In this document: positions 1-64,000 of the stretch, one piece after another
How positions within the stretch are numbered: position 1 is the first letter of the stretch
Layout of the letters: each line of letters starts with the position of its first letter
NCBI RefSeq assembly: GCF_001677475.2
Contig: NZ_CP015229.1
DNA: 64,000 nucleotides
Direction: 5' to 3' (one strand)
Source of the DNA: Escherichia coli
GTDB taxonomy: Bacteria > Pseudomonadota > Gammaproteobacteria > Enterobacterales > Enterobacteriaceae
Notes under the pieces: model-generated
Databases searched by the model: none
What the model was told of the DNA's origin: nothing
The model's input: the letters and a program-made list of their open reading frames with translations, nothing else
Made by a program: the position numbers and the translations under genes

Positions 1-11996: not shown

Positions 11997-12881
11997 ATGA
12001 GAACAGGATGTGAACCGACCCGATTTGGTAATGAAGCAAAGACCATCATCCAGGGTGATGCATTAACCGAACTTAAAAAGATCCCCGCCGAAAGTGTAGA
12101 TCTGATCTTTGCCGACCCACCGTATAACATCGGTAAAAATTTTGATGGTCTGATCGAAGCCTGGAAAGAAGATCTGTTTATCGACTGGCTGTTTGAAGTA
12201 ATTGCAGAGTGCCACCGCGTTCTGAAAAAGCAGGGCAGCATGTACATCATGAACAGCACGGAAAACATGCCCTTTATCGATCTCCAGTGCCGCAAGCTTT
12301 TTACCATCAAAAGTCGCATCGTCTGGTCATATGACAGTTCTGGAGTGCAGGCGAAAAAACACTACGGCTCCATGTACGAACCCATCCTGATGATGGTGAA
12401 AGACGCAAAGAACTACACGTTCAACGGTGATGCTATTCTGGTAGAAGCCAAAACCGGATCGCAGCGCGCGTTGATCGATTATCGCAAAAATCCTCCACAG
12501 CCTTACAATCATCAAAAAGTACCGGGTAACGTCTGGGATTTTCCGCGCGTGCGTTATTTGATGGATGAATATGAGAATCACCCGACGCAAAAACCGGAAG
12601 CCTTACTGAAACGCATTATTCTCGCCTCTTCCAACCCAGGCGATATCGTTCTCGACCCGTTTGCCGGTAGCTTTACTACCGGTGCCGTAGCCGTCGCCAG
12701 CGGGCGAAAATTCATTGGTATTGAGATCAACAGCGAGTACATCAAAATGGGGCTTCGACGGCTGGATGTCACGTCGCATTACTCTGCGGAAGAACTGGCG
12801 AAAGTGAAAAAAAGAAAGACCAGCAACCTGTCAAAACGAAGCAGGTTAAGCGAAGTTGACCCCGATCTCATTGCAAAGTAA
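11997..12881 (+). CDS. yhdJ: DNA adenine methyltransferase YhdJ
   Basis: 294 aa; DPPY motif (FADPPYNIG) of N6-adenine methyltransferases. Confidence 0.9.
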   Translation: MRTGCEPTRFGNEAKTIIQGDALTELKKIPAESVDLIFADPPYNIGKNFDGLIEAWKEDLFIDWLFEVIAECHRVLKKQGSMYIMNSTENMPFIDLQCRKLFTIKSRIVWSYDSSGVQAKKHYGSMYEPILMMVKDAKNYTFNGDAILVEAKTGSQRALIDYRKNPPQPYNHQKVPGNVWDFPRVRYLMDEYENHPTQKPEALLKRIILASSNPGDIVLDPFAGSFTTGAVAVASGRKFIGIEINSEYIKMGLRRLDVTSHYSAEELAKVKKRKTSNLSKRSRLSEVDPDLIAK

Positions 12882-12964
12882 AGGAAGTGTAAGCCTGGTT
12901 TTCAGATTATTCATTTCGTGTATATTTCCTGCCAGACTTGGTTAAACATGCACAGGCTCAGGTA

Positions 12965-13144
12965 ATGATTCGCAAGTATTGGTGGCTCGTCGTTTTCGCT
13001 GTCTTCGTTTTTCTGTTTGATACTTTACTGATGCAGTGGATTGAACTGCTGGCAACAGAAACAGACAAATGCCGCAATATGAACTCAGTTAATCCACTAA
13101 AACTGGTTAACTGTGACGAACTGAATTTTCAGGACAGAATGTGA
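12965..13144 (+). CDS. yhdU: Small membrane protein YhdU
   Basis: 59 aa from MIRKYWWLVVFAVFVFLF; ORF extends upstream to 12938. Confidence 0.6.
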   Translation: MIRKYWWLVVFAVFVFLFDTLLMQWIELLATETDKCRNMNSVNPLKLVNCDELNFQDRM

Positions 13145-13146
13145 AT

Positions 13147-13809
13147 TTATATGACACTTAATTCATTCGTTTGATGAATTAATTTCGTTATGTTTTCATC
13201 TGGCATGAACATTCTTAATACGTTATCGACCAGTGCGGGTGCTTGTTTATAAAGATCATAACCCGCCATATTCATTAACCAGTTTTGAACAATTCCGCTG
13301 AAGGCACCATCAATAATAATCATCACAACATCTAAATCGAGATTATTTGCTATACAACCTTGTTGCTGACATGCCTGCAATACTTCGTGGAGAGTCTGCG
13401 GATTAAAACCCATCTTTTCGCGTATCACTCCCTCTGCCAGCATCTCATCATTAAATTCACATTTGTGATATAAGATTTTCAGCAACGACTGCTGGCGGGG
13501 AATTTTGGCAATATATTGCAAGCCAACAATCAATTTTTCACGCAATTGCTGAAACGGGTCATGCTCTAACCCAGCAGTCAAGTGATCCTGGATTAACTCC
13601 CGCAATGAAGGCTGTTGCAACCACATCTCATTAAACAGTTGGGTCTTGTTCTCGAAGTGCCAGTAGATAGCGCCACGCGTAACGTTAGCGGCGTCGGCAA
13701 TGTCGTTGAGCGTCGTCTTGCTTACGCCATGCTGCGCAAACTGGGCGATGGCAGTTTCAATCAGTTCTTGCCGGGTCTTCAGGGCTTCAGCTTTGGTTCT
13801 TTTTGCCAT
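13147..13809 (-). CDS. acrS: TetR-family repressor of acrEF (AcrS/EnvR)
   Basis: 220 aa; N-terminal TetR HTH; divergent from acrE. Confidence 0.9.
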   Translation of the reverse strand: MAKRTKAEALKTRQELIETAIAQFAQHGVSKTTLNDIADAANVTRGAIYWHFENKTQLFNEMWLQQPSLRELIQDHLTAGLEHDPFQQLREKLIVGLQYIAKIPRQQSLLKILYHKCEFNDEMLAEGVIREKMGFNPQTLHEVLQACQQQGCIANNLDLDVVMIIIDGAFSGIVQNWLMNMAGYDLYKQAPALVDNVLRMFMPDENITKLIHQTNELSVI

Positions 13810-14206
13810 GATTAATTATTCAGGAAATAAATATATTCGACACAGGATGAGAAAATAGCGAAGGTTAATCTATCATCTAATGTGTATTTATACGAGAGGG
13901 TAACATTGAGTTGCTATAAATCGTCAAATAAATAATATATATTATTTACCTAAGATACATTCACTACATCAATATATATTTCAATTTACGAGGTTTTAAT
14001 TCTGCTTCTTTCAGCCCGCGTCAAAACAAAACATTAGAATATTAATCTTTTTTTGCGTTTATGTGCCTTAGACGCCAGTATTCATAACTATTTCTTACAT
14101 CGACGAATGATAATTTGTAGGATAGCGAACTGTATTTTTCTTTCTGCGAGTTAACGCGTTGCCTTTTCGGGTAAATAACGCGCTTTTGGTTTTTTGAGGA
14201 ATAGTA

Positions 14207-15364
14207 ATGACGAAACATGCCAGGTTTTTCCTCCTGCCCTCCTTTATCCTGTTCTCCGCTGCTTTAATCGCAGGCTGTAACGATAAGGGAGAAGAGAAAG
14301 CTCACGTCGGTGAACCGCAGGTTACCGTTCATGTTGTGAAAACGGCCCCGCTAGAAGTTAAGACTGAATTACCAGGCCGCACCAACGCTTTCCGTATAGC
14401 CGAAGTTCGCCCACAGGTTAGCGGGATCGTACTGAATCGCAATTTCACTGAAGGCAGCGATGTGCAAGCAGGCCAGTCCCTGTACCAGATCGATCCCGCG
14501 ACCTATCAGGCAAATTATGACAGCGCGAAAGGCGAACTGGCGAAAAGTGAAGCCGCCGCCGCCATCGCGCATTTGACGGTAAAACGTTACGTTCCGCTCG
14601 TGGGTACGAAATACATCAGTCAGCAGGAGTACGACCAGGCCATTGCTGATGCTCGCCAGGCCGATGCCGCCGTGATTGCCACAAAAGCCACGGTCGAAAG
14701 CGCTCGCATCAATCTCGCTTATACCAAAGTGACTGCGCCAATTAGCGGACGTATCGGCAAATCGACTGTGACCGAAGGCGCTCTTGTCACTAATGGGCAA
14801 ACGACTGAACTGGCGACTGTCCAGCAGCTCGATCCTATCTACGTTGATGTGACCCAATCCAGCAACGATTTTATGAGGCTGAAGCAATCCGTAGAGCAAG
14901 GAAATTTGCATAAGGAAAACGCCACCAGCAACGTAGAGTTGGTCATGGAAAACGGTCAAACCTATCCCCTGAAAGGTACGCTGCAATTCTCCGATGTGAC
15001 CGTTGATGAAAGCACCGGCTCCATAACCCTACGTGCCGTCTTCCCTAACCCGCAACATACGCTTTTACCTGGTATGTTTGTGCGCGCACGGATTGATGAA
15101 GGCGTCCAATCTGATGCCATTCTTATCCCGCAACAAGGCGTTAGCCGCACACCGCGTGGTGATGCAACCGTGCTGATTGTTAACGATAAAAGTCAGGTTG
15201 AAGCGCGCCCTGTCGTTGCCAGCCAGGCGATTGGCGATAAATGGTTGATTAGCGAAGGTCTGAAATCTGGCGATCAAGTCATTGTCAGCGGCCTGCAAAA
15301 AGCGCGTCCGGGAGAGCAGGTTAAAGCCACTACCGATATCCCCGCAGATACTGCATCGAAGTAA
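14207..15364 (+). CDS. acrE: RND efflux periplasmic adaptor AcrE
   Basis: 385 aa; lipoprotein signal LIAGC. Confidence 0.93.
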
Positions 15365-15375
15365 GGCAATCTGAC

Positions 15376-18300
15376 ATGGCAAACTTTTTTATTCGACGAC
15401 CGATATTTGCATGGGTGCTGGCCATTATTCTGATGATGGCGGGCGCACTGGCGATCCTACAATTGCCCGTCGCCCAGTATCCAACCATTGCGCCGCCCGC
15501 GGTTTCTGTTTCGGCAAACTATCCGGGCGCTGATGCGCAGACCGTGCAGGATACGGTGACGCAGGTTATCGAACAGAATATGAATGGTATCGATAACCTG
15601 ATGTATATGTCCTCCACCAGCGATTCCGCCGGTAGCGTGACAATTACCCTTACCTTCCAGTCCGGGACCGATCCAGATATCGCGCAAGTGCAAGTGCAGA
15701 ACAAACTCCAGCTCGCCACGCCGTTGCTGCCGCAGGAGGTTCAGCAGCAGGGGATCAGTGTTGAAAAGTCCAGTAGCAGCTATTTGATGGTGGCGGGCTT
15801 TGTCTCTGATAACCCAGGCACCACACAGGACGATATCTCGGACTATGTGGCCTCTAACGTTAAAGATACGCTTAGCCGTCTGAATGGCGTCGGTGACGTA
15901 CAGCTTTTCGGCGCACAGTATGCGATGCGTATCTGGCTGGACGCCGATCTGCTAAACAAATATAAACTGACACCGGTTGATGTGATTAACCAGTTGAAGG
16001 TACAGAACGATCAGATCGCTGCCGGACAGTTGGGCGGAACGCCAGCGTTACCAGGGCAACAGTTGAATGCCTCGATTATTGCTCAAACGCGGTTAAAAAA
16101 TCCGGAAGAATTCGGCAAAGTGACCCTGCGCGTAAACAGTGACGGCTCGGTGGTACGCCTGAAAGATGTCGCACGGGTTGAACTTGGCGGTGAAAACTAT
16201 AACGTTATCGCTCGCATCAACGGAAAACCGGCGGCAGGTCTGGGTATTAAGCTGGCAACCGGTGCGAACGCTCTCGATACCGCGAAATCCATTAAGGCAA
16301 AACTAGCGGAATTACAGCCATTCTTTCCGCAGGGAATGAAGGTTCTCTACCCTTATGACACCACACCATTCGTCCAGCTTTCTATTCACGAAGTGGTAAA
16401 AACGCTGTTCGAAGCCATTATGCTGGTGTTCCTGGTGATGTATCTGTTCTTGCAGAATATGCGAGCAACGCTGATCCCCACCATTGCGGTACCTGTGGTG
16501 TTGTTAGGGACGTTTGCCATCCTCGCCGCTTTTGGTTACTCCATCAACACACTAACGATGTTCGGGATGGTGCTTGCCATCGGGCTGCTCGTCGATGATG
16601 CGATAGTGGTGGTGGAGAACGTCGAGCGCGTGATGATGGAGGATAAGCTCCCGCCAAAAGAAGCGACGGAAAAATCAATGTCGCAAATCCAGGGCGCACT
16701 GGTGGGTATCGCGATGGTGCTGTCAGCGGTATTTATTCCAATGGCATTCTTCGGCGGTTCTACTGGGGCAATTTACCGCCAGTTCTCTATCACCATCGTT
16801 TCGGCAATGGCGCTTTCTGTTCTGGTGGCATTGATTCTTACCCCAGCGTTATGTGCAACACTGCTCAAACCCGTCTCTGCTGAGCATCACGAAAATAAGG
16901 GCGGTTTCTTCGGCTGGTTTAATACCACCTTCGATCATAGCGTTAACCACTACACCAACAGCGTCGGCAAAATCCTCGGTTCCACAGGACGATATTTACT
17001 GATCTATGCGCTGATTGTTGCAGGAATGGTGGTGTTGTTTTTACGTCTTCCGTCTTCCGTCTTACCTGAAGAGGATCAGGGTGTCTTTCTGACTATGATT
17101 CAGTTACCCGCTGGCGCGACGCAAGAGCGGACGCAAAAAGTGTTGGATCAAGTGACGGATTACTATCTGAAGAACGAGAAAGCGAACGTTGAAAGTGTTT
17201 TTACGGTTAACGGCTTTAGCTTCAGCGGCCAGGCACAAAACGCCGGTATGGCCTTCGTCAGTCTGAAACCGTGGGAAGAGCGTAATGGTGATGAAAACAG
17301 TGCGGAAGCGGTAATCCATCGTGCCAAAATGGAATTGGGCAAGATTCGCGACGGTTTTGTCATTCCATTCAATATGCCAGCCATTGTTGAACTGGGCACG
17401 GCAACGGGTTTCGACTTTGAGTTAATTGATCAGGCTGGGCTGGGTCACGATGCCCTAACCCAGGCCCGTAACCAGTTGCTTGGCATGGCGGCGCAACATC
17501 CTGCCAGCTTAGTCAGCGTGCGTCCTAATGGCCTGGAAGACACCGCGCAGTTTAAACTGGAAGTTGACCAGGAAAAGGCGCAAGCATTAGGTGTTTCACT
17601 TTCTGACATCAATCAGACCATTTCAACGGCGTTGGGTGGGACTTACGTTAACGACTTCATCGACCGTGGTCGCGTGAAAAAGGTGTATGTTCAGGCGGAT
17701 GCCAAATTCCGTATGCTGCCAGAAGATGTCGATAAACTTTATGTCCGCAGCGCCAACGGCGAAATGGTGCCATTCTCGGCCTTTACCACTTCACATTGGG
17801 TATATGGCTCTCCGCGGCTGGAACGCTACAACGGTCTGCCGTCAATGGAGATTCAGGGGGAAGCCGCGCCAGGAACCAGTTCCGGCGATGCCATGGCGTT
17901 GATGGAAAACCTTGCGTCAAAATTACCTGCGGGCATTGGTTATGACTGGACGGGTATGTCGTATCAGGAACGCTTATCGGGAAACCAGGCTCCCGCTCTG
18001 GTAGCAATTTCCTTTGTGGTTGTTTTCCTGTGCCTTGCTGCACTCTATGAAAGCTGGTCAATTCCTGTCTCGGTTATGTTGGTCGTGCCGTTAGGGATTG
18101 TCGGCGTGCTACTGGCGGCGACACTCTTTAATCAAAAAAATGACGTCTACTTTATGGTGGGCTTGCTAACGACAATTGGCTTGTCGGCTAAAAACGCTAT
18201 TTTGATTGTTGAGTTCGCTAAAGATCTCATGGAGAAAGAGGGTAAAGGTGTTGTTGAAGCGACACTAATGGCAGTACGTATGCGTCTGCGTCCTATCCTG

Positions 18301-18480
18301 ATGACCTCTCTCGCCTTTATTCTCGGCGTATTACCGCTAGCTATCAGTAACGGTGCCGGCAGTGGCGCGCAGAACGCAGTGGGTATCGGGGTAATGGGCG
18401 GGATGGTCTCTGCAACGTTGCTGGCAATCTTCTTCGTGCCGGTGTTCTTTGTGGTGATCCGCCGTTGCTTTAAAGGATAA
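15376..18480 (+). CDS. acrF: RND multidrug efflux pump AcrF
   Basis: 1034 aa; AcrB-like 12-TM transporter. Confidence 0.95.
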
Positions 18481-18491
18481 ATCAGAAACAT

Positions 18492-18520
18492 AAAGGCACT
18501 TTCGGGTGCCTTTATTATTT
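18492..18520 (+). terminator. Rho-independent terminator after acrF
   Basis: AAAGGCAC-TTTCGGG-TGCCTTT hairpin plus T-rich tail. Confidence 0.7.
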
Positions 18521-18732
18521 CCAGTGAAACCCATAAAAATTAATAAGATATTCCTCTACTCACTCTTTAAAAACTTTCTATAGTTCCCGCTCCCTTCACT
18601 ATTTTTACAATTCACATAATTTGTCATTATTCATTCCGCAAGATTTATAACCTCCAGTGATAAAATGGCATTCAGCTCGTTAATAAGAGAGTTAACTTAT
18701 TAAGCGTTAGCGTTTATTACTGAGGTAACACC

Positions 18733-18954
18733 ATGAAAAGATTAATTCCTGTGGCATTGCTCACCGCATTGCTGGCGGGCTGTGCTCACGATTCGCCCTG
18801 CGTTCCGGTTTATGACGATCAGGGTCGACTGGTTCACACTAATACCTGTATGAAAGGCACGACTCAGGATAACTGGGAAACGGCTGGGGCTATTGCTGGC
18901 GGGGCAGCAGCTGTTGCTGGCCTGACGATGGGGATCATCGCTCTGTCGAAATAA
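18733..18954 (+). CDS. yhdV: Small lipoprotein YhdV
   Basis: 73 aa; lipobox LLAGC. Confidence 0.8.
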   Translation: MKRLIPVALLTALLAGCAHDSPCVPVYDDQGRLVHTNTCMKGTTQDNWETAGAIAGGAAAVAGLTMGIIALSK

Positions 18955-19288
18955 CTGAACAGAGCGCGGAGTACCGCGCTCTGTTTAACGATACAGTATC
19001 TCACCATAAGATAAAATATTGCTATATTCTGCTGGGTAATTCCCTGCTGATTTAGCATGTTATATCGCGTTATTTCGCTGCTTTCGAAATAACGCATCAA
19101 TTTAATTTTCACACTTCCTACCAGAAATATACTCACGCTAACAATCATTATTCTGCTTAGTAAAAAACGCGTAAATATTTTGCGCCAAAATGTGGCGCAT
19201 GTTTCATTTTCGCACCATTGCGGGGCGCTGTTTTTATTATTTCCTGTCTACACTCAGCTTATTGCGACGCGAAATCGTGCGCAAAAGC

Positions 19289-19304
19289 TGGCACTACTTT
19301 TGCT
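19289..19304 (+). promoter_or_regulatory. Sigma54-type (-24/-12) promoter upstream of yhdW
   Basis: TGGCAC-N5-TTGCT matches GG-N10-GC consensus; ~80 bp upstream of yhdW ATG. Confidence 0.6.
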
Positions 19305-19384
19305 TATAAGAGGATGGCCACAGACAGGTAAAAGACGTTTCCCAAATGTCCTATAACGATAATTTTCGCCTCACAGGAAGCATT

Positions 19385-20410
19385 ATGAAAAAGATGATGA
19401 TAGCCACACTGGCTGCCGCCAGCGTGCTGCTTGCCGTTGCAAATCAGGCGCATGCTGGTGCGACGCTTGATGCCGTTCAGAAAAAAGGTTTTGTGCAATG
19501 CGGGATCAGTGATGGATTACCTGGGTTCTCTTATGCCGATGCTGACGGTAAGTTTTCAGGTATTGATGTAGATGTTTGTCGTGGTGTTGCGGCAGCTGTA
19601 TTTGGTGACGACACGAAAGTGAAATATACCCCGCTCACTGCAAAAGAACGCTTCACGGCTTTACAGTCAGGGGAGGTGGATTTGCTCTCCCGTAATACGA
19701 CCTGGACTTCATCTCGCGATGCCGGGATGGGAATGGCATTTACCGGCGTCACTTATTACGACGGCATTGGCTTCCTGACTCACGATAAAGCGGGACTAAA
19801 AAGCGCGAAAGAACTGGATGGCGCTACCGTCTGTATTCAGGCGGGTACTGATACCGAACTCAACGTTGCCGATTACTTTAAGGCAAACAATATGAAGTAC
19901 ACACCAGTGACTTTCGATCGCTCTGACGAATCAGCGAAGGCACTGGAATCTGGTCGCTGCGATACGCTGGCCTCGGATCAATCACAACTGTATGCCCTGC
20001 GCATCAAATTAAGCAACCCGGCTGAATGGATTGTCTTACCGGAAGTTATCTCCAAAGAACCGCTTGGGCCGGTAGTTCGTCGTGGCGATGATGAATGGTT
20101 CTCGATTGTACGCTGGACGCTTTTCGCCATGCTGAATGCTGAAGAGATGGGCATCAATTCCCAGAACGTCGATGAAAAAGCGGCTAATCCAGCAACGCCT
20201 GATATGGCACATCTGCTGGGTAAAGAAGGCGATTACGGCAAGGATCTGAAGCTGGATAATAAATGGGCTTACAACATCATCAAACAGGTGGGTAACTACT
20301 CGGAAATTTTTGAGCGTAACGTAGGTTCAGAAAGCCCGCTGAAAATTAAACGTGGGCAAAATAATCTCTGGAATAACGGCGGTATTCAGTACGCGCCGCC
20401 CGTGCGTTAA
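19385..20410 (+). CDS. yhdW: Amino-acid ABC transporter periplasmic binding protein
   Basis: 341 aa from MKKMMIATLAAASVLLAVANQAHA signal peptide; intact frame. Confidence 0.85.
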   Translation: MKKMMIATLAAASVLLAVANQAHAGATLDAVQKKGFVQCGISDGLPGFSYADADGKFSGIDVDVCRGVAAAVFGDDTKVKYTPLTAKERFTALQSGEVDLLSRNTTWTSSRDAGMGMAFTGVTYYDGIGFLTHDKAGLKSAKELDGATVCIQAGTDTELNVADYFKANNMKYTPVTFDRSDESAKALESGRCDTLASDQSQLYALRIKLSNPAEWIVLPEVISKEPLGPVVRRGDDEWFSIVRWTLFAMLNAEEMGINSQNVDEKAANPATPDMAHLLGKEGDYGKDLKLDNKWAYNIIKQVGNYSEIFERNVGSESPLKIKRGQNNLWNNGGIQYAPPVR

Positions 20411-20477
20411 GTCGGTGTGAGGTAACGAGCGTCGCTACGGCGGCGCTCTCTTCAGCGTTATGCTTTCCGAGGTTTCT

Positions 20478-21659
20478 ATGTCTCATCGCCGCTCAACCGT
20501 TAAAGGCTCACTCTCCTTTGCCAACCCTACGGTTCGCGCCTGGTTATTCCAGATCCTTGCCGTTGTTGCTGTTGTCGGCATTGTTGGTTGGTTATTTCAC
20601 AACACTGTAACGAATCTCAATAATCGTGGCATTACTTCAGGTTTTGCCTTTCTGGATCGCGGCGCTGGCTTCGGTATTGTCCAGCATTTGATCGATTACC
20701 AGCAGGGCGACACCTACGGACGCGTTTTCATTGTTGGCTTACTCAATACGCTACTGGTTTCTGCATTGTGTATTGTATTCGCTTCTGTTCTGGGCTTCTT
20801 TATCGGTCTGGCGCGACTTTCGGATAACTGGCTGCTACGAAAGCTTTCCACAATTTATATTGAGATCTTCCGTAATATTCCGCCGCTGCTGCAAATCTTC
20901 TTCTGGTACTTTGCCGTGTTGCGCAATTTGCCCGGACCACGCCAGGCTGTGAGCGCGTTTGATCTGGCCTTTTTGAGCAATCGTGGGCTTTATATTCCGT
21001 CACCACAGCTGGGAGACGGATTTATTGCGTTTATCCTGGCTGTTGTTATGGCTATAGTCCTTTCTGTTGGGCTATTCCGCTTTAATAAAACATACCAGAT
21101 AAAGACCGGACAGCTGCGCCGCACCTGGCCGATCGCCGCAGTGTTGATCATTGGTTTGCCTTTACTGGCGCAATGGCTTTTTGGCGCAGCACTACACTGG
21201 GATGTCCCAGCCCTACGAGGCTTTAACTTCCGCGGCGGGATGGTTTTAATTCCTGAACTGGCAGCCTTAACGCTGGCACTTTCGGTTTATACCTCTGCAT
21301 TTATCGCCGAGATTATCCGCGCTGGGATCCAGGCAGTGCCTTATGGTCAACATGAAGCTGCTCGGTCACTGGGATTACCCAACCCGGTTACGCTACGCCA
21401 GGTCATTATTCCCCAGGCACTGCGGGTGATTATTCCACCGTTAACCAGCCAGTATCTCAACATCGTCAAAAACTCCTCTCTTGCCGCCGCTATTGGCTAT
21501 CCCGATATGGTTTCGCTGTTTGCCGGCACCGTGCTGAACCAGACGGGGCAAGCCATCGAGACGATAGCCATGACCATGTCGGTCTATCTGATTATCAGCC
21601 TGACTATCTCGCTGCTGATGAATATCTATAACCGCCGCATCGCGATCGTTGAACGCTAA
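20478..21659 (+). CDS. yhdX: Amino-acid ABC transporter permease
   Basis: 393 aa multi-TM; ORF extends upstream to 20460. Confidence 0.85.
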   Translation: MSHRRSTVKGSLSFANPTVRAWLFQILAVVAVVGIVGWLFHNTVTNLNNRGITSGFAFLDRGAGFGIVQHLIDYQQGDTYGRVFIVGLLNTLLVSALCIVFASVLGFFIGLARLSDNWLLRKLSTIYIEIFRNIPPLLQIFFWYFAVLRNLPGPRQAVSAFDLAFLSNRGLYIPSPQLGDGFIAFILAVVMAIVLSVGLFRFNKTYQIKTGQLRRTWPIAAVLIIGLPLLAQWLFGAALHWDVPALRGFNFRGGMVLIPELAALTLALSVYTSAFIAEIIRAGIQAVPYGQHEAARSLGLPNPVTLRQVIIPQALRVIIPPLTSQYLNIVKNSSLAAAIGYPDMVSLFAGTVLNQTGQAIETIAMTMSVYLIISLTISLLMNIYNRRIAIVER

Positions 21660-21668
21660 GGAGTCATG

Positions 21669-22772
21669 ATGACAAAAGTATTGCTGTCTCATCCCCCGCG
21701 CCCGGCGAGCCATAACTCAAGCCGCGCTATGGTGTGGGTGCGAAAAAATCTGTTCTCCAGCTGGAGCAATAGCCTACTGACTATTGGCTGCATATGGTTG
21801 ATGTGGGAACTGATCCCACCGTTGCTGAACTGGGCATTTTTGCAGGCTAACTGGGTTGGCTCAACGCGTGCCGACTGCACAAAAGCCGGTGCCTGTTGGG
21901 TCTTCATCCACGAACGATTTGGTCAATTTATGTATGGGCTTTACCCACACGACCAACGCTGGCGATTTAACCTCGCATTACTGATTGGGCTTGTGTCGAT
22001 CGCACCAATGTTCTGGAAAATACTCCCGTATCGCGGTCGCTATATTGCGGTATGGGCGGTGATTTACCCACTGATTGTCTGGTGGCTGATGTATGGCGGG
22101 TTTCTTGGTCTTGAGCGGGTTGAAACCCGGCAATGGGGCGGGCTGACGCTAACTTTAATTATTGCATCAGTTGGGATTGCGGGGGCGCTGCCGTGGGGGA
22201 TCTTACTGGCGTTAGGTCGCCGCTCCCATATGCCGATTGTGCGTATCTTATCGGTCATTTTTATCGAGTTCTGGCGCGGTGTACCGCTGATTACCGTTCT
22301 GTTTATGTCTTCGGTCATGCTGCCGTTGTTTATGGCAGAAGGCACCAGTATCGACAAATTGATCCGCGCGCTGGTTGGCGTGATCCTGTTTCAGTCAGCA
22401 TATGTTGCGGAAGTCGTGCGAGGCGGATTACAGGCGCTGCCTAAAGGGCAATATGAAGCGGCAGAGTCGCTGGCGTTGGGTTACTGGAAAACCCAGGGGC
22501 TGGTTATTCTGCCACAGGCGTTGAAGCTGGTGATTCCTGGGCTGGTAAATACCATCATCGCACTTTTCAAAGATACCAGCCTGGTGATCATCATCGGGTT
22601 GTTCGATCTTTTCAGTAGCGTTCAGCAGGCAACCGTTGATCCCGCCTGGTTGGGTATGTCGACAGAAGGGTATGTTTTCGCCGCACTGATCTACTGGATC
22701 TTCTGTTTCAGCATGTCACGTTATAGCCAACATCTGGAAAAACGTTTTAACACCGGGCGTACACCGCATTGA
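21669..22772 (+). CDS. yhdY: Amino-acid ABC transporter permease
   Basis: 367 aa multi-TM. Confidence 0.85.
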
Positions 22773-22779
22773 GGACACT

Positions 22780-23538
22780 ATGAGCCAAATTTTACTGCAA
22801 CCTGCTAACGCGATGATTACGCTGGAAAACGTCAATAAATGGTATGGACAATTCCATGTTTTGAAAAATATAAATTTGACCGTGCAACCGGGAGAACGGA
22901 TCGTTCTGTGTGGCCCTTCTGGTTCCGGTAAATCGACAACCATTCGTTGTATTAATCATCTGGAAGAACATCAACAGGGACGGATCGTGGTGGATGGCAT
23001 CGAACTTAATGAAGATATCCGCAATATTGAGCGCGTCAGGCAGGAAGTGGGAATGGTCTTTCAGCATTTCAATCTCTTCCCTCATCTGACCGTTCTACAG
23101 AACTGTACCCTGGCACCGATTTGGGTACGCAAGATGCCTAAAAAAGAGGCTGAAGCTCTGGCGATGCATTACCTTGAGCGGGTGAGAATTGCCGAACATG
23201 CCCAGAAGTTTCCCGGACAGATTTCGGGTGGTCAGCAGCAACGCGTTGCCATAGCACGTTCACTTTGTATGAAACCAAAGATCATGCTATTTGATGAACC
23301 TACGTCGGCGCTCGATCCGGAGATGGTGAAAGAGGTGCTGGATACGATGATTGGACTGGCGCAATCGGGTATGACAATGTTGTGTGTAACGCATGAGATG
23401 GGGTTTGCGCGAACCGTCGCTGACCGGGTGATTTTTATGGAGCGTGGGGAAATAGTGGAGCAAGCTGCACCTGATGAATTTTTTGCGCATCCTAAATCAG
23501 AGCGTACGAGGGCATTTTTATCGCAGGTAATCCATTAA
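22780..23538 (+). CDS. yhdZ: Amino-acid ABC transporter ATP-binding protein
   Basis: 252 aa; Walker [10 protein letters not shown], signature LSGGQQQR. Confidence 0.92.
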
Positions 23539-23561
23539 TTGAATGTTAGTTCGAAAAGCAA

Positions 23562-23764
23562 AAAGGCCATCCTTTCGGATGGCCTTTCGCTTGATTTGAT
23601 GTCTGGCAGTTTATGGCGGCGTCCTGCCCGCCACCCTCCGGGCCGTTGCTTCGCAACGTTCAAATCCGCTCCCGGCGGATTTGTCCTACTCGGGAGAGTG
23701 TTCACCGACAAACAGCAGATAAAACAAAAGGCCCAGTCTTCCGACTGAGCCTTTTGTTTTATTT
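23562..23764 (-). terminator. rrnD distal terminator region (T1/T2-type hairpins)
   Basis: Two hairpins (AAAAGGCCATCC..GGATGGCCTTT and AAGGCCCAGTC..GACTGAGCCTTT) matching rrn terminator sequence as recalled. Confidence 0.7.
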
Positions 23765-23765
23765 G

Positions 23766-23885
23766 ATGTCTGGCAGTTCCCTACTCTCGCATGGGGAGAC
23801 CCCACACTACCATCGGCGCTACGGCGTTTCACTTCTGAGTTCGGCATGGGGTCAGGTGGGACCACCGCGCTACTGCCGCCAGACA
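23766..23885 (-). rRNA. rrfF: 5S ribosomal RNA, distal copy
   Basis: 120 nt, reverse complement of 5S sequence; two compensatory differences from rrfD. Confidence 0.93.
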
Positions 23886-23922
23886 AATTCTTTTCTAATC
23901 TGCCGAACTTTAACCTAAAAAG

Positions 23923-23998
23923 TGGTGCTGATACCCAGAGTCGAACTGGGGACCTCACCCTTACCAAGGGTGCGCTCTACCAACTGAGCCATATCAGC
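23923..23998 (-). tRNA. thrV: tRNA-Thr
   Basis: Reverse complement GCTGATATGGCTCAGTTGGTAGAGCGCACCCTTGGTAAGGGTGAGGTCCCCAGTTCGACTCTGGGTATCAGCACCA. Confidence 0.93.
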
Positions 23999-24010
23999 AC
24001 GCTAAATTTG

Positions 24011-24130
24011 ATGCCTGGCAGTTCCCTACTCTCGCATGGGGAGACCCCACACTACCATCGGCGCTACGGCGTTTCACTTCTGAGTTCGGCATGGGGTCAG
24101 GTGGGACCACCGCGCTACGGCCGCCAGGCA
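24011..24130 (-). rRNA. rrfD: 5S ribosomal RNA
   Basis: 120 nt exact match to canonical E. coli 5S as recalled. Confidence 0.95.
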
Positions 24131-24228
24131 AATTCTGTTTTATCAACACGTCATGTTCTGACCTGTCGATTTAATCTGTATCAGGCTGAAAATCTTCTCT
24201 CTATCCGCCAAAACATCTTCGGCGTTGT

Positions 24229-27132
<2,904 letters not shown>

Positions 27133-27314
27133 CACAACCCGAAGATGTTTCTTTCGATGCATCATCGTGTTGCGAAAATTTGAGAGACTCACGAACAACT
27201 TTCGTTGTTCAGTGTTTCAATTTTCAGCTTGATCCAGATTTTTAAAGAGCAAAACTTCGCAGTGAACCTTTGCAGGTACACTCTGAAGTATTTTTTATTT
27301 AATCACTACAGAGA

Positions 27315-27390
27315 TGGTGGAGCTATGCGGGATCGAACCGCAGACCTCCTGCGTGCAAAGCAGGCGCTCTCCCAGCTGAGCTATAGCCCC
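27315..27390 (-). tRNA. alaU: tRNA-Ala (spacer)
   Basis: Reverse complement GGGGCTATAGCTCAGCTGGGAGAGCGCCTGCTTTGCACGCAGGAGGTCTGCGGTTCGATCCCGCATAGCTCCACCA. Confidence 0.93.
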
Positions 27391-27432
27391 ATAACATGTA
27401 GTTAAAACCTCTTCAAATTTGCGGTGCAAATT

Positions 27433-27509
<77 letters not shown>

Positions 27510-27577
27510 GTAGAGGTTTTACTGCTCATTTTCATCAGACAATCTGTGTGAGCACTGCAAAGCACAGTTCTTTAAGG

Positions 27578-29119
<1,542 letters not shown>

Positions 29120-29299
29120 AAAAGTTTGATGCTCAAAGAATTAAACTTCGTAATGAATTACGTGTTCACTCTTGAGACTTGGTATTCATTTTTCGTCTTG
29201 CGACGTTAAGAATCCGTATCTTCGAGTGCCCACACAGATTGTCTGATAAATTGTTAAAGAGCAGTTGCGACGTGGCTTTCAGCTCACTGTCGCGAGGTG

Positions 29300-29335
29300 G
29301 CGTATATTACGCTTTCCTCTTTCAGAGTCAACCCT
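29300..29335 (-). promoter_or_regulatory. rrnD P2 promoter
   Basis: Minus strand TTGACT -35 (29326..29331), 16-nt spacer, TAATAT -10 (29304..29309). Confidence 0.65.
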
Positions 29336-29404
29336 GAATTTCAGGATTTTTTCTCTTTGTTGTTACGACCATCTTGTGAAGTGTTTCACGTTGTCGTCTC
29401 AACG

Positions 29405-29445
29405 GAGGCGCATTATAGGGATCCCAATTTTTTGCACAAGTACTT
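29405..29445 (-). promoter_or_regulatory. rrnD P1 promoter with upstream A/T-rich UP-element region
   Basis: Minus strand TTGTGC..TATAAT..GCGCC discriminator; A/T tracts upstream at 29440..29520. Confidence 0.65.
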
Positions 29446-29590
29446 TTTTGATCTTTTTTTCTGTTTGTTGTTTTTTCACCCTTTTTGCTGCATTCGCACA
29501 CAAAATGGTGCTTTTTTGCATACTAAAAGACTTGCACAAGGCCAATAATGCACCCAAAGTCATTAGGAAATCATTTATTGTTGAGGTGAG

Positions 29591-30146
29591 TATGTCTGAT
29601 GTTTTACGCCCATACCGCGATCTTTTTCCACAAATCGGTCAGCGCGTAATGATCGACGATAGCAGCGTCGTGATTGGTGACGTTCGTCTGGCTGATGATG
29701 TGGGGATCTGGCCGCTCGTTGTGATTCGTGGAGATGTACATTATGTACAGATCGGAGCACGCACCAATATCCAGGATGGCAGTATGTTGCATGTCACTCA
29801 TAAATCCTCGTACAACCCAGATGGCAACCCATTAACCATTGGCGAAGATGTCACTGTTGGTCACAAGGTGATGCTCCACGGCTGCACCATTGGCAATCGA
29901 GTTTTGGTTGGGATGGGCTCAATTTTACTTGATGGCGCAATAGTAGAAGATGATGTGATGATTGGTGCGGGTAGCCTGGTCCCACAAAATAAACGGCTGG
30001 AGAGCGGATATCTGTATCTCGGTAGCCCCGTCAAACAGATCCGCCCGTTAAGTGATGAAGAGAAGGCTGGGTTACGCTATTCCGCAAATAACTACGTGAA
30101 ATGGAAGGACGAATATCTGGATCAAGGTAACCAGACCCAACCTTGA
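29591..30146 (+). CDS. yrdA: Hexapeptide-repeat (gamma-carbonic-anhydrase-like) protein YrdA
   Basis: 184 aa from MSDVLRPYRDLFPQIGQRVMIDD; the 293-aa ORF from 29265 is an upstream extension across the rrnD promoters. Confidence 0.85.
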
Positions 30147-30379
30147 TCATCTTCACTTTGTTCCTGAATTAAGTTTTCCGCTTCTTCTTCCAGGTCCCAG
30201 CGATGCTGACGGAAACTCGCTAACCACTGTTCTGGCGTATCTCCAGTAAAGCGATACGCCAGACTCTCGCCAGAGATCGCACATGTCAGTTTCATACCAT
30301 TCACGAGAGCGGGAAAACATACACATTTTTTATTCTCGTCCCACTCTTCCCTATCCGGAAACTGGATGGCCTGATTCAC
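30122..30379 (-). CDS. yrdB: Small protein YrdB
   Basis: 85 aa; 3' end overlaps yrdA 3' end by 25 bp. Confidence 0.75.
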
Positions 30380-31194
30380 GCTGACAATTCCTGTTGCAAT
30401 AGTTTGATGACCGGTTCTACATCAGGCAGAACGCCATGCCAAAGAAGGAAGGCATGAGCCGCCTGTGCCACCAGCATTCCTAAACCATCAGCATTATGCT
30501 TTGAGCCTCGCTGCTCACACCATGCCAGAAAAGGAGTTTTTCCTTTCTGATAGAACATGTCATAGCAATAAATGCCTGGATGAATGAGCGATGACGGGAT
30601 CGCCGGAATATCACCACTGATGCCACTGGATGTTGCATTAATAATGAGATCAAACTCATGACCTTCCAGTTCGTCCATACCCAACGCCTGAATACTGCCA
30701 GTGTGCGCAAACAATTTAGTCAACTCTTCCGCGCGAGATACCGTCCGATTAGTGATTGTCACCGCACAGTCCAGGGAAAGAAGTGGCAGTAGTACGCCGC
30801 GAGATGCTCCACCAGCGCCGATGAGCAGAATACGTAAACCAGGACGGATAAAAGACAGACGTTCCAGATCGCTTAACAAACCTATACCATCGGTATTGTC
30901 ACCCAGCAGGCGTCCATCTTCTAACCGCTTGAGGGTATTAACAGCACCAGCCAACGCTGCCCGTTCAGTAAGCTCATCCGCTCTGGCAAAAGCCTCTTCT
31001 TTAAAAGGTACCGTCACATTCGCACCTTTACCACCAGCACTAAAGAAAGCGTTCAGTGTGTTGATGAAATCATTGATGGGTGCCAACACGCGCCCATAGG
31101 GATGTTCAATATTCAGTTGCTGAGCAAATTGCTGATGAATGAATGGCGATTTGCTGTGGGCTATCGGATTACCAAAAACAGCATAGGTTTCCAT
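30376..31194 (-). CDS. aroE: Shikimate dehydrogenase
   Basis: 272 aa from [26 protein letters not shown] extends 9 codons upstream. Confidence 0.93.
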
Positions 31195-31198
31195 TATG

Positions 31199-31771
31199 TT
31201 ACCCCTGTCGAAACAGTTCACCCGTCAGGGCATCGCGGATTTCTGAAGGATTTAAACGCCCCCCCGTTTCACCAGGCACAACCGGGAACGCCGCGCCAAA
31301 TTGTGCGCGAACTTCGTCTACTGTTCGACAAGGTGGCAATCCACTCAAGTTGGCACTGGTAGAAACCAGCGGTTTACCATAAGCCTGGCACAAAGCAACC
31401 ACCAACGGATGGTCGGTGACTCGTACAGCAAGCGAATCAAAGCGGCCCGTCAACCAGCGCGGTGTTGTCGCAGGCGCGGGAAAAACAAAGGTGACAGGAC
31501 CTGGCCAGCGAGAAAATATAGTTTCACGCTGCGCGTCAGTCAGCATGGTGTCATCAATATAGGGTTTAAGCTGCTCGTAATTTGCGGCGATTAGAATCAG
31601 CCCCTTATCAACCGGACGCTGTTTTAACTCCAACAGTCGCATCACTGCTGTTTCGCTATCAGGATCGCACCCGACACCGAAAACGGCTTCCGTTGGATAG
31701 GCGATGACACGTTCTTCATTGAGGACATCTATCGCAGCTGCGATAGCGTCTCCTTGCAGGTTATTATTCAC
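31199..31771 (-). CDS. tsaC: Threonylcarbamoyl-AMP synthase
   Basis: 190 aa from GTG (VNNNLQ...); YrdC/Sua5 fold. Confidence 0.88.
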
Positions 31772-31775
31772 GTTA

Positions 31776-32318
31776 TTATTCCGCCGAAACCGGCTTTCCA
31801 CATTGTTTACTGGCACAAAAGTGTTTTACACCCTGCGCGGTTTTCTTTTCGATGAGTAGCGGATAATGACACTCAGGGCATTCTCCAGCTATGGGTTTGA
31901 AGTTAATGGCAAATTGACACTCCGGGTAGCGATCACAGGAGTGAAACGTTTTGCCATAACGGGAGCGGCGCTGGACCAGATGGCCCGTCCGGCATTGGGG
32001 GCATGTAATTGCTGTTTCGTCCGGTTTATCGATAAGTTCGGTATGTTCGCATTCAGGATAGTTACTGCAACCAATAAACATACCAAAGCGTCCCTGGCGT
32101 AATACCAGATTTGCGCCACATGCAGGGCAAACCTGCCCCTCCAGAACTTTGACGATATGTCCATCCGCTGAAGATTTCAGAGGACGGACGTAGTCACACG
32201 CCGGATACTGTGAGCATCCAAGAAACGGACCGTGTTTCCCGGATCGAATAACCAGTTCAGCCCCGCACTTTGGGCAGGACTCATTATTACGCACCGTGAA
32301 CAGTGCTGATTTTGCCAT
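31776..32318 (-). CDS. yrdD: Zinc-ribbon topoisomerase-like protein YrdD
   Basis: 180 aa; four CxxC zinc-ribbon repeats. Confidence 0.85.
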
Positions 32319-32346
32319 AACAACTTATGCTGAATTAAAGAAATGA

Positions 32347-32820
32347 TTAATGCAGCATACCTTCATTCACTTCAAAGAGTAATTCTTCCATTTGCTGGTA
32401 CGCATTTTCGCAGCCCGGAATATTGAATAACACCATCAGGATTACCCATTTCAGGTCTTCCAGGTCGAACTCAGCGGTATCCAGCGCGAGCACTCGCTCT
32501 ATCACCATTTCACGGGTTTCAAGGTTAAGCACCTGAATTTGCTCAAGGAAAAGCAAAAAACCACGACAGCTGGCATCCAGTCTTTCACACTCTTCAGGGG
32601 TATAAATACGCATGGAGAGTGGATCAGAGGCCAGTTGCATCGGTTCTGCCAGTCCTTCCTGATAATCCGCAAGCTTTTCCAGCCAAAGCAGGGCATTGTA
32701 GATATCTTCTCGATCAAATCCTGCGTCGGTAAGATCCTGTTCAAGTTTGTCTTGATCCACACGCAACTCAGCTTCTGTGTGAATATAGGTTTCAAACAAA
32801 TACATTAGTACGTCGAACAT
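32347..32820 (-). CDS. smg: Smg protein
   Basis: 157 aa, [35 protein letters not shown]. Confidence 0.88.
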
Positions 32821-33916
32821 GGCATGCCCTCCTCAATCGGACATAGCCGCCGGGTACAGCTGCGATCCATCCTGCTAACTCCAGTTCGAGTAGTTGAGTA
32901 ACTACCTCTGGCACAGGTTGGCCGGCACGTTCAGCGACGACGTCAACAGGTGTTACCTCATCTCCTACGTTAGCCAGGAGCTCAGGAAATGGCAATGCCA
33001 CGTCTTGCTGATCTGGTGAATAAAATGAATTTTCAGGGGCGTCTGGCAACCAGTGCAATCCAAATTGCAAGTTTTCCAGAATTTCTTCCGGTTCCGTCAC
33101 AAGAATCGCACCTTGTTTTATTAACCAGTGAGGCCCTTCGCTTCCCGGATTCCCTATTGGTCCTGGCAAAGCAAAAACTTCACGCCCCTGCTCAAGCGCA
33201 CAACGTGCTGTCACCAGCGAACCACTGCGCAAAGCCGCTTCCACCACCAGTACGCCTTTACTTAAACCACTGATAATGCGATTTCTTCGTGGGAAATTGT
33301 AAGCAAGGGGTGGAACATCGAGGGGAAATTCCGAGACAAGAGCCCCACCATGTTCAAGCAAACTGGTAGCCAGTCGGGCATGGCGACGCGGATGAATGGT
33401 ATTAAGTCCATTCCCCAATACAGCAATGCTGATGCCATTTACCTGTAAGGCCGCTTTATGCGCCACACCATCGATTCCACGCGCCAGTCCACTCGTAATT
33501 GTCACTCCACGGGTCGCCAGAGTTTCGCAAAATAATCGTCCCCATCGCTCGCCATACCATGAATGCGCCCGACTCCCCACTACGGCAAGCTGAAATGAAT
33601 GCAACGCGTGCAGTTCTCCTGCAACAAACAGTGCGCCGGGGTAATCTGTCGTCGCCAGAAGTTGAGGAGGATAAAATTCGCTGTCCGCAGGGATTAAATG
33701 ATGGTTGGGTTGCTCCAACCAACAAAGTGAGCTTTCGATACTCTTTCGCGGAAATGAAAGAAAGCGTTGTGCCTGCCGCAATGTAAGCCCTGTTTGCTGC
33801 AATACAACCGCATCAATATGCGACTGTTTTGCCAGCCAGTGAGCTATACGAACCATATCATCGCCGTACAAGCTGCTGATGCTCATTAAACGCAGCCAAA
33901 TTTCTGTATCGACCAT
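32792..33916 (-). CDS. dprA: DNA processing protein DprA (Smf)
   Basis: 374 aa; overlaps smg by 29 bp. Confidence 0.9.
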
Positions 33917-34045
33917 CCTTATCTCCCTGCCATAAGCAGCCTTAGCAATCTTTGCGATTGGTCAGTGATGCTGTCAATCAGAGGGGGATTTGTCTAGAAT
34001 AGAAGAAATAATCTTTCTAACTCCTGAACACATCTCTGGAGATTT

Positions 34046-34555
34046 ATGTCAGTTTTGCAAGTGTTACATATTCCGGACGAGCGGCTTCGCAAAGTTGCTA
34101 AACCGGTAGAAGAAGTGAATGCAGAAATTCAGCGTATCGTCGATGATATGTTCGAGACGATGTACGCAGAAGAAGGTATTGGCCTGGCGGCAACCCAGGT
34201 TGATATCCATCAACGTATCATTGTTATTGATGTTTCGGAAAACCGTGACGAACGGCTGGTGTTAATAAATCCGGAGCTTTTAGAAAAAAGCGGCGAAACA
34301 GGCATTGAAGAAGGTTGCCTGTCGATCCCTGAACAACGTGCTTTAGTGCCACGCGCAGAGAAAGTTAAAATTCGCGCCCTGGACCGCGACGGTAAACCAT
34401 TTGAACTGGAAGCAGACGGTCTGTTAGCCATCTGTATTCAGCATGAGATGGATCACCTGGTCGGCAAACTGTTTATGGATTATCTGTCACCGCTGAAACA
34501 ACAACGTATTCGTCAGAAAGTTGAAAAACTGGATCGTCTGAAAGCCCGGGCTTAA
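34046..34555 (+). CDS. def: Peptide deformylase
   Basis: 169 aa; [18 protein letters not shown] metal-binding motifs. Confidence 0.97.
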
Positions 34556-34569
34556 GGATAAGAACTAAC

Positions 34570-35517
34570 GTGTCAGAATCACTACGTATTATTTTTGCGG
34601 GTACACCTGACTTTGCAGCGCGTCATCTCGACGCGCTGTTGTCTTCTGGTCATAACATCGTTGGCGTGTTCACCCAGCCAGACCGACCAGCAGGACGCGG
34701 TAAAAAACTGATGCCCAGCCCGGTTAAAGTTCTGGCTGAGGAAAAAGGTCTGCCCGTTTTTCAACCTGTTTCCCTGCGTCCACAAGAAAACCAGCAACTG
34801 GTCGCCGACCTGCAGGCTGATGTTATGGTCGTCGTCGCCTATGGTTTAATTCTGCCGAAAGCTGTGCTGGAGATGCCGCGTCTTGGCTGTATCAACGTTC
34901 ATGGTTCACTGTTGCCACGCTGGCGCGGTGCTGCACCAATCCAACGCTCACTATGGGCGGGTGATGCAGAAACTGGTGTGACCATTATGCAAATGGATGT
35001 TGGTTTAGACACCGGTGACATGCTCTATAAGCTCTCCTGCCCGATTACTGCAGAAGATACCAGTGGTACGCTGTACGACAAGCTGGCAGAGCTTGGCCCA
35101 CAAGGGCTTATCACCACATTGAAACAACTGGCAGACGGCACGGCGAAACCAGAAGTTCAGGACGAAACTCTTGTCACTTACGCCGAAAAGTTGAGTAAAG
35201 AAGAAGCGCGTATTGACTGGTCGCTTTCGGCAGCGCAGCTTGAACGCTGCATTCGCGCTTTCAATCCATGGCCAATGAGCTGGCTGGAAATTGAAGGACA
35301 GCCGGTTAAAGTCTGGAAAGCGTCGGTCATTGATACGGCAACCAACGCTGCACCAGGAACGATCCTTGAAGCCAATAAACAAGGCATTCAGGTTGCGACT
35401 GGTGATGGCATCCTGAACCTGCTCTCGTTACAACCTGCGGGTAAGAAAGCGATGAGCGCGCAAGACCTCCTGAACTCTCGTCGGGAATGGTTTGTTCCGG
35501 GCAACCGTCTGGTCTGA
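34570..35517 (+). CDS. fmt: Methionyl-tRNA formyltransferase
   Basis: 315 aa; follows def by 14 bp. Confidence 0.96.
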
Positions 35518-35562
35518 TAGTCCACTCTTCTAAGCCCGGTCTTGCCGGGCATTTTTATACTT

Positions 35563-36852
35563 ATGAAAAAACAACGTAATTTACGTAGCATGGCGGCCCA
35601 GGCCGTTGAACAAGTCGTCGAGCAAGGGCAATCATTAAGCAACATTCTGCCACCGCTCCAGCAAAAAGTTTCCGATAAAGACAAAGCACTTCTTCAAGAG
35701 TTGTGCTTTGGCGTACTGCGTACGCTTTCGCAGTTAGACTGGCTGATTAATAAGTTAATGGCCCGTCCGATGACCGGCAAACAGCGGACCGTGCATTACC
35801 TGATTATGGTTGGTTTGTATCAACTGCTTTATACCCGCATACCACCTCATGCTGCGCTGGCTGAAACGGTTGAAGGCGCTATCGCAATTAAGCGCCCGCA
35901 ACTTAAAGGGTTGATAAACGGTGTATTACGCCAGTTCCAGCGTCAGCAAGAAGAGTTATTAGCCGAGTTTAATGCCAGTGATGCACGTTATCTGCATCCT
36001 TCCTGGTTGCTGAAGCGTCTGCAAAAAGCGTATCCAGAGCAGTGGCAATCCATCGTCGAAGCTAATAACCAGCGTCCGCCAATGTGGCTGCGCGTTAATC
36101 GTACGCATCATTCCCGCGACAGCTGGCTTGCATTGCTGGATGAAGCAGGAATGAAAGGTTTCCCGCATGCGGATTACCCTGATGCTGTACGGCTGGAAAC
36201 ACCTGCACCTGTTCATGTGTTACCAGGTTTTGAAGAAGGATGGGTTACCGTTCAGGATGCATCAGCACAAGGTTGCATGGCCTGGCTTGCGCCACAAAAC
36301 GGTGAACACATTCTGGATCTTTGCGCTGCCCCCGGCGGTAAAACAACGCATATCCTTGAGGTGGCACCAGAAGCGCAGGTTGTTGCGGTTGATATCGACG
36401 AACAGCGCCTCTCTCGGGTTTACGACAATTTAAAACGCCTTGGTATGAAGGCGACCGTGAAACAAGGTGATGGCCGTTACCCTTCTCAATGGTGTGGCGA
36501 GCAACAGTTTGATCGCATTTTATTAGATGCGCCTTGTTCAGCAACCGGTGTGATTCGTCGCCATCCGGATATTAAATGGTTACGTCGCGATCGCGATATC
36601 CCAGAACTCGCGCAATTGCAGTCTGAAATTCTCGACGCCATTTGGCCACATTTAAAATCCGGTGGAACCCTGGTCTATGCCACCTGTTCGGTGTTACCGG
36701 AAGAGAATAGCCTGCAGATTAAAGCCTTTTTGCAACGTACCGCTGATGCCGAACTTTGCGAAACAGGAACACCAGAGCAACCGGGTAAACAAAATCTGCC
36801 TGGTGCCGAAGAGGGCGACGGCTTCTTTTACGCTAAGCTAATCAAAAAGTGA
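35563..36852 (+). CDS. rsmB: 16S rRNA m5C967 methyltransferase
   Basis: 429 aa from [17 protein letters not shown] extends to 35542. Confidence 0.93.
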
Positions 36853-36873
36853 TGAGATAACGGGTCGCGACTG

Positions 36874-38250
36874 ATGAAAATTATCATTCTGGGTGCCGGC
36901 CAGGTTGGCGGCACACTGGCGGAAAACCTGGTTGGCGAGAACAACGATATTACTGTTGTCGATACCAACGGTGAGCGTCTGCGGACCTTACAGGATAAAT
37001 TTGACCTGCGGGTCGTGCAGGGGCATGGCTCTCATCCACGCGTATTGCGGGAGGCAGGTGCCGACGACGCCGATATGCTGGTTGCTGTAACCAGTTCAGA
37101 TGAAACCAATATGGTTGCCTGCCAGGTAGCCTACTCACTTTTCAACACCCCTAATCGCATCGCTCGTATCCGCTCACCAGACTACGTGCGCGATGCCGAT
37201 AAGCTATTTCATTCAGATGCTGTGCCGATTGATCATCTGATCGCACCAGAGCAGTTGGTTATCGATAATATTTACCGACTGATTGAGTATCCCGGCGCAT
37301 TGCAGGTGGTGAACTTCGCTGAGGGTAAAGTCAGCCTGGCTGTGGTTAAAGCCTATTATGGCGGCCCGCTGATTGGTAATGCACTTTCGACCATGCGCGA
37401 ACATATGCCACATATCGATACTCGTGTGGCAGCAATTTTCCGCCACGATCGCCCCATTCGTCCGCAAGGTTCGACCATTGTTGAAGCTGGTGATGAAGTG
37501 TTCTTTATTGCCGCTTCACAGCATATCCGCGCGGTGATGAGTGAATTACAGCGACTGGAAAAACCGTATAAGCGGATCATGCTGGTTGGTGGCGGTAATA
37601 TCGGTGCAGGGCTGGCGCGTCGTCTGGAAAAAGATTACAGCGTTAAACTCATCGAACGTAATCAGCAGCGCGCTGCTGAACTGGCGGAAAAGTTGCAGAA
37701 TACGATCGTCTTTTTTGGTGATGCGTCGGATCAAGAACTGCTGGCTGAAGAACATATCGATCAAGTTGATCTGTTTATTGCCGTCACCAACGATGACGAG
37801 GCCAATATCATGTCCGCCATGCTTGCCAAACGTATGGGTGCGAAAAAGGTGATGGTATTGATCCAGCGTCGCGCTTATGTGGATCTGGTTCAGGGGAGCG
37901 TGATCGATATTGCGATTTCACCACAACAAGCAACTATTTCTGCGTTGCTTAGCCATGTGCGAAAAGCAGATATTGTTGGTGTTTCCTCATTGCGCCGCGG
38001 CGTAGCAGAAGCTATTGAAGCCGTTGCTCACGGTGATGAAAGCACCTCACGCGTTGTCGGCAGAGTCATTGACGAAATCAAGCTACCGCCAGGAACGATT
38101 ATTGGAGCGGTGGTACGTGGAAACGACGTGATGATTGCCAATGACAATCTGCGCATTGAGCAAGGCGATCACGTAATTATGTTCCTCACAGATAAAAAGT
38201 TTATTACCGACGTCGAAAGACTGTTCCAGCCAAGTCCTTTCTTCTTGTAA
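36874..38250 (+). CDS. trkA: Potassium uptake protein TrkA
   Basis: 458 aa; two Rossmann GxGxxG motifs ([19 protein letters not shown]). Confidence 0.95.
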
Positions 38251-38379
38251 TTAATAAGGCGTCTAATGACGCCTTATTATTTCCCTTTGATTATCAAGGA
38301 TTAATTAAATTCATTCCTGGCAGGAAAATGGCTTAACATTTGTTAGACTTATGGTTGTCGGCTTCATAGGGAGAATAAC

Positions 38380-38790
38380 ATGAGCATTATTAAAGAATTT
38401 CGCGAATTTGCGATGCGCGGGAACGTGGTGGATTTGGCGGTGGGTGTCATTATCGGTGCGGCATTCGGGAAGATTGTATCTTCACTGGTTGCCGATATCA
38501 TTATGCCACCTCTGGGCTTATTAATTGGCGGGATCGACTTTAAACAATTTGCTGTCACGCTACGCGATGCGCAGGGGGATATCCCTGCTGTTGTGATGCA
38601 TTACGGTGTCTTCATTCAAAACGTCTTTGATTTTCTGATTGTGGCCTTTGCCATCTTTATGGCGATTAAGCTAATCAACAAACTGAATCGGAAAAAAGAA
38701 GAACCAGCAGCCGCACCAGCACCAACTAAGGAAGAAGTATTACTGACAGAAATTCGTGATTTGCTGAAAGAGCAGAATAACCGCTCTTAA
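38380..38790 (+). CDS. mscL: Large-conductance mechanosensitive channel
   Basis: 136 aa, [46 protein letters not shown]. Confidence 0.97.
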
Positions 38791-39005
38791 CAAACGCCTG
38801 AAAGCAGAAGGCCAGTGGTAAAAAAGTGATTTACTTTCTTGCCACTGGCCTCCCAGTTCCCCCGATTGCCATGTTTTCCTTTTCGCATGTAACTGCCTTT
38901 CCCTTTCTTATTTTTCTCTACTCGCTGTCGGAATAAGGGATCATGTAGTAATGCTTCTATCGCATTATCCTTTATCTGCCCTTTAGTATGCTGATATCGG
39001 CTCAT
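38787..39005 (-). CDS. arfA: Alternative ribosome-rescue factor A
   Basis: 72 aa, [51 protein letters not shown]...; 3' end overlaps mscL stop. Confidence 0.85.
38810..38850. other. Extended hairpin within 3' end of arfA coding region
   Basis: GGCCAGTGG...CCACTGGCC inverted repeat; consistent with the known RNase III-processed arfA stem-loop, also placed to terminate mscL. Confidence 0.65.
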
Positions 39006-39060
39006 AAAAACTCCAGTTGGTTATTTAACGGCGCGAGTGTAATCCTGTCAGTGCAAAAAA

Positions 39061-39486
39061 TCAACAGCCACTCTTAACGCCACTCGCCCCTTGTTCAAGA
39101 GCTTCAAGAATCGAGCAATAAACACTGCTATGGGCGGTCCCACAACAGGCATCGTTAAGGCGTTGCAAGGAACGCTGCATACTCTGCAACTCGGCTATCC
39201 GTGCTTCGACTTCCTGCAATCTTTCCTGCACAATGCCTTTTGACTCCTGACAGGTATGGTGTTCAGGATCGATACGGATCGACAGCAACTCGCGGATCGA
39301 CTCTAGACTGAAACCTAGTTGTCTGGCATGGCGGATAAATTTCAATCGCTGGAGATCGCTTTCGGTATACAGGCGAAACCCACCTTCAGTACGCACTTCA
39401 TGCTCCATCATCTGCTGTTTTTCGTAATAACGAATCGTGTCGGGTGTTACTTCCGCCATTTTTGCCAGCTCACCAATGCGATACAT
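39061..39486 (-). CDS. zntR: Zn(II)-responsive MerR-family regulator
   Basis: 141 aa, MYRIGELAKMAEVTPDTIRYYEKQ; C-terminal Cys cluster. Confidence 0.93.
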   Translation of the reverse strand: MYRIGELAKMAEVTPDTIRYYEKQQMMEHEVRTEGGFRLYTESDLQRLKFIRHARQLGFSLESIRELLSIRIDPEHHTCQESKGIVQERLQEVEARIAELQSMQRSLQRLNDACCGTAHSSVYCSILEALEQGASGVKSGC

Positions 39487-39496
39487 ACATACTCCA

Positions 39497-39865
39497 CTAG
39501 TTATCGTTGATTTTATTCAACAACTTGTCAGCATAATCGCCGCGTAAAAAATCGGTACTCAGTCCAGCTTGTCGCAGCTTCAATTCCAGTAATGACAATC
39601 GACGGCTAACCTCTTGATATTGCGGATCATCGTGACGGATACCTCTCAGGATATCCAGAAGCTGAATTGCTTCCCTCCGCTGCTCAAGTTCTGGCGGTAA
39701 GCAACCGGCATTCTTCAGCAAGCGATACCCCGCACGTAATTCCGGTGGCACATGAGAATCATCATCCAGTATCAATGGTTCGCCGCTACCTGCCAGGTTA
39801 TCAAACTCACCTTTCGCTTGCGCTTCTGCTATATGACGCTCTGCCCACTGGTCAAGTAACCACAT
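39497..39865 (-). CDS. yhdN: DUF1992 protein YhdN
   Basis: 122 aa. Confidence 0.8.
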   Translation of the reverse strand: MWLLDQWAERHIAEAQAKGEFDNLAGSGEPLILDDDSHVPPELRAGYRLLKNAGCLPPELEQRREAIQLLDILRGIRHDDPQYQEVSRRLSLLELKLRQAGLSTDFLRGDYADKLLNKINDN

Positions 39866-39930
39866 ATATACTCCAGGGGATGAACAAAAAGAGTACAGCT
39901 ATTGTAGATAAGTGGGGATGCTACGGGTAT

Positions 39931-39958
39931 AAAAAAACCCGCCGGGGCGGGTTTTTTT
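39931..39958 (-). terminator. Bidirectional rho-independent terminator after rplQ
   Basis: AAAAAAACCCGCC-GGG-GCGGGTTTTTTT. Confidence 0.8.

Positions 39959-64000: not shown

What the first reader, a model, noticed from the sequence alone, without database searches (positions are those of the whole stretch)
13810..14206. AT-rich palindrome in the acrS-acrE divergent region
The 397-bp region between acrS and acrE is strongly AT-rich and contains a perfect 20-bp palindrome TAAATAATAT|ATATTATTTA at 13929..13948. It could be the operator of the TetR-type AcrS repressor, or part of an H-NS nucleation tract, since acrEF is normally silent.
Basis: seen in the sequence. Interest (0 to 1): 0.25.

Follow-up and report, generated by a model that had tools for sequence, protein, structure and literature searches.

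The report
Chance AT palindrome in acrS–acrE spacer
The perfect 20-bp A/T palindrome between the acrS repressor gene and the acrEF efflux operon is real, but it is a young, variable by-product of an AT-rich, H-NS-bound spacer and is unlikely to be the AcrS operator, so the finding is ordinary.

Summary
TAAATAATAT|ATATTATTTA lies at 13929-13948, in the 397-bp, 69% A+T spacer between acrS (minus strand) and acrE (plus strand).

It is unusual locally: 5 of 5000 shuffles of the spacer reach a 10-nt arm. Over the whole 64-kb window it is not (8% of shuffles).

It is not conserved.
- About 65% of 5,227 complete E. coli genomes carry it intact.
- At least 31% carry uncompensated variants.
- No other Escherichia species, Citrobacter, Salmonella or Pseudocitrobacter has it.
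- Outgroups indicate it arose from substitutions to A at palindrome positions 6 and 11 (G-to-A relative to the second E. coli haplotype).

It does not resemble the experimentally defined AcrR/EnvR operator TACATACATTTGTGAATGTATGTA. It scores 12/20 on the half-sites, below the mean best score of shuffled spacers.

The best operator-like vestige lies next door, at 13952-13982. It is conserved across genera, but its half-sites sit 5 bp further apart than in the acrAB operator.

The H-NS reading fits published data: the K-12 envR/acrE spacer is flagged as an H-NS site, and hns loss derepresses acrEF. Nothing singles out the palindrome within that tract.

The symmetry is most likely incidental to a 23-nt pure A/T run. 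Interest is low.

The parts
13147..13809 (-). acrS (envR), TetR-family repressor gene, 220 aa
   Evidence: ORF. It is 97.7% identical to K-12 AcrS.
13810..14206 (.). acrS-acrE divergent intergenic spacer, 397 bp, 68.8% A+T
   Evidence: It is present in 5230 of 5426 complete E. coli genomes at 90-97.5% identity.
13926..13948 (.). 23-nt run of pure A/T, the longest in the 64-kb window, which contains the palindrome
13929..13948 (.). Perfect 20-bp palindrome TAAATAATAT|ATATTATTTA (the finding)
   Evidence: It is polymorphic in E. coli and absent in other species. The hairpin is weak: -3.2 kcal/mol as DNA and -2.3 as RNA.
13906..13936 (+). Published best-match prediction of an acrEF promoter, TTGAGT-19-AATAAT. 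Its -10 hexamer (13931-13936) lies in the left arm of the palindrome.
   Evidence: PMC3946193 Table 1, mapped onto. The TTGAGT hexamer is not conserved outside E. coli. It is a prediction only; no start site has been mapped.
13952..13982 (.). Conserved block ATAyATTCAy-N-AATrTATATTTC, a degenerate inverted repeat that carries an AcrR/AcrS-operator half-site. It is the best, though still weak, operator candidate in the spacer.
   Evidence: The 10-mer ATACATTCAC (13955-13964) equals one half of the acrAB operator, is unique in the 64 kb, and has p = 0.012 against shuffles. In E. albertii the repeat is perfect: ATACATTCA-N5-TGAATGTAT. The half-site pair scores 15/20 here (p = 0.13) and 17/20 in E. 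albertii. Mean conservation is 0.76, against 0.65 for the palindrome.
13971..13999 (-). Predicted acrS promoter TTAAAA-17-TATATT (-35 at 13999-13994, -10 at 13976-13971)
   Evidence: Consensus scan and the same prediction in PMC3946193. It has not been mapped experimentally. If it is used, the palindrome would lie about +16 to +35 in the acrS leader (inference).
14094..14126 (+). Most conserved part of the spacer: promoter-like CTTACA-N18-TAGGAT(AGC), a candidate acrE core promoter
   Evidence: Mean column identity is 0.90 over 16 species, and the top-ranked 20-nt windows start at 14107-14114. The promoter assignment is my inference.
14127..14206 (+). Conserved acrE leader ending in the Shine-Dalgarno sequence GAGGAA
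   Evidence: Mean column identity is 0.83. There is no supported consensus structure: 3 pairs only, and z-score 0.02.
14207..18480 (+). acrE (14207-15364) and acrF (15376-18480), RND efflux operon

Best explanation
The palindrome is not a dedicated protein-binding site. It is an incidental and evolutionarily recent symmetry inside a 23-nt stretch of pure A/T, at the most AT-rich point of the acrS-acrE spacer.

The spacer as a whole is the known H-NS-bound, AT-rich control region that keeps acrEF, and probably acrS, silent. The palindrome contributes to that only as any TpA-rich A/T tract would: a narrow minor groove and many TpA steps. Like much AT-rich DNA, it also carries several -10-like hexamers on both strands.

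AcrS, whose DNA-binding domain shares the segment VTRGAIYWHF with AcrR, is expected to read TACATACATT-type half-sites. The only vestige of these lies 7 to 30 bp to the right of the palindrome.

What is shown: the sequence, its statistics, its polymorphism, its absence in relatives, and its lack of similarity to the operator. What is taken from the literature: H-NS binding to the K-12 spacer and derepression in hns mutants. What is inferred: that H-NS covers the palindrome itself, and that the symmetry has no function.
For: 1. Not conserved within the species. Exact 40-mers carrying the perfect palindrome occur in 1961 + 1412 = 3373 of 5227 E. coli genomes (64.5%). The variant TAAATGATATGTATTATTTA occurs in 1118 (21.4%), TAAATAACGTTTATTATTTA in 466 (8.9%) and TAAACAATATATATTATTTA in 17. 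All of these changes are uncompensated.

2. Absent in five other Escherichia lineages, six Citrobacter, two Salmonella and two Pseudocitrobacter. All of them keep the acrS-acrE arrangement and a central spacer of 71-80% A+T.

3. Derived. No outgroup has A at palindrome positions 6 and 11; the nearest outgroup has C and G, and the 21% E. coli haplotype has G at both.

4. Conservation rank. The palindrome is at the 35th percentile of 20-nt windows of the spacer over all 16 species, and at the 18th within Escherichia.

5. Statistics. 8% of locally shuffled 64-kb windows contain a palindrome at least as long.

6. No operator similarity. It scores 12/20, against a mean best score of 13.7 in shuffles. 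The known EnvR site is the 24-bp acrAB palindrome, and AcrS and AcrR share VTRGAIYWHF.

7. H-NS. The envR/acrE spacer is flagged as an H-NS-binding spacer that also binds RpoD holoenzyme (PMC3946193). H-NS repression of acrEF is stated in PMC8678522 and PMC4291234.

8. Weak hairpin and no Rfam family.
Against: - Locally the palindrome is unlikely (about 0.1% of spacer shuffles), and it is the majority allele in E. coli.
- A published prediction places the acrEF -10 hexamer inside it, so a role in promoter function is not excluded.
- No footprint, ChIP profile or start-site map at base resolution was available to me.
- The primary paper on AcrS (Hirakawa 2008) could not be read. Whether AcrS was ever tested on this spacer is therefore unknown to me.
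- Lack of conservation argues against an ancient function, not against a lineage-specific one.
Confidence: 0.62

Rival explanations
1. The palindrome is the operator of AcrS. A TetR-type dimer binds the two 10-bp arms and represses acrE and/or acrS.
For: It is a perfect dyad in the divergent region next to a TetR-family gene, which is the classic arrangement. Each arm matches the AcrR half-site TACATACATT at 6 of 10 positions (12/20 for the pair).
Against: - 12/20 is below the mean best score of shuffled spacers.
- The known AcrR/EnvR site contains C/G positions and a 4-bp centre, and AcrS shares VTRGAIYWHF with AcrR.
- The dyad is broken in at least 31% of E. coli genomes and is absent in all other species that keep acrS.
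- The literature read here describes EnvR as predominantly a repressor of acrAB, not acrEF (PMC9780535).
Confidence: 0.04
2. The palindrome is a specific high-affinity nucleation site from which H-NS spreads over both promoters. Its appearance in part of E. coli strengthened silencing of acrEF.
For: - It is the longest pure A/T run in the window and has the highest TpA density in the spacer: 9 TpA per 40 nt and 82% A+T.
- The spacer is flagged as an H-NS site.
- The changes that created it removed G or C from the tract.
Against: - The H-NS data read here have only spacer resolution.
- The recalled H-NS motif TCGATAAATT has no match with 2 or fewer mismatches in the spacer.
- Relatives without the palindrome have equally AT-rich cores, and in Salmonella acrEF is also H-NS-repressed (title of reference 34). 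The palindrome is therefore not needed for silencing.
Confidence: 0.15
3. The palindrome is a symmetric core-promoter element. Overlapping -10-like hexamers on both strands (AATAAT, TAATAT, TATATT, TATTAT) let RNA polymerase start divergently towards acrE and acrS once H-NS is removed, coupling the two genes.
For: - RpoD holoenzyme alone binds this spacer in genomic SELEX, and the best-match acrEF promoter predicted there has its -10 at 13931-13936, inside the left arm.
- acrEF and envR rise together in a clinical Salmonella isolate, and co-initiation of the two has been proposed (PMC9780535).
- By symmetry, the same hexamers occur on the minus strand.
Against: - The prediction is only a hexamer match, with a poor 19-bp spacer.
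- Its -35 hexamer and the palindrome are not conserved.
- The part of the spacer conserved across genera is a different promoter-like core at 14094-14126.
- The consensus scan found no plus-strand promoter here at 9/12 or better.
- No suitably spaced -35 exists on the minus strand (my reading).
Confidence: 0.13
4. The palindrome acts through structure, either as a cruciform in supercoiled DNA or as a hairpin in the acrS or acrE leader RNA.
For: The hairpin folds better than shuffles of the same 30 nt: z = -3.2 as DNA and -3.4 as RNA.
Against: - Absolute stability is tiny: -3.2 kcal/mol as DNA and -2.3 as RNA, with all pairs A-T.
- In the 76-nt context the fold is no better than shuffles (z = -0.7 and -0.3).
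- The changes seen in other strains are not compensatory.
- No Rfam family matches.
Confidence: 0.03

Closest known systems
AcrR/EnvR operator of the acrAB promoter (24-bp palindrome TACATACATTTGTGAATGTATGTA)
   Same: Both are dyad-symmetric sequences in the divergent region between a TetR-family repressor gene and an RND pump operon. AcrS (EnvR) is known to bind the acrAB one (PMC9780535; sequence verified).
   Different: The finding is 20 bp of pure A/T with no central spacer, and it matches the half-sites at only 12/20. It is polymorphic and lineage-restricted. The neighbouring block at 13952-13982 shares an exact 10-mer with the operator, but its half-sites are 5 bp further apart.
H-NS-silenced AT-rich promoter regions of E. 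coli, including the envR/acrE spacer itself as catalogued by genomic SELEX
   Same: The spacer is 69% A+T with an 82% A+T, TpA-rich core. It is flagged as H-NS-binding, and acrEF is reported to be derepressed without H-NS.
   Different: Nothing in this class of region requires a palindrome. The symmetry is extra, and relatives silenced by H-NS lack it.
Bidirectional promoters that arise from the near-symmetry of the -10 element (recalled from memory: Warman et al. 2021; not read here)
   Same: Overlapping -10-like hexamers occur on both strands, between two divergent genes.
   Different: No start sites are known here and no good -35 is present. The conserved promoter-like core lies 160 bp away.

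Membership tests
TetR-family (AcrR/AcrS) operator | Inverted repeat built from the half-site recognised by the regulator (TACATACATT for AcrR/EnvR) | tested here: not met
   The palindrome scores 12/20, below the mean best score of shuffles, 13.7. The full 24-mer finds nothing better than 14/24 anywhere in the spacer (p = 0.75).
TetR-family (AcrR/AcrS) operator | Conserved together with the regulator gene in related genomes | tested here: not met
   Absent in all 14 non-E. coli acrS-acrE loci. Intact in only about 65% of E. coli genomes. 18th to 35th percentile of conservation within the spacer.
TetR-family (AcrR/AcrS) operator | Overlaps the core promoter of the regulated gene | tested here: inconclusive
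   It overlaps a predicted, unconserved acrEF -10 hexamer. It lies 146 bp or more upstream of the conserved promoter-like core at 14094-14126. No start site has been mapped.
TetR-family (AcrR/AcrS) operator | Bound by the purified regulator | not testable with these tools
   This needs an EMSA or footprint. The primary AcrS paper could not be retrieved.
H-NS-bound silenced region | High A+T content with many TpA steps | tested here: met
   82% A+T and 9 TpA per 40 nt at 13910-13969. It also holds the longest pure A/T run in the window.
H-NS-bound silenced region | Experimental H-NS binding, and derepression of the adjacent genes in hns mutants | not testable with these tools
   From the literature only. 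The spacer is marked HNS in PMC3946193, and H-NS repression of acrEF is stated in PMC8678522 and PMC4291234. The resolution is the whole spacer, in K-12.
H-NS-bound silenced region | Match to the 10-bp high-affinity motif TCGATAAATT (recalled from memory) | tested here: not met
   No match with 2 or fewer mismatches in 13810-14206.
Symmetric bidirectional promoter | -10-like hexamers on both strands with divergent start sites | tested here: inconclusive
   The hexamers are present by symmetry. Start sites are unknown. The consensus scan (9/12 or better) reports none at the palindrome.
Structured nucleic-acid element (cruciform or RNA hairpin) | A stable fold supported by compensatory changes | tested here: not met
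   -3.2 kcal/mol as DNA and -2.3 as RNA. Natural variants break pairs without compensation. No Rfam match.

The most novel reading that the evidence does not exclude
The palindrome is a lineage-specific gain of function. Substitutions to A at two positions created, in roughly two thirds of E. coli, a symmetric cluster of -10 hexamers that doubles as a high-affinity H-NS site. In those strains acrE and acrS would fire divergently from one H-NS-gated bidirectional promoter, while strains with the G-containing allele regulate the pair differently. That would be a natural regulatory polymorphism of a cryptic multidrug pump.
Probability: 0.1. Interest if true: 0.35.

Novelty: already known. Interest (0 to 1): 0.1.

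Why it matters
acrEF is a silent backup for the main multidrug pump AcrAB. It becomes clinically relevant when activated, for example by loss of H-NS or by insertion sequences upstream. Knowing which bases of the acrS-acrE spacer are regulatory would help predict activating mutations.

This analysis says the eye-catching palindrome is not one of the constrained elements. Attention should go instead to the conserved block at 13952-13982 and to the conserved promoter-like core at 14094-14126.

If the palindrome did matter, the common natural alleles would give a ready-made test of H-NS or promoter function. The evidence favours no specific role.

Tried and rejected
- Primary papers could not be read: Hirakawa 2008, Kobayashi 2001, Olliver 2005 and Jellen-Ritter 2001 are not held. 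Insertion-sequence sites and any AcrS test on this spacer therefore remain unknown to me.
- Metagenome scan with the 15-mer GTTGCTATAAATCGT: the pattern was too short for that collection. Of the loci returned, one was E. coli (L156, palindrome intact).
- Homology between the acrR-acrA and acrS-acrE spacers: by eye, TTTACAT...TACCATAGC resembles CTTACAT...TAGGATAGC. The local alignment score is no better than shuffles (220 of 500 reach it), so I make no claim of a vestigial operator in the acrE promoter spacer. The 14/24 match at 14096-14119 is at chance level.
- MarA/SoxS/Rob box in the conserved TTTTTTTGyGTTTATGTGCC block: the consensus scan shows no enrichment and no hit there with 3 or fewer mismatches.
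- H-NS 10-mer motif: no hit in the spacer.
- Rfam: only sub-threshold chance hits.
- Consensus structure of the acrE leader: 3 pairs, not supported.
- RNA hairpin in a putative acrS leader: the 147-nt fold has z = -1.7, with 12 of 200 shuffles folding as well. This is not convincing.
- Left/right covariation (C/T against G/A) in the conserved inverted repeat: none was seen when reading the alignment.

Full report
**Observation.** The window carries yhdJ, yhdU, acrS (13147-13809, minus strand), acrE (14207-15364) and acrF (15376-18480). The proteins are 97.7% (AcrS) and 98.4% (AcrE) identical to those of E. coli K-12, and RefSeq annotates the homologous K-12 locus as acrS/envR, acrE and acrF. 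Over 8 kb the window is at most 98.6% identical to any of 5,426 complete E. coli genomes. It therefore comes from an E. coli/Shigella-group chromosome that is not in that set.

The 397-bp spacer 13810-14206 is 68.8% A+T, and G+C falls to 26% in 13800-13999. TAAATAATAT|ATATTATTTA lies exactly at 13929-13948 and cannot be extended.

**Is it more than chance?** At the local scale, yes. An arm of 10 nt or more occurred in 5 of 5000 dinucleotide-preserving shuffles of the spacer, and in 9 of 5000 shuffles of its AT core.

When every 400-nt block of the window is shuffled separately, 8% of shuffled windows contain a perfect palindrome at least as long. The palindrome sits in a 23-nt run of pure A/T (13926-13948), the longest such run in the window. 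In such a run symmetry is cheap.

**Conservation within E. coli.** In twelve E. coli spacers read base by base, six have the perfect palindrome. The others carry TAAACAATAT.., TAAATGATATGTATTATTTA or TAAATAACGTTTATTATTTA, with one to three broken pairs and never a compensating change.

I then counted exact 40-mers (15 invariant flank bases plus the palindrome) across the complete genomes. Of 5,227 genomes with the locus:

| Allele | Genomes | Share | Calls |
|---|---|---|---|
| Perfect palindrome (C or T at 13925) | 1961 + 1412 = 3373 | 64.5% | 59, 60 |
| TAAATGATATGTATTATTTA | 1118 | 21.4% | 61 |
| TAAATAACGTTTATTATTTA | 466 | 8.9% | 74 |
| TAAACAATATATATTATTTA | 17 | 0.3% | 75 |
| Other | 253 | about 5% | by subtraction |

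**Conservation between species.** A scan of one genome per species with AcrS returned 16 orthologous loci with acrE divergently upstream. None of the 14 spacers from other Escherichia lineages, Citrobacter, Salmonella or Pseudocitrobacter has the palindrome. All of them keep a central spacer of 71-80% A+T.

No outgroup has A at palindrome positions 6 and 11. The nearest outgroup has C and G, and the 21% E. coli allele has G at both. The perfect dyad is therefore derived, by two substitutions that removed G or C from the tract.

In the 16-species alignment the palindrome ranks at the 35th percentile of conservation among 20-nt windows of the spacer. Within Escherichia it ranks at the 18th.

**Is it the AcrS operator?** The site at which EnvR/AcrS binding has been demonstrated is the 24-bp AcrR palindrome of the acrAB promoter. 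Mutating it abolishes EnvR binding (PMC9780535). I verified the sequence TACATACATTTGTGAATGTATGTA in the K-12 acrR-acrA spacer.

AcrS and AcrR are 45% identical over the N-terminal domain and share the segment VTRGAIYWHF. That this is the recognition helix, and that the two proteins therefore read the same half-site, is my inference from TetR-family architecture.

The mean best score of shuffled spacers is 13.7.
- The full 24-mer finds nothing above chance anywhere in the spacer: 14/24, p = 0.75.
- The best half-site pair, 15/20 (p = 0.13), is at 13952-13980, immediately to the right of the palindrome.

That neighbouring block contains the 10-mer ATACATTCAC (13955-13964). The 10-mer is identical to one operator half including its centre, is unique in the 64 kb, and is matched by only 1.2% of shuffles. 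The block is conserved across genera as ATAyATTCAy-N-AATrTATATTTC. In E. albertii it is a perfect inverted repeat, ATACATTCA-N5-TGAATGTAT, which scores 17/20. Its half-sites are 5 bp further apart than in the acrAB operator, and in E. coli the right half has decayed.

This block is therefore a better candidate than the palindrome, but it is not a demonstrated operator. It may equally be part of the acrS promoter. The absence of a good operator fits the statement, relayed in PMC9780535, that EnvR is mainly a repressor of acrAB rather than acrEF. I could not read the primary paper.

**H-NS and promoters.** In the genomic SELEX catalogue for E. coli K-12 W3110, the envR/acrE spacer binds RpoD holoenzyme and is marked as containing an H-NS site (PMC3946193). 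Two papers read here state that H-NS represses acrEF in E. coli and Salmonella. The palindrome lies at the spacer's maximum of A+T and TpA steps, so H-NS very probably covers it.

That evidence has only spacer resolution. The 10-bp H-NS motif I recalled has no near match in the spacer. Relatives without the palindrome are equally AT-rich.

The same catalogue predicts the promoters envR TTAAAA-17-TATATT and acrEF TTGAGT-19-AATAAT. The first is minus strand 13999-13971 and was also found by the scan. The -10 hexamer of the second (13931-13936) falls in the left arm of the palindrome. That prediction is a hexamer match with a 19-bp spacer and an unconserved -35.

The part of the spacer that is actually conserved across genera is CTTACA-N18-TAGGATAGC at 14094-14126, with column identity 0.90. 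I take this as the more likely acrE core promoter (inference). Start sites have not been mapped in anything I could read.

**Structure.** The hairpin is worth -3.2 kcal/mol as DNA and -2.3 as RNA. In its 76-nt context it folds no better than shuffles. No Rfam family matches.

**Conclusion.** The dyad is real, but it is young, polymorphic, unlike the known AcrS site, and explicable by composition. The most likely account (about 0.6) is that it is an incidental symmetry within the H-NS-coated AT core of a known silenced control region.

| Reading | Probability |
|---|---|
| Incidental symmetry in the H-NS-coated AT core | about 0.6 |
| Specific H-NS nucleation site | 0.15 |
| Symmetric -10 cluster giving divergent transcription | 0.13 |
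| AcrS operator | 0.04 |
| Structural element | 0.03 |

The natural alleles offer a direct experimental test.

Noticed in passing
window 13952-13982: A conserved degenerate inverted repeat lies next to the palindrome. It contains the 10-mer ATACATTCAC, which is identical to one half of the acrAB AcrR/EnvR operator. In E. albertii the repeat is perfect (ATACATTCA-N5-TGAATGTAT), with the half-sites 5 bp further apart than in acrAB. In E. coli the right half has decayed and is itself polymorphic.
   Followed up: partly
window 14094-14126: The most conserved stretch of the spacer across Escherichia, Citrobacter, Salmonella and Pseudocitrobacter is promoter-like (CTTACA-N18-TAGGATAGC). It does not coincide with the acrEF promoter predicted in the genomic SELEX catalogue (13906-13936).
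   Followed up: partly
window 14127-14206: The acrE leader is strongly conserved in sequence (0.97 within Escherichia) and includes a T-rich run just before the Shine-Dalgarno sequence. RNAalifold supports only 3 pairs, and the fold is no better than shuffles.
   Followed up: yes
L006 (E. coli strain 035152, NZ_CP101705.1) 3001-3830: An IS1 sits about 61-76 bp from the acrS start codon. acrE, acrF and the start of the next amino-acid ABC transporter gene are missing. This is a natural IS1-associated deletion that begins inside this spacer.
   Followed up: no
window 13810-14206 against the E. coli collection: 196 of 5426 complete E. coli genomes have no match to the spacer, 16 have only partial coverage, and there are 20 more matching places than matching records. 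These cases, possibly deletions or insertions in the spacer, were not examined.
   Followed up: no
window 31729-31746 and 37662-37679: Two perfect 18-bp palindromes containing G and C (CTATCGCAGCTGCGATAG and TCAGCAGCGCGCTGCTGA) are the next longest in the window.
   Followed up: no
window 13934-13943 and 13971-13980: The self-complementary 10-mer AATATATATT occurs twice, 37 bp apart. One copy is the core of the palindrome. The other is the decayed right half of the conserved inverted repeat, where relatives have AATGTATATT.
   Followed up: partly
window 11000-19000: No complete E. coli genome in the collection is more than 98.6% identical to this 8-kb stretch. The source is therefore a lineage, possibly a Shigella or a divergent E. 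coli, that the collection does not represent.
   Followed up: partly
window 14306-14493: A sub-threshold Rfam hit to Bcj14, a Burkholderia sRNA, lies inside the acrE coding sequence (33.6 bits against a gathering score of 59, E = 5e-4). It is probably chance.
   Followed up: no

What the first reader, a model, noticed from the sequence alone, without database searches (positions are those of the whole stretch)
19175..19310. Sigma54-type promoter and upstream palindrome in front of yhdWXYZ
TGGCAC-N5-TTGCT at 19289..19304 matches the sigma54 -24/-12 consensus with correct spacing, about 80 bp upstream of the yhdW ATG. About 100 bp further upstream is a perfect palindrome TGCGCCA-N5-TGGCGCA at 19181..19199. 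Its arms resemble NtrC half-sites but the spacing is not canonical. This fits reports, as I recall them, that yhdWXYZ is nitrogen-regulated.
Basis: partly seen in the sequence, partly recalled or inferred. Interest (0 to 1): 0.45.

Follow-up and report, generated by a model that had tools for sequence, protein, structure and literature searches.

The report
Known nitrogen-regulated sigma-54 promoter of yhdWXYZ
This is the already catalogued sigma-54 promoter of the E. coli amino-acid transporter operon yhdWXYZ with its upstream NtrC enhancer, so the finding is correct but ordinary; the only new detail is that the eye-catching palindrome hides a normally spaced NtrC box, one of a conserved pair.

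Summary
Both sequence features are at the stated coordinates. TGGCAC-N5-TTGCT (19289-19304) is the only exact match in the 64 kb window. TGCGCCA-N5-TGGCGCA (19181-19199) is a perfect palindrome. The locus is E. coli acrEF-yhdV-yhdWXYZ.

The promoter is already known. It is a database-listed sigma-54 promoter. Sigma-54 ChIP-seq found exactly this 17-mer, and RpoN holoenzyme binds the spacer in vitro. NtrC ChIP-seq peaks here, and yhdWXZ falls in an NtrC expression module.

I add comparative evidence. The -24/-12 element is kept in all 79 Enterobacteriaceae orthologues that have upstream DNA. The palindrome overlaps the distal one of two conserved NtrC-like boxes (19181-19197 and 19211-19227). 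These boxes are 30 bp apart in 78 of 80 loci. With a matrix built from known NtrC boxes they rank 1st and 4th of 63,984 positions in the window.

The conserved bases fit the canonical 17-bp register (TGC-N11-GC). The "GC" that completes the N5 palindrome varies between genera, so the perfect 19-bp palindrome is an Escherichia peculiarity. An RNA hairpin or terminator reading is rejected.

A nearly invariant 13-bp box (19243-19255) between enhancer and promoter is unexplained.

Verdict: real, correctly interpreted, already known, low interest.

The parts
19288..19304 (+). Sigma-54 promoter core CTGGCAC-N5-TTTGCT. GG of the -24 element is at 19290-19291 and GC of the -12 element at 19302-19303.
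   Evidence: Read directly. Only exact match in the window. Identical to ChIP-seq site OS34 of PMC4591121. TGGCAY-N5-TTTGCT is present in 79/79 orthologous loci with upstream DNA; T19289, GG, C19292, A19293, T19299-19301, GC and T19304 are invariant while the spacer varies.
19314..19316 (+). Inferred transcription start, about 11-13 nt after the -12 GC, giving a 5' UTR of about 70 nt. Not mapped here.
   Evidence: Inference from the standard sigma-54 promoter geometry. No start-site data were available to me.
19181..19197 (.). Distal NtrC-like box in the canonical 17-bp register, TGCGCCA-AAA-TGTGGCG. Centre 19189, about -126 from the inferred start.
   Evidence: Highest-scoring 17-mer of 63,984 in the window with a matrix from 8 NtrC boxes of glnA, glnH, nac and astC (12.9 bits). 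T19181, G19182, C19183, C19185, T19191, G19192, G19194, G19195 and C19196 are kept in 74-81 of 81 sequences.
19181..19199 (.). It overlaps the distal box and is perfect only in Escherichia-type sequences.
   Evidence: The 71-nt stretch containing it is at least 99% identical in 3875 of 5355 E. coli genomes with a match. In other genera the left arm is TGCTCYA, and 19197 (G48/T19/A14) and 19198 (C48/T32) vary.
19211..19227 (.). Proximal NtrC-like box CGCACCA-TTG-CGGGGCG. Centre 19219, about -96, exactly 30 bp from the distal box.
   Evidence: Rank 4 of 63,984 (10.4 bits). Together with the distal box it is the only pair of hits at or above that score lying 28-33 bp apart in the window. G19212, C19213, A19214, C19215, G19223, G19225 and C19226 are kept in 80-81 of 81 sequences. 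The 30-bp spacing holds in 78/80 loci.
19243..19255 (+). Nearly invariant box CCTGTCTACACTC, preceded by a T-rich tract (19233-19242). Function unknown; candidates are a bending-protein or other transcription-factor site, or a sigma-S/sigma-70 type -10 element.
   Evidence: Each position is kept in 71-78 of 81 sequences. The box sits at a fixed 67 bp from the distal box, while its distance to -24 is 41-43 or 52-54 bp. It is absent from the Cedecea-type loci.
19262..19286 (.). Dyad TTGCG-N13-CGCAAAA abutting the -24 element. The arms are conserved but the spacer length varies between genera.
   Evidence: The 11-bp length difference between the two promoter classes lies in this interval. There is no NtrC-matrix hit here (best -0.45 bits).
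19385..23538 (+). The yhdW-yhdX-yhdY-yhdZ operon driven by the promoter. yhdW (19385-20410) is intact in this window.
   Evidence: ORFs and RefSeq annotation of the matching K-12-like region.
18958..18985 (+). 12-bp-stem hairpin just after the yhdV stop codon (18954). It is the likely yhdV terminator, which makes a second terminator at the palindrome unnecessary.
   Evidence: Equivalent GC-rich hairpins occur upstream in other genera.

Best explanation
The interval 19175-19310 is the regulatory region of yhdWXYZ and works like a classical Ntr promoter. RNA polymerase with sigma-54 sits in a closed complex on TGGCAC-N5-TTGCT (19289-19304). Under nitrogen limitation, phosphorylated NtrC binds two 17-bp boxes centred at 19189 and 19219. 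These are 30 bp (about three helical turns) apart, on one face of the DNA, about 126 and 96 bp upstream of the start. NtrC oligomerises there, loops to the promoter and uses ATP to open it. The result is transcription of an amino-acid ABC transporter for nitrogen scavenging.

These happen to give E. coli a second, N5-spaced right arm. Both boxes are weaker than those of glnA or glnH.

What is shown and what is inferred: sigma-54 binding is shown in vivo and in vitro by others. NtrC occupancy is shown only at ChIP-seq resolution. Assigning NtrC to these two boxes is my inference from the matrix score, the conservation and the geometry. The start site is also inferred.
For: Sigma-54:
- Exact consensus, unique in the window.
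- ChIP-seq site OS34 with this sequence, PSSM 12.5, third highest in that table.
- RpoN holoenzyme gSELEX peak in the yhdV-yhdX spacer, with and without NtrC.
- Conserved in 79/79 orthologues, with a variable spacer and invariant GG/GC.

NtrC:
- ChIP-seq peak 17 is assigned to yhdWXYZ with 16-fold enrichment.
- yhdWXZ is in the NtrC-3 iModulon.
- The operon is called NtrC-regulated in bioRxiv 770727.

The two boxes:
- Ranks 1 and 4 of 63,984 positions with a matrix built from glnA, glnH, nac and astC boxes, and the only such pair 28-33 bp apart.
- All strong boxes in those control promoters use N3 spacing.
- The conserved columns are TGC-N11-GC in both boxes.
- Box-to-box spacing is 30 bp in 78/80 loci.
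- The enhancer-to-promoter distance falls into two classes, 108-110 and 119-121 bp. They differ by one helical turn, so the helical phase is kept.
Against: - NtrC-alone gSELEX with acetyl phosphate did not list this spacer among 93 peaks at its 40% cut-off, although it found glnA, glnH, astC, glnK, gltI and nac. In vitro affinity is therefore not high.
- Each box has 4 mismatches to TGCACCA-N3-TGGTGCA. Consensus matches at that level are at chance frequency in the window.
- Both boxes score below all eight training sites.
- The published NtrC ChIP-seq interval lies at the promoter rather than over the boxes. The same is true for glnA, glnK and glnH, so that resolution cannot assign the site.
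- I found no footprint, EMSA or mapped start for this promoter.
- My matrix is small, and its sites were chosen by resemblance to the consensus.
Confidence: 0.82

Rival explanations
1. The functional distal site is the 19-bp palindrome itself. NtrC, or an NtrC dimer in an unusual geometry, recognises TGCGCCA and TGGCGCA separated by five bases instead of three.
For: - In E. coli the N5 reading matches the half-site consensus 12/14, against 10/14 for N3.
- If the two central bases are ignored it would score 19.2 bits, as good as glnA boxes.
- TGGCGCA is a half-site used in an astC box.
- The palindrome is the majority allele in E. coli.
- GCA at 19197-19199 is present in 48 of 81 sequences, and A19199 in 75.
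Against: - The G and C that would mirror the invariant G19182/C19183 are variable (19197: G48/T19/A14; 19198: C48/T32). G19195/C19196, the N3 mirror, are kept in 76 and 80 of 81 sequences.
- None of the strong boxes in glnA, glnH, nac or astC uses N5.
- The published NtrC box is 17 bp.
- A two-base insertion would rotate one half-site by roughly 70 degrees (inference).
Confidence: 0.12
2. The palindrome is a transcript-level element: an intrinsic terminator or RNA hairpin (7-bp stem, 5-nt loop, T-rich tail) that stops read-through from yhdV before the yhdW promoter.
For: The pattern scan flags 19181-19199 followed by TGTTTCATTT, and also 19208-19225, as terminator-like on the + strand.
Against: - Across 77 distinct orthologues the two central stem pairs are broken in 33 and 56 sequences with no compensating change. 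The covariation score equals the shuffled mean (0.170 vs 0.168).
- The RNA fold is no more stable than shuffles (z = -0.52).
- No Rfam family matches.
- yhdV already has a 12-bp-stem hairpin at 18958-18985.
- Three terminator-like hits in 900 nt against 1.1 expected is weak.
Confidence: 0.03
3. The conserved upstream elements are bound mainly by a regulator other than NtrC, for example Lrp or an unidentified factor. NtrC would then act from elsewhere or indirectly.
For: - Lrp ChIP signal at yhdW that changes with condition (bioRxiv 276808).
- NtrC alone did not enrich this spacer in vitro.
- Conservation extends beyond the 17-bp boxes (TTT at 19178-19180, A.GTT at 19199-19203), and a 13-bp invariant box at 19243-19255 matches no NtrC box.
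Against: - A sigma-54 promoter needs an enhancer-binding ATPase, and the in vivo evidence points to NtrC.
- The two boxes are the best NtrC-matrix hits in 64 kb and have the textbook three-turn spacing.
- Lrp is not an activator of sigma-54 open-complex formation (established knowledge).
Confidence: 0.06

Closest known systems
glnAp2, the NtrC- and sigma-54-dependent promoter of glnALG in E. coli
   Same: - A -24/-12 promoter.
- Two NtrC boxes about three helical turns apart, roughly 100-140 bp upstream (glnA boxes 32 bp apart, yhdW boxes 30 bp).
- More degenerate GC-containing dyads between the enhancer and the promoter.
   Different: - glnA boxes match the consensus with 1-2 mismatches and score 20-21 bits; yhdW boxes have 4 mismatches and score 10-13 bits.
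- The yhdW enhancer lies 12-14 bp closer to the promoter.
- glnA gave the top NtrC signals in vitro and in vivo, while yhdW gave none in vitro at the cut-off used and a moderate signal in vivo.
glnHp2, the NtrC/sigma-54 promoter of an amino-acid ABC transporter that has an IHF site between enhancer and promoter
   Same: - Same operon type (periplasmic binding-protein transporter) and the same regulators.
- A conserved element lies between enhancer and promoter.
- The helical phase between enhancer and promoter appears to matter.
   Different: - glnH has a perfect IHF core, AATCAAGGAGTTG, next to -24 (seen).
- The yhdW box CCTGTCTACACTC is not an IHF consensus. The nearest IHF-like string, ACTCAGCTTATTG at 19252-19264, matches 7 of 9 positions and is not kept in other genera (my reading).
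astCp2, an NtrC/sigma-54 promoter with GC-rich variant boxes
   Same: It uses the variant half-site TGGCGCA/TGCGYCA, the same arm as in the yhdW palindrome (TGCGTCAGAATGGCGCA).
   Different: The astC box has canonical N3 spacing and lies more than 200 bp upstream. astC was detected by NtrC gSELEX at 70%.

Membership tests
Sigma-54 (RpoN) dependent promoter | GG and GC doublets exactly ten bases apart within TGGCAC-N5-TTGCW | tested here: met
   19289-19304 is an exact match and is unique in the window.
Sigma-54 (RpoN) dependent promoter | Correct strand and a plausible distance upstream of a gene | tested here: met
   It is on the + strand and ends 80 nt before the yhdW ATG at 19385. In orthologues it starts 91-115 nt before the ATG.
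Sigma-54 (RpoN) dependent promoter | Evolutionary conservation of the -24/-12 doublets with a free spacer | tested here: met
   79/79 loci. GG, GC and the flanking T's are invariant and the spacer letters vary.
Sigma-54 (RpoN) dependent promoter | Occupancy by sigma-54 holoenzyme | not testable with these tools
   Reported by others: ChIP-seq site OS34 (PMC4591121) and a gSELEX peak at 3,417,032 (PMC8743547).
Sigma-54 (RpoN) dependent promoter | Transcription start about 12 nt after the GC, and dependence on rpoN | not testable with these tools
   No start-site or rpoN-mutant data for yhdW were found in the papers I could read.
NtrC enhancer (upstream activating sites) | 17-bp dyad TGCACCA-N3-TGGTGCA | tested here: inconclusive
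   Both boxes match 10/14 in the N3 register, which is chance level for a consensus count. They nevertheless rank 1 and 4 of 63,984 with a matrix of real boxes, and their TGC-N11-GC core is conserved.
NtrC enhancer (upstream activating sites) | At least two sites on the same face of the helix (about 30-32 bp apart) to nucleate the oligomer | tested here: met
   Centres at 19189 and 19219. The spacing is 30 bp in 78/80 orthologues. The glnA control is 32 bp.
NtrC enhancer (upstream activating sites) | Position about 70-150 bp or more upstream of a sigma-54 promoter | tested here: met
   The boxes start 108 and 78 bp before TGGCAC. In orthologues the distances are 108-110 or 119-121 bp.
NtrC enhancer (upstream activating sites) | NtrC occupancy in vivo | not testable with these tools
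   ChIP-seq peak 17, 16.2-fold (PMC4066584). The resolution does not separate the boxes from the promoter.
NtrC enhancer (upstream activating sites) | Direct binding of purified phosphorylated NtrC | not testable with these tools
   Not tested here. The only in vitro screen I could read (gSELEX, 40% cut-off) does not list this spacer, which suggests low affinity.
Intrinsic terminator / RNA hairpin | Stem pairing maintained in relatives, with compensatory changes | tested here: not met
   Central pairs are broken in 33/77 and 56/77 sequences and covariation equals the shuffles. Fold z = -0.52.

The most novel reading that the evidence does not exclude
The promoter may carry a further, undescribed control layer. 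The nearly invariant box CCTGTCTACACTC (19243-19255) stays at a fixed distance from the NtrC boxes and in helical phase with -24. It could be the site of an unidentified architectural or co-regulatory protein. Alternatively it could be a sigma-S/sigma-70 type -10 element (TCTACACT) giving NtrC-independent expression. Separately, E. coli's extra N5 register could make the distal box a two-register NtrC site with altered affinity.
Probability: 0.2. Interest if true: 0.3.

Novelty: already known. Interest (0 to 1): 0.12.

Why it matters
It matters little beyond annotation. yhdWp is a database-listed sigma-54 promoter, sigma-54 binding to it has been shown experimentally, and NtrC control of the operon is established.

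The comparative analysis gives base-level candidates for the two NtrC boxes. It explains why the conspicuous palindrome looks mis-spaced. It also flags one conserved 13-bp element of unknown function.

These points could help groups now studying YhdWXYZ in colonisation and antibiotic homeostasis (bioRxiv 10.64898/2026.05.04.722672). That work measured yhdW promoter activity without considering NtrC or sigma-54.

Tried and rejected
- Zimmer et al. 2000 and Reitzer & Schneider 2001 could not be read by PubMed id or PMC id. Their content is cited only through later papers.
- The NtrC ChIP-exo paper (PMC9853098) has no supplementary text held and does not name yhdW in its main text. PMC5217608 does not mention yhdW.
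- Consensus counting for NtrC boxes with 3 mismatches is uninformative (24 found, 30 expected).
- The sigma-70 pattern scan gave only chance-level hits, none at the conserved box.
- Rfam search with a permissive threshold found nothing.
- IHF reading of the conserved box: the best string matches 7/9 and is not conserved, so I rejected it as a confident call.
- Fnr/ArcA/NarP: the comparative paper mentions yhdWXYZ only for Vibrionaceae divergons.
- One fetch (L082) landed on the wrong region because strain gw25 carries the W3110-type rrnD-rrnE inversion. glnA was then found in L084.
- gltI, glnK and argT upstream regions gave no strong consensus box within 260 bp and were left out of the matrix.
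- The sigma-S -10 resemblance of TCTACACT rests on my memory of the consensus and was not tested.

Full report
**Observation**

- TGGCAC lies at 19289-19294 and TTGCT at 19300-19304, with a five-base spacer.
- TGCGCCA lies at 19181-19187 and TGGCGCA at 19193-19199, also with a five-base spacer.
- The sigma-54 pattern TGGCAC-N5-TTGCW occurs exactly once on both strands of the 64 kb window, against 0.08 expected.
- With one mismatch allowed the pattern is at chance level, so the motif count is suggestive rather than decisive.
- The palindrome never arose in 100 shuffles.

The surrounding genes are acrE, acrF, a 73-aa lipoprotein gene (yhdV), yhdW, yhdX, yhdY and yhdZ, followed by rrnD. About 5,400 complete E. 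coli genomes carry this region at 95-99% identity. The yhdW ATG is at 19385, not 19386. The promoter element therefore ends 80 nt before it.

**What was already known**

- The exact 17-mer CTGGCACTACTTTTGCT is site OS34 of the genome-wide sigma-54 ChIP-seq map. It is assigned to yhdW, has one of the highest matrix scores in that table (12.5), and is flagged as a promoter already predicted in EcoCyc (PMC4591121).
- RegulonDB listed yhdW among sigma-54 promoters by 2011 (PMC3118216).
- Reconstituted RpoN holoenzyme selects the yhdV-yhdX spacer in vitro, with or without NtrC (PMC8743547).
- NtrC ChIP-seq in nitrogen-starved cells gives a 16-fold peak assigned to yhdWXYZ, and that paper cites the earlier microarray evidence (PMC4066584).
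- yhdWXZ groups with rutABCD in an NtrC iModulon whose activity rises under nitrogen limitation (PMC11748552).
- yhdWp has been used as a 'perfect consensus' sigma-54 promoter in an engineering study, where it was weak (PMC7045595).

**Comparative evidence for the promoter**

I fetched 80 yhdW orthologue loci. They span Escherichia, Citrobacter, Enterobacter, Kosakonia, Trabulsiella, Cedecea, Buttiauxella, Atlantibacter, Siccibacter and other genera.
- All 79 loci with upstream DNA carry TGGCAY-N5-TTTGCT, starting 91-115 nt before the ATG.
- In a non-redundant alignment of 81 sequences, T19289, GG, C19292, A19293, T19299-19301, GC and T19304 are invariant, while the spacer letters change.
- This is the pattern expected of a functional -24/-12 element.

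**What the palindrome is**

The same alignment shows that the region upstream is built of conserved blocks.

The palindrome overlaps the first block, but it is perfect only in Escherichia-type sequences.
- Elsewhere the left arm is TGCTCYA.
- The last 'GC' of the right arm is variable (19197: G48/T19/A14; 19198: C48/T32).
- The bases kept in 74-81 of 81 sequences are T19181, G19182, C19183, C19185, T19191, G19192, G19194, G19195 and C19196.
- Those bases form TGC-N11-GC, the skeleton of the canonical 17-bp NtrC box TGCACCA-N3-TGGTGCA (box as stated in PMC8743547).

A second block shows the same skeleton. It runs 19211-19227 (CGCACCA-TTG-CGGGGCG), with G19212, C19213, A19214, C19215, G19223, G19225 and C19226 kept in 80-81 of 81 sequences.

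The two boxes are exactly 30 bp apart in 78 of 80 loci. That is three helical turns, as at glnAp2, where I measured 32 bp.

**Test against real NtrC boxes**

I fetched the glnA, glnK, glnH, gltI, astC, nac and argT promoters from a K-12-like genome.
- In glnA, glnH, nac and astC the best consensus matches all have N3 spacing.
- I built a matrix from eight of these boxes and scored every 17-mer in the window. Position 19181-19197 ranked first (12.9 bits) and 19211-19227 ranked fourth (10.4 bits) of 63,984.
- These two are the only pair at or above that score lying 28-33 bp apart.
- Both score below all training boxes (13.8-22.3 bits).
- That weakness fits the absence of this spacer from the NtrC-alone gSELEX list, which did contain glnA, glnH, astC, glnK, gltI and nac.

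Caveat: the matrix is small, and its sites were picked by resemblance to the consensus inside promoters known to be NtrC-controlled, not from footprints.

**Register question**

In E. coli the N5 reading matches the half-site consensus better than the N3 reading (12/14 against 10/14). With its two central bases removed it would score 19.2 bits. It is also the majority allele in E. coli: the 71-nt enhancer is at least 99% identical in 3875 of 5355 genomes with a match.

Conservation nevertheless favours N3. The positions that would be the critical GC of an N5 right arm drift freely between genera, while those of the N3 right arm do not. I therefore treat the perfect 19-bp palindrome as a lineage-specific by-product that overlaps a canonical box. 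I give about a one-in-eight chance that the N5 register matters functionally in E. coli.

**Rival: RNA hairpin or terminator**

A pattern scan flags the palindrome plus its T-rich tail as terminator-like. Four results argue against this.
- Across 77 distinct sequences the two central stem pairs are broken in 33 and 56 sequences without compensation, and covariation equals the shuffled value.
- The RNA is no more stable than shuffled sequence (z = -0.52).
- Rfam finds nothing.
- yhdV has its own 12-bp-stem hairpin at 18958-18985.

I reject this rival.

**Geometry**

The distance from the distal box to TGGCA falls into two classes. It is 108-110 bp in 31 loci, including Escherichia and Citrobacter, and 119-121 bp in 49 loci. 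The 11-bp difference is one helical turn. It lies entirely between the CTACACT box and -24, inside a dyad TTGCG...CGCAAAA whose arms are conserved but whose spacer length varies. Keeping the helical phase is what one expects if the enhancer must face the promoter across a short or protein-bent loop.

**Unexplained element**

CCTGTCTACACTC (19243-19255), preceded by a T-rich tract, is kept at 71-78 of 81 sequences per position. That is nearly as well as the promoter core. It stays 67 bp from the distal box.
- It is not an NtrC box.
- It is not a convincing IHF core.
- The sigma-70 scan did not flag it.
- From memory, TCTACACT resembles the sigma-S type extended -10. This is untested.
- Lrp binds this promoter region in vivo (bioRxiv 276808) but I could not place its site.
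- A 2026 preprint reports yhdW promoter activity in LB and induction by lomefloxacin without reference to NtrC. That leaves room for an NtrC-independent promoter.

**Mechanism and confidence**

Under nitrogen limitation, NtrC~P bound to the two boxes activates the sigma-54 closed complex at 19289-19304. The operon for a polar amino-acid ABC transporter is then transcribed from about 19315.
- Shown by others: sigma-54 binding, NtrC occupancy at low resolution, and nitrogen-limited expression.
- Shown here: conservation, spacing, phase and matrix rank.
- Inferred: which bases NtrC contacts, the start site, and any role for the intervening box.

Overall confidence is 0.82.

**Verdict**

The finding is real and correctly interpreted, and it is already known. 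Interest is low (0.12). The residual novelty lies in the unexplained conserved box and the dual-register distal site.

Noticed in passing
window 19243-19255: The 13-bp box CCTGTCTACACTC between the NtrC boxes and the promoter is kept in 71-78 of 81 orthologous sequences at every position and sits at a fixed 67 bp from the distal box. No known site was identified. TCTACACT resembles a sigma-S type -10 element (from memory).
   Followed up: partly
window 19256-19288; loci L002-L081: The enhancer-to-promoter distance is bimodal (108-110 vs 119-121 bp). The 11-bp difference is confined to the TTGCG...CGCAAAA dyad just upstream of -24, so the helical phase is preserved across genera.
   Followed up: yes
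window 19385-20410 vs L001 5686-6710: yhdW is an intact 341-codon ORF in this window. In the K-12-like strain gw25 it is annotated as frameshifted (1025 nt), the known K-12 pseudogene state.
   Followed up: partly
window 19067-19095: Perfect inverted repeat GCGTTATTTCG-N7-CGAAATAACGC between yhdV and the enhancer. Divergent Escherichia loci (L002, L003) keep an altered, shorter version of this repeat (L002 TTATTTCGAA-CC-TTCGAAATAA; L003 imperfect). It is not found in other genera. Function unknown.
   Followed up: partly
window 19131-19153; e.g. L006, L024, L032, L062 about 40 nt upstream of the distal box: Another partly conserved block (ATATTCACGCC.GAAAT in Citrobacter, Enterobacter and Yokenella; ATACTCACGCTAACAATCATTAT in E. 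coli) lies upstream of the NtrC boxes. Not analysed further.
   Followed up: no
loci L063, L064, L068, L070, L075 (Cedecea-type): These loci keep the sigma-54 promoter and TGCTCTG/TGCACT left halves. They have TGCGCCG instead of TGTGGCG in the distal right half and lack the CTACACT box, so they carry a variant architecture.
   Followed up: no
PMC4066584 Table 1 vs PMC4591121 Table 1: The published NtrC ChIP-seq intervals coincide with the sigma-54 motif positions rather than with the upstream NtrC boxes for glnA, glnK, glnH, patA and yhdW. Limited resolution or cross-linking through the DNA loop could explain this. These data therefore cannot place the binding site.
   Followed up: partly
locus L071: A contig titled 'Chryseobacterium sp. 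18061' carries an Enterobacteriaceae-type yhdW locus (91% protein identity, and the same promoter as the neighbouring Citrobacter sp. 18056 record). This is probably a mislabelled or contaminated assembly.
   Followed up: no
locus L082 vs L084 (NZ_CP084898.2): Strain gw25 has the W3110-type inversion between rrnD and rrnE. glnA lies at 3.585 Mb instead of about 4.06 Mb.
   Followed up: yes

What the first reader, a model, noticed from the sequence alone, without database searches (positions are those of the whole stretch)
19385..20410. yhdW reading frame is intact here
The binding-protein gene of the yhdWXYZ transporter reads as one uninterrupted 341-codon frame with a typical signal peptide. 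My recollection, which I cannot verify here, is that the K-12 reference annotates yhdW as a frameshifted pseudogene. If so, this strain retains a functional amino-acid uptake system.
Basis: partly seen in the sequence, partly recalled or inferred. Interest (0 to 1): 0.3.

Follow-up and report, generated by a model that had tools for sequence, protein, structure and literature searches.

The report
Intact yhdW amino-acid binding-protein gene
This E. coli strain has an unbroken copy of yhdW, the binding-protein gene of an amino-acid transporter that is broken by a one-base deletion in laboratory K-12; the unbroken form is the normal state in E. coli and is already described.

Summary
Window 19385-20410 (+) is an uninterrupted 341-codon gene with a Sec-type signal peptide. 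Its protein is identical to RefSeq WP_000738579.1. It is followed by intact yhdX, yhdY and yhdZ.

K-12 MG1655 annotates the orthologue as a frameshifted pseudogene of 1025 nt. The lesion is loss of one A (window 19452, gene nt 68, codon His23), two codons before the predicted signal-peptidase site. It leaves a 78-aa product.

The intact state is not special. Allele-specific probes found the intact sequence at the K-12 deletion site in 5,040 of 5,426 complete E. coli genomes. The K-12 deletion was in 355, and all but one of the 60 records listed are K-12 derivatives or laboratory strains. pN/pS is about 0.02, so the gene is under purifying selection.

The frameshift is already published (Borde et al. 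2026 preprint; McCully et al. 2020 preprint). So are the NtrC/sigma-54 control and the asparagine binding of the Citrobacter orthologue.

One side result: sister assemblies of the window's own clone differ by a single base that creates Gln38-stop in yhdW. Controls show this is sporadic gene loss, not a hotspot.

Verdict: real, ordinary, already known.

The parts
19385..20410 (+). yhdW CDS, 341 aa, periplasmic substrate-binding protein (SBP_bac_3), intact
   Evidence: The protein is identical to WP_000738579.1. It is 58% identical to PDB 4z9n over 319 aligned residues, E=5e-122.
19385..19456 (+). Predicted Sec signal peptide (codons 1-24, cleavage AHA|GA)
   Evidence: Sequence inspection and hydropathy. 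The 4z9n alignment starts at residue 22.
19452..19452 (+). The A (gene nt 68, codon His23 CAT) that is deleted in K-12; present here
   Evidence: alignment. One search found the deletion allele in 355 genomes and one search found the intact allele in 5,040. Borde et al. 2026 report the same lesion.
19496..19498 (+). Codon Gln38 (CAA); C19496T gives TAA in sister assemblies of the same clone and in several other lineages; wild type here
19375..19380 (+). Shine-Dalgarno AGGAAG for yhdW
   Evidence: Read directly from the sequence.
19289..19304 (+). Sigma-54 (-24/-12) promoter TGGCACTACTTTTGCT, known as yhdWp
   Evidence: It is the only exact match in 64 kb, against 0.08 expected. It is identical in K-12. 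PMC7045595 lists yhdWp as a sigma-54 promoter with a perfect consensus.
19181..19225 (+). Two inverted repeats (19181-19199 TGCGCCA-N5-TGGCGCA; 19208-19225), candidate enhancer-binding-protein (NtrC/ZraR) sites
   Evidence: One search reports the hairpins and one search shows they are invariant in three strains. Their role as activator sites is inferred. An NtrC ChIP peak is assigned to yhdWXYZ in PMC4066584.
20478..21659 (+). yhdX, permease, 393 aa, intact
   Evidence: It has no amino-acid differences from K-12.
21669..22772 (+). yhdY, permease, 367 aa, intact; F100 and Y121 differ from all three strains compared
22780..23538 (+). yhdZ, ABC ATPase, 252 aa, intact (Walker [10 protein letters not shown], signature SGGQQQR, Walker [12 protein letters not shown])
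18958..18985 (.). 12-bp-stem hairpin just after yhdV, a likely terminator that insulates yhdW from upstream transcription

Best explanation
Window 19385-20410 is the ancestral, intact allele of E. coli yhdW. It encodes the secreted substrate-binding protein of the four-gene YhdWXYZ type I ABC importer, which belongs to the polar amino acid family and is of the AapJQMP/BztABCD type.

Proposed mechanism:
- Under nitrogen limitation, and possibly under ZraSR signalling, an enhancer-binding activator bound upstream drives the sigma-54 promoter at 19289-19304.
- Pre-YhdW is exported by Sec and cleaved after Ala24.
- Mature YhdW binds a polar amino acid in the periplasm, most likely asparagine.
- It delivers the ligand to the YhdX/YhdY permease pair, which is powered by the YhdZ ATPase.

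In K-12, loss of one A in codon 23 separates the signal peptide from an otherwise undamaged mature domain, so no binding protein is made.

Shown here: the intact frame, the exact K-12 lesion, the allele frequencies, purifying selection, the domain and operon architecture, and the promoter motif. Taken from the literature: NtrC binding, sigma-54 dependence, and asparagine binding in the Citrobacter rodentium orthologue. Inferred: that this strain's system actually imports asparagine or other polar amino acids.
For: Intact frame and RefSeq-concordant boundaries. K-12 is annotated as frameshifted. The lesion maps to a deleted A at nt 68, giving a 78-aa product, exactly as Borde et al. 2026 report. 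The K-12 allele is in 355 genomes and the undeleted sequence at that site in 5,040 of 5,426. yhdW pN/pS is 0.018-0.023, and the frame-restored K-12 mature domain differs by only V64I. SBP_bac_3, two BPD_transp_1 permeases carrying the HEQRo_perm_3TM domain above cut-off, and an ABC_tran ATPase are all present. PDB 4z9n matches at E=5e-122 and 58% identity. There is a unique exact sigma-54 motif, and window 19167-19346 is identical to K-12. An NtrC ChIP peak lies at yhdWXYZ (PMC4066584), and yhdWp is a sigma-54 promoter (PMC7045595). C. rodentium YhdW binds Asn with Kd 0.37 uM, and the system contributes to gut colonisation (and the abstract).
Against: There is no functional test for any E. coli YhdW. 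[quoted passage not shown] I did not measure sequence identity between this YhdW and the C. rodentium protein. No NCBIfam equivalog model reaches its cut-off, so substrate cannot be assigned from sequence. YhdY F100 and Y121 and YhdZ E221 differ from all three strains compared, with unknown effect. Null alleles arise sporadically in nature, including in this clone, so the gene is dispensable under some conditions.
Confidence: 0.85

Rival explanations
1. The frame is intact but the system is cryptic or functionally redundant in this strain. It would be an open reading frame preserved by recency or by weak selection, contributing nothing measurable to amino-acid uptake.
For: [quoted passage not shown] Sister isolates of this clone carry Q38*, and other lineages carry Q32*, Q38* or Q94*, so loss is tolerated.
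Against: pN/pS of about 0.02 over 13-17 synonymous differences argues for long-term constraint. Of 5,426 complete genomes, 5,040 carry the undeleted sequence at the K-12 deletion site, and none of 5,393 carries Q38*. The C. rodentium mutant colonises mice less well.
Confidence: 0.12
2. The K-12 'pseudogene' is a reference-sequence error, so there is no real difference between this strain and K-12.
For: None found. Single-base indels are a common kind of sequencing error in principle.
Against: The identical deletion allele was found in 355 assemblies. Those listed include MG1655, W3110, BW25113, DH1, DH5alpha, MC4100, C600 derivatives, JM109 and NCM3722. The site is not a homopolymer (GGCGCATGCTGG). 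Borde et al. 2026 report the deletion independently.
Confidence: 0.01
3. The intact allele here is a secondary reversion or a recombinational repair of a K-12-like pseudogene, rather than the ancestral state.
For: The locus is a recombination mosaic. Its identity to any one strain varies from 95% to 99.7% gene by gene.
Against: All but one of the 60 deletion-allele records listed are K-12 derivatives or laboratory strains, and the exception (EcN_Sk) is unexplained. Intact alleles occur on all diverse haplotypes sampled. The window's haplotype differs from K-12 at 18 other sites in the gene.
Confidence: 0.02

Closest known systems
E. coli K-12 yhdW pseudogene (locus tag SH05_RS20590 in NZ_CP010438.1)
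   Same: It is the orthologous locus with the same flanking genes (acrEF-yhdV upstream, yhdXYZ and an rRNA operon downstream). Identity is 98.1% at nucleotide level. The sigma-54 promoter and the 180 bp around it are identical.
   Different: K-12 lacks the A at gene nt 68, so translation shifts frame at codon 23 and stops after 78 aa. The window has the A and reads through to 341 aa. There are 18 further substitutions, 17 of them synonymous, plus V64I.
Intact E. coli YhdW, RefSeq WP_000738579.1 (for example strain FDAARGOS_497)
   Same: The amino-acid sequence is identical, with 3 synonymous nucleotide differences.
   Different: There is no difference at protein level. The window carries a synonymous T at 19459 that none of the 5,426 complete genomes matched across the 54-mer. 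The same T is present in draft assemblies of the same clone (L008, L009 and L012).
Citrobacter rodentium YhdWXYZ (Borde et al. 2026, bioRxiv 10.64898/2026.05.04.722672)
   Same: It is a complete four-gene system with an intact binding protein. The authors describe it as conserved between E. coli and Citrobacter.
   Different: It is the only member with biochemistry (Asn, Kd 0.37 uM) and in vivo data. I did not obtain its sequence, so its identity to the window protein was not measured.
BztABCD (Rhodobacter capsulatus) and AapJQMP (Rhizobium leguminosarum), general or polar L-amino-acid ABC transporters; PDB 4z9n (Brucella ovis binding protein)
   Same: The architecture is the same: a binding protein of about 340 aa, two unusually long permeases (393 and 367 aa here) and one ATPase. 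Identity to 4z9n is 58% across the whole mature protein. Borde et al. cite nitrogen-limitation control for Aap.
   Different: Those systems transport Glu/Gln/Asp/Asn or a broad range of L-amino acids, according to the literature cited. The enterobacterial protein tested so far binds only Asn. The BztA label for 4z9n comes from the preprint, not from the PDB depositors.

Membership tests
Bacterial extracellular solute-binding proteins, family 3 (Pfam PF00497) | Domain match above Pfam's gathering score | tested here: met
   59.7 bits against a cut-off of 26.4, residues 38-254.
Bacterial extracellular solute-binding proteins, family 3 (Pfam PF00497) | N-terminal export signal | tested here: met
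   KK n-region, hydrophobic core and AHA|G cleavage motif, by inspection and hydropathy. No SignalP-type tool was available.
Polar amino acid ABC importer of AapJQMP/BztABCD type (TC 3.A.1.3) | Four-gene operon: binding protein, two permeases, one ATPase | tested here: met
   yhdW-X-Y-Z lie on the + strand with gaps of 67, 9 and 7 nt.
Polar amino acid ABC importer of AapJQMP/BztABCD type (TC 3.A.1.3) | Long permeases (about 370-400 aa) carrying the HEQRo_perm_3TM domain and an EAA loop | tested here: met
   TIGR01726 scores 60.4 and 69.6 bits against a cut-off of 42.2. Lengths are 393 and 367 aa. EAARSLG and EAAESLA are visible in the translations.
Polar amino acid ABC importer of AapJQMP/BztABCD type (TC 3.A.1.3) | Binding protein homologous to BztA/AapJ over its full length | tested here: met
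   4z9n matches at E=5e-122 and 58% identity, residues 22-341. The assignment of 4z9n to BztA rests on Borde et al..
Polar amino acid ABC importer of AapJQMP/BztABCD type (TC 3.A.1.3) | Transport of Glu/Gln/Asp/Asn or broad L-amino acids | not testable with these tools
   The only evidence is Asn binding by the C. rodentium orthologue in the literature.
Lysine/arginine/ornithine-binding subfamily (TIGR01096) | Score at or above the curated cut-off | tested here: not met
   198.8 bits against a cut-off of 256.35. It is not filed here.
K-12-type yhdW pseudogene allele | Deletion of A at gene nt 68 | tested here: not met
   The A is present at window 19452.
NtrC/sigma-54 nitrogen-scavenging regulon | -24 GG / -12 GC promoter upstream of the operon | tested here: met
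   TGGCAC-N5-TTGCT lies at 19289-19304, ending 81 nt upstream of the ATG. It is the only exact match in the window, against 0.08 expected.
NtrC/sigma-54 nitrogen-scavenging regulon | Activator (NtrC) binding and induction under nitrogen limitation | not testable with these tools
   A ChIP-seq peak exists in K-12 (PMC4066584). The corresponding 180 bp are identical here.

The most novel reading that the evidence does not exclude
The presence or absence of YhdW may act as a recurrent evolutionary switch. With the binding protein, YhdXYZ would import asparagine or other polar amino acids for nitrogen scavenging and gut colonisation. Without it, the remaining YhdXYZ would work in the binding-protein-independent 'antibiotic homeostasis' mode proposed for K-12. 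On this reading, the sporadic null alleles seen in nature are selected rather than neutral decay. These include the K-12 deletion, Q32*, Q38*, Q94* and IS-mediated loss, and the Q38* sub-lineage within this window's own clone.
Probability: 0.08. Interest if true: 0.45.

Novelty: already known. Interest (0 to 1): 0.08.

Why it matters
It matters mainly as a caution. K-12 is atypical at this locus, so K-12 knockouts and K-12-based models say little about what YhdWXYZ does in natural E. coli. Strains like this one, with all four genes intact, are the right background for testing the transporter's substrate and its proposed role in nitrogen scavenging and gut colonisation. Nothing here changes current understanding.

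Tried and rejected
1. First intact-junction probe. I took it from the window itself. It undercounted, at 4,801 genomes, because the window has a private synonymous T at 19459. I replaced it with a consensus probe, which gave 5,040.

2. Q38* as a mutational hotspot or a selected site. The same C19496T occurs on at least five local haplotypes, which first suggested this. I rejected it for two reasons. The SNP-specific probe found 0 of 5,393 complete genomes, and the positive control worked. The comparator one-step nonsense products Q32* and Q94* are about as common in the large assembly collection (95 and 74 blocks against 104) and are real TAG alleles. Many of the 'truncated products' are simply contigs that end there (L017-L019, L024-L029). 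Q38* is still about five times commoner on long contigs. This is partly explained by clonal copies and was not resolved.

3. K-12 frameshift as a sequencing error. Rejected.

4. Membership of the LAO, GlnH, GltI or TcyJ equivalog families. All scores fall below the cut-offs.

5. A literature search for the draft-assembly accessions of the window's clone found nothing, so the strain remains unnamed.

6. I did not run the large protein-database searches, structure prediction or collection scans. PDB, RefSeq annotation and the literature already settled the question.

Full report
**Observation.** The window holds an uninterrupted reading frame from ATG 19385 to the TAA that ends at 20410, which is 341 codons plus stop. 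The mechanical ORF list extends it to an upstream ATG at 19346. The 19385 start is the better one: it is preceded by AGGAAG at 19375-19380, and it matches the RefSeq CDS boundaries in the closest complete genome (L002 4186-5211 maps onto window 19385-20410). The N-terminus MKKMMIATLAAASVLLAVANQAHA|GATLD has the three regions of a Sec signal peptide. The closest solved structure, 4z9n, aligns from residue 22 to the C-terminus at E=5e-122 and 58% identity. Pfam assigns SBP_bac_3.

**The K-12 comparison.** In K-12 MG1655 (NZ_CP010438.1) RefSeq annotates the orthologue as a frameshifted pseudogene of 1025 nt. A global alignment shows one gap: the A at window 19452, which is gene nt 68 in the CAT codon of His23. 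There are 18 further substitutions. The deletion lies two codons before the predicted signal-peptidase site. K-12 therefore makes a 78-aa product consisting of the signal peptide followed by out-of-frame sequence. The whole mature domain stays open in another frame and differs from the window's protein only by V64I. Borde et al. (bioRxiv 2026) describe the same lesion: 'deletion at nucleotide 68', frameshift from amino acid 23, 78-aa product. A 2020 preprint also calls the K-12 gene non-functional because of a frameshift.

**Which allele is unusual.** I used 53-nt probes with 26 nt on each side of the variable base. Megablast needs an exact 28-mer, so it can only seed if the probe and the genome agree at that base.
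- The K-12 deletion probe hit 355 of 5,426 complete E. coli genomes. All but one of the 60 rows listed are K-12 derivatives or laboratory strains. The exception is the oddly labelled EcN_Sk.
- The intact probe hit 5,040 genomes.
- Together these account for 5,395 of the 5,420 genomes with any match to the locus.
- A few genomes have gross lesions. Strain EC-07, for example, has an IS1-associated deletion that removes everything from acrS to yhdW.

The intact gene is therefore the normal state in E. coli, and K-12 is the exception.

**Selection.** yhdW pN/pS is 0.018 against frame-restored K-12 and 0.023 against strain AST215. There are 13-17 synonymous changes and one non-synonymous change in each comparison. 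The window's protein is identical to WP_000738579.1. yhdX, yhdY and yhdZ are full length and also constrained, with pN/pS between 0 and 0.16. The permease EAA loops and the ATPase Walker A, signature and Walker B motifs are all visible in the translations.

**What it is and how it probably works.** The four genes form a type I ABC importer of the polar amino acid family. Both permeases are unusually long (393 and 367 aa) and carry the HEQRo_perm_3TM domain above its cut-off. This is the AapJQMP/BztABCD architecture. No NCBIfam equivalog model reaches its cut-off, so the sequence alone does not give a substrate.

Upstream, TGGCACTACTTTTGCT at 19289-19304 is the only exact -24/-12 sigma-54 motif in 64 kb, against 0.08 expected. 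Window 19167-19346 is identical to K-12. The literature supplies the rest:
- yhdWp is a sigma-54 promoter with a perfect consensus (PMC7045595).
- NtrC ChIP-seq gives a peak at yhdWXYZ (PMC4066584).
- Borde et al. report ZraSR control.
- The C. rodentium YhdW binds asparagine with Kd 0.37 uM, and the system aids early gut colonisation. [quoted passage not shown]

The best-supported mechanism is a nitrogen-limitation-induced, binding-protein-dependent uptake of asparagine or related polar amino acids. The architecture and promoter are shown here. The regulation and ligand come from the literature on orthologues. Actual transport in this strain is inferred.

**Where the window comes from.** No complete E. 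coli genome is closer than 98.3% over 12 kb. Identity to any one strain varies by gene from 95% to 99.7%, which indicates a recombination mosaic. An exact-protein lookup with YhdY found draft assemblies of the same clone. L009 (GCA_018683295.1) is 100% identical to the window over 6,337 nt.

**A side result.** The sister assembly L008 (GCA_018682865.1) differs from the window by a single base in 6,659 nt. L012 (ERR3309123, plus six similar places not shown) differs by a single base over its first 3.1 kb. That base is C19496T, which turns Gln38 (CAA) into TAA in yhdW. The same change occurs on at least four other local haplotypes, which first suggested a hotspot or selection.

Controls argue against that. 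None of 5,393 complete genomes carries the T, and the positive control worked. The comparator nonsense products Q32* and Q94* are about as frequent in the large collection (95 and 74 blocks against 104) and are real TAG alleles. Many entries are only contig ends. The sober reading is that short-lived null alleles of yhdW arise sporadically in a very large sample. Long-term selection keeps the gene.

**Verdict.** It is a useful reminder that K-12 is unrepresentative at this locus.

Noticed in passing
window 19496 (codon 38 of yhdW); loci L008, L012, L010, L011, L013-L016: Sister assemblies of the window's own clone differ from it by one base, C19496T, which makes Gln38-stop in yhdW. The same nonsense change occurs on at least four other haplotypes. 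Comparator nonsense alleles (Q32*, Q94*) are similarly frequent, and no complete genome carries Q38*, so it looks like sporadic loss rather than a hotspot. Q38* is still about five times commoner on long contigs than the comparators.
   Followed up: yes
window 1-7719: This segment is absent from K-12 at this position, where accBC lies directly upstream of yhdT. It carries a sugar ABC transporter, two sugar kinases and a tagatose-bisphosphate-family class II aldolase. It is present at full length in only 1,419 of 5,426 complete E. coli genomes, for example IAI39.
   Followed up: partly
window 12000-24000: The window is at least 1.7% diverged from every complete E. coli genome over 12 kb. It is a gene-by-gene mosaic: yhdW is 99.7% identical to FDAARGOS_497 but yhdZ only 95.4%, while yhdX is closest to K-12. 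The lineage is represented only by draft assemblies (GCA_018683295.1, GCA_018682865.1), and its name was not found.
   Followed up: partly
window 23539-23760 (yhdZ to 5S rRNA spacer); L001 and L002: The spacer between yhdZ and the first 5S rRNA gene differs in length among strains: 231 bp in K-12 and AST215, but 63 bp in FDAARGOS_497. The downstream rRNA operon has two 5S copies flanking tRNA-Thr.
   Followed up: no
NZ_CP172017.1 (strain EcN_Sk), locus L005: This 5.05-Mb genome is labelled as a Nissle-type stool isolate. It carries the K-12-type yhdW deletion and K-12-identical YhdY, plus a frameshifted acrF. That suggests a hybrid, a mislabelled strain or an assembly problem.
   Followed up: no
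window 21669-23538 (yhdY, yhdZ): YhdY F100 and Y121 and YhdZ E221 differ from all three strains compared (I100, H121, D221). YhdY with these residues is present in at least 52 blocks of the public assembly collection. Their functional effect is unknown.
   Followed up: no
E. coli genome searches: One record classed as a plasmid carries a copy of the yhdW region. A few genomes have two places.
   Followed up: no

What the first reader, a model, noticed from the sequence alone, without database searches (positions are those of the whole stretch)
23540..23765. Shared terminator region for convergent yhdZ and rrnD
yhdZ on the plus strand and the rrnD operon on the minus strand converge on about 225 bp that holds two strong hairpins at 23562..23588 and 23721..23764. 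Both are flanked by A-runs on one side and T-runs on the other, so they can terminate in either direction. This insulates the ABC operon from very heavy rRNA transcription.
Basis: partly seen in the sequence, partly recalled or inferred. Interest (0 to 1): 0.2.

Follow-up and report, generated by a model that had tools for sequence, protein, structure and literature searches.

The report
rrnD dual terminators flanking sRNA rrF
The two hairpins are the well-known T1 and T2 terminators at the end of the E. coli rrnD ribosomal RNA operon; T2 also ends the opposing yhdZ gene, and the stretch between them is not an empty spacer but the already described small-RNA gene rrF, so the finding is real but ordinary.

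Summary
Two very stable hairpins lie at 23561-23588 and 23719-23762 (z -4.6 to -9.5 against shuffles), between yhdZ (+) and the distal 5S gene of an Escherichia/Shigella rrnD operon (-).

The interval is the known rrnB-type tail: 5S, then T1, then a tRNA-linked repeat (sRNA gene rrF), then an 18-nt copy of the 5S 3' end, then T2. This is described for rrnA, rrnB and rrnD in PMC8144298.

- **T2 is shared.** It starts 24 nt after the yhdZ stop. Published Term-seq puts the yhdZ mRNA 3' end at window 23588, at the foot of the hairpin. yhdZ and T2 are contiguous in 5421 of 5426 complete E. coli genomes.
- **T1 is not part of a yhdZ insulator.** With rrF it forms a 167-bp unit bounded by the repeats. 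That unit sits next to yhdZ in only 3240 of 5426 genomes and is precisely missing in short alleles. The same unit occurs in rrnB, whose neighbour is co-directional.
- **T1 leaks.** For rrnB it stops 87% of transcripts, and the read-through makes the sRNA.

Verdict: already known, low interest. The presence/absence polymorphism of T1+rrF is a small by-product.

The parts
22780..23538 (+). yhdZ, ATP-binding subunit of the yhdWXYZ amino-acid ABC transporter. It is the last gene of the + strand operon; stop codon TAA at 23536-23538.
   Evidence: ORF list; RefSeq annotation of the 99%-identical K-12 locus.
23561..23588 (.). T2 hairpin, core GGCCATCC-loop-GGATGGCC at 23565-23584. On the - strand it is the second, strong intrinsic terminator of rrnD, with U-tract TTTTTGCTTTTCGAA at 23550-23564. 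On the + strand it is the terminator / 3'-end hairpin of the yhdZ mRNA.
   Evidence: The scan calls it on both strands. Energies -24.5/-24.9 kcal/mol, z -4.6/-5.5. Homologous to rrnA/rrnB T2. rrnB T2 terminated 100% of transcripts (Orosz 1991, as cited in PMC8144298).
23588..23588 (+). Position matching the mapped 3' end of the yhdZ mRNA in E. coli K-12 (MG1655 3423244, + strand).
   Evidence: Term-seq, M63 OD 0.4 sheet, class 'primary', supplementary file 1 of PMC7815308. The coordinate was transferred through the shared sequence, which is identical between window and K-12 here.
23594..23611 (-). 18-nt direct repeat AACTGCCAGACATCAAAT in rrn sense. It copies the last 13 nt of 5S rRNA plus the 5 nt that follow; the original lies at 23761-23778. 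It marks the 3' end of the TLR and is the proposed RNase E processing signal.
   Evidence: Repeat family D2. The rrnD-specific A (CCAGACAT, against CCAGGCAT in rrnA/B) is present in both copies. The processing role was proposed in PMC8144298.
23596..23763 (-). rrF, a tRNA-linked repeat that encodes the sRNA RrF. The coordinates are the approximate extent of the long processed form, good to a few nt. They run from about 3 nt after the 5S 3' end to about 3 nt after the repeat, and include the T1 hairpin at the 5' end.
   Evidence: Two differences from K-12 rrF: one substitution and one 1-nt deletion. More than 95% identical to rrA/rrB. Ends mapped for RrB by S1 nuclease and cRACE in PMC8144298. 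Core similar to the tyrT TLR.
23719..23762 (.). T1 hairpin, 20 bp, core 23730-23751. It is the first, leaky intrinsic terminator of rrnD, directly after the 5S gene, with rrn-sense U-tract TTTTGTTTTATCTG. On the + strand it has a C.A mismatch but a full U-tract.
   Evidence: One G-C to A-U compensatory pair relative to rrnA/B T1. rrnB T1 stops 87% of transcripts. The rrnB T1 3' end is seen by Term-seq at 4171799/800.
23766..23885 (-). rrfF, the distal 5S rRNA gene of rrnD. The mature 3' end at 23766 corresponds to MG1655 3423423.
   Evidence: Rfam 5S_rRNA hit at 23768-23883; K-12 annotation; Term-seq mature end.
23926..23998 (-). thrV, tRNA-Thr, between the two 5S genes.
   Evidence: Rfam tRNA hit; K-12 annotation.
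24013..24128 (-). rrfD, the proximal 5S rRNA gene of rrnD.
   Evidence: Rfam 5S_rRNA hit; K-12 annotation.

Best explanation
The interval is the standard rrnB-type tail of the rrnD ribosomal RNA operon. It abuts the 3' end of the convergent yhdWXYZ operon.

**rrn transcription (- strand)**
1. RNA polymerase leaving the distal 5S gene meets T1 (23762..23719), an intrinsic terminator that stops most but not all transcripts.
2. The polymerases that read through transcribe the roughly 130-nt body of the tRNA-linked repeat rrF.
3. They then stop at T2 (23588..23561).
4. RNase E cuts about 3 nt after the 5S 3' end, and again about 3 nt after the 18-nt copy of that end. This releases the short-lived sRNA RrF, whose level therefore follows rRNA synthesis at a reduced ratio.

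**yhdZ transcription (+ strand)**
The T2 hairpin starts 24 nt after the stop codon. It forms the 3' end of the yhdZ mRNA. T2 is therefore one DNA element used in both directions, and it is the real boundary between the two transcription units.

**Status of T1**
T1 and rrF form an optional 167-bp cassette bounded by the 18-nt repeats. They belong to the rrn operon, not to an insulator built for yhdZ.

**Shown here**
- The hairpins.
- The homology to rrnA/B.
- The repeats.
- The population data.

**Taken from the literature for K-12**
- T1 and T2 efficiencies, measured on rrnB.
- The RrB ends.
- Hfq and CsrA binding.
- The yhdZ 3' end.

**Inferred**
- That these properties carry over to this strain's rrnD.
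- That T2 is what keeps rrn polymerases out of yhdZ.
For: - **Hairpins:** much more stable than shuffles on both strands, and called as terminators.
- **Locus identity:** Rfam finds 16S, 23S, two 5S and three tRNAs on the - strand. The interval is 99% identical to K-12 yhdZ-rrfF.
- **Homology to the classic tails:** collinear alignment with the rrnA and rrnB tails from the 5S end through T2, with one compensatory pair in T1.
- **Repeat:** an 18-nt exact repeat of the 5S 3' end.
- **TLR similarity:** a full-length but sub-threshold RtT match. Local similarity to the tyrT TLR unit scores 29, against 16.4 +/- 2.3 in shuffles; 2 of 2000 shuffles reach it.
- **Literature on rrA/rrB/rrF:** these are sRNA genes made by T1 read-through. 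The RrB 5' end lies at the RNase E site 3 nt after 5S. Forms of 173 and 115 nt exist, with a half-life of about 2.5 min. They bind Hfq and CsrA. T1 stops 87% and T2 100% of transcripts (PMC8144298).
- **Term-seq:** the yhdZ 3' end lies at the foot of T2 on the + strand, and the rrnB T1 3' end lies in its U-tract (PMC7815308).
- **Population data:** yhdZ+T2 are contiguous in 5421 of 5426 genomes. T1+rrF+T2 lie next to yhdZ in 3240. Short alleles lack exactly the unit between the repeats.
Against: - No direct 3'-end data exist for the rrn strand at rrnD T1 or T2. The curated Term-seq table lists only the mature 5S end there. The efficiencies come from rrnB.
- The yhdZ 3' end was listed in only one of three growth conditions and at a low read count (824). 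Term-seq cannot tell termination from exonuclease trimming back to a hairpin.
- The + strand U-tract of T2 is weak.
- This window's rrF carries a 1-nt deletion seen in no other E. coli copy. It weakens the 3' stem-loop, so RrF may be impaired in this strain, or the base may be a sequencing error.
- The physiological role of RrA/B/F is weakly supported even in K-12. Phenotypes are modest, and deletion and overexpression give the same direction of effect.
Confidence: 0.88

Rival explanations
1. One reading: the two hairpins together form a two-way insulator between yhdZ and rrnD. Each would work as a terminator in both directions, and the DNA between them would be a passive spacer.
For: Both hairpins fold about equally well on either strand. 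Both have A-rich and T-rich flanks. T1 on the + strand has a full U-tract, with T-score 4.69. T2 is used by yhdZ.
Against: The same T1-TLR-T2 module follows rrnB, where the next gene, murB, is co-directional. About 40% of E. coli genomes manage with T2 alone at this very locus. The 'spacer' matches rrA/rrB at all but 2 positions apart from the window's own two changes, carries the TLR hallmark repeat and yields a processed RNA that binds Hfq and CsrA. The T1 stem is tuned to the rrn strand: a G.U pair there becomes a C.A mismatch on the + strand, and the core energy is -15.8 against -11.0 kcal/mol.
Confidence: 0.1
2. T1+rrF is a selfish or neutral repeat cassette, a tRNA-linked repeat that spreads and is lost through its 18-nt terminal repeat. 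It would have no host function. Only T2 matters for either transcription unit.
For: Presence/absence polymorphism with precise boundaries at the repeats. 1482 of 5426 genomes have no rr-TLR at all. The tyrT locus carries tandem copies of a related unit. Phenotypes of rrA/B/F deletion are modest and contradictory. In Atlantibacter a related TLR sits between 5S and tRNA-Asp without T1 or T2.
Against: Sequence and predicted structure are reported as conserved in 31 species of 12 enterobacterial genera. The RNA is processed to defined ends and binds Hfq and CsrA in pull-downs and EMSA. Copies within E. coli stay more than 93% identical.
Confidence: 0.25
3. On the + strand the T2 hairpin is not a true terminator. 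It would be a 3'-end stabiliser: yhdZ transcription stops further downstream (at T1 in reverse, or by head-on collision with rrn polymerases), and exonucleases trim the RNA back to the hairpin.
For: The + strand U-tract is interrupted: UUUCGCUUG, 5 U in 8, T-score 2.82. The mapped 3' end lies only 4 nt after the G+C stem, as expected after trimming. Collision-driven termination at hairpins between convergent genes has been proposed for E. coli (bioRxiv 10.1101/2022.10.23.513370).
Against: The terminator scan accepts T2 on the + strand. Three U residues follow the stem directly, and the rrnD flank is slightly more U-rich on this strand than in rrnA/B (2.82 against 2.53). No downstream + strand 3' end is listed in the curated table.
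Confidence: 0.2

Closest known systems
rrnB T1-T2 dual terminator region of E. coli (Brosius 1981; Orosz 1991, as cited in PMC8144298), the terminator cassette used in many cloning vectors
   Same: The order is collinear: 5S end, T1 hairpin, a spacer of about 130 nt, an 18-nt repeat of the 5S end, then the T2 hairpin. From the 5S end through the U-tract of T2 the sequence is nearly identical.
   Different: rrnD T1 has an A-U pair where rrnA/B have G-C, giving an uninterrupted U4GU4 tract. The T2 loop is GAAA instead of UGAC. The 5' flank of T2 is GCGAAAGG rather than GCAGAAGG. The 5S end and its repeat read CCAGACAT. The downstream gene is convergent (yhdZ), whereas rrnB is followed by the co-directional murB.
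RrA/RrB/RrF sRNAs, the rrn-linked members of the tRNA-linked repeat (TLR) family (Stenum et al. 2021, PMC8144298; Rudd 1999 as cited there)
   Same: Same locus (rrnD) and same sequence apart from two changes. Same hallmark 18-nt repeat and same position between T1 and T2.
   Different: This window's copy has a T-to-C change just after the T1 U-tract. It also has a 1-nt deletion in the 3' stem-loop that is found in none of 7936 copies in complete E. coli genomes.
RtT / rttR repeats downstream of tyrT-tyrV (Rfam RF00391)
   Same: Both are TLRs: a unit transcribed behind a stable RNA gene that ends with a copy of that gene's 3' end. They share a core, (G/A)CGTTGC..GCAACG(G/A)CCCG(G/A)AGGG, at the same relative position.
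   Different: The Rfam score is 19.3 bits against a gathering score of 45. The 5' half is unrelated; in rrF it is the T1 terminator. The terminal repeat copies 5S rather than tRNA-Tyr. rrF is a single copy rather than a tandem array.
Bidirectional terminators between convergent genes in E. coli (Ju et al. 2019, as described in bioRxiv 10.1101/2022.10.23.513370)
   Same: T2 is one hairpin between convergent units. It is flanked by an A-tract and a U-tract, and a 3' end is mapped for the + strand transcript.
   Different: On the rrn strand T2 looks like a canonical strong intrinsic terminator, not a weak element that depends on collisions. Expression of the two partners is extremely unequal. I could not check whether this pair is in the published list, because that paper is not held.

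Membership tests
Intrinsic (Rho-independent) terminator | G+C-rich stem-loop, far more stable than chance, placed just after the end of a gene | tested here: met
   T1 -33.2 kcal/mol (z -9.5) and T2 -24.9 kcal/mol (z -5.5) on the rrn strand; 0 of 200 shuffles as stable. T1 starts 4 nt after the 5S end. T2 starts 24 nt after the yhdZ stop.
Intrinsic (Rho-independent) terminator | U-rich tract directly 3' of the stem on the transcribed strand | tested here: met
   T in the first 8 nt: rrn strand T1 has 7 and T2 has 6; + strand T1 has 7 and T2 has 5 (interrupted, the weakest).
Intrinsic (Rho-independent) terminator | RNA 3' ends in vivo at the U-tract | not testable with these tools
   Literature only. 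The yhdZ 3' end lies at the foot of T2 on the + strand, and the rrnB T1 3' end lies in its U-tract (PMC7815308). Nothing is listed for rrnD T1 or T2 on the rrn strand.
rrnB-type dual terminator tail (T1-TLR-T2) | Collinear sequence homology to the rrnB/rrnA tail from the 5S end through T2 | tested here: met
   Alignment A3: nearly invariant from the 5S end to the T2 U-tract, diverging only after it.
tRNA-linked repeat (TLR) family / RrA,B,F sRNA | Lies directly downstream of a tRNA or rRNA gene, on the same strand and in the same transcription unit | tested here: met
   Starts right after rrfF on the - strand. No promoter-like site was found in 22500-24500.
tRNA-linked repeat (TLR) family / RrA,B,F sRNA | The last 18-19 nt repeat the sequence at the 3' end of the upstream stable RNA gene | tested here: met
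   An 18-nt exact repeat at 23594-23611 and 23761-23778, with the locus-specific A variant in both copies.
tRNA-linked repeat (TLR) family / RrA,B,F sRNA | Sequence identity to K-12 rrF/rrA/rrB | tested here: met
   Two differences from K-12 rrF over the whole tail. rrA and rrB align throughout.
tRNA-linked repeat (TLR) family / RrA,B,F sRNA | Processed to a discrete RNA that binds Hfq and CsrA | not testable with these tools
   Shown for K-12 RrA/B/F, mostly with RrB (PMC8144298). Not known for this strain's variant, which has a weakened 3' stem-loop.
Rfam RtT (RF00391) | Covariance-model score at or above the curated gathering score (45 bits) | tested here: not met
   19.3 bits, E 0.083, although the match spans the full model (1-130) at 23604..23725 on the - strand. 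The element is related to this Rfam family but not a member by its criterion.
Bidirectional terminator of a convergent gene pair | One hairpin element where transcripts from both strands end, so that their 3' ends overlap | tested here: inconclusive
   The geometry and both-strand terminator calls are met for T2. The + strand end is mapped in K-12. The rrn-strand end at T2 rests on rrnB data from the literature, not on rrnD.

The most novel reading that the evidence does not exclude
The 167-bp T1+rrF unit may be an actively gained and lost cassette rather than a fixed part of the operon. It is bounded by 18-nt repeats. It is precisely absent next to yhdZ in about 40% of complete E. coli genomes, and no rr-TLR exists anywhere in about 27%. 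Its terminal repeat tracks the local 5S allele. If TLRs spread by copying the 3' end of stable RNA genes, a mobile-element-like behaviour, then the RrA/B/F sRNAs would be strain-variable passengers. That would mean growth-rate-coupled CsrA/Hfq titration differs between E. coli lineages. I found no report of this polymorphism in the paper that described the sRNAs, but my literature search was narrow.
Probability: 0.25. Interest if true: 0.35.

Novelty: already known. Interest (0 to 1): 0.1.

Why it matters
It matters little as a discovery. The rrn T1/T2 terminators have been textbook material since 1981, and the sRNA between them was published in 2021.

The practical value is in correcting the annotation.
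- The interval contains a gene, rrF, that RefSeq does not annotate and that no Rfam family covers at gathering score.
- The hairpin that really separates yhdZ from rRNA transcription is T2 alone.

The population data add one modest point. The leaky-terminator-plus-sRNA cassette is dispensable in a large fraction of natural E. coli. This bears on how seriously the proposed CsrA-tuning role of RrA/B/F should be taken. It also provides natural isogenic-like contrasts to test that role.

Tried and rejected
- **Pseudo-5S or pseudo-tRNA in the spacer:** a permissive Rfam scan of 23530-23775 gave no 5S or tRNA match. It returned only sub-threshold hits, mostly driven by the terminators (Phe_leader, MicC, RNAI), plus RtT.
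- **Protein-coding potential:** mechanical ORFs cross the interval (23539..23748 +, 23535..23711 -, 23546..23656 -). They overlap terminator hairpins, start at TTG and have no support, so I did not pursue them.
- **Internal promoter for rrF or antisense RNA:** no sigma-70-like site in 22500-24500.
- **Cross-genus collection of the module:** an exact 24-nt core pattern in genome contigs found only 4 loci (three Escherichia, one Atlantibacter).
- **SEnd-seq paper on bidirectional terminators (Ju 2019):** not held.
- **Dar & Sorek 2018 Term-seq:** no supplement held.
- **Measured reverse-orientation efficiency of rrnB T1:** the literature search returned nothing relevant.
- **Curated rrn-strand Term-seq 3' ends at rrnD T1/T2 and rrnB T2:** none listed.
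- **One paper search** failed on a term that was too short, and another, for TLR papers, found only the Stenum paper.

Full report
**1. What is in the sequence**

yhdZ ends at 23538 on the + strand. The - strand carries a complete rRNA operon:
- 16S at 29119..27578
- two tRNAs
- 23S at 27131..24229
- 5S at 24128..24013
- a tRNA at 23998..23926
- a second 5S at 23883..23768

This order (16S, two tRNAs, 23S, 5S, tRNA-Thr, 5S) and the yhdXYZ neighbours identify the locus as rrnD of Escherichia coli. A 501-nt query across the interval is 99% identical to the yhdZ-rrf interval of K-12 strains. Over 6 kb elsewhere in the window, no complete E. coli genome exceeds 99.3% identity. The source is therefore an Escherichia/Shigella lineage not represented in that set.

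**2. The observation**

The two hairpins are real and sit within 1-2 nt of the stated coordinates: 23561-23588 and 23719-23762.

Folded as RNA on either strand, they give -24.5/-24.9 and -31.9/-33.2 kcal/mol. The z-scores are -4.6/-5.5 and -9.5/-9.5, and no shuffle folds as well.

One qualification applies: the + strand tail of the yhdZ-proximal hairpin is interrupted (TTTCGCTTGATTTG). My own T-tract score for it is 2.82, against 4.3-4.7 for the other three.

**3. What the interval is**

Aligned in rrn sense with the tails of rrnA and rrnB from MG1655, the interval is collinear and nearly identical from the 5S end through the U-tract of the second hairpin. It diverges only after that point. 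The hairpins are therefore the rrnD counterparts of the classic rrnB T1 and T2 terminators.

Three details in that alignment are informative:
- **T1:** it carries one compensatory change, A-U in rrnD where rrnA/B have G-C. This supports the long stem and gives rrnD an uninterrupted U4GU4 tract.
- **T2:** the stem is unchanged, but the loop differs (GAAA against UGAC).
- **5S end:** the rrnD-specific base in the 5S 3' end (CCAGACAT against CCAGGCAT) is mirrored in a second copy of that sequence just upstream of T2.

That second copy is part of a direct repeat at 23582-23611 and 23749-23778. It is 90% identical over 30 nt and exact over 18 nt. The exact part covers the last 13 nt of 5S plus the next 5 nt.

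**4. The stretch between the hairpins is a described gene**

A permissive Rfam scan gave a full-length but sub-threshold match of 23604..23725 (- strand) to RtT, the repeat behind tyrT. The score was 19.3 bits against a gathering score of 45. A local alignment with the first tyrT repeat unit of MG1655 scored 29. Shuffles gave 16.4 +/- 2.3, and 2 of 2000 reached the observed score. The similarity lies at the same relative position in both units.

The literature explains this. Stenum et al. 2021 (PMC8144298) describe the tRNA-linked repeats (TLRs), whose hallmark is an 18-19-nt 3' end identical to the 3' end of the upstream tRNA or rRNA gene. They show that the three TLRs between T1 and T2 of rrnA, rrnB and rrnD (rrA, rrB, rrF) have these properties:
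- They are transcribed by read-through of T1.
- They are processed to forms of about 173 and 115 nt.
- The 5' end lies at the RNase E site 3 nt after 5S.
- The 3' end lies 3 nt after the repeat.
- The half-life is about 2.5 min.
- They bind Hfq and CsrA.

The same paper quotes 87% termination at rrnB T1 and 100% at T2. It proposes that the dual terminators set the expression level of the sRNA.

RefSeq does not annotate rrF in MG1655, and no Rfam family reaches its gathering score there.

**5. Is the region shared with yhdZ?**

For T2 the answer is yes. The hairpin starts 24 nt after the stop codon, and the scan accepts it as a terminator on both strands.

The curated Term-seq table of Adams et al. 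2021 (PMC7815308, supplementary file 1) lists a 'primary' yhdZ 3' end at MG1655 3423244(+) in the M63 sheet. The table gives 50 nt upstream, the end nucleotide and 10 nt downstream. The end is therefore the C after GGATGGCCTTT, which is window 23588.

The same table lists two other relevant ends:
- the mature rrfF end at 3423423(-), which is window 23766
- for rrnB, a 3' end inside the T1 U-tract

It lists no rrn-strand ends at rrnD T1 or T2. This may reflect multi-mapping between the three near-identical tails.

**6. Population evidence separates T2 from T1**

| Query | Complete E. coli genomes with the sequence (of 5426) |
|---|---|
| yhdZ 3' end plus T2 (23470-23598), contiguous | 5421 |
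| Whole interval (23480-23790), contiguous | 3240 |
| At least one copy of a 70-nt rrF piece | 3944 (1482 have none) |

In short alleles (strains 4/4 and 2018-05-2CC) the 5S gene runs straight into the T2 flank. Exactly the 167-bp unit between the repeats is missing. One strain, CT265, also lacks the distal 5S gene.

T2 is thus the constant boundary element. T1+rrF is an optional cassette of the rrn operon.

The dual arrangement also occurs at rrnB, whose neighbour murB is co-directional. At rrnA the convergent gene mobB lies about 270 nt from the 5S end. So the arrangement is not an adaptation to convergent transcription.

In Atlantibacter, a related TLR lies between 5S and tRNA-Asp with no flanking hairpins. 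This shows that the repeat and the terminators are separable.

**7. Mechanism and its status**

*Shown here:* two terminator-grade hairpins, the repeat architecture, homology to rrnA/B and to the tyrT TLR, and the polymorphism.

*From published experiments on K-12:* T1 is leaky and T2 is tight (measured on rrnB). RrA/B/F RNAs exist and are processed. yhdZ mRNA ends at T2.

*Inferred:* the same holds for this strain's rrnD, and T2 keeps the very active rrn polymerases out of yhdZ. + strand termination at T1 would act only on transcripts that escape T2.

T1 on the + strand has a good U-tract. Its stem, however, is tuned to the rrn strand: a G.U pair there becomes a C.A mismatch on the + strand, and the core energy falls from -15.8 to -11.0 kcal/mol.

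An alternative for the + strand is that T2 acts mainly as a pause or stabiliser hairpin. Release would then come from collision or from trimming. Term-seq alone cannot exclude this.

**8. Peculiarities of this window**

Relative to K-12, the tail has one substitution just after the T1 U-tract (window 23715). It also has a 1-nt deletion in the 3' stem-loop of rrF, at about 23618-23619.

The deletion occurs in none of 7936 copies in the E. coli set. It weakens that hairpin from -20.9 to -15.1 kcal/mol. It may be a private mutation or a sequencing error.

**9. Verdict**

T2 is a shared, two-way element. T1 is not part of a yhdZ insulator, and the spacer is the known sRNA gene rrF.

Everything essential is already published, so interest is low. 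The only possibly unreported item is the extent of the T1+rrF presence/absence polymorphism among E. coli genomes.

Noticed in passing
window 23599-23765; loci L003 and L004 (about 460-540): The 167-bp T1+rrF unit is a presence/absence polymorphism. It lies next to yhdZ in 3240 of 5426 complete E. coli genomes, and 1482 genomes have no rr-TLR copy at all. Short alleles lack exactly the segment between the 18-nt repeats, leaving the 5S gene followed directly by T2.
   Followed up: partly
window about 23618-23619 (+ strand G-run): There is a 1-nt deletion in the 3' stem-loop of rrF relative to K-12. It is found in none of 7936 rr-TLR copies in complete E. coli genomes. It weakens the hairpin from -20.9 to -15.1 kcal/mol. 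It could be a private mutation or a sequencing error.
   Followed up: partly
L005 (E. coli CT265), about 460-640: This strain lacks the distal 5S gene rrfF as well as T1+rrF. tRNA-Thr is followed after a short stretch by T2 and then yhdZ.
   Followed up: no
L010 (Atlantibacter sp. RC6), about 7690-7830, - strand: A related TLR, with the same GTTGCGAAGCAACGGCCCGGAGGG core and a repeat of the 5S 3' end, sits between the 5S gene and a tRNA (read by eye as tRNA-Asp, not checked with a tool), with no T1- or T2-like hairpins. The operon terminator comes after the tRNA.
   Followed up: no
window 23766-23778 and 23599-23611: The rrnD-specific base in the 5S 3' end (CCAGACAT, against CCAGGCAT in rrnA/B) is present in both the 5S gene and the TLR terminal repeat. 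This suggests homogenisation within the locus or local origin of the repeat.
   Followed up: no
window 27139..27247 (-): There is an Rfam StyR-44 match (123.8 bits) just upstream of the 23S gene, in the spacer of the rrn operon.
   Followed up: no
E. coli genome collection (plasmid records): 27-44 matches to the T1-rrF-T2 region lie on plasmids in the complete-genome set. These may be vector-derived rrnB terminator cassettes; I did not examine them.
   Followed up: no

What the first reader, a model, noticed from the sequence alone, without database searches (positions are those of the whole stretch)
23766..24130. Distal 5S gene (rrfF) differs from rrfD by compensatory helix-I changes
Both 5S copies are 120 nt. 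In RNA sense the operon-internal copy reads 5'-TGCCTGGCGGCCG...CCAGGCAT-3', whereas the distal copy after tRNA-Thr reads 5'-TGTCTGGCGGCAG...CCAGACAT-3'. C3 to U is matched by G118 to A, preserving a base pair in helix I, and there is one further C to A change at position 12. The matched pair indicates selection on structure, so this is a functional variant 5S rather than a decaying duplicate.
Basis: seen in the sequence. Interest (0 to 1): 0.3.

Follow-up and report, generated by a model that had tools for sequence, protein, structure and literature searches.

The report
Known variant second 5S gene (rrfF)
This is the well-known extra 5S ribosomal RNA gene (rrfF) at the end of the rrnD operon; its matched U3–A117 base-pair change is real and identical to the E. 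coli K-12 reference, and it is conserved across enteric bacteria, so it is an ordinary working gene, not a new discovery.

Summary
The two 120-nt 5S genes (24011-24130 and 23766-23885, minus strand) differ at exactly three positions: 3, 12 and 117, not 118. C3:G117 in the proximal copy becomes U3:A117 in the distal one, which keeps a Watson-Crick pair in helix I.

Both copies are base-for-base identical to E. coli K-12 MG1655 rrfD (b3274) and rrfF (b3272), so the feature is already in the reference annotation. The position-12 "change" is the ordinary A/C polymorphism, split 4:4 among K-12's eight 5S genes.

The rrfF allele with its upstream spacer matches with at most one mismatch in 5249 of 5463 E. 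coli records, which rules out assembly error. In about 25 other enterobacterial genera, the 5S gene after tRNA-Thr(GGU) carries U3:A117 while the proximal copy keeps C3:G117. Often these are the only two differences, even though positions 12-13 are homogenised within each genome. In every Providencia and Xenorhabdus locus sampled, the 5S gene is U3:A117.

I conclude it is a functional, co-transcribed, dosage-adding 5S gene with an old, structurally neutral compensated pair. Novelty: already known. Interest is low. No reads or ribosome data were available, so expression of this allele in ribosomes was not shown directly.

The parts
23766..23885 (-). Distal 5S rRNA gene (rrfF), 120 nt. U3 is at window 23883, A12 at 23874 and A117 at 23769.
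   Evidence: Rfam RF00001, 90.2 bits. Identical to K-12 rrfF b3272.
24011..24130 (-). Proximal 5S rRNA gene (rrfD), 120 nt. C3 is at window 24128, C12 at 24119 and G117 at 24014.
   Evidence: Rfam RF00001, 92.8 bits. Identical to K-12 rrfD b3274.
23923..23998 (-). tRNA-Thr(GGU) gene (thrV) between the two 5S genes.
   Evidence: ARAGORN and Rfam tRNA at 70.7 bits. Identical to K-12 thrV in alignment A2.
23886..23922 (-). thrV-rrfF spacer. It ends in AGAAUU|UG, the same 5' processing context as upstream of the proximal copy.
   Evidence: Flank comparison. Identical to K-12.
23719..23762 (-). First intrinsic terminator (T1-type), directly after rrfF.
   Evidence: Terminator scan: 20-pair stem followed by a T-run. 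Homologous to the rrnB/rrnA T1 context.
23594..23718 (-). Inter-terminator 'tRNA-like repeat' / sRNA RrF segment. It ends with an 18-nt copy of the 5S 3' end (23594-23611, AACTGCCAGACATCAAAT) that also carries the A117-type base.
   Evidence: Repeat search. Identity of the segment taken from PMC8144298. Sub-threshold RtT match at 19.3 bits.
23561..23588 (-). Second intrinsic terminator (T2-type), the end of the rrnD transcription unit.
   Evidence: Terminator scan: 12-pair stem followed by a T-run.
24229..27131 (-). 23S rRNA gene of the same operon (context).
   Evidence: Rfam RF02541, 2858.6 bits.
27578..29119 (-). 16S rRNA gene of the same operon. tRNA-Ile (27433-27509) and tRNA-Ala (27315-27390) lie in the spacer (context).
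   Evidence: Rfam RF00177, 1577.6 bits. ARAGORN.
22780..23538 (+). Convergent yhdZ gene. It fixes the locus as rrnD.
   Evidence: ORF list. Annotation of homologous E. coli loci.

Best explanation
The region is the tail of the rrnD ribosomal RNA operon of an Escherichia/Shigella-type genome: 23S, 5S (rrfD), tRNA-Thr (thrV), a second 5S (rrfF), terminator T1, the RrF/TLR segment, and terminator T2. rrfF has no promoter of its own. It is read as part of the long rrnD transcript, cut out at the same conserved flanking sites as every other 5S, and gives a normal 120-nt 5S rRNA that enters the 50S subunit. This raises 5S gene dosage to eight genes for seven operons (these steps are inferred, not shown). 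Its only private feature is a C:G to U:A swap at pair 3:117 in helix I. This is an isosteric Watson-Crick replacement that costs about 2 kcal/mol and keeps the helix. The allele is old and tied to this operon position. It persists for two likely reasons: breaking the pair is selected against, and gene conversion, which homogenises the interior of 5S copies, rarely carries both end positions across at once. The C12/A12 difference is an ordinary polymorphism among 5S copies of one genome.
For: Identity to K-12 rrfD, thrV and rrfF, with yhdZ synteny. Both copies score far above the Rfam 5S threshold and no mismatch is marked at pair 3:117. No promoter-like site lies between 23S and rrfF, and two terminators lie downstream. 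The processing flanks are shared with all K-12 5S genes. The evaluated energy of the textbook fold is -41.7 kcal/mol for C:G, -39.6 for U:A, -39.0 for U.G and -38.0 for C.A. In E. coli, 5249 of 5463 records match spacer plus rrfF with at most 1 mismatch, and 49 of 60 evenly sampled rows match at 100%. In 14 E. coli rrnD tails read directly, 13 had U3:A117. Across species, 128 U3 copies gave A117 in 121, G117 in 6 and never a pyrimidine; the single 'C' is a frame shift in one 119-nt copy. The U3 copy follows tRNA-Thr(GGU) in Citrobacter, Enterobacter, Salmonella arizonae and diarizonae, Kluyvera, Leclercia, Lelliottia, Kosakonia, Silvania, Trabulsiella, Klebsiella indica, Photorhabdus, Leminorella, Limnobaculum and others. 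In 40 operon tails with both copies, 38 differ at position 3 and 38 at position 117, and in 15 tails these are the only differences. Positions 12-13 vary between genera (TG, TT, CG, AG, GA) but usually agree within a genome. Pair 3:117 is the only pair of 30 with changes on both sides: UA 34, CG 13, UG 5, other 1. Every 5S gene found in the Providencia and Xenorhabdus loci (6-7 per genome) is U3:A117, so this helix works in ribosomes. 5S gene dosage matters for fitness (Ammons et al. 1999, as cited in PMC7283268).
Against: No direct evidence here that rrfF-type RNA is present in ribosomes. The polysome RNA-seq I could read reports expression at the operon level, not for this 5S allele (PMC6312700). 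The 'edge of homology' argument holds for U3, where only about 7 nt of shared upstream flank exist. It is weaker for A117, because rrnA and rrnB share more than 200 nt of downstream homology (T1-TLR-T2) with rrnD in strains that carry it, yet A117 is retained.
Confidence: 0.85

Rival explanations
1. Specialised 5S isoform. The U3:A117 pair is kept at the distal rrnD position because it gives the RNA a distinct property, such as different processing or assembly kinetics, stability, or a condition-specific ribosome subpopulation. On this reading selection acts on the particular bases, not just on pairing.
For: The pair is conserved at this position across about 25 genera while the interior positions 12-13 are homogenised. 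A117 is retained despite long downstream homology with rrnA and rrnB. rrnD is among the operons relatively up-regulated under nutrient limitation (PMC6312700).
Against: A U:A for C:G swap near the end of helix I is structurally conservative. The U.G intermediate occurs in 6 of 128 copies, and one E. coli strain carries C.A. In the Providencia and Xenorhabdus loci U3:A117 is simply the 5S type seen at every locus, so it is not inherently special. No functional data exist for the allele.
Confidence: 0.1
2. Decaying or non-functional duplicate. The distal copy is a redundant duplicate drifting towards a pseudogene, and the matched pair is a coincidence.
For: It is the only 5S copy with private substitutions in K-12. 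It lies at the far end of the operon.
Against: It has only two private changes, both in one base pair, with chance about 0.002-0.005. There are no indels. It scores 90 bits against Rfam 5S. It is near-fixed in more than 5,000 E. coli genomes and conserved across genera with intact flanks. Deleting 5S genes is costly (cited).
Confidence: 0.03
3. Assembly or sequencing artefact from collapsed or mis-phased rRNA repeats.
For: rRNA repeats are a classic source of assembly errors.
Against: The same three differences are present in the K-12 reference, in 5249 of 5463 complete-genome records and in many other genera. The two copies lie 245 nt apart on one contiguous stretch with unique flanks.
Confidence: 0.01

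Closest known systems
E. coli K-12 MG1655 rrfF (b3272), the second 5S rRNA gene of operon rrnD
   Same: The 120-nt sequence is identical, including U3, A12 and A117. The neighbours are the same (rrfD, thrV upstream; T1, TLR, T2 and yhdZ downstream).
   Different: Nothing differs within the gene. The window has the other of the two known 23S-5S spacer types upstream of rrfD, and a C/T difference and a 1-nt deletion in the T1-T2 segment. The flanking yhdW-Z genes are only 98.8% identical to the best E. coli complete genome, so the host is a lineage not in that collection (possibly Shigella or a divergent Escherichia; not determined).
E. coli rrfB/rrfE-type 5S rRNA (the textbook 5S sequence)
   Same: All 118 other positions match, including A12. 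It is followed by the same kind of T1-TLR-T2 tail as rrnB and rrnA.
   Different: Pair 3:117 is U:A here and C:G there. The 18-nt 5S-end repeat in the TLR carries A in rrnD and G in rrnA and rrnB.
5S rRNA of Morganellaceae (Providencia, Xenorhabdus, Arsenophonus)
   Same: U3:A117 in helix I.
   Different: In the sampled loci the pair is present at every 5S gene seen (6-7 loci per genome), not only after tRNA-Thr. Positions 12-13 are AA, and there are a few further differences.
RrA/RrB/RrF sRNAs (tRNA-like repeats, TLR) between the dual terminators of rrnA, rrnB and rrnD (PMC8144298)
   Same: The 23594-23718 segment between the two terminators, with its 18-nt repeat of the 5S 3' end, matches the described rrnD element.
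   Different: It is not part of the 5S gene. It is relevant only because its repeat mirrors the A117 allele.

Membership tests
Bacterial 5S rRNA (Rfam RF00001) | Covariance-model score above the curated gathering score, over the full model length. | tested here: met
   Distal copy 90.2 bits and proximal copy 92.8 bits against a gathering score of 38, model positions 1-120.
Bacterial 5S rRNA (Rfam RF00001) | Helices I-V can form, and helix I closes the 5' and 3' ends. | tested here: met
   All 30 textbook pairs are canonical in both copies. The minimum-free-energy fold closes helix I in both. Pair 3:117 is compensated.
Bacterial 5S rRNA (Rfam RF00001) | The mature RNA is present in 50S subunits. 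| not testable with these tools
   No read or ribosome data were available. The polysome data read are at operon level only.
rrfF of operon rrnD (Escherichia) | Gene order 23S, 5S, tRNA-Thr(GGU), 5S, terminators, next to yhdZ. | tested here: met
rrfF of operon rrnD (Escherichia) | Sequence identity to the annotated reference gene. | tested here: met
   120 of 120 bases identical to b3272.
rrfF of operon rrnD (Escherichia) | Co-transcribed with the operon: no own promoter, and processed at RNase E-type flanks. | tested here: inconclusive
   No sigma-70-like site in 23500-24250. The flanks AGAAUU|UG and CAU|CAAAU are conserved. Transcription and cleavage themselves were not observed.
Decaying duplicate (pseudogene) | Uncompensated substitutions or indels, and patchy retention between lineages. 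| tested here: not met
   Only a compensated pair is private to the copy. It is near-fixed in E. coli and retained across genera.
TLR / RrF sRNA segment (PMC8144298) | Lies between the two terminators of rrnA, rrnB or rrnD and ends in an 18-19-nt copy of the 3' end of the upstream RNA gene. | tested here: met
   Terminators at 23719-23762 and 23561-23588. The 18-nt repeat at 23594-23611 is identical to the rrfF 3' end plus CAAAT. Description.

The most novel reading that the evidence does not exclude
The U3:A117 pair marks a distinct 5S isoform that selection has held at the distal rrnD position since before the enterobacterial genera diverged, against ongoing concerted evolution. On this reading the particular bases, not just the pairing, matter for something: for example, the timing of processing from the tRNA-Thr-5S-terminator tail, or a ribosome subpopulation linked to rrnD expression.
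Probability: 0.1. Interest if true: 0.45.

Novelty: already known. Interest (0 to 1): 0.1.

Why it matters
As stated, the finding re-discovers the reference sequence of a gene annotated for decades. It matters mainly as a clean positive control: the first-stage reader correctly spotted a compensated base pair by eye. One by-product of this check may be worth a line in a review of rRNA heterogeneity. The pair is specific to this operon position and conserved across many enterobacterial genera, while neighbouring variable positions (12-13) are homogenised within genomes. This is a tidy natural example of selection for pairing combined with limits on gene conversion. It changes no current view of 5S function.

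Tried and rejected
(1) Literature. I could not retrieve the original rrnD distal-end sequence paper (Duester & Holmes 1980, Nucleic Acids Res 8:3793, recalled from memory) or Ammons et al. 1999 by DOI or PMC id. Searches for rrfF returned no paper that discusses the allele. The statement that the compensated pair was noted historically therefore rests on my memory only. What is verified is identity to the annotated reference gene, and the count of 4 variable 5S positions in K-12 in PMC6312700, which matches positions 3, 12, 92 and 117 found.

(2) The first population query, 186 nt including T1, gave only 65% of records at 99% identity or better. This looked like allele loss. It turned out to be absence of the T1-TLR segment, with rrfF unchanged. 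I repeated the search with a 158-nt query.

(3) Plain minimum-free-energy folds do not reproduce the textbook 5S fold inside the molecule. In the proximal copy they pair C12 artificially, so I used energy evaluation on the textbook helices instead.

(4) Mapping the Rfam consensus structure onto E. coli numbering produced six non-canonical pairs around helices III-V, because of model gaps. I replaced it with the textbook helices for the pair counts.

(5) Templated (quasi-palindrome) mutation could create both changes at once. I considered it but could not test it. It is unnecessary given the age of the allele.

(6) The 101-aa ORF at 23613-23918 on the plus strand is antisense to rrfF and the TLR, and I dismissed it as spurious.

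Full report
What is there. The minus strand of window 23561-29119 carries a complete ribosomal RNA operon:
- 16S (27578-29119)
- tRNA-Ile and tRNA-Ala
- 23S (24229-27131)
- a 5S gene (24011-24130)
- tRNA-Thr(GGU) (23923-23998)
- a second 5S gene (23766-23885)
- two intrinsic terminators (23719-23762 and 23561-23588)

The convergent gene downstream is yhdZ, which fixes the locus as rrnD. The finding's coordinates (23766-24130) span both 5S genes and the tRNA.

Checking the observation. The two 120-nt copies align without gaps and differ at exactly three positions: 3 (C in the proximal copy, T in the distal), 12 (C, A) and 117 (G, A). In the Rfam 5S model the first pair is C3:G117, and the distal copy shows it as a compensated U:A with no mismatch flag. 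All 30 textbook pairs are canonical in both copies. A double change that hits both sides of one pair and stays canonical is expected by chance with probability about 0.002 (two substitutions) to 0.005 (three).

It is the reference gene. I aligned the whole 700-nt tail with E. coli K-12 MG1655. The proximal copy is identical to rrfD (b3274), the tRNA to thrV, and the distal copy to rrfF (b3272). Extracting all eight K-12 5S genes gave:
- A12 in rrfA, rrfB, rrfE and rrfF
- C12 in rrfC, rrfD, rrfG and rrfH
- C92U in rrfA only
- U3:A117 in rrfF only

So rrfF is the rrfB type plus the swapped pair, and the "further C to A change" is an ordinary 4:4 polymorphism within one genome. These four variable positions match the count given for K-12 5S rRNA in PMC6312700.

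Not an artefact, and near-fixed. A 158-nt query (33 nt of thrV-rrfF spacer, rrfF, and CAAAT) matches with at most one mismatch in 5249 of 5463 E. coli records. It matches at 100% in 49 of 60 rows sampled evenly down the ranking. An earlier 186-nt query that included T1 suggested only 65% conservation. The shortfall came from strains that lack the T1-TLR segment, in which rrfF itself is unchanged. I read 14 E. coli rrnD tails directly, and 13 had U3:A117. The variants seen were:
- U87A (O157:H7)
- C35U (O145)
- A12C with U3:A117 kept (strain LR-06)
- one strain (5444) with C3 and C12 but A117, that is, a C.A mismatch that looks like a partial conversion

Other species. I scanned species-representative genomes for the U3 5' end (TGTCTGGCGGCNNTAGCGCGGTGG). 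Together with the E. coli loci fetched later, these hold 128 full-length U3 copies. Position 117 is A in 121 and G (a U.G wobble) in 6. The single 'C' is a frame shift in one 119-nt Kluyvera copy, whose true base there is A.

In the following genera, the U3 copy lies directly after a tRNA-Thr(GGU): Citrobacter, Enterobacter, Salmonella enterica subsp. arizonae and diarizonae, Kluyvera, Leclercia, Lelliottia, Kosakonia, Silvania, Trabulsiella, Klebsiella indica, Pluralibacter, Superficieibacter, Pseudocitrobacter, Pseudenterobacter, Intestinirhabdus, Escherichia whittamii, Photorhabdus, Leminorella and Limnobaculum. Wherever the upstream copy is readable it is C3:G117, with one exception that has U3.G117.

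I compared 40 operon tails that have both copies. The two copies differ at position 3 in 38 tails and at position 117 in 38. In 15 tails these are the only differences. Positions 12-13 vary between genera (TG, TT, CG, AG, GA) but usually agree between the two copies of one genome. That is the signature of concerted evolution acting on the interior. On 53 distinct sequences, 3:117 is the only one of 30 pairs with changes on both sides: UA 34, CG 13, UG 5, unpaired 1. In Providencia, Xenorhabdus and Arsenophonus the U3:A117 form is found at every sampled locus (6-7 loci per genome) and is not tied to tRNA-Thr. I infer that this helix is fully competent in ribosomes.

How it most likely works. 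The steps shown here are gene identity, structure preservation, conservation, absence of a promoter-like site between 23S and rrfF, presence of two downstream terminators, and conservation of the flanks AGAAUU|UG and CAU|CAAAU shared by all K-12 5S genes. The inferred steps are as follows. rrfF is transcribed as the tail of the rrnD precursor. It is released by the usual RNase E-type cuts and end trimming (established knowledge of 9S/5S processing). It then assembles into 50S subunits. This gives eight 5S genes for seven operons, and 5S gene deletions are reported to be unusually costly (Ammons et al. 1999, cited in PMC7283268).

The U:A swap costs about 2 kcal/mol on the textbook fold: -39.6 against -41.7, with U.G at -39.0 and C.A at -38.0. 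The allele is old. I attribute its persistence to selection against unpaired intermediates, plus the difficulty of converting both gene ends at once. U3 has only about 7 nt of shared upstream flank. This argument is weaker for A117, because rrnA and rrnB share the whole T1-TLR-T2 tail with rrnD. That leaves some room for selection on the specific pair, which I rate at about 0.1.

Comparison with what is known. The closest known entity is rrfF itself, and membership is met on sequence identity, synteny and Rfam score. The only defining feature I could not test is physical presence in ribosomes. The segment between the terminators is the RrF/TLR element described in PMC8144298. Its 18-nt copy of the 5S 3' end carries A in rrnD and G in rrnA and rrnB, so it mirrors the upstream 5S allele.

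Verdict. The feature is already known, and interest is low (0.1). The cross-genus, position-specific conservation set against homogenised interior positions is a neat detail. It does not change what is known about 5S function.

Noticed in passing
window 23594-23611 (- strand), within the T1-T2 segment 23594-23718: The 18-nt copy of the 5S 3' end that closes the RrF/TLR element reads AACTGCCAGACATCAAAT, so it carries the rrfF-type A. In K-12 rrnA and rrnB the same repeat has G, matching their 5S genes. Isolate SC418 has a further C>T in it. The repeat therefore tracks the allele of the 5S gene just upstream.
   Followed up: partly
E. coli loci L130, L131, L132, L134, L135, L137, L138 compared with window 23594-23765: In roughly a third of complete E. 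coli genomes, rrfF is followed directly by the T2-type terminator, and yhdZ starts about 62 nt after the 5S gene. T1 plus the RrF/TLR segment is missing, with the breakpoint exactly at the two 18-nt direct repeats. This looks like deletion (or gain) by recombination between the repeats. The window and K-12 carry the long form.
   Followed up: partly
L138 (E. coli strain 5444, NZ_CP103515.1), distal 5S: This strain's rrfF has C3 and C12 but keeps A117, giving a C.A mismatch in helix I. The spacer also has one changed base. It looks like a partial, patchy conversion of the 5' end.
   Followed up: no
window 24131-24228 (23S-5S spacer, - strand): The spacer upstream of rrfD (…GACAGGTCAGAACATGACGTGTTG…) is of a different type from that of K-12 rrnD (…AGAACGCAGAAGCGGTCTG…). 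It matches isolates SC418 and GN05652. Two spacer types that interconvert between operons are described in bioRxiv 10.1101/2020.08.03.235192.
   Followed up: partly
window 19346-23538: The yhdW-yhdZ genes are at most 98.8% identical to any of 5,425 complete E. coli genomes, all of which fall in the 95-99% band. The host is therefore an Escherichia/Shigella lineage not represented in that collection. Its identity was not determined.
   Followed up: no
window ~23620 (- strand), inside the RrF/TLR segment: The window has a 1-nt deletion (GGACG-CCGCC) and, at ~23724, a C for T (ATCTGCTG vs ATCTGTTG) relative to K-12 and SC418.
   Followed up: no
window 27139-27247 (- strand) and 42795-42906 (- strand): There is a full-length Rfam match to StyR-44 (123.8 bits) just upstream of the 23S gene, and one to the alpha-operon ribosome-binding-site element (102.7 bits) further along the window. 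Both are expected features of enterobacterial genomes.
   Followed up: no
PMC4696680 text compared with window 27315-27509: That paper lists rrnD among the operons with a tRNA-Glu spacer. The rrnD-type operon here has tRNA-Ile and tRNA-Ala in the 16S-23S spacer. This is probably a slip in the paper.
   Followed up: no
window 23613-23918 (+ strand): A 101-aa ORF runs antisense across the TLR, T1 and rrfF. It is almost certainly spurious.
   Followed up: no

What the first reader, a model, noticed from the sequence alone, without database searches (positions are those of the whole stretch)
30122..30146. Convergent 3'-end overlap of yrdA and yrdB
yrdA on the plus strand ends at 30146 and yrdB on the minus strand ends at 30122, so their last codons share 25 bp on opposite strands. 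Transcripts would be mutually antisense at their 3' ends, allowing transcriptional interference or RNase III-sensitive duplex formation.
Basis: seen in the sequence. Interest (0 to 1): 0.2.

Follow-up and report, generated by a model that had tools for sequence, protein, structure and literature searches.

The report
Conserved yrdA/yrdB tail-to-tail gene overlap
Two real E. coli genes on opposite strands, yrdA and yrdB, share their last 25 bases; the overlap is real and is kept at exactly this length across enteric bacteria, but it is a known, ordinary kind of gene overlap and nothing shows that it regulates either gene.

Summary
yrdA (+, 29592..30146) and yrdB (-, 30122..30379) share 30122..30146, 25 bp, and RefSeq annotates the same overlap. 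Both genes are real: YrdA is the gamma-carbonic-anhydrase-like protein of PDB 3TIO, and YrdB is a full-length DUF1488 protein.

The overlap is exactly 25 bp in 77 of 81 loci held at that stage (one E. coli LF82 record plus 80 species-representative genomes), carried by 64 different sequences. The two frames share their third codon positions. Each TGA stop is the complement of T-CA in the partner gene. The partner codon there (yrdA 177, yrdB 78) changes amino acid 8-10 ways but always ends in T.

Constraint follows the yrdB codon phase, because YrdB's conserved C-terminal beta-strand lies in the overlap. The YrdA tail is a passenger. Shared wobble sites that the codons leave free vary at normal third-position rates. 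Outgroups from Ferrimonas and Vibrio to Edwardsiella keep the genes convergent, between an 11-nt gap and a 46-nt overlap.

The 9-bp inverted repeat around the overlap belongs to one E. coli lineage and follows from the coding. No intrinsic terminator follows either stop. Complementary mRNA 3' ends are therefore unavoidable, and the pair is already listed in a published E. coli "excludon" catalogue. Regulation by interference or RNase III is untested here. Interest is low.

The parts
29592..30146 (+). yrdA CDS, 184 aa, a gamma-carbonic-anhydrase-like left-handed beta-helix protein. Its conserved core ends at ...KDEYL176. Residues Q178-P184 and the TGA stop lie in the overlap.
   Evidence: PDB 3TIO E=2.5e-121.
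30122..30379 (-). yrdB CDS, 85 aa, DUF1488. It is the last gene of the yrdD-tsaC-aroE-yrdB operon. Residues Q79-P85 (the conserved C-terminal beta-strand G-W-V-W-L) and the TGA stop lie in the overlap.
   Evidence: (Pfam profile 1-82 of 82). PMC2954204 and PMC4421995.
30122..30146 (.). The 25-bp tail-to-tail CDS overlap, TCAAGGTAACCAGACCCAACCTTGA. The third codon positions of the two genes coincide. Each TGA stop is the complement of T-CA in the partner gene (GAT-CAA in both).
30120..30128 (.). Left arm (GATCAAGGT) of a perfect 9-bp inverted repeat. It contains GATC 30120-30123.
   Evidence: (I3). It is perfect only in this E. coli lineage and is not conserved across genera.
30140..30148 (.). 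Right arm (ACCTTGATC) of the 9-bp inverted repeat. It contains GATC 30145-30148.
30376..31194 (-). aroE CDS (shikimate dehydrogenase). Its TGA stop (30376-30378) overlaps the yrdB GTG start (30377-30379) as GTGA, which suggests translational coupling.
   Evidence: The same 4-nt junction is seen in Enterobacterales outgroups.
29740..29745 (-). -10 hexamer CATAAT of the published internal antisense RNA promoter inside yrdA. It is context, not part of the overlap.
   Evidence: Sequence. Dornenburg et al. 2010, PMC2912661.

Best explanation
This is a genuine, old tail-to-tail overlap between two protein-coding genes, and it is held in place by protein-level selection. The two genes have sat convergently with almost no spacer since before Enterobacterales, Vibrionales and Alteromonadales diverged. 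In the lineage leading to Enterobacteriaceae, the yrdA stop codon moved downstream in frame. YrdA therefore now reads eight codons (Q178-P184 and the stop), plus the third base of codon 177, on the antisense strand of yrdB's last codons. The two frames share their third codon positions, which is the least costly arrangement. YrdB's C-terminal beta-strand (G80-W-x-W-L) is the constrained partner, and the YrdA tail (N-Q-T-Q-P) is simply its antisense translation. Both stop codons are kept by selection: the partner codon that supplies the third base of each stop changes amino acid freely but always ends in T. A mechanical consequence is that every full-length yrdA mRNA and yrdB mRNA are complementary over at least 25 nt. 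Because no intrinsic terminator follows either stop, the complementary stretch is probably much longer. I infer, without showing it, that termination happens inside the partner gene, by Rho acting on the untranslated C-rich antisense RNA and/or by polymerase collision. Nothing in the sequence indicates that the overlap itself was selected as a regulatory device.
For: - Both genes are real and the overlap is annotated.
- The overlap is exactly 25 bp in 77 of 81 loci covering more than 25 genera of Enterobacteriaceae, with 64 distinct sequences. The exceptions are 19 bp (two loci), 40 bp (one locus) and one apparent yrdA frameshift.
- In the overlap, positional entropy follows the yrdB phase. 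yrdA position 1 (which is yrdB position 2) has H=0.12, and yrdA position 2 (yrdB position 1) has H=0.47. Outside the overlap, yrdA has 0.40 and 0.38.
- Residue 82 of YrdB varies conservatively (V/I/L/F/Y). The opposite YrdA residue 182 varies as T/I/S/N/Y.
- G80 is invariant even in DUF1488 homologues at 35-45% identity. The C-terminal strand is described as highly conserved in the family (PMC2954204).
- yrdA codon 177 uses 9 different codons for 8 amino acids, and all end in T. yrdB codon 78 uses 11 codons for 10 amino acids, and all end in T.
- The shared wobble sites that the codons leave free have H=1.30-1.71, against means of 1.27-1.34 for ordinary third positions.
- Outgroup spacing is as follows: Buttiauxella 25, Rouxiella-like 25, Edwardsiella-like 28, Pantoea 46, Edaphovirga-like 13, Leminorella 4, Vibrio fortis 4, Limnobaculum-like -11, Plesiomonas-like -11, Ferrimonas -1.
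- Every state from Vibrio to E. coli is congruent to 1 mod 3, so the relative phase is unchanged. This fits movement of stop codons without frameshift.
- YrdA in the outgroups stops 2-5 residues after the conserved ...YL motif, against 8 residues in Enterobacteriaceae.
- Stop-codon movement is the accepted origin of convergent overlaps, and 75 such pairs exist in E. coli (PMC4161906).
- No intrinsic terminator follows either stop, and the downstream RNA is C-rich and G-poor.
Against: - The tight junction has been kept for a very long time, from an 11-nt gap to a 46-nt overlap between Ferrimonas and E. coli. That could itself reflect selection on convergent transcription rather than simple compaction.
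- One shared wobble site (30125, the third base of YrdA Q178) is G in 72 of 76 Q codons, against a background CAG share of 72%. This excess is unexplained.
- Outgroup sampling is thin, with one or two loci per family, so the direction of stop-codon movement is inferred and not reconstructed on a tree.
- I had no transcript 3'-end data, no Rho data and no expression data for this locus.
Confidence: 0.78

Rival explanations
1. The pair is a regulatory excludon. Convergent transcription across the shared 3' ends would cause transcriptional interference and/or an RNase III-cleaved mRNA duplex, so that yrdA and the yrdD-tsaC-aroE-yrdB operon repress each other.
For: - yrdA-yrdB is in the published E. 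coli excludon list, with RNA-seq overlap in at least 50% of 58 transcriptomes (PMC12288877).
- No terminator lies between or just after the genes.
- A junction with almost no spacer is conserved from Ferrimonas and Vibrio to E. coli.
Against: - For genes whose CDSs overlap, an RNA-seq call of overlap is automatic and says nothing about regulation.
- There is no sequence constraint beyond coding at the free wobble sites.
- The stored part of the Gordon 2017 RNase III site list has no site in the overlap.
- Mutating the internal antisense promoter in yrdA did not change yrdA::lacZ expression (PMC2912661).
- Ribosomes translate both strands of the 25 nt, which works against duplex formation (inference).
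Confidence: 0.15
2. The inverted repeat GATCAAGGT/ACCTTGATC that brackets the overlap is a bidirectional terminator or pause hairpin of the type described by Ju et al. 2019 and Wang et al. It would position head-on RNA polymerase collisions so that both transcripts end at the gene boundary.
For: - A perfect 9-bp inverted repeat with an 11-nt loop is centred on the overlap and holds both stop codons.
- The hairpin is the minimum-free-energy structure on the + strand RNA, at -12 kcal/mol.
- Bidirectional terminators between convergent pairs need a stem-loop but do not resemble intrinsic terminators (10.1101/2022.10.23.513370).
Against: - The fold z-scores are only -1.7 on the + strand and -0.6 on the - strand, and the hairpin is not the minimum-free-energy structure on the - strand.
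- The perfect repeat exists in only about 13% of E. coli genomes. K-12 has two mismatches in the DNA.
- Across 77 loci the contiguous Watson-Crick stem is 3-7 bp in 75 of them. Every paired column is forced by the stop, Gln or Gly codons.
- The free wobble pairs show no covariation. For the pair of overlap positions 4 and 22 (offsets rel3 and rel21 in the calls), 45 Watson-Crick pairs are observed and about 46 are expected under independence.
- A transcript that ended at the hairpin would lack part of its own coding sequence or its stop codon.
Confidence: 0.05
3. The overlap is an annotation artefact. Either yrdB is not a real gene, or one of the two stop codons is wrongly placed, so there is no true overlap.
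For: YrdB is small (85 aa), starts with GTG and has no known function.
Against: - YrdB keeps a constant 85-aa length and 63-98% identity across Enterobacteriaceae.
- It matches Pfam DUF1488 end to end and has a solved homologue, 2gpi.
- Entropy across codon positions 1/2/3 is 0.65/0.55/1.27, the pattern of a coding sequence.
- Its start is coupled to the aroE stop as GTGA.
- Stop codons are unambiguous in the sequence, so their positions cannot be misannotated.
Confidence: 0.02

Closest known systems
Convergent (tail-to-tail) overlapping gene pairs of prokaryotes, in the phase that shares third codon positions
   Same: The two real CDSs lie on opposite strands and their 3' ends overlap by a short stretch. 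The overlap length is congruent to 1 mod 3, so the wobble positions coincide. The overlap arose by stop-codon movement and is conserved among orthologues. Huvet & Stumpf count 75 such convergent pairs in E. coli (PMC4161906). The phase nomenclature is given in 10.1101/2025.11.07.687268.
   Different: At 25 bp it is longer than the commonest 4-nt stop-on-stop overlaps, which are the state seen here in Vibrio and Leminorella. It has been fixed at exactly this length across a whole family. Otherwise it is typical.
Excludons (overlapping transcription of neighbouring opposite-strand genes; Lasa/Cossart concept, ExcludonFinder catalogue)
   Same: The pair is a convergent neighbour pair whose transcripts overlap, and it is listed by name in the E. 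coli excludome (PMC12288877).
   Different: The defining functional outcome, mutually exclusive expression or RNase III processing, has not been shown for this pair. Here the overlap lies in the coding sequences themselves, not only in long 3' UTRs.
Bidirectional terminators between convergent gene pairs (Ju et al. 2019; Wang et al. 2022/2023)
   Same: There is a convergent pair, no canonical intrinsic terminator, and a stem-loop at the junction in this strain.
   Different: The stem is not conserved, is fully accounted for by the coding, and lies inside both coding sequences. No 3'-end data were available to test it.
mscL-arfA convergent 3' overlap in E. coli (PMC10070815, seen in the list)
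   Same: It is a convergent E. coli pair whose 3' ends are antisense to each other, and it is also in the excludon list.
   Different: Judging only from its title and abstract line in the search list (I did not read the paper), antisense crosstalk was studied experimentally there. For yrdA-yrdB no such experiment exists.

Membership tests
Convergent overlapping gene pair (shared-wobble phase) | Both overlapping ORFs are genuine protein-coding genes. | tested here: met
   YrdA matches PDB 3TIO and has hexapeptide repeats. YrdB is a full-length DUF1488 protein with a homologue in 2gpi, and shows a codon-phase entropy pattern.
Convergent overlapping gene pair (shared-wobble phase) | The genes lie on opposite strands, their 3' ends overlap, and their third codon positions coincide (overlap length congruent to 1 mod 3). 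| tested here: met
   The overlap is 30122..30146, 25 bp. The phase was worked out and agrees with the per-site table.
Convergent overlapping gene pair (shared-wobble phase) | The overlap is conserved in orthologous pairs. | tested here: met
   77 of 81 loci have exactly 25 bp. Other Enterobacterales families and Vibrio have 4-46 bp in the same phase.
Excludon | Transcripts of the two neighbouring opposite-strand genes overlap. | not testable with these tools
   This follows by logic for full-length mRNAs. It is reported from RNA-seq in PMC12288877. I held no transcript data.
Excludon | Expression of one unit lowers expression of the other (mutually exclusive expression). | not testable with these tools
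   No data exist for this pair. The only related experiment, on the internal yrdA antisense promoter, was negative (PMC2912661).
Excludon | RNase III processes the sense/antisense duplex. | not testable with these tools
   The part of the Gordon 2017 site list held as text has no entry in yrdA or yrdB other than the rrsD-yrdA intergenic site. The stored file was truncated.
Bidirectional terminator (Ju/Wang type) | It lies at the boundary of a convergent gene pair. | tested here: met
Bidirectional terminator (Ju/Wang type) | A stem-loop is encoded at the junction and acts as a pause element. | tested here: inconclusive
   A 9-bp perfect stem is present in this strain. It is degraded in K-12, is 3-7 bp in 75 of 77 loci, and shows no covariation.
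Bidirectional terminator (Ju/Wang type) | The 3' ends of both transcripts map to the two sides of the stem, independently of Rho. | not testable with these tools
   This needs SEnd-seq or Term-seq with and without bicyclomycin.
Intrinsic (Rho-independent) terminator | A GC-rich hairpin is followed directly by a U-tract. | tested here: not met
   The consensus scan finds none near either stop codon. A relaxed scan finds only weak hairpins of -7 to -8 kcal/mol, 81 nt and 128 nt downstream.
DUF1488 (Pfam PF07369), for YrdB | A full-length match above the gathering score, including the conserved C-terminal strand. | tested here: met
   114.3 bits against a cut-off of 22, covering profile positions 1-82 of 82. 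G80 is invariant in distant homologues.

The most novel reading that the evidence does not exclude
The almost spacer-free convergent junction was found in all eleven outgroup genera or lineages sampled, from Ferrimonas and Vibrio to the Enterobacterales, ranging from an 11-nt gap to a 46-nt overlap. In every locus where the flank could be read, a 16S rRNA gene starts about 450-540 bp beyond yrdA on the yrdB strand. The novel reading is that this junction is selected as a terminator-free device. Head-on transcription from yrdA, plus Rho acting on the antisense RNA, would stop read-through from tsaC-aroE-yrdB before it reaches the rRNA operon promoters. It would also couple yrdA output inversely to that operon.
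Probability: 0.08. Interest if true: 0.5.

Novelty: already known. Interest (0 to 1): 0.15.

Why it matters
The finding matters little beyond being a clean textbook example. It shows how a short antisense overlap can stay fixed for a very long time with no function of its own. One protein's conserved C-terminal strand dictates the other protein's tail. Two 'synonymous' third positions are held invariant only because they supply the partner's stop codon. This is a useful caution for studies of synonymous-site selection and for excludon catalogues: pairs whose coding sequences overlap will always be scored as overlapping transcripts, whether or not they regulate each other. If the antisense overlap did prove regulatory, it would link a gamma-carbonic-anhydrase-like gene to the tsaC/aroE operon next to rrnD, but nothing at present points that way.

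Tried and rejected
- **Intrinsic terminator.** The consensus scan and a relaxed hairpin-plus-U-tract scan found nothing convincing after either stop. A weak hairpin followed by UUUAUUUUGU lies 128 nt downstream of the yrdB stop. Its U-rich tract is the antisense of the conserved YrdA peptide P-Q-N-K-R, so I did not pursue it.
- **The 9-bp inverted repeat as a selected structure.** I rejected this. It is lineage-specific within E. coli, the stem is 3-7 bp in most genera, and there is no covariation.
- **The two GATC Dam sites at the arm ends.** They exist only when residue 177 of YrdA and residue 78 of YrdB are Asp (30 of 77 and 48 of 77 loci), so they are a by-product.
- **Known RNA families.** The Rfam search of 29200-30700 gave only a sub-threshold Ysr197-like hit in the rrnD leader region and nothing at the overlap.
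- **The 11-bp perfect inverted repeat inside yrdB** (30231-41 / 30253-63). It is not conserved outside Escherichia, with 2-11 of 11 pairs kept.
- **Supplementary tables of the ExcludonFinder paper.** I looked for overlap length, dsRNA and terminator calls for this pair, but no supplement is held as text.
- **A Term-seq literature search.** It failed on a term-syntax error and I did not repeat it.
- **Wider outgroup sampling** (Yersinia, Serratia, Proteus, Pectobacterium, Aeromonas, Shewanella).

Full report
**1. What is at the coordinates**

The window around the finding is the E. coli rrnD-yrdA-yrdB-aroE-tsaC region. The 1001 bases 29500-30500 match 5425 of 5426 complete E. coli genomes, with the best hits at 99.5% identity (LF82 and NRG 857C among them).

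- yrdA runs on the + strand from ATG 29592 to TGA 30144-30146 (184 aa).
- yrdB runs on the - strand from GTG 30377-30379 to the TGA that is the complement of TCA 30122-30124 (85 aa).
- RefSeq annotates the same overlap in LF82, K-12 ER2796 and two further strains.

**2. Both genes are real**

- YrdA has hexapeptide repeats and matches the solved E. coli YrdA structure 3TIO/3TIS at E=2.5e-121 (183 residues aligned). It also matches the Salmonella orthologue 3R3R.
- YrdB matches Pfam DUF1488 over the whole profile (positions 1-82 of 82, 114 bits against a cut-off of 22). It matches the Shewanella DUF1488 structure 2gpi at E=6e-10.
- YrdB is 85 aa in essentially every full-length Enterobacteriaceae orthologue recovered.
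- The yrdB GTG start overlaps the aroE TGA stop as GTGA. The same 4-nt junction is found in other Enterobacterales. yrdB is listed as the last gene of the yrdD-tsaC-aroE-yrdB operon (PMC4421995).
I did not see ribosome-profiling or proteomic data.

**3. Anatomy of the overlap**

- The + strand reads GAT CAA GGT AAC CAG ACC CAA CCT TGA, giving YrdA D177-Q-G-N-Q-T-Q-P184-stop.
- The - strand reads GAT CAA GGT TGG GTC TGG TTA CCT TGA, giving YrdB D78-Q-G-W-V-W-L-P85-stop.
- The frames are offset so that third codon positions face each other, and position 1 of one gene faces position 2 of the other. A recent preprint calls this phase 2 of convergent overlaps (10.1101/2025.11.07.687268).
- Each TGA is the complement of the last base of the partner's Asp codon plus the first two bases of its Gln codon.

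**4. Comparative evidence**

A scan of one genome per species with a YrdB alignment returned 80 loci, all of Enterobacteriaceae type and covering more than 25 genera. I located both stop codons in each locus.

- The overlap is exactly 25 bp in 77 of the 81 loci analysed, counting the LF82 record held.
- It is 19 bp in two loci, where an earlier TAA stops yrdA, and 40 bp in one.
- One Kluyvera locus has an apparent frameshift in yrdA but an intact junction.
- There are 64 different 25-mers, so this is not simply undiverged sequence.

Per-site entropies show three things.

- First, the shared wobble sites that both codons leave free (offsets 6, 12, 18 and 21 from the first overlap base) have H=1.30-1.71 bits. 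Ordinary third positions in the non-overlapping parts average 1.34 (yrdA) and 1.27 (yrdB). There is therefore no sign of a constraint beyond the two reading frames.
- Second, inside the overlap yrdA position 1 (H=0.12) is more conserved than yrdA position 2 (H=0.47). Outside it they are about equal, at 0.40 and 0.38. The pattern follows the yrdB phase, so YrdB is the constrained partner.
- Third, amino-acid variation agrees with this. YrdB residue 82 varies as V/I/L/F/Y, while the facing YrdA residue 182 varies as T/I/S/N/Y.

G80 of YrdB is invariant even in DUF1488 homologues at 35-45% identity. [quoted passage not shown]

The two stop codons leave a clear signature. yrdA codon 177 is D, S, A, G, N, T, F or R, written with nine codons that all end in T. 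yrdB codon 78 is D, A, S, T, Y, I, G, H, N or V, written with eleven codons that all end in T. Those T bases are needed only for the partner's TGA. This count is partly circular, because it was made on the loci that have the 25-bp state. However, that state accounts for 77-78 of the 81 loci.

**5. Origin**

Contig look-ups for more distant YrdB homologues gave the outgroup states below. Names marked '-like' come from other members of the same protein cluster.

| Organism | Overlap (bp; negative = gap) |
|---|---|
| Buttiauxella | 25 |
| Unnamed relative at 61% identity | 25 |
| Rouxiella-like | 25 |
| Edwardsiella-like | 28 |
| Unnamed relative (P0143) | 22 |
| Edaphovirga-like | 13 |
| Pantoea stewartii | 46 |
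| Leminorella | 4 (CTAA) |
| Vibrio fortis | 4 (TTAA) |
| Limnobaculum-like | -11 |
| Plesiomonas-like | -11 |
| Ferrimonas balearica | -1 |

The genes are convergent in every case and never more than 11 nt apart. Every state from Vibrio to E. coli (-11, 4, 13, 19, 22, 25, 28, 40, 46) is congruent to 1 mod 3. The relative reading phase has therefore been kept while the stop positions moved. Ferrimonas is the one exception.

The conserved YrdA core ends at ...KDEYL176. Outgroup proteins stop 2-5 residues later (YLNG*, YLAQDK*, YLAEQAQ*). Enterobacteriaceae YrdA continues for eight residues, into the antisense of YrdB's G-W-x-W-L. This fits the accepted route to convergent overlaps, in-frame stop-codon movement (PMC4161906). 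That paper counts 75 convergent overlapping pairs in E. coli, so this class is common.

**6. The hairpin**

The overlap is bracketed by a perfect 9-bp inverted repeat, GATCAAGGT (30120-30128) and ACCTTGATC (30140-30148), with an 11-nt loop.

- On the + strand RNA it is the minimum-free-energy structure (-12 kcal/mol, z=-1.7). On the - strand it is not (z=-0.6).
- This matters because bidirectional terminators between convergent E. coli genes need a stem-loop (10.1101/2022.10.23.513370).
- The perfect repeat is a lineage feature. Only 713 of 5397 matching genomes are at least 99% identical to the 71-mer. K-12 reads GATCAGGGT...GCCTTGATC, with two mismatches in the DNA.
- Across 77 loci the contiguous Watson-Crick stem is 3-7 bp in 75 of them. 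The paired columns are exactly those forced by the stop, Gln and Gly/Asp codons.
- The free wobble pair shows no covariation, with 45 Watson-Crick pairs observed and about 46 expected under independence.
- I conclude that the stem is a by-product of two proteins both reading T-CAR-G.. on the way in and ..C-YTG-A on the way out.
- The two GATC sites are likewise present only when both residues are Asp.

**7. Transcription**

No intrinsic terminator follows either stop. The RNA downstream of each stop is the antisense of a coding region and is C-rich and G-poor, with C/G up to 3.1 in the stretch 140-220 nt past the yrdB stop. Termination by Rho inside the partner gene is a reasonable inference, but I could not test it.

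Any mRNA that encodes a full-length protein must contain the 25 nt, so complementarity of the 3' ends is unavoidable. The pair is already listed among 165 convergent excludons in MG1655 (PMC12288877). For a pair whose coding sequences overlap, that call is close to automatic.

Evidence bearing on function is thin and, as far as it goes, negative. Mutating the internal antisense promoter in yrdA (-10 CATAAT, the complement of 29740-29745) did not change yrdA::lacZ expression (PMC2912661). The stored part of a genome-wide RNase III site list contains only the rrsD-yrdA rRNA-processing site (PMC5371410).

**8. Verdict**

The regulatory half is unsupported. What the tools add is an evolutionary account:

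- an ancient convergent pair with almost no spacer;
- a stop-codon shift fixed at 25 bp across the 77 of 80 species-representative Enterobacteriaceae-type genomes that carry it;
- the YrdB C-terminal strand as the constrained partner, with the YrdA tail as passenger;
- two 'synonymous' positions held invariant by the partner's stop codon.

This is an ordinary member of a known class, so interest is low.

The least conventional reading still open concerns the neighbouring rRNA operon. A 16S gene starts about 450-540 bp beyond yrdA on the yrdB strand in Citrobacter, Kluyvera, Leminorella, Vibrio and Ferrimonas. The spacer-free junction might therefore be kept as a terminator-free barrier against read-through into that operon. 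I give this reading a probability of about 8%.

Noticed in passing
window 27577-29118 (16S, approximate, transferred from L001) and 29592-31194; loci L011, L060, L093, L094, L099: The gene order tsaC-(hemF)-aroE-yrdB (one strand), yrdA (opposite strand), then a 16S rRNA gene on the yrdB strand starting about 450-540 bp beyond the yrdA start, is conserved in Citrobacter, Kluyvera, Leminorella, Vibrio fortis and Ferrimonas balearica. Many draft contigs also end just beyond yrdA, as expected at an rRNA repeat.
   Followed up: partly
window 30231-30241 and 30253-30263: There is a perfect 11-bp inverted repeat (TCTGGCGTATC / GATACGCCAGA, 11-nt loop) inside yrdB, 85-117 nt downstream of the yrdA stop. 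Pairing is kept in Escherichia but decays to 2-11 of 11 pairs in other genera, so it is probably chance or lineage-specific.
   Followed up: yes
window 29241-29482, - strand: An Rfam match to Ysr197 (Yersinia sRNA 197) scores 85 bits against a gathering score of 167, at E=3e-20. It lies between the 16S gene and yrdA, in the rrnD promoter/leader region, so the family probably models a conserved rRNA-operon leader rather than an independent sRNA.
   Followed up: no
window about 29327-29563, - strand (L001 2828-3064): RefSeq annotates a 78-aa 'hypothetical protein' (LF82_RS25845) in LF82 within the rrnD promoter/leader region, just upstream of yrdA. It is not annotated in the K-12 stretch I fetched and looks like a spurious call.
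   Followed up: no
window 29740-29745, - strand: The sequence CATAAT (complement of ATTATG) matches the -10 hexamer of the published antisense RNA promoter inside yrdA. Mutating it had no effect on yrdA::lacZ (PMC2912661).
   Followed up: partly
window 30125: The shared wobble base of YrdA Q178 and the last YrdB codon is G in 72 of 76 Gln codons across genera. The background CAG share in the same genes is 72%. The window itself carries the minority A. This is a small unexplained excess, and the test was not corrected for phylogeny.
   Followed up: partly
L060 (Kluyvera genomosp. 3 YDC799, CP022114.1): yrdA appears frameshifted, with the best-matching frame reaching a stop about 160 nt before the junction, although the junction sequence and its TGA are intact. 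This is either an assembly error or a pseudogene.
   Followed up: no
L050 (CACSKA010000021.1): A contig labelled Chryseobacterium sp. 18061 carries a typical Enterobacteriaceae aroE-yrdB/yrdA locus with the 25-bp overlap. It is probably contamination or a mislabelled assembly.
   Followed up: no
protein P0018 (E. coli): One E. coli YrdB variant is identical to the consensus except for residues 51-68 or so (RVVSEFVSIAGGLGQRSR in place of [18 protein letters not shown]). This looks like a pair of compensating frameshifts within yrdB.
   Followed up: no

Follow-up and report, generated by a model that had tools for sequence, protein, structure and literature searches.

The regulatory stem-loop of arfA in Escherichia coli has been known since 2011, when the structure and its RNase III site were reportedly described by Garza-Sanchez and by Chadani. 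Cleavage of the arfA transcript by RNase III yields a non-stop mRNA, and ArfA builds up only when tmRNA is limiting (PMC10070815, PMC8012679, PMC8327144); the active protein is missing its last 17-18 residues (PMC8012679; PMC8327144). The stem-loop has been placed at arfA nt 146-206 (PMC10070815), and the same paper gives the E. coli RNase III cuts, found both in vitro and in vivo, as lying after nt 165 and after nt 189. The 54-nt 3' fragment of arfA is cut again into pieces of 24 and 30 nt (PMC10070815). The gene is also connected with its convergent neighbour mscL, the mscL-arfA pair being among the listed E. coli excludons: the stem-loop in the mscL 3' UTR is an RNase III substrate in vitro, arfA variants that contain nt 160-203 reduce mscL mRNA about two-fold, and the half-life of mscL mRNA is roughly doubled without arfA (PMC10070815). 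The end of the mscL 3' UTR has been put at +64 on the basis of the SEnd-seq data of Ju et al. 2019, as given in PMC10070815, and a coupling of arfA and mscL has already been proposed by Morra et al. 2023 (PMC10070815).

The locus described here was found in the window, by which is meant the whole 64-kb stretch of E. coli DNA that was analysed. Its genes run in the order trkA-mscL-arfA-zntR-yhdN-rplQ-rpoA, which is that of the E. coli locus, and those nearest to arfA are placed as follows.

36874..38250, plus strand: trkA (ORF list).
38380..38790, plus strand: mscL coding sequence, 136 aa, with its stop TAA at 38788-38790 (ORF list; Pfam MscL profile PF01741, 160.8 bits; RefSeq annotation of matching E. 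coli records).
38787..39005, minus strand: arfA coding sequence, 72 codons plus stop (ORF list; Pfam ArfA profile PF03889; ArfA chains in the PDB).
39061..39486, minus strand: zntR (ORF list).

The product of the 72-codon gene matches the ArfA profile PF03889 over residues 4-45 with 89.5 bits against a cut-off of 25.5, aligns with the ArfA chains of solved ribosome-ArfA structures in the PDB (E 1.6e-46), and has 730 homologues, every one of which carries PF03889. The convergent stop codons of arfA and mscL share 4 nt (TTAA, 38787..38790). When 38300-39100 was searched by megablast, matches annotated as mscL, arfA or zntR were found in 5,425 of 5,426 complete E. coli genomes, covering at least 80% of the query in 5,419 of them and reaching a top identity of 99.6%. 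Elsewhere in the window, a complete rRNA operon of rrnD-type layout occupies 23768..29119 on the minus strand (16S, tRNA-Ile(GAT), tRNA-Ala(TGC), 23S, 5S, tRNA-Thr(GGT) and a second 5S), with an Rfam StyR-44 match at 27139..27247 just upstream of the 23S, and an Rfam match of 102.7 bits to Alpha_RBS, the regulatory element at the ribosome-binding site of the alpha operon, is found at 42795..42906 on the minus strand, upstream of the rpsM-rpsK-rpsD-rpoA-rplQ cluster.

Close to the 3' end of arfA lies a palindrome, 38810..38850, which is very probably the known cis-regulatory stem-loop of the gene. With arfA nt n taken as window position 39006 - n, the structure and the published sites occupy the following positions.

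38810..38850, both strands: hairpin core, a stem of 18 bp with a single mismatch inside it, closed by a 5-nt loop at 38828-38832 (inverted-repeat search and fold; present in 79 of 79 enterobacterial loci).
38800..38860, minus strand: extended stem-loop of the arfA sense strand, equal to published arfA nt 146-206 (fold and coordinate mapping).
38840..38841, minus strand: RNase III cut 1, after arfA nt 165, between 38841 and 38840 (mapped from PMC10070815; the cleavage is the published one of K-12).
38816..38817, minus strand: RNase III cut 2, after arfA nt 189, between 38817 and 38816 (mapped from PMC10070815; cleavage likewise as published for K-12).
38841..39005, minus strand: codons 1-55, kept on the RNase III-cut non-stop mRNA and encoding ArfA minus its last 17 residues (published cut after nt 165, mapped).
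38787..38840, minus strand: counterpart of the K-12 ncRNA yrdG, 'arfA-derived small regulatory RNA', 54 nt long and covering nt 166-219 (RefSeq NC_000913.3, ncRNA 3438431-3438484; PMC10070815).

An earlier note, made from the sequence, had described a 72-codon arfA on the minus strand with a hairpin at 38810..38850 in its 3' coding portion, and this is borne out by the ORF list, the inverted-repeat search and the fold. In arfA numbering the 5' arm of the core is nt 156-173 and the 3' arm nt 179-196. The inverted repeat that forms it has arms at 38809-38827 and 38833-38851, 89% complementary and separated by 5 nt, and is the sole inverted repeat in 38700-38950. Its base is a perfect 9-bp stem, GGCCAGTGG...CCACTGGCC, which spans exactly 38810..38850, and a search of the 64-kb window for GGCCAGTGG-N(15-30)-CCACTGGCC gave a single hit, against 0 expected in shuffles. 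The region 38800..38860 folds into a stable structure on both strands (z about -5.5, 0 of 200 shuffles as stable): over the 63 nt of 38800-38862 the arfA-strand RNA reaches -32.6 kcal/mol against -15.9 +/- 3.0 kcal/mol in its shuffles (z -5.6), and the mscL-strand RNA reaches -28.1 kcal/mol (z -5.3), in neither case with any of the 200 shuffles as stable. The structures of the two strands differ slightly. On the arfA strand the helix extends, imperfectly, to about 26 bp by means of G-U pairs, whereas on the mscL strand these positions are A.C and do not pair; conversely, the position nt 165/187 is C.A on the arfA strand and U.G on the mscL strand. The stem-loop takes up codons 49-69 of the 72, past the end of the Pfam domain at residue 45 and before the stop codon. 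Among the families of Rfam 15, none was found in 38700-38950 at gathering score, and permissive thresholds brought up only generic hairpins (miRNA precursors) of 11-19 bits against thresholds of 35-120, and the arfA element appears to be absent from that release.

Comparison with the published RNase III site places the literature directly on this sequence, the stem-loop at nt 146-206 (38860..38800) and the cuts at nt 165 and 189 mapping one-to-one onto the window. Cut 1, as mapped, leaves the mRNA end exactly after codon 55 (Gly), which agrees with the published loss of 17-18 C-terminal residues. The further statement of the earlier note, that RNase III produces a non-stop mRNA and that truncated ArfA is made only when tmRNA is limiting, is the published account of this same locus (PMC10070815, PMC8012679, PMC8327144). 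Its description of the hairpin as overlapping the mscL stop needs correction, as the core begins 19 nt past that stop (38790 to 38810) and it is the arfA stop codon that overlaps it.

Between the mscL-arfA region of the window and that of K-12 MG1655, 12 positions differ, of which a single one falls in the 69-nt hairpin segment 38796-38864. This base, 38811, is G in the window and A in K-12, a synonymous difference in Gly65 (GGU to GGC) that turns a G-U pair into a G-C pair and makes the segment slightly stronger (-34.0 kcal/mol in the window against -31.3 kcal/mol in K-12). At 99% identity or more, 2,742 E. coli genomes among the 5,425 contain the segment as it stands in the window; in the remainder it is 1-3 bases off. 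At 38794, in arfA codon 71, the difference is non-synonymous, with Val71 in the window and Ala71 in K-12, and lies in the dispensable tail that is lost on processing. The present strain, whose stem differs only by the change from G-U to G-C, is inferred to behave like K-12.

Conservation was assessed in a scan of a genome collection which gave 80 Enterobacteriaceae loci, one per species, to which K-12 and the window were added; 79 loci could be parsed, L006, L075 and L077 being left out of this set where the motif-based ORF finder failed, and pairing statistics were taken over the 75 distinct sequences among the parsed loci. The hairpin is present in 79 of 79 loci, at the same codons and with folding energies of -29 to -41 kcal/mol. 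Standard pairs fill 91.7% of cells in the 75 sequences, as against 43-64% when the partners are slid by 1-3 columns. The top pair has undergone a compensatory switch between CG and UA in 28 of the 75, while variation in the lower stem consists exclusively of G-C to G-U exchanges. Since the stem is largely invariant, with 11 of the 26 pairs unchanged throughout and changes on both sides in only 5, covariation gives a modest signal. Selection shows most clearly at the third codon positions: their entropy is 0.03-0.06 bits in codons 52-55 and 63-66 of the stem, whereas 32 N-terminal codons that are conserved in amino acid reach 1.09 bits. Such frozen synonymous sites indicate that, where 'EASGK' and 'FFTTGL' look conserved although the tail is dispensable, it is the nucleotide sequence that is conserved. 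The arfA reading frame itself varies from 68 to 94 codons across the enterobacterial loci (L002-L081), overlapping mscL by anything from 0 to 65 nt, as would be expected of a stop that is rarely reached. These comparisons support the arfA hairpin as a selected RNA structure.

One feature of the stem is kept although it is not a pair. The C at nt 165 (38841) lies opposite the A at nt 187 (38819), and this position is unpaired in all 75 sequences, as C.A in 74 and U.U in one. This mismatch sits at the published first RNase III cut, and a synonymous change of GGC to GGU would close it; it may be a determinant of the position at which RNase III cuts.

Several other records are of note in themselves. 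In E. coli Ec387 (L082, NZ_AP024582.1, locus 982..1679) an IS1A is inserted at the 5' end of arfA and leaves 198 nt of the gene, with neither the hairpin nor the mscL side affected, a natural arfA disruption that recalls a report of insertion-associated arfA loss from Shigella flexneri. A 383-nt contig labelled 'Arthrobacter sp. 18067' (L031, NZ_CACSJJ010000125.1) encodes an arfA one residue off that of Raoultella terrigena (L032) and is almost certainly assembly contamination. The 180-kb IncFIA/IncU conjugative plasmid pK15-KPC of Klebsiella pneumoniae (L089, NZ_MK433207.1, 96483-99689) carries an rpoA-rplQ-DUF1992-zntR-arfA-mscL-trkA block with the arfA hairpin intact, which is either the capture of a chromosomal segment or a misassembly, and several multi-megabase 'plasmid' records of the same collection are evidently chromosomes.

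The hairpin could also form transcript ends without RNase III, and the features that bear on termination on either strand are the following.

38801..38809, minus strand: U-rich tract UUCUGCUUU, directly 3' of the hairpin, a possible intrinsic-terminator tail and at the same time the 3' side of the extended stem (sequence, tail counts).
38252..38279, plus strand: canonical trkA terminator-like hairpin with U-tract, 12 bp, tail TTTCCCTTTG, starting 2 nt past the trkA stop (terminator scan).
38791..38854, plus strand: mscL 3' UTR, +1..+64, containing the same palindrome as the arfA stem-loop and ending 4 nt past the stem, with no U-tract following (PMC10070815, citing Ju et al. 2019; plus-strand fold).

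On the arfA strand, the stem may act mainly as a Rho-independent terminator within the reading frame, so that the non-stop mRNA would arise by premature termination and RNase III would be secondary. This is compatible with cleavage by RNase III, and is less likely than not. The tail that follows the stem, UUCUGCUU, has U at 5 of its 8 positions, the average over the 79 loci being 4.9, and its T-tail score of 2.53 comes close to the 2.91 of the trkA terminator, which served as the positive control for this score. Intrinsic termination has been reported for arfA of Neisseria gonorrhoeae and brfA of Bacillus subtilis (PMC8012679, PMC8327144); the homologous stem of Proteus is followed by UUUUAGUUUUUAUUUUU, and that of Neisseria arfA, located well within the ORF, has the A-run/stem/U-run build of a classic terminator. 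The U-tract at the present locus, however, is interrupted and takes part itself in the pairing of the extended stem, and a termination product would end at about nt 200-205 and not at nt 165, while the active protein is 17-18 residues short (PMC8012679). Cleavage of E. coli arfA by RNase III has moreover been published at defined sites (PMC10070815). The consensus promoter and terminator scan called the hairpin on neither strand, but it looks for an uninterrupted stem adjacent to the loop with at least three G-C pairs, and since the internal mismatch breaks the stem, its negative result is uninformative for the arfA strand. A discriminant of the d'Aubenton-Carafa type is negative even for the trkA control and is uncalibrated with modern energy parameters; only its T-tail component was kept, as a relative value.

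An unlikely alternative to the arfA stem-loop, and a slightly weaker one than termination on the arfA strand, is that the hairpin serves primarily as the intrinsic terminator of mscL, with arfA merely overlapping it. The earlier note had proposed that the structure probably terminates mscL, and part of this stands. A G+C-rich hairpin does follow the mscL stop at a short distance (a stem of -25.5 kcal/mol, 19 nt past the stop); mscL converges on arfA in 79 of 79 enterobacterial loci, with the stem starting 7-22 nt past its stop and a near-constant spacing whose mode is 19-21 nt; the reported 3' UTR end at +64 lies 4 nt beyond the stem (PMC10070815); and the consensus scan finds no other terminator-like site on the plus strand up to 39600. 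The tail of the hairpin speaks against an intrinsic terminator. No U-tract directly 3' of the stem was found on the mscL strand of the window, the tail UCCCAGUU having 3 U in 8 (mean 2.7 across the 79 loci) and a T-tail score of 1.02, and the scan made no call. The +64 end could equally be the product of processing by RNase III or of an exonuclease stopped or trimming at the stem (PMC10070815), and the stem remains plausible as an element that forms the mscL 3' end.

Comparison across species bears on which of the two genes the element serves. The extension of the stem, with its G-U pairs, is paired in 75% of cells in the arfA sense as against 46% in the antisense (75 species), and 53 of the 75 have a more stable fold in the sense than in the antisense. 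No mscL lies in the fetched flanks of the arfA genes of Pasteurella, Neisseria, Vibrio, Photobacterium and Pseudoalteromonas, yet at the same place, the 3' end of the gene, they keep a hairpin with an energy between -20 and -34 kcal/mol, which argues that the element belongs to arfA; an Aeromonas caviae locus (L088) was discarded, as the start-codon search had run into a long upstream ORF and the hairpin there is not at arfA. Taken together, the extension formed only in the sense strand, the U-rich tail on the arfA strand and the hairpins found without mscL indicate that the element is primarily that of arfA.

That the palindrome is a chance one, or a dispersed repeat of the REP type without specific function, has practically no likelihood: palindromes are common between E. 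coli genes in general, but this one is placed within a coding sequence, has no second copy in the 64-kb window with 0 expected by chance, folds with z below -5, and is kept in 79 of 79 enterobacterial species with its pairing and its frozen synonymous sites, which refutes the idea.

An element that is primarily that of arfA may still be held in place from both sides, and the invariance of the stem could stem in part from a constraint on both strands and not from arfA function alone. The palindrome would then be under joint selection from the two convergent transcripts, a co-evolved two-strand element coupling a ribosome-rescue gene with an osmotic-stress gene. This is put forward tentatively, at rather less than even probability, on three observations: the lower stem is invariant, none of 75 species showing a compensatory change in it; the distance from the mscL stop is fixed at 19-21 nt, whereas the stop of arfA moves by as much as 65 nt; and each strand has a separate mismatch, C.A at the RNase III site of arfA and U.G on the mscL strand.

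The mechanism by which the arfA stem-loop would act combines the structure, its significance, conservation and selection as determined here with what the literature on the near-identical K-12 sequence reports of cutting by RNase III, of dependence on tmRNA and of the antisense effect. The arfA mRNA would fold into the imperfect helix of about 26 bp and be cut by RNase III after nt 165 and nt 189, and transcription may additionally stop at the U-rich 3' flank of the stem. The message would thus end near codon 55, stop-less, and ribosomes would stall there. Where tmRNA-SmpB is available, the nascent ArfA would be tagged and degraded; where trans-translation is saturated or absent, untagged ArfA minus its last 17 residues would be released, recruit RF2 and rescue stalled ribosomes. 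Destruction that depends on tmRNA would make ArfA a self-limiting backup. As mscL and arfA are convergent, this DNA also gives rise to the 3' UTR of mscL; the slightly different hairpin of that transcript, with U.G in place of the C.A of arfA, may mark or protect the mscL 3' end and is, as known from K-12, the target with which the arfA-derived sRNA yrdG pairs, lowering the stability of mscL mRNA.

The element matters as a switch that silences the backup rescue factor ArfA while tmRNA works, and as a tie between arfA and mscL expression. It is already known, having been described since 2011, annotated as yrdG in the K-12 reference and linked with mscL in 2023, so the value of the present locus lies in correct annotation, the window itself adding no new biology. 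What the comparison across species contributes is a small confirmation, in the frozen synonymous sites, the conserved C.A mismatch, the constant spacing to the mscL stop and the drifting arfA stop. If joint selection from both transcripts were true, the new part would be evolutionary evidence for a dual-strand constraint, and the mismatch as a determinant of cleavage.

Among known systems, the closest is the stem-loop/yrdG element of K-12 arfA (yhdL), with which the window shares the gene, the position at nt 146-206, the neighbouring genes and the 4-nt overlap with mscL; K-12 differs in the A at 38811, which gives a G-U pair and a weaker stem, and in Ala71. The arfA gene of N. gonorrhoeae and brfA of B. 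subtilis follow the same logic, in which a hairpin before the stop codon leads to a stop-less mRNA under tmRNA control (PMC8012679, PMC8327144). Their elements work by transcription termination, however, whereas that of E. coli is cut by RNase III and has no more than an interrupted U-tract; Neisseria arfA has been reported to be without an RNase III site (PMC8327144), and neither of the two elements is adjacent to mscL. The convergent antisense pair of mscL and arfA, the 'excludon', is the same DNA regarded from the plus strand and shows no difference in sequence. Bidirectional intrinsic terminators of convergent genes (Ju et al. 2019) likewise have one hairpin common to two convergent units, but in their canonical form, A-tract/stem/U-tract, they provide a U-tract on both strands, while at this locus the U-tract is found in the arfA direction only and one of the two reading frames encloses the hairpin.
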